A stretch of 6,060 nucleotides of DNA, taken from NCBI GenBank assembly GCA_003144275.1, contig NJBF01000097.1, positions 1 through 6,060 of the forward strand, in the 5' to 3' direction. Positions 1 through 6,060 of this stretch are shown piece after piece. Positions within the stretch are counted from its first letter, which is position 1; the number at the start of each line of letters is the position of its first letter. The notes beneath the pieces were generated by a model, which was given only the letters and a program-made list of their open reading frames with translations, was not told where the DNA came from and searched no databases. Source of the stretch: Candidatus Heimdallarchaeota archaeon B3_Heim. GTDB lineage: Archaea > Asgardarchaeota > Heimdallarchaeia > Hodarchaeales > Hodarchaeaceae. A program made the position numbers and the translations under genes.

Positions 1-2
1 CT

Positions 3-443
3 CAAAATAAAGACGAACTATATTCAAATGTAGATCTTGCTTACTCACCGGATTTATTAGGACATTTTAAATTTTCATACAAAATTCCTTTTAATCAACG
101 CATTAAAGAAATGATATTATCAGCTGCAATTAATTATGTTGATGAAATGGAGACTGACTGGGATTTGGCTAAAACAGATGCCAACGGAAACCTGATTATA
201 AATGAAGGTCTTCCGCCGGGGGGAAGAATGGGCTTCACTTCTAAAAGCACCACTTTTACAAGTTTAAATGTAAGATGTAATGACTTTTTAACAGATGGGC
301 TTAGTTTGAATTTTAAATGTTATAATCTCTTAGATAAAGATTACAGATACCCAATGTATGGTAATTATGCTATGGAGATAGACTTAGGATTCCCTGCAGA
401 AGGAAGACGATTTTTGTTTAGTATAAGCTATGAATTTAAATAG
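3..443 (+). CDS. TonB-dependent outer-membrane receptor, C-terminal part (5'-truncated by window edge)
   Basis: The frame is open from position 3 (QNKDELYSNVDLAYSPDLLGHFKFSYKIPF...), so ATG 111 is internal. It has alternating beta-strand patterning and the typical TBDR ending 'NLLDKDY...G.P..GRRFLFSISYEF(K)'. Confidence 0.8.
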   Translation, partial: QNKDELYSNVDLAYSPDLLGHFKFSYKIPFNQRIKEMILSAAINYVDEMETDWDLAKTDANGNLIINEGLPPGGRMGFTSKSTTFTSLNVRCNDFLTDGLSLNFKCYNLLDKDYRYPMYGNYAMEIDLGFPAEGRRFLFSISYEFK

Positions 444-702
444 CAAATCATCGATAGTTTGTCGGTTTGAATTAATACGGTCTATTATTTTATTTACGAA
501 AATTTTAAATTTCCCGAAGCGATAATTATATATCTTTCCTTTTGGTAACTTTCTGTTTAGATTTTTAAAACAGCCGACTTTGCTAATAATCAGCTCGTAT
601 CAAATTTTTCTTGGAAAACAACCAGCTTTAATGATTTTTTTGATTTTAAAAACTATTTTATTTCAATGATAAACCAAAGGCTAACAGCTAATTGCCAACA
701 AC

Positions 703-728
703 CCTGAATAATTTGTGAATTATTCAGG
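703..728. repeat. Perfect 11-bp inverted repeat (hairpin)
   Basis: CCTGAATAATT (703-713), loop TGTG, AATTATTCAGG (718-728). It overlaps the stop codon of the integrase remnant. Confidence 0.8.
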
Positions 729-855
729 TTAGAACCGGTAACCCATATTTGCATAAAACTGCCTGCCCGAACCAGTTATATTGAACATAAATAGGGGTTT
801 TCTTGTCATTTCTGGACACATTGTGTTTTTTAACTAATAGTTTTATTGATGCCAT
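724..855 (-). pseudogene. Tyrosine recombinase/phage-type integrase remnant, N-terminal arm-DNA-binding part only (Arm-DNA-bind_5-like)
   Basis: ATG at 855 gives MASIKLLVKKHNVSRNDKKTPIYVQYNW..., resembling Bacteroidota integrase N-termini (MASIK.L.K......G..PIY..Y). It stops after 43 aa, and no catalytic domain was found in any frame downstream. Confidence 0.6.
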
Positions 856-923
856 TTTTGAAAGATTGTTTACTTTTATGAATGATAACTCAAGATGAAC
901 AATTACGATCAATTTTAAGATGA

Positions 924-943
924 CTATCTCGTAATCTATCTCG
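924..943. repeat. Tandem 8-bp direct repeat CTATCTCG x2 (12-bp period), possible integrase arm-type binding sites
   Basis: CTATCTCG at 924-931 and 936-943, about 70 bp upstream of the integrase remnant start. The function is inferred from position. Confidence 0.45.
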
Positions 944-1062
944 CAAACTAGAGTTATTTTAAGTTAAGATCAAAAATGGAAAATTTATATGAATCTTCTA
1001 AAAACTGGGATTAAAGGTAATTTGAAGTTAACTAGAGTTAAAATAAGTAAACACTAATTACG

Positions 1063-1148
1063 GTCAGGGTTTGACTTGGAGTCAGACCCAGCGAAATTGA
1101 GTTAAAGCTCAGGGGATTTTATTGCCATTTCACAGGGCAGGCCCTGAC
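1063..1148. repeat. REP-like palindrome pair downstream of DUF4956 (may also act as terminator)
   Basis: Hairpin GGGTTTGACT-TGG-AGTCAGACCC (1067-1089) and hairpin CAGGGC-AG-GCCCTG (1133-1146). The outer ends GTCAGGG (1063-1069) and CCCTGAC (1142-1148) are complementary. GC-rich islands in an AT-rich spacer. Confidence 0.45.
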
Positions 1149-1158
1149 TATTTTCATT

Positions 1159-1851
1159 TTAAAAGTTAATCCTTTCGCTTATTTCATTATCATCAAGATG
1201 GTCCTTGTCGAATTTTGGAGTGTAAAAGATCCTGATCCTTGCCGTATCCCTTAAGAAATTAATCCTTCCGATTTCAATTCGGTATATTTTCAATCCGGTT
1301 CGATTTTCAAGATCTTCAATAAGTTTAACCCGGTTTTCGGGCTTTACCAATTCTATTTTTTCATACACGATGGTTTTACTGTTCTCTTTAGACTGCATCA
1401 AGTATTTTTCGCCTATCCATGCCACAAGGAGAACCATTGTATTAATAAACAATAGCTCAACATAACTGGTTAGCAAGGTAACTAGGGCATTAATCACTGA
1501 AATACCAATAACCAGGAACAGATAGGTCATTTCCTTGATTGGAATCTGACGGGTTCTGAACCTTAGTATCCCAAACAGTGCAAACAATCCCAGAGCTACT
1601 CCTATACCTAATTTATCAACCTTGATTAATGAAAAAGATATCAGGAATACAATTGTACTAACTAACATAAAAGTGAAGAAATATTCTTTTCTTTTTGCAA
1701 CAGGATAGTATAAATACCTGATAAGTGCGAAAACAACCAGTGTATTGAAAATAAACCTGGCCACTAATTCCAAAAAACCCGATGTATTTATAAGTTCGAT
1801 ACCGAAAAAGCGGGCAGGCTCAACTACCTGGGCTAAAATTTCTGTAATCAT
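1159..1851 (-). CDS. DUF4956 domain membrane protein
   Basis: 230 aa with several hydrophobic helices. Motifs YFFTF, GLGVALGLFALFGILRFRT..IPIKEMTYLF and a soluble C-terminus YEKIELVKPEN...LIEDLENRTG. It overlaps the VTC gene end by 32 bp, the usual pairing. Confidence 0.85.
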   Translation of the reverse strand: MITEILAQVVEPARFFGIELINTSGFLELVARFIFNTLVVFALIRYLYYPVAKRKEYFFTFMLVSTIVFLISFSLIKVDKLGIGVALGLFALFGILRFRTRQIPIKEMTYLFLVIGISVINALVTLLTSYVELLFINTMVLLVAWIGEKYLMQSKENSKTIVYEKIELVKPENRVKLIEDLENRTGLKIYRIEIGRINFLRDTARIRIFYTPKFDKDHLDDNEISERINF

Positions 1852-2596
1852 GGCTCATTTTATTTAGGGTTAGTAATTTTCTTTTGAAACGATTGTATTT
1901 TAAATTTTTATCAAGCAGGATCATTCCAAGGCAATATTTGCTCATTCCTGTGGGTTTGATCCTTTCTTCATTCAGCAAGTTAATAAAATCAGAATAACCG
2001 GAAAACCTGCTGCGTTTAACTTCTGCAATAACAAGGAATGGAAGTTTATGAACTTTTGAGTTCTTTATAAACTGCAAATTCAGATCGATGGTAAGACGTT
2101 CATTCATCTTTTTCTGAACAAGGGTTAATCTTGAAAACTTATTCCACAGCTTTGTTTCCAGTTCCTCAGAATTGTAAGGAGTATTGTTGTTAATAAATTG
2201 CTTTGATTTTTTTGATATATCCTCTTCGATTTTTTTCCTTTTTATCCTGATCTTATTAGTTCGGCTTTTGTTGTTTTTAAATTTAATTTCCAGGAACCGG
2301 GTATCAGAATCGACATATTCCCTGAACCTGACCTTGTAACGGTTTAGATTTCTGTTATGATGCTCCAGGTACATTTGACTGTTTGTTGTATCAAGATACT
2401 TGGAGCGGTAAAGAAATAAACTTTTATTGTTTATTGTCAATACTTTATAATATTCTGTTGCTTTTCTGAGCAACCAGGGTAGTTTATCGACTGTAAAAAT
2501 GAATTTAGTATCTGTACGGTTCATCAGCTTCACATTATCCATCTCATCCAGATTGATGGGTTCAAAGGTCTCCAATATTTTTTCAATGCTATCCAA
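1820..2596 (-). CDS. VTC (polyphosphate polymerase-like, CYTH-fold) domain protein
   Basis: 258 aa with a TTG start (in-frame TAA three codons upstream). Motifs LMNRTDTKF, YLDT, KVRFREY, FLEIK, RLTID, AEVK, SKYC; adjacent to DUF4956. Confidence 0.85.
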   Translation of the reverse strand: MDSIEKILETFEPINLDEMDNVKLMNRTDTKFIFTVDKLPWLLRKATEYYKVLTINNKSLFLYRSKYLDTTNSQMYLEHHNRNLNRYKVRFREYVDSDTRFLEIKFKNNKSRTNKIRIKRKKIEEDISKKSKQFINNNTPYNSEELETKLWNKFSRLTLVQKKMNERLTIDLNLQFIKNSKVHKLPFLVIAEVKRSRFSGYSDFINLLNEERIKPTGMSKYCLGMILLDKNLKYNRFKRKLLTLNKMSHDYRNFSPGS

Positions 2597-2612
2597 TGTG
2601 ATTTAGTATATT

Positions 2613-2689
2613 TGACTAACTCCGCCATCCACAAAGTGATCCCTGACTGTCCGACAGGCAGGCCTTCGGGAAAATGACGGAGTTAGTCA
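2613..2689. repeat. Composite REP-like palindrome with nested hairpin
   Basis: TGACTAACTCCGCCAT (2613-2628) versus ATGACGGAGTTAGTCA (2674-2689) is a 15/16 inverted match. An inner imperfect palindrome CCTG-A-CTGT-CCG-ACAG-G-CAGG lies at 2642-2662. Confidence 0.7.
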
Positions 2690-2717
2690 TAAAATAAAAT
2701 TAAAAATTTTGTAAACT

Positions 2718-2972
2718 TCAGGAACAAAGATGACTTAAAATTTCGAATAAGATGCCATACGGCTCTATGAAATCTTCAATTTTCTTGACTTTTTCAATGT
2801 CTTTCCATTTCAATTCAAAATTTTCTGATTCTTGAATTGCTGCTTCAAAAGGAAATATTATTTCTTCTTCTAAAAAATCCAATCATTTGTATAATTGCTC
2901 TTCCTTCTTTTTCGACTTAATTTCTTTTAATACTTTCTTCTTTATTTTTTGTATTCGTTCAGCATTCTTCAT
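2718..2972 (-). pseudogene. CcbP-like (calcium-binding protein family) pseudogene with in-frame TGA and apparent C-terminal truncation
   Basis: Absent from the ORF track. ATG 2972 reads MKNAERIQKIKKKVLKEIKSKKKEEQLYK*LDFLEEEIIFPFEAAIQESENFELKWKDIEKVKKIEDFIEPYGILFEILSHLCS*, with the internal TGA at 2885-2883. The pattern 'EQ...W..FLEE...FPFEA...YGIL.EI' resembles the Calci_bind_CcbP family from memory. Confidence 0.55.
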
Positions 2973-2993
2973 TGTGGCTTCGTGGATTATAAT

Positions 2994-3278
2994 CTATGAT
3001 TCAATCTTTCCATTATACAAATCCCATACTGGAAAAATCATATCATAATCATTCCAATTTAAATTCCCGTCAATTACCTGATAATTAGAAAATAAAATTT
3101 CATCAAGATATTTTTTGATAGATGGATGAAGTGACTTTGTTAAGAAAGGTTTAAAATCAACCAGTCTTTCCGTATCATCATTAAATTTAATCCTGATTGC
3201 ATAATCACCAAGATACCTTGCATTTTCAATCAAGACTGTTTGTATCTTTTGTTGATTATAATCTACTAAAATTCTCAT
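2994..3278 (-). CDS. DUF2442 domain protein (putative antitoxin)
   Basis: 94 aa, 'IENARYLGDYAIRIKFNDDTERLVDFKPFL...NLNW...D.IFPVWDLY'. ATGA overlap with the upstream DUF4160 gene. Confidence 0.85.
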   Translation of the reverse strand: MRILVDYNQQKIQTVLIENARYLGDYAIRIKFNDDTERLVDFKPFLTKSLHPSIKKYLDEILFSNYQVIDGNLNWNDYDMIFPVWDLYNGKIES

Positions 3279-3580
3279 TTTATTCTTTTTGTAATTTTTT
3301 CAAATTTAACGTCTTTATGATATACAAAGTAGTTTATCCATTTCTCTACTATTTTGTCAGAATAATTCTCAAGGAACACCTCAAAGTCTTTTAAATCTTT
3401 TCCAATCAATGGCTTTGAACCTTTTATCGCAGTTATCTTAATCTCCGAGATGACTCCATTTATAATAAAAAATTCTGCCTTACTTTCAAATTCTCCTTTC
3501 TTTGCATGAACATGAATCGGCTCATGCTCATTGGAATAAAAGAATATTAGAATTCCTAAATATTCAAAAATCTTTGGCAT
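3275..3580 (-). CDS. DUF4160 domain protein (putative toxin partner of DUF2442)
   Basis: 101 aa, signature 'MPKIFEYLGILIFFYSNEHEPIHVHAKKG...AEF'. Translationally coupled to DUF2442. Confidence 0.85.
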   Translation of the reverse strand: MPKIFEYLGILIFFYSNEHEPIHVHAKKGEFESKAEFFIINGVISEIKITAIKGSKPLIGKDLKDFEVFLENYSDKIVEKWINYFVYHKDVKFEKITKRIK

Positions 3581-3594
3581 TGTATCTTTTTATA

Positions 3595-3625
3595 CAAAAT
3601 TACACATTTTACACTATATTTCATA
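3595..3625 (-). promoter_or_regulatory. Probable cassette-internal Bacteroidota sigma70-type promoter for the DUF4160/DUF2442 pair
   Basis: The -7 box TAATTTTG (3602-3595) matches TAnnTTTG. TATG (3625-3622) lies 19 nt upstream and is a 3/4 match to the TTTG -33 box. The box is 14 nt before the ATG. Confidence 0.55.
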
Positions 3626-3695
3626 GTAGTGCATTTTTGCCATGAGCCACAACGTCAGTCTGTCTAAAAAGCTCCGGTTCTAATTAAATAGTGAC

Positions 3696-3726
3696 CAAAT
3701 ATAAGCCGATTTAAGAGACGCGCAAA
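3696..3726 (-). promoter_or_regulatory. Outward-facing consensus Bacteroidota promoter in the IS right end (copy 1)
   Basis: The - strand reads TTTG (3726-3723), N19, TATATTTG (3703-3696), an exact match to the TTTG/TAnnTTTG consensus. It points out of the IS into the DUF4160 cassette. Confidence 0.7.
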
Positions 3727-3746
3727 AAAGGTGGTTAAGATTTTAT

Positions 3747-4019
3747 TCAAAAAATTGATTGCTTACATTTTTTTTCCAGGTCTCTCGATGATCGAATCTT
3801 ATTCAAATACCCATAAATGTAAAGCTTGAGCAAATCTGCCGGATGATAAGCCGGGCGACCATTGTCGACAAAGTCTGTCTTGAACCCGAACTCTTGTAAA
3901 GAAAGACTGTCTGCAAAAAGATCTATTAATCTTACTTCGTTATCAGGGTCAATAGATTGATCTAAAGAAACAGGGAAAAGATACGTTTGCGTTCTGTCGT
4001 GTCCTTTTATGAATTTCAT
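3747..4019 (-). pseudogene. IS1182-family transposase, N-terminal fragment (DUF772/InsH N-terminal-like)
   Basis: MKFIKGHDRTQTYLFPVSLDQSIDPDNEVRLIDLFADSL...GRPAYHPADLLKLYIYGYLNKIRSSRDLEK is the characteristic IS1182 N-terminus. It is fused out of frame at 3764/3765 to the IS 3' end, and the DDE domain is absent. Confidence 0.88.
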
Positions 4020-4107
4020 ACTTAAAGATACTAATAGCCAGTATCTTAATTTGGGTTTTTATCATAAAGTTATGAACAAAATCAAGAGGTTTTTAGACAG
4101 TCTGACG

Positions 4108-4234
4108 AACAGCGCTAAAATTTAGTTGCCGTTTTATTTGCAGTTTCCTTTCTATTTACTAACATATTTTATCAAAGATAATTAACTTTCATTTACCTTC
4201 AAACCGGCAATTAATTTTAACGCATGTTACCTGC
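4108..4234 (-). other. attC-like recombination hairpin (non-canonical) closing the Schlafen/AlbA_2 cassette
   Basis: The arms AACAGCGCTAAAATTTAGTTGCCG (4108-4131) and CGGCAATTAATTTTAACGCATGTT (4205-4228) pair, with single bulges (A4224 and one T in 4121-4123), two non-Watson-Crick positions and a roughly 70-nt loop. On the - strand it begins GCAGGTAAC (4234-4226) and ends ...CGCTG|TT (G4110). Confidence 0.72.
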
Positions 4235-4399
4235 TGGCTTTTATTCATTCTGTCTGTTTATCAATGCGTTGGCAAAGACATACTTATTGACAAGTTTTGG
4301 CTTGTGTGGTTGGCTTTTGAGCGACTTGGCAATGTGTATGGCTTTTGTGGTGGCAATTTCGCATTTCTCTTATTTTGATTAATAATTATTTCTAGTCAT

Positions 4400-4428
4400 T
4401 GTGCAATTTGTGCAATTAATGTGCAATT
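4400..4428. repeat. TGTGCAATT x3 short direct repeat
   Basis: Copies at 4400-4408, 4409-4417 and 4420-4428, abutting the stop codon of the 4428-5747 gene. Confidence 0.8.
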
Positions 4429-5747
4429 CATTTTAAGCTGTAAAAAGCACCTGCTCCCTTTTGTCCGCTTGGCTTTAATAATTCTTTTTCAACTAATTCA
4501 GAAAGGTCATTACTTGCTGTATTTCTAGAGCAATCATTTATTTCCTGATACGTACTATTTGTAATCTTTTCATTATCTTTTGTGTAGAGAATGGCCTTTA
4601 TCTGTCTATGATTTAAGTTGAGAGATTGTAAATATGATTCACTGTAAATGTCTTTTCTAAACTCTACCCAAAAGCCCGATGATTCGTAATAATAAGAGGG
4701 GGTTGGCAATCCTGCTTCTTTACATTTCTCTATTATTTTTATCGTTCCTCTTCCCCAGGATTCAATGTAACCACATCTAAAAACGGCATTAGCAATATCA
4801 GGGTTATAAGGTTTTGATGAATGTTTTTTTGTTAGAGTTTCAATTGTCCAGTTTTCAGGAAGTTGTCCATCGTTCCAAAACATGATTTTGTCTTTATAAA
4901 CACTAATTTGGATAGGAGTATTTCCTGAATAATCTTTATGAATTATTGCATTTAATAAAGCTTCACGGACAGCTTCTTTCGGGTATTCATATATTTCTAC
5001 TCGTTGAATATCTTCATACGAAATATTTGCTTTGATATATTTGGCAAAAAGCAAATCCATGGTTTTTTCTATTTGCTCAAATATATTACCATGTATTTCA
5101 TCCTGATACATCAATTCCGAATCTGATTCAAAAAATCCAATTTTGATATATGATCCTGTAACAAAATTTTCAGGTTTGGGATGAAATAATAGGATAGCTG
5201 CTCGTTTTAAAAATTCATTCTCTTTGAGCTGTAAATTTTCAATCAAATGTTCGTTACTGTCAGTTAATACTTCTTCTTCAATACGTTTACTCTTATAAGC
5301 TCGTTTCCGAAAAAAATCAAAAGTGTCTTCTTTTAAGTCAGAAACTAAAACATTGGGAACAGGGACACCATCCCACTTTTTACCTTTCTTTTGAAGCATG
5401 AATTTGTTCAATGCAGCTCCTTTTAATTCTTGTTTGGTGCTTCCACTTCGATAATGATATTGACCTTTGTAGTTAACAGGATAAGGATAATCTTCAACAT
5501 TTATTTCAAGGTACTCGCCTTCGGTTGTAGTATGTAGGTTTACATCTACTATAATTCCTAGAATATCCTTTGTTTTGTTCGGAATATCCTCCAACAATTT
5601 CTTTGCATTAGCAACACCAACTACATTCCCTTTATTATCTTTGCCGATGTAAATTTTACCACCTTTAGCATTAGCAAAACCGCATATCCATTTCAGATAT
5701 TCGTCTCGCCAACTGGCTTTCCATTCTGTGTTTTGGGTTTCGGGCAT
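4428..5747 (-). CDS. Schlafen/AlbA_2 domain + HATPase_c_4 + C-terminal winged-HTH protein (often annotated as 'ATP-dependent DNA helicase RecG-like' or transcriptional regulator)
   Basis: N-terminal E-x4-E-x-K (ETQNTEWK) and 'ICGFANAKGGKIYIG'. Middle 'YPKEAVREALLNAIIHKDY', 'S.PYNPDIANAVFRCGYIESWGRG'. C-terminal 'ITNSTYQEINDCSRNTASNDLSELVEKELL'. Confidence 0.85.
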   Translation of the reverse strand: MPETQNTEWKASWRDEYLKWICGFANAKGGKIYIGKDNKGNVVGVANAKKLLEDIPNKTKDILGIIVDVNLHTTTEGEYLEINVEDYPYPVNYKGQYHYRSGSTKQELKGAALNKFMLQKKGKKWDGVPVPNVLVSDLKEDTFDFFRKRAYKSKRIEEEVLTDSNEHLIENLQLKENEFLKRAAILLFHPKPENFVTGSYIKIGFFESDSELMYQDEIHGNIFEQIEKTMDLLFAKYIKANISYEDIQRVEIYEYPKEAVREALLNAIIHKDYSGNTPIQISVYKDKIMFWNDGQLPENWTIETLTKKHSSKPYNPDIANAVFRCGYIESWGRGTIKIIEKCKEAGLPTPSYYYESSGFWVEFRKDIYSESYLQSLNLNHRQIKAILYTKDNEKITNSTYQEINDCSRNTASNDLSELVEKELLKPSGQKGAGAFYSLK

Positions 5748-5774
5748 ATTTTCAGCATTTAATTATTAATCATT

Positions 5775-5782
5775 CAAAAATA
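5775..5782 (-). promoter_or_regulatory. Possible -7 promoter box for the AlbA_2 gene
   Basis: TATTTTTG matches TAnnTTTG, 27 nt before the ATG. Only a weak TTTT is found at the -33 position. Confidence 0.4.
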
Positions 5783-5944
5783 CAATTAATCCTGCGGGTA
5801 GGGAAAAAATAGCTCTTTTGGTTTTTCAGGGTTGAATTTATGTGTCAGCAAAAACCAAATGTGCTATTTGTGCGGTGGGTTTTTAATCAGTTTCAATTTA
5901 GTAGGATGTTCGTTTCTTAAAGCTTGCAGGTAACGGCAGTTTGT

Positions 5945-6058
5945 CTAAAAAGCTCCGGTTCTAATTAAATAGTGACCAAATATAAGCCGATTTAAGAGAC
6001 GCTCAAAAAAGGTGGTTAAGATTTTATTCAAAAAATTGATTGCTTTAAATGGGTTTAA
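5945..6058 (-). CDS. Probable C-terminal tail of the IS1182 transposase (partial)
   Basis: An open frame from the window edge reads LNPFKAINFLNKILTTFFERLLNRLIFGHYLIRTGAF*, with the TAG inside the terminal IR. Whether the full gene is intact cannot be seen. Confidence 0.5.
   Translation of the reverse strand, partial: LNPFKAINFLNKILTTFFERLLNRLIFGHYLIRTGAF
5977..6007 (-). promoter_or_regulatory. Outward-facing consensus Bacteroidota promoter in the IS right end (copy 2)
   Basis: TTTG (6007-6004), N19, TATATTTG (5984-5977), pointing into the AlbA_2 cassette. The single internal difference from copy 1 falls in the spacer. Confidence 0.7.
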
Positions 6059-6060
6059 TA

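Follow-up and report, generated by a model that had tools for sequence, protein, structure and literature searches.

A probable integron-type gene cassette between insertion-sequence copies, and the related hairpin sites of Bacteroidota, Chlorobiota and Ignavibacteriales

Positions 4110-5933 of the window (the whole contig analysed here, 6,060 nt) form, in our reading and with a probability of about 0.8, a single integron-type gene cassette of 1,824 bp on the minus strand, the strand to which all cassette, gene and insertion-sequence (IS) features named below belong. The cassette proper begins with TT (5933-5932) and ends with G (4110), limits that follow from the complementarity between its start and its inverse core, from the GTT at which the starts of its family begin and from the match to a covariance model of the site. 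An earlier note on this DNA had proposed exactly these limits for an integron-type unit with a G|TT boundary and a start complementing its own inverse core, and the analysis bears it out on each point. In gene order the cassette comprises the start TTACCTGC, a hairpin (U), a putative Bacteroidota-type promoter box, an AlbA_2/HATPase_c_4 gene, a second hairpin (D) and a 129-nt site. An IS end lies at each of the cassette's boundaries, and the cassette is probably stranded, because IS copies that we provisionally assign to the IS1182 family occupy both G|TT junctions, the window shows no second site and the only IntI of the draft genome is truncated and frameshifted on another contig.

The attC-type site (4104-4232) is composed of R'' AGGTAAC (4232-4226), a bulged stem, an AT-rich loop and R' G|TT (4110-4108). 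Both the fold and the model alignments show that the cargo is followed, as in attC, by an imperfect palindrome that the AAC of R'' and the GTT of R' close. The bulged AAC...GTT hairpin previously described after the first gene (4108-4234) is present, with a closing stem of ~23 bp that includes bulges; its bare fold is unremarkable (z = -1.8), and its significance comes from covariance models instead. Model R1 was built from 13 sites of other genomes, the window being excluded. In the R1 seed 95.5% of the cells are paired, versus 73% in shuffles and 29-44% in slid controls, and 11 of the 16 stem pairs show compensatory changes. R1 matches 4104-4232 on the minus strand with 41.4 bits (E 2.4e-7), compared with 8.6 bits on the plus strand, and the broader model R2 matches the same positions with 56.4 bits (E 1.4e-10); both matches end at the GTT of 4110-4108. 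A naive energy search for AAC...GTT often set the left boundary wrongly (at CCAAC at the end of D) and served for seed choice only. A scan of the window against Rfam, which has no attC model, gave nothing with E values of up to 1 apart from a microRNA match that we attribute to chance. Two other palindromes, at 2613-2689 (z = -5.7, ends GACTAAC...GTTAGTC) and 1060-1150, look attC-like but were rejected, as neither is matched by a model or recurs in the genome.

The cores deviate from the RYYYAAC/GTTRRRY consensus, as had been noticed from the sequence: with R'' AGGTAAC and a reconstituted R' GTTACCT, AAC and GTT alone are kept, and GGTAAC is frequent among the family sites. Known attC sites usually measure about 57-141 nt, a range into which the 129 nt of the window site fall. 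In attC an unpaired central spacer separates the R and L boxes, and extrahelical bases mark the bottom strand. Family sites have 3-nt and 5-nt spacers, and in place of extrahelical bases their stem carries two mismatches placed symmetrically, which read A.C in the top strand and G.T in the bottom one. The copy in the window differs further in that its stem is almost continuous, with a mostly paired R/L-box spacer and single-base bulges, and in that the gene-sense (top) strand folds more stably than the bottom strand (-14.6 vs -10.9 kcal/mol), so that the bottom-strand preference of attC is absent here. Family-wide, the bottom strand is favoured in 40 of 57 sites (p = 5e-4).

At the other end, the start core G|TTACCTGC lies at 5926-5934; the cassette begins at the TT (5933), and the G of GTTACCTGC at 5934 is the last base of the adjoining IS end. 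All four motifs recorded earlier are found in the window, GTTACCTGC at 4226-4234, GCAGGTAAC at 5926-5934, TTGTGGCT at 2972-2979 and AGCCACAA at 3645-3652. The inverse core GCAGGTAAC of the hairpin site complements the cassette start at 13 of 15 positions (pair 1). When the 1.8 kb in between are shuffled, 6 of 3,000 trials match as well as this, and so does 1 of 51 real GTT-led pseudo-starts, presumably pair 1 itself; for a gapped version of the pair, 11 of 2,000 shuffles reach such a match. The start GTTACCTGCAA, which is the same as that of the window, follows family sites in other genomes (loci L044 and L042). AlbA_2 homologues were compared for their boundaries at two other loci, where the contigs are too short to show the ends.

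The earlier note had gone further and described two consecutive units of an array, which we do not follow: the match at the second end is no better than chance and comes with no hairpin, and R1 and R2, family-specific models that could miss unrelated attC types, find no second site in the 6-kb contig. If 2972-5934 did hold two or more cassettes, the second would run from G|TTGTGGCT to AGCCACAA(T), carry a DUF4160/DUF2442 gene pair and end in a decayed site; we regard this as unlikely, its start being the better part of it. Once the IS is removed, the sequence that follows the site, (G)TTGTGGCTCATGGCAAAAATGC (3630-3652), resembles family cassette starts such as GTTGTGTTTCATGCAAAAAA (GTTGTG-NNN-CATG-A-rich), a resemblance only. 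The start G|TTGTGGCTCATGGCAAAAA can be kept to that extent, whereas the end AGCCACAAT (2971-2979) is unsupported as a site. The complementarity of this pair (pair 2) amounts to 8 of 9 positions, found 15 nt past the stop codon of DUF2442, which is where one would look for an inverse core, and a single gap extends it to CCAyGA-GCCACAA; against this, there is no ungapped extension, 3.4% of shuffles reach the match, and a T replaces the nearly invariant C of AAC (AAT for AAC). The stretch below 2979 shows no folding (-1.8 kcal/mol, z = +0.7) and scores at most 2 bits with the site model, even when searched alone, and the second unit has neither U nor D. The two genes (2994-3580; Pfam PF13711, 5.2e-12, and PF10387, 3.5e-8) form a putative toxin-antitoxin-like pair with no site after it, possibly the cargo of a decayed second cassette or else flanking DNA. 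IntegronFinder clusters sites at a default distance of 4 kb. Arrays, or CALINs, are called from two attC sites upwards (PMC9024848); the contig has one by R1 and R2.

Two features of the junctions that the earlier note did not mention are a 114-bp direct repeat (3651-3764 / 5932-6045, 97% identical) and a 22-nt inverted repeat (3653-3674 / 4086-4107, 20/22 matching), each of which abuts the two "cores." The latter forms the terminal inverted repeats of a probable IS1182-family remnant (3653-4107) that has an internal deletion and retains a 90-aa N-terminal transposase fragment (3747-4019; DUF772, 4.7e-10; 54-56% identity to annotated IS1182-family transposases). With TT on each side (4108-4109 and 3651-3652), the remnant sits on the G|TT of the site. 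Next to the first TT of the cassette lies another copy of this IS, of which the contig, ending inside it, includes the right end (5934-6060). Transposases of the IS1182 family combine an N-terminal DUF772 domain with a DDE domain; the inner copy has lost the catalytic part through its deletion, and in the outer copy this part falls outside the contig. Two directly oriented copies with 97% identical ends on both sides, the outer one broken by the contig end, could also be those of a composite transposon that moved the AlbA_2 segment, the cassette features being a legacy. We consider this improbable: the inner copy is an internal-deletion remnant, both copies lie exactly on G|TT, which better fits two insertions into site cores, and no further copy was found assembled in the genome. 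Mobile elements that insert into attC sites include the IS1111-attC group and the group IIC-attC introns. The two IS copies resemble these in their position exactly on G|TT and in their shared orientation, but probably belong to the IS1182 family, amount to two insertions only and have a relative, in locus L054, that does not sit at G|TT.

The integron-type reading of the cassette is also supported by the wider family, which spans Bacteroidota, Chlorobiota and Ignavibacteriales. Elsewhere, 60 sites were found in 91 loci. A complete chromosome from the Flavobacteriaceae has 8 co-oriented sites in 34 kb, and in one genome of the Bacteroidales 18 sites are spread over 143 kb; arrays reach 18 or more co-oriented sites, cassettes reach 4-7 kb, and the cargo comprises restriction-modification, metal-resistance and defence genes. 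Looking for further sites had been suggested as a check, and models from other genomes gave a divided answer, with a second site in the genome of the window (C5:7064-7192) and none else in the window itself. Of 46 family sites, 30 have a complement of their own inverse core upstream (at least 9 of 10 positions), compared with 7.7% in controls of mismatched site and locus. In ~30 units the conservation of the 5' end sets in at GTT, whether the DNA before it is another family site or unrelated, and arrays such as L048 chain perfectly at GTT. These observations bear on the idea of a transposon or MITE-like element with 13-15-bp terminal inverted repeats, beside which the hairpin would be an unrelated terminator. 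The ends do form a 13/15 inverted repeat and, being rich in hairpins, recall IS200/IS605-type elements; yet they differ between members while co-varying within each unit, which fits a folded site and not a transposase-binding repeat, and both the place and the structure of the hairpin are conserved, with covariation. In arrays, moreover, the bases past one GTT are the start of the next unit, target duplications are absent, and no transposase common to the family loci was found, so that such an element is very improbable. Chance has the bare fold (z = -1.8 only) and the frequency of recurring 8- and 9-mers in 6 kb of AT-rich DNA (137 inverted pairs listed) in its favour, but a fortuitous inverted repeat next to a terminator-like hairpin is contradicted by the model matches, the shuffle tests and the covariation of start and core, and can practically be dismissed.

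The cargo gene (4428-5747) encodes a 439-aa protein with AlbA_2 (Schlafen-type; Pfam PF04326, 1.3e-13) and HATPase_c_4 (PF13749, 1.2e-19) domains and with domain-level PADLOC matches to pAgo- and SIR2-associated defence proteins, in line with the defence-type cargo that had been suspected. A conserved hairpin module of ~85 nt, not mentioned in the earlier note, stands on either side of it, in the two copies U and D. U (5798-5884) is a hairpin with arms at 5807-5826 and 5850-5869 and a T-run behind it, and resembles a terminator; in its alignment 98% of the positions are paired and 9 of 17 pairs show compensatory changes, and U-like matches occur in 35 of 123 oriented sequences, that of the window included. 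D (4266-4353), an imperfect palindrome at about 4274-4340, is a paralogue of U in identical orientation. It is 95% identical to its counterpart on contig G023:C41, and its 20-mer core recurs across Bacteroidota and allied phyla, in more than 119 genomes. On G023:C41 the same U and D modules enclose a cargo of ArsR type that is unrelated to that of the window. The start there, GTTACCCACC, is complementary to GGTGGGTAAC, and relative to the CTGC/GCAG of the window both sides differ in a compensatory manner. Reading D as a small gene for an opposite-strand peptide was rejected, since the shared stretch covers only 24 codons and the start and stop positions differ. Between U and the cargo gene, 28 nt upstream of the ATG, TATTTTTG (5775-5782) matches TAnnTTTG, which we take to be the consensus of the Bacteroidota -7 promoter box, so that the motif is promoter-like as read from the sequence.

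No recombinase was found in the window, as the earlier note had said. The only IntI of the genome is a frameshifted fragment on contig C77, fused to another frame and without its N-terminus, in which the IntI-specific insertion is present. A complete integron would have an IntI of this type, with an attI site, next to the array. The window itself is contig C28, 6 kb of a draft genome with an estimated contamination of 3.9%, for which reason a link between C28 and C77 is uncertain. IntI may not be the recombinase of the family at all, since none scored above the model cut-off in the 10 other cassette-bearing genomes tested. In the two arrays whose heads were examined (genomes G083 and G093), the recombinases lack the IntI-specific insertion. 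Genome G043, from the same class as that of the window, has a true IntI with an extra domain; the gene is broken, and cassettes follow intI in the same orientation. The sites beside it share the right-end motif of the family but score only 14-17 bits with R2, so that a connection between family and IntI is no more than possible.

We infer a strand exchange and a recombinase of the following kind. A tyrosine recombinase would cut a folded single strand between G and TT and release the cassette in circular form. Within the circle, pairing of the cassette's first bases with its own inverse core would complete the site, which would explain why start and inverse core co-vary, and the circle could re-insert at another G|TT. 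Extended to the family, and here we are tentative, rating the proposal at somewhat below even odds, this would amount to a second, Bacteroidota-wide integron-like system, in which a Xer/XerA-like tyrosine recombinase without the IntI-specific insertion, of the kind that heads the arrays in G083 and G093, uses the hairpin sites. Each of the larger cassettes would form an expression unit complete in itself, with U and D on its two sides as insulating terminators or binding sites for an accessory protein, and the IntI remnants of the class would mark shared ancestry or the use of the same sites by both recombinases.

Compared with known integrons, the likeness lies in the imperfect palindrome after the cargo and the G|TT boundary, in first bases that complement the cassette's own inverse core, in the co-oriented arrays and bottom-strand preference of the family, and in its defence and restriction-modification cargo. 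Beyond the cores and stems described above, the differences are the conserved U/D module around the cargo, of which no description was found in the literature on integron cassettes, the cassette sizes of 4-7 kb, the lack of IntI in most tested hosts and the two array heads without the IntI-specific insertion. The only complete integrons reported in the Bacteroidetes/Chlorobi group are those of Chlorobi, Ignavibacteriae and Salinibacter (PMC9024848). These have related hosts, and C77 and G043 likewise carry IntI-type genes with an extra domain; both of those genes are broken, however, and the cassette of the window adjoins neither, nor any other IntI with the IntI-specific insertion.

For the window the practical result is modest: one stranded, correctly delimited cassette with IS copies on both junctions. 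The family is the larger matter. No paper on this type of attC-like site was found, complete integrons are rarely reported in Bacteroidetes proper, and most of the tested hosts of these arrays, which extend up to 143 kb, have no canonical integron integrase. If confirmed, the U/D module would be a new functional part of a cassette, and gene capture through folded hairpins would be far commoner in Bacteroidota than surveys based on IntI and standard attC suggest, and may use a different recombinase.

One genuine integron-type cassette is present in the window. It occupies 4110–5933 on the minus strand, between the boundaries that the earlier note had correctly given, and ends in an attC-type site at 4104–4232. 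All four motifs named in that note are present, and the first pair, GTTACCTGC (4226–4234) and GCAGGTAAC (5926–5934), extends to a match of 13/15 that was reached by only 6 of 3,000 shuffles. The hairpin at 4108–4234 is confirmed as well: its closing stem of ~23 bp is bulged, and the bare fold is unexceptional (z = −1.8). The core of the site reads AGGTAAC, as compared with the consensus RYYYAAC, and the R–L box spacer is mostly paired. Folding is better on the gene-sense strand than on the bottom strand (−14.6 vs −10.9 kcal/mol), opposite to the 40 out of 57 family sites in which the bottom strand is favored. In an excised circle, the G at the end of the site would be joined to TTACCTGC at the G|TT junction.

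The site belongs to a family of hairpin sites from Bacteroidota and allied phyla with a common layout: a 3-nt spacer separates NNNNAAC from a stem of 6 + 4 + 6 bp that carries two mismatches, and a variable loop and a 5-nt spacer then lead to G|TT. A covariance model built from 13 family sites with the window excluded (R1) has 95.5% of its stem cells paired (73% in shuffles, 29–44% in slid controls), with compensatory changes in 11 of 16 pairs. R1 recovered 4104–4232 on the minus strand with 41.4 bits (E = 2.4e-7), compared to 8.6 bits on the plus strand, and gave no other significant match in the rest of the window. A broader model of 60 sites (R2) scored the window site at 56.4 bits (E = 1.4e-10).

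Both junctions of the cassette are occupied by an insertion sequence (IS). Two features absent from the earlier note, a 114-bp direct repeat with 97% identity (3651–3764 and 5932–6045) and a 22-nt inverted repeat (3653–3674 and 4086–4107), together with an N-terminal transposase fragment of 90 aa with a DUF772 domain (3747–4019, minus strand), delineate an internally deleted IS at 3653–4107 and, at 5934–6060, the end of another copy, inside which the contig breaks. The fragment is 54–56% identical to annotated IS1182-family transposases. Both copies have the same orientation, and TT abuts each IS end (4108–4109, 3651–3652, and 5932–5933), which places them exactly on the marked G|TT junctions; the G of GTTACCTGC is the final base of the IS. 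This could reflect IS targeting of site cores or be a coincidence; a relative of the IS found in another locus (L054) is not at a G|TT.

Every gene from 1159 to 5747 lies on the minus strand: a DUF4956 gene (1159–1851), a VTC gene (1820–2596), a small frame of 84 codons (2718–2972) with one in-frame TGA at 2883–2885, which may be a pseudogene or two short unrelated frames, a DUF2442 gene (2994–3278), a DUF4160 gene (3275–3580), the transposase fragment, and the 439-aa AlbA_2/HATPase_c_4 protein of the cassette (4428–5747). Between the small frame and the VTC gene, a strong GC-rich palindrome (2613–2689) with a 16-bp near-perfect stem (z = −5.7) ends in GACTAAC...GTTAGTC and occurs once in the genome; it does not match the site models (≤2 bits when searched alone). 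Directly after the DUF4956 gene, a further GC-rich structured stretch (1060–1150, z = −3.1 to −3.7 on the two strands) is not a family site.

The proposal of an array, with the DUF4160/DUF2442 pair as a second cassette at 2972–3652, was not borne out: no site follows this gene pair. The second motif pair, TTGTGGCT (2972–2979) and AGCCACAA (3645–3652), matches at only 8/9, a value reached by 3.4% of shuffles, and has a T where the C of AAC is expected; the DNA below 2979 shows no fold and scores ≤2 bits with the site model when searched alone, and neither R1 nor R2 finds a second site in the window. It is still conceivable, albeit unlikely, that the pair is the cargo of a decayed second cassette: once the IS and one TT are removed, the site is followed by GTTGTGGCTCATGGCAAAAATGC, which resembles the starts of family units, whereas the missing site and a proposed end whose match is within chance argue against it.

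Inside the cassette, AlbA_2 is flanked by two non-coding stretches, U (~5798–5884) and D (4266–4353), that are shared with a genome from another family of the same order (G023), in which D is 95% and U 74–79% identical. The two are direct copies of one hairpin module of ~85 nt, their consensus sequences aligning with a score of 48.5 (17.5 for the reverse complement). Pairing in U reaches 98%, with compensatory changes in 9 of 17 pairs, and a T-run follows the module; between U and the start codon, TATTTTTG (5775–5782) matches the consensus of the Bacteroidota −7 promoter box. Of the 123 oriented sequences searched, 35, including the window's own, have U-like matches; U lies either 2–7 kb upstream of D or ~300 nt after D across a site, the arrangement expected of tandem cassettes or a circular junction. 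Among the cargo between U and D are restriction-modification systems of types I and II, Xre-type regulators, a multicopper oxidase, genes for metal resistance, and AlbA_2. The modules might insulate self-contained cassettes as terminators, or provide them with protein-binding sites. A 20-nt core of D is found, often close to contig ends, in >119 genomes of Flavobacteriales, Bacteroidales, Cytophagales, Chlorobiota, and Ignavibacteriales, most of which have a site of the family layout some tens of bases after D. In two loci (L070 and L106) D runs straight into the 3′ half of a site (...CCAACGCTTCATACACAAACCGTT), and the end of D, TGCCAACGC, is similar to the L′ region of sites, GCCCAACGC, so that D and the sites may have a common origin or recombine with each other.

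On one contig of G023, U and D flank an unrelated ArsR-type operon, a unit that starts with GTTACCCACC and has GGTGGGTAAC after its D, where the window counterparts are GTTACCTGC and GCAGGTAAC. Start and inverse core (the AAC-ending R″ of the site) thus differ between the genomes and are complementary within each unit. Among the 46 sites with enough upstream sequence, 30 have the complement of their own 10-nt inverse core upstream in the same locus at ≥9/10, compared to 7.7% for mismatched site and locus, and there is little match between a site's inverse core and the bases that follow its own GTT. One array (L048) chains exactly: each GTT is followed by bases complementary to the inverse core of the site that comes next. 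GTT also opens the conserved 5′ ends of all ~30 U-bearing units, and before it lies either unrelated DNA or a different family site's 3′ half; two loci (L073 and L043) share the start GTTACCAACAAGCG with different sequences upstream. This is the behavior expected of integron cassettes recombining at G|TT, and it speaks against a transposon whose terminal repeats are fixed. In another G023 locus (L021, contig C222, ~560–815), the R′ GTT of a family site is replaced, and the gene after the site has a markedly high GC content although the genome is low in GC; the locus has the look of a foreign cassette or of a junction that was rearranged.

Many loci possess 2–4 co-oriented sites. Sixteen sites lie on a complete Flavobacteriaceae chromosome (G083), eight of them co-oriented within 34 kb, and in a Bacteroidales genome (G093) 18 sites, all in one orientation, span 143 kb (C1:3349327–3492883). 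No integrase above the TIGR02249 cut-off was found in any of the 10 cassette-bearing genomes tested. The G083 chromosome encodes a 321-aa tyrosine recombinase (C1:2919786–2921314, L162) that is divergent from a family site ~440 bp off its start codon, which is an integron-like layout; the cluster of eight sites is separate from it, with no recombinase within ~6.4 kb upstream of its head (L163). In G093, a 441-aa tyrosine recombinase (L164:2431–3756) with an N-terminal extension of ~170 residues lies ~2 kb upstream of the array. The best model for both is NCBIfam NF040815 (“XerA / integron integrase”), and both are missing the ~35-residue IntI-specific insertion. True IntI genes with this insertion occur, in the window's class, in the window's own genome and in G043, and both are broken. 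The former (C77:8755–9382, L003) has lost its first ~88 residues, is frameshifted after HTLR, is fused in frame to ~500 unrelated upstream residues, and adjoins an IS21-type transposase. The G043 gene is frameshifted; the cassettes after it share its orientation, and their sites possess the right-end motif of the family yet score only 14–17 bits. The window's draft genome (103 contigs, 3.95 Mb, 36% G+C, 94% complete, 3.9% contamination, with the window making up all of the 6,060-bp contig C28) yielded no close homologue of the array-head recombinases and, in a whole-genome search, only one further site (C5:7064–7192), of the same architecture and with no D before it. Since both junctions carry an IS and the genome has no intact integrase, the window cassette is probably immobile at present.

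The complete integrons reported with IntegronFinder 2.0 come from Chlorobi, Ignavibacteriae, and Salinibacter, with few elsewhere in Bacteroidetes (PMC9024848), and a review counts Bacteroidota among the integron-bearing phyla. Our literature search found no description of the sites of this family or of the U/D module. It is this wider family of sites, more than the single cassette in the window, that is the interesting part.

What the first reader, a model, noticed from the sequence alone, without database searches (positions are those of the whole stretch)
3646..5951. IS1182-family element inserted precisely at the G|TT crossover of two successive cassette junctions
Seen (- strand): junction 1 is CGCTG-TT-[CGTCAG...CTGACG]-TT-GTGGC. 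Removing the IS and one TT restores CGCTGTTGTGGC, an intact core. Junction 2 is [...CTGCCG]-TT-ACCTGC, the same register. The IS terminal G regenerates GTT for the downstream cassette, and the upstream hairpin stays intact through its GTT. Known: attC targeting is described for IS1111-attC (IS110 family) elements and class C group II introns. I do not know of it for IS1182, a DDE family. Inference: this IS recognises the attC-like hairpin or core, inserts harmlessly, and could be excised and shuffled together with the following cassette.
Basis: partly seen in the sequence, partly recalled or inferred. Interest (0 to 1): 0.82.

Follow-up and report, generated by a model that had tools for sequence, protein, structure and literature searches.

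The report
IS1182 transposon homing to attC sites
Two copies of an ordinary-looking (DDE, IS1182-family) jumping gene sit at exactly the nucleotide where integrons cut and rejoin their gene cassettes, and about 70 relatives from unrelated metagenomes sit at the same nucleotide, so this transposon lineage homes to integron recombination sites, which I found described in no paper.

Summary
An IS1182-family element occupies two successive cassette boundaries of an integron-type array on the minus strand.

Three details need correcting:
- Copy 1 (3653-4107) is a 455-bp internally deleted derivative. Copy 2 (5934-6060) is cut off by the contig end.
- The duplicated bases are CG, not TT. The target is 5'-CG|TT-3'. 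The "GTT" left of copy 1 is chance sequence in the attC spacer.
- After insertion the upstream attC reads G|TC, not G|TT.

Across 70 distinct insertions of 1.6-1.8 kb relatives, both ends carry CG in every case. TT follows the right end in 64 of 65, then a purine. In 56 cases the left flank is the 3' arm of a conserved hairpin, always on the IRL side.

Cassettes that start at the IS right end are complementary, from that G onward, to the R'' box of their own attC (8-10 of 10 bases; window 9 of 10). This is the integron cassette signature.

The genome also carries a decayed integron integrase gene with the hallmark insert.

Hairpin targeting (IS1272) and attC targeting (IS1111-attC, group IIC introns) are known. 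attC targeting by IS1182 elements appears undescribed. Earlier notes of this scan report the same lineage on other DNA.

The parts
3653..4107 (-). Copy 1: 455-bp internally deleted IS1182-family element, counted with a CG at each end (3653-3654 and 4106-4107). One of the two CGs is the duplicated target.
   Evidence: Inverted repeats 3653-3674 and 4086-4107. 99% identical to positions 1-347 and 98% to positions 1566-1677 of the full-length 1677-bp element of L008, with about 1.2 kb missing between them.
3747..4019 (-). Truncated transposase ORF (90 aa): about 85 N-terminal residues, then an out-of-frame tail after the deletion.
   Evidence: Pfam DUF772, E 4.7e-10. NF033551 IS1182 transposase, model positions 2-84, 72.9 bits. 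97% identical to the 525-aa P0002.
5934..6060 (-). Copy 2: the last 127 bp (right end) of a second, longer copy, cut off by the contig end. Terminal CG at 5934-5935.
   Evidence: 97% identical to copy 1 over 112 bp. It then continues as the full-length element does (99% to L008 1558-1686), past the deletion point of copy 1.
4106..4235 (-). attC of cassette A. R'' box is GCAGGTAAC at 4234-4226, followed by a long imperfect hairpin, the spacer TGTTC and the crossover G at 4106. The IS left end follows directly.
   Evidence: Covariance model R1: 88.1 bits, E 2e-19, but this site was one of the 17 training sequences. Its structure is shared with 16 other sites with compensatory changes. Homologous to the L039 site.
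4106..5933 (-). Cassette A (1828 bp), bounded on both sides by the IS copies. It starts TTACCTGC at 5933 and ends with G at 4106. Cargo is a 439-aa AlbA_2/Schlafen + HATPase_c_4 protein (4428-5747).
   Evidence: Cassette start against own R'': 9 of 10 bases complementary. Pfam hits.
3651..3652 (-). TT, the first two bases of the next cassette (TTGTGGC...), directly after the right-end G of copy 1.
   Evidence: Same register as 64 of 65 relatives.
2994..3580 (-). Cargo of the cassette downstream of copy 1: a DUF4160 (3275-3580) and DUF2442 (2994-3278) gene pair.
   Evidence: Pfam.
2613..2689 (-). 77-nt hairpin with GACTAAC ... GTTAGTC ends. It is an attC-like site of a different type and is not verified.
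   Evidence: Not found by model R1. Its R'' is complementary to the following stretch rather than to the start of its own cassette.

Best explanation
The window is part of an integron-type cassette array read on the minus strand. Two successive cassette boundaries are occupied by an IS1182-family DDE insertion sequence. One copy is a 455-bp deletion derivative that keeps both ends. The other is longer and is cut off by the contig end.

The IS belongs to a lineage that inserts site-specifically into the R' core of attC sites, at 5'-(C)CG|TTR-3'. That is between the G and the TT where the integron integrase makes its crossover. The orientation is fixed: the left inverted repeat (IRL) lies against the attC hairpin, and the transposase gene points the same way as the cassettes.

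Each insertion adds one CG. The simplest reading is a 2-bp target duplication made by a staggered cut (inferred).

The result is [attC ...CG][TCAG...IS...CG][TT-next cassette]. No gene is interrupted. The downstream cassette keeps a G|TT junction. The upstream attC now carries GTCAGAC instead of GTTRRRY as its R' box.

How the transposase finds the site is not shown. The invariant CG|TT, and two insertions at secondary CG|TT sites inside attC sites, argue for a primary-sequence component. Restriction to attC sites among the many CGTT in the same DNA argues for a further structural or extended-sequence component. That would fit the hairpin targeting known for IS1272 in the same family.
For: IS1182 membership:
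- The full-length relative P0002 is 97% identical over the window's 90 aa. It scores 354.5 bits on NF033551 (cut-off 270) and has the DUF772 + DDE_Tnp_1 + DDE_Tnp_1_6 architecture.

Precision of insertion:
- There are 70 distinct insertion sites of 1.63-1.80 kb relatives from many metagenomes. The best tblastn segment is 64-100% identical to P0002.
- CG is present at the left end in 66 of 66 and at the right end in 65 of 65.
- The next bases are T in 65 of 65, T in 64 of 65 and a purine in 61 of 65.

The left flank is an attC arm:
- 17 left flanks, including the window's, share a hairpin of 18 pairs. 80.7% of cells are paired against 51.8% in shuffles (0 of 500 shuffles reach this). The covariation score is 0.623 against 0.166, and slid controls give 31-41%.
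- The model built from them finds 41 sites in the loci. Of these, 21 abut IRL and 19 are unoccupied; 17 of the 19 are followed by TT directly after CG.
- An unoccupied site in the own genome (C5, 54.6 bits) and 9 of 10 in two related genomes also read ...CG|TT.
- Reconstructed empty sites fold at -19.8 kcal/mol against -12.3 for control CGTT sites (p = 2e-14).

Cassette signature:
- G plus the first 9 bases of a cassette is complementary to the R'' region of its own attC. The mean is 9.2 of 10 (16 of 18 cassettes at 9 or more), against 5.6 of 10 for non-cognate pairs (1.3% at 9 or more).
- The nine cassettes that begin at an IS right end score 8-10 of 10; the window scores 9 of 10.

One CG per element:
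- L064 reads attC-CG-[IS]-CG-[115-bp miniature element]-CG-TT.
- L056 reads IS-CG-IS.
- Near-identical empty and occupied sites occur in L088 and L092.

Integron context:
- An intI remnant on contig C77 has VchIntIA (2a3v) as its best solved-structure match, at 126 bits. The alignment runs through the integron-specific insert.
- The same threshold hits 0 of 14 control genomes.
Against: - Everything is comparative. No transposition has been observed.
- The relatives come from short metagenomic contigs. The own genome holds only two copies, and one is incomplete.
- Half of the left flanks (35 of 70) belong to a strongly conserved ~130-nt repeat whose R'' reads GAC or GAT rather than AAC. Its status as an attC rests on shared termini and only 5 covarying pairs.
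- 14 flanks could not be classified or are too short.
- There are exceptions. L026 has the attC against the right end. L036 and L018 look like insertions at a secondary CG|TT inside or near an attC.
- The own integrase gene is broken, so the array may no longer be active.
- Sequence alone cannot tell a CG duplication from an element that carries its own CG at one end and inserts without duplication.
Confidence: 0.85

Rival explanations
1. Survivorship rather than targeting. The IS has only a weak preference (for example CGTT), and copies persist at cassette junctions because insertions there are neutral.
For: The insertions interrupt no gene. CG|TT is a short motif, and two copies sit at secondary CG|TT sites.
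Against: The control set drawn from the same 85 loci (291,087 bases) holds about 1,360 CGTT sites, yet at least 56 of 70 insertions are at the 3' end of an attC-type hairpin. All 56 are at the same nucleotide and in one orientation. Selection against gene disruption would allow any intergenic position and both orientations.
Confidence: 0.05
2. The element is moved by the integron integrase as a cassette (the IS as cargo), not by its own transposase. Its boundaries G|T...G|TT would then be integrase crossover points.
For: The element is bounded by G|TC and G|TT. The IS-CG-IS junction in L056 is what a circular cassette would give. The left end CG|TCAGAC is one base away from a consensus R' core, and L070 reads CG|TTAGAC.
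Against: The model finds no attC-type hairpin inside the IS 3' end; its hits lie outside the element. The element has long terminal inverted repeats and an intact DDE transposase in relatives. Miniature derivatives keep only the two ends. The left junction is TC, not TT, in 65 of 66 copies; L070 reads TT.
Confidence: 0.05
3. The hairpins are not integron attC sites but some other repeated palindromic element. The IS would then simply target hairpins, as IS1272 does.
For: IS1272 and TnSha1 of the same family insert into hairpins with little sequence specificity (PMC4923244, PMC5678879). The own integrase gene is a pseudogene, and none of the 23 other genomes of the order has one. The spacer geometry (1 nt against 5 nt) and the GAC variant of R'' are unusual.
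Against: The sites have AAC...GTT ends and a conserved structure with variable sequence. Co-oriented one- or two-gene units lie between them. Each unit's start is complementary to its own R''. An IntI remnant with the hallmark insert lies in the same genome. Unlike IS1272, the hairpin is left intact and two bases are duplicated.
Confidence: 0.05

Closest known systems
IS1111-attC group (ISPa21, ISPst6, ISKpn4 and relatives; IS110/IS1111 family)
   Same: Insertion sequences that insert site- and orientation-specifically into attC sites of integron cassettes (cited in PMC11187229 and PMC3001079; the rest from my own knowledge).
   Different: Those encode a DEDD transposase, lack classical terminal inverted repeats, make no duplication and select targets with a guide (seek/bridge) RNA. 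This element has a DDE transposase of the IS1182 family, 20-nt terminal inverted repeats and a 2-bp CG repeat. The two are not homologous.
Group IIC-attC introns
   Same: Mobile elements that home to attC sites in one orientation, between cassettes, without disrupting genes (PMC3001079, PMC7923331).
   Different: They are retroelements (a ribozyme plus reverse transcriptase) that insert on the other side of the structure by reverse splicing. No Rfam group II intron signal was found here.
IS1272 / TnSha1 (IS1182 family, staphylococci)
   Same: Same transposase family, and the target is a DNA hairpin rather than a fixed sequence. A review is quoted as noting that some IS1182 members target palindromes (PMC4923244).
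   Different: IS1272 targets terminators and other hairpins of any sequence, in both orientations, makes no duplication and deletes or replaces part of the hairpin (PMC5678879). Here the site is one nucleotide position of attC sites, the orientation is fixed, the hairpin stays intact and CG is duplicated.

Membership tests
IS1182 family of insertion sequences | Transposase matching the IS1182 equivalog model (NF033551) above its cut-off | tested here: met
   P0002 (525 aa; 97% identical to the window's 90-aa fragment, and its element is 99% identical in DNA to copy 1) scores 354.5 bits against a cut-off of 270. The window's own fragment covers model positions 2-84 at 72.9 bits, below the cut-off because it is truncated.
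IS1182 family of insertion sequences | Domain architecture DUF772 + DDE_Tnp_1 + DDE_Tnp_1_6 in a single ORF of about 500 aa | tested here: met
   Precomputed Pfam domains of P0002 and about 80 relatives of 503-536 aa. In the window itself only DUF772 remains.
IS1182 family of insertion sequences | Terminal inverted repeats flanking the transposase gene | tested here: met
   22-nt arms, 91% complementary, in copy 1. The left repeat has no mismatch to the 19-nt query motif taken from the L008/L009 left end in 58 of the 72 paired full-length elements listed.
Integron gene cassette / attC site | Imperfect hairpin bounded by R'' (...AAC) and R' (G|TT...), with conserved structure and variable sequence | tested here: met
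   18 pairs; 80.7% paired against 51.8% in shuffles; 16 pairs with compensatory changes. AAC and CG|TT are at fixed positions.
Integron gene cassette / attC site | The first bases of a cassette complement the R'' of its own attC, the signature of a circular intermediate cut at G|TT | tested here: met
   Cognate pairs 9.2 of 10, non-cognate 5.6 of 10; window 9 of 10.
Integron gene cassette / attC site | An integron integrase (tyrosine recombinase with the IntI-specific insert) in the genome | tested here: inconclusive
   A remnant on contig C77 aligns to VchIntIA residues 116-271, including the insert (126 bits). It is frameshifted, lacks model positions 1-87 and is truncated at its 3' end. No intact copy is present in this 94%-complete assembly.
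Integron gene cassette / attC site | Recombination by IntI at the site | not testable with these tools
   This needs a recombination assay.
IS1111-attC group | DEDD (IS110-type) transposase and subterminal repeats | tested here: not met
   The transposase is an IS1182-type DDE enzyme. The element behaves like this group but is not a member.
IS1272-type hairpin replacement | No target duplication; part of the target hairpin is deleted | tested here: not met
   The attC hairpin is complete up to its crossover G, and CG is present once per element plus one.

The most novel reading that the evidence does not exclude
The ends of the IS may mimic integron core sites. The left end CG|TCAGAC differs by one base from a consensus R' core CG|TTAGAC, and the right end regenerates ...CCG|TT. 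An occupied attC might then remain a substrate for the integrase, so that IS plus downstream cassette, or the IS alone, could be excised, captured and shuffled as a compound cassette. Conversely, the transposase might recognise the folded attC strand that the integrase uses. That would couple DDE transposition mechanistically to integron recombination.
Probability: 0.15. Interest if true: 0.85.

Novelty: new variant of a known kind. Interest (0 to 1): 0.7.

Why it matters
- Integron attC sites were known to be colonised by two kinds of specialised element: IS1111-attC insertion sequences and group IIC-attC introns. A classical DDE transposon lineage that hits the very phosphodiester the integrase uses, in one orientation and across many environmental bacteria, would be a third, independent solution.
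- It gives a tractable case of how a DDE transposase reads a structured, sequence-variable target.
- It bears on integron biology. Such elements can split arrays, inactivate or re-wire attC sites, seed rearrangements between cassettes and create arrays without an integrase.
- In practice, these IS copies break assemblies at cassette junctions. This contig ends inside one.
- They can also make tools that search for attC sites miss the occupied ones.

Tried and rejected
Rejected on 66 left flanks, the homologous L039 site and 27 of 30 unoccupied sites.
- **Group II intron or other known RNA in the conserved left flanks.** No Rfam family reached its gathering score in the window and 13 loci.
- **More copies in the own genome.** There are only the two.
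- **Copies in the order.** None of the 23 other genomes of the order has the IS. All but four are held in many contigs.
- **Scan of species-representative genomes.** It gave only 4 loci.
- **AAC-plus-10-mer stem score.** It separates IS sites from control CGTT sites only weakly: mean 6.75 against 5.16. It fails on the GAC-type repeat, so I did not rely on it.
- **Single-sequence folding.** Requiring the GTT to pair with an AAC was met in only 13 of 51 sites. The R-box pairing is too weak for this test, so I used the covariation analysis instead.
- **Exact empty-site counterparts.** Only two near matches were found, L088 and L082.
- **Outward sigma-70-type promoter at the IS right end.** Nothing convincing was found. 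That consensus may not apply to Bacteroidota anyway.
- **Literature.** Six full-text searches found no paper linking IS1182 elements to attC sites.
Full report
**What is in the window**

The 6060-base window is a whole contig (C28) of a 3.9-Mb, 36% G+C metagenome-assembled genome. A contig labelled as an uncultured Rikenellaceae MAG (L011) is 99% identical to window 1-353.

Apart from the 3' end of an outer-membrane receptor gene on the plus strand (3-443), all the longer ORFs, including every one with a Pfam match, lie on the minus strand. They form short units separated by hairpins:
- a 439-aa AlbA_2/Schlafen + HATPase_c_4 protein (4428-5747);
- a DUF4160 and DUF2442 pair (3275-3580 and 2994-3278);
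- a VTC and DUF4956 pair (1820-2596 and 1159-1851).

**The element**

The stretch 3653-4107 has 22-nt terminal inverted repeats. It holds a 90-aa ORF that is the N-terminus of an IS1182-family transposase.

The nearest full-length protein, P0002 (525 aa, 97% identical), scores 354.5 bits on NCBIfam NF033551 (cut-off 270). It has the DUF772 + DDE_Tnp_1 + DDE_Tnp_1_6 architecture.

Aligned to that protein's 1677-bp element (L008), copy 1 keeps positions 1-347 and 1566-1677 and lacks the 1.2 kb between them. It is therefore a non-autonomous deletion derivative with both ends intact.

The second copy (5934-6060) is the right end of a longer element. It runs past the deletion point of copy 1 and stops at the contig end. 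The assembly holds no further copy.

**The junctions and what chance would give**

To see what they mean, I collected relatives: 80 metagenomic loci, two contigs by exact protein look-up and four genome loci.

72 full-length elements (1634-1803 bp) could be delimited by both inverted repeats. They give 70 distinct insertion sites.
- CG is the first dinucleotide of the left end in 66 of 66 and the last of the right end in 65 of 65.
- The base after the right end is T in 65 of 65. The next is T in 64 of 65, and the one exception is a tandem IS junction. The next is a purine in 61 of 65.
- No left flank other than the window's ends in GTT.

**CG, not TT**

Unoccupied sites of the same kinds read ...CG|TT... 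with a single CG:
- three copies of the conserved repeat;
- 17 of 19 model hits in the loci;
- one in the own genome on contig C5, not used to build the model;
- 9 of 10 in two related genomes that lack the IS.

Occupied sites read ...CG-TCAG...CG-TT. In L064 an IS and a 115-bp miniature element lie side by side as CG-[IS]-CG-[mini]-CG-TT. In L056 two IS ends meet as ...CTCC-CG-TCAG.... There is thus one CG per element plus one, which is what a 2-bp duplication gives.

The attC in L039 is homologous to the window's attC. It reads ...CCGCTGTC-CG-[IS] where the window reads ...GCGCTGTT-CG-[IS]. The window's TT is therefore part of the 4-5 nt spacer between the hairpin and the crossover G. The empty site in the window was ...GCGCTGTT-CG|TT-GTGGC.

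**Are the flanks attC sites?**

Seventeen left flanks, including the window's, have the same length (125-148 nt, most 128-131). Each begins with ...AAC-A and ends with a 3-5 nt spacer and CG.

They share an 18-pair hairpin:
- 80.7% of cells are paired, against 51.8% in shuffles (0 of 500 shuffles reach this);
- slid controls give 31-41%;
- 16 pairs have compensatory changes;
- the covariation score is 0.623 against 0.166.

A covariance model built from them finds 41 sites in the loci, all but one co-oriented with the transposase gene.

The strongest test is the cassette signature. An integron cassette is cut at G|TT, so its first bases should complement the R'' box of its own attC.
- For 18 cassettes the match of G plus 9 bases to the R'' region averages 9.2 of 10. 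Non-cognate pairs average 5.6 of 10.
- The nine cassettes whose 5' boundary is an IS right end score 8-10 of 10.
- In the window, GTTACCTGCA matches the complement of AGCAGGTAAC in 9 of 10 positions.

The terminal G of the IS therefore sits exactly where the crossover G belongs.

Reconstructed empty sites are also much more structured than control CGTT sites: -19.8 against -12.3 kcal/mol, p = 2e-14.

The genome carries an integron integrase remnant on contig C77. It scores 186 + 49 bits on TIGR02249, and its best solved-structure match is VchIntIA at 126 bits. The alignment runs through the integron-specific insert, which carries motifs of the ALERK..P.AG..W.W..FPS type. The gene is frameshifted and truncated.

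**The second class of left flank**

Thirty-five of the 70 left flanks belong to a strongly conserved ~130-nt repeat that ends TATTGCCGGGC-CG. Its termini resemble those of the first class...GAC-G-GCAAAAA at the 5' end and ...TTGCC-GGGC-CG|TT at the 3' end. It occurs in the same arrays at cassette-like spacing. However, its R'' triplet is GAC or GAT, and I could show only five covarying pairs. I treat it as a probable attC family, not a proven one.

**Orientation and exceptions**

All 56 classified sites (21 of the first class, 35 of the second) have the hairpin on the IRL side.
- In L026 an attC abuts the right end instead.
- In L036 the IS seems to sit at a CG|TT in the R''-L'' spacer of an attC.
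- In L018 it sits at a CG|TTAG 16 nt upstream of another CG|TTAG.

These cases suggest that the primary sequence CG|TT(R) is itself read. The same loci hold about 1,360 other CGTT sites. More than four bases must therefore be recognised.

**Mechanism**

Shown:
- the position;
- the orientation;
- one extra CG per element;
- an intact hairpin;
- the family of the transposase.

Inferred:
- a staggered 2-bp cut at CG;
- recognition of the R' core plus the attC arm.

After insertion the upstream attC has GTCAGAC in place of GTTRRRY, one base away from a consensus core, and L070 even reads GTTAGAC. The downstream cassette keeps ...CCG|TT. Whether the integrase can still use either junction is unknown.

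**Comparison with what is known**

- attC targeting is known for the IS1111-attC group (DEDD transposase, RNA-guided; PMC11187229) and for group IIC-attC introns (PMC3001079).
- Within the IS1182 family, IS1272 and TnSha1 insert into hairpins. They do so without sequence preference, in both orientations, without duplication and with loss of part of the hairpin (PMC4923244, PMC5678879).
- Six full-text searches found no paper linking IS1182 elements to attC sites. The IntegronFinder paper counts IS in integrons but names no such family.
- Earlier notes of this scan describe the same lineage, and miniature derivatives of it, in other genomes. My tests were made independently of them and agree.

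**Verdict**

This is a real, non-chance feature. It is a new variant of known kinds: attC-targeting mobile elements, and hairpin-targeting IS1182 elements. It rests on strong comparative evidence and no experimental evidence.

Noticed in passing
L003:1500-2300 (own genome, contig C77:8755-9550): The integron integrase gene is a remnant. It is frameshifted near the HTLRH motif, and its 3' end is cut off just after the catalytic tyrosine region by several direct copies of a ~22-bp repeat (CCAGGGTAATTACAATTCCCCA-like). A gene with a Mu-transposase C-terminal domain follows, so this looks like the end of a Tn7/Mu-like transposon.
   Followed up: partly
L064:2268-2383: A 115-bp miniature element with the same inverted repeats lies directly against the right end of a full-length IS and shares one CG with it. 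This lineage therefore has MITE-like derivatives even smaller than copy 1.
   Followed up: partly
L056:1900-2040: The right end of the IS is followed, after one shared CG, by 76 of 76 bases of its own left end. This is either a tandem dimer or an assembled circular form.
   Followed up: partly
L021, L037, L040, L048, L064, L066, L092 and others (left flanks): A ~130-nt repeat, highly conserved across unrelated metagenomes, occupies the place of an attC. It has GAC or GAT where R'' should read AAC. It is possibly a distinct attC family of one bacterial lineage.
   Followed up: partly
window 1040-1150 (minus strand): A hairpin GTCAGGG...CCCTGAC followed by CG|TAATTAG. It resembles an attC 3' end with TA instead of TT, and its arms resemble the IS terminal motif GTCAG. 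It may be a degenerate last attC of the array.
   Followed up: no
window 2718-2990 (minus strand): Only short broken ORFs (54 aa and fragments) lie between the DUF2442 gene and the 2613-2689 hairpin. This is probably a decayed gene.
   Followed up: no
window 5807-5869: A 20-nt inverted repeat (90% complementary, 23-nt loop) lies in the leader of cassette A, between the IS right end and the 439-aa ORF. Its function is unknown.
   Followed up: no
L011:813-4190: In a near-identical relative (99% over window 1-353), a 5'-truncated copy of the same IS lies 2.6 kb upstream of the outer-membrane receptor gene, again followed by CG|TTGGCGGTAAT. The receptor gene there is split into two overlapping ORFs.
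   Followed up: partly
L035, L049, L012: As in the window, one cassette is bracketed by two IS copies (a right end, a cassette of 0.7-1.4 kb with its attC, then the next left end). Dense occupation of neighbouring junctions therefore seems common.
   Followed up: partly
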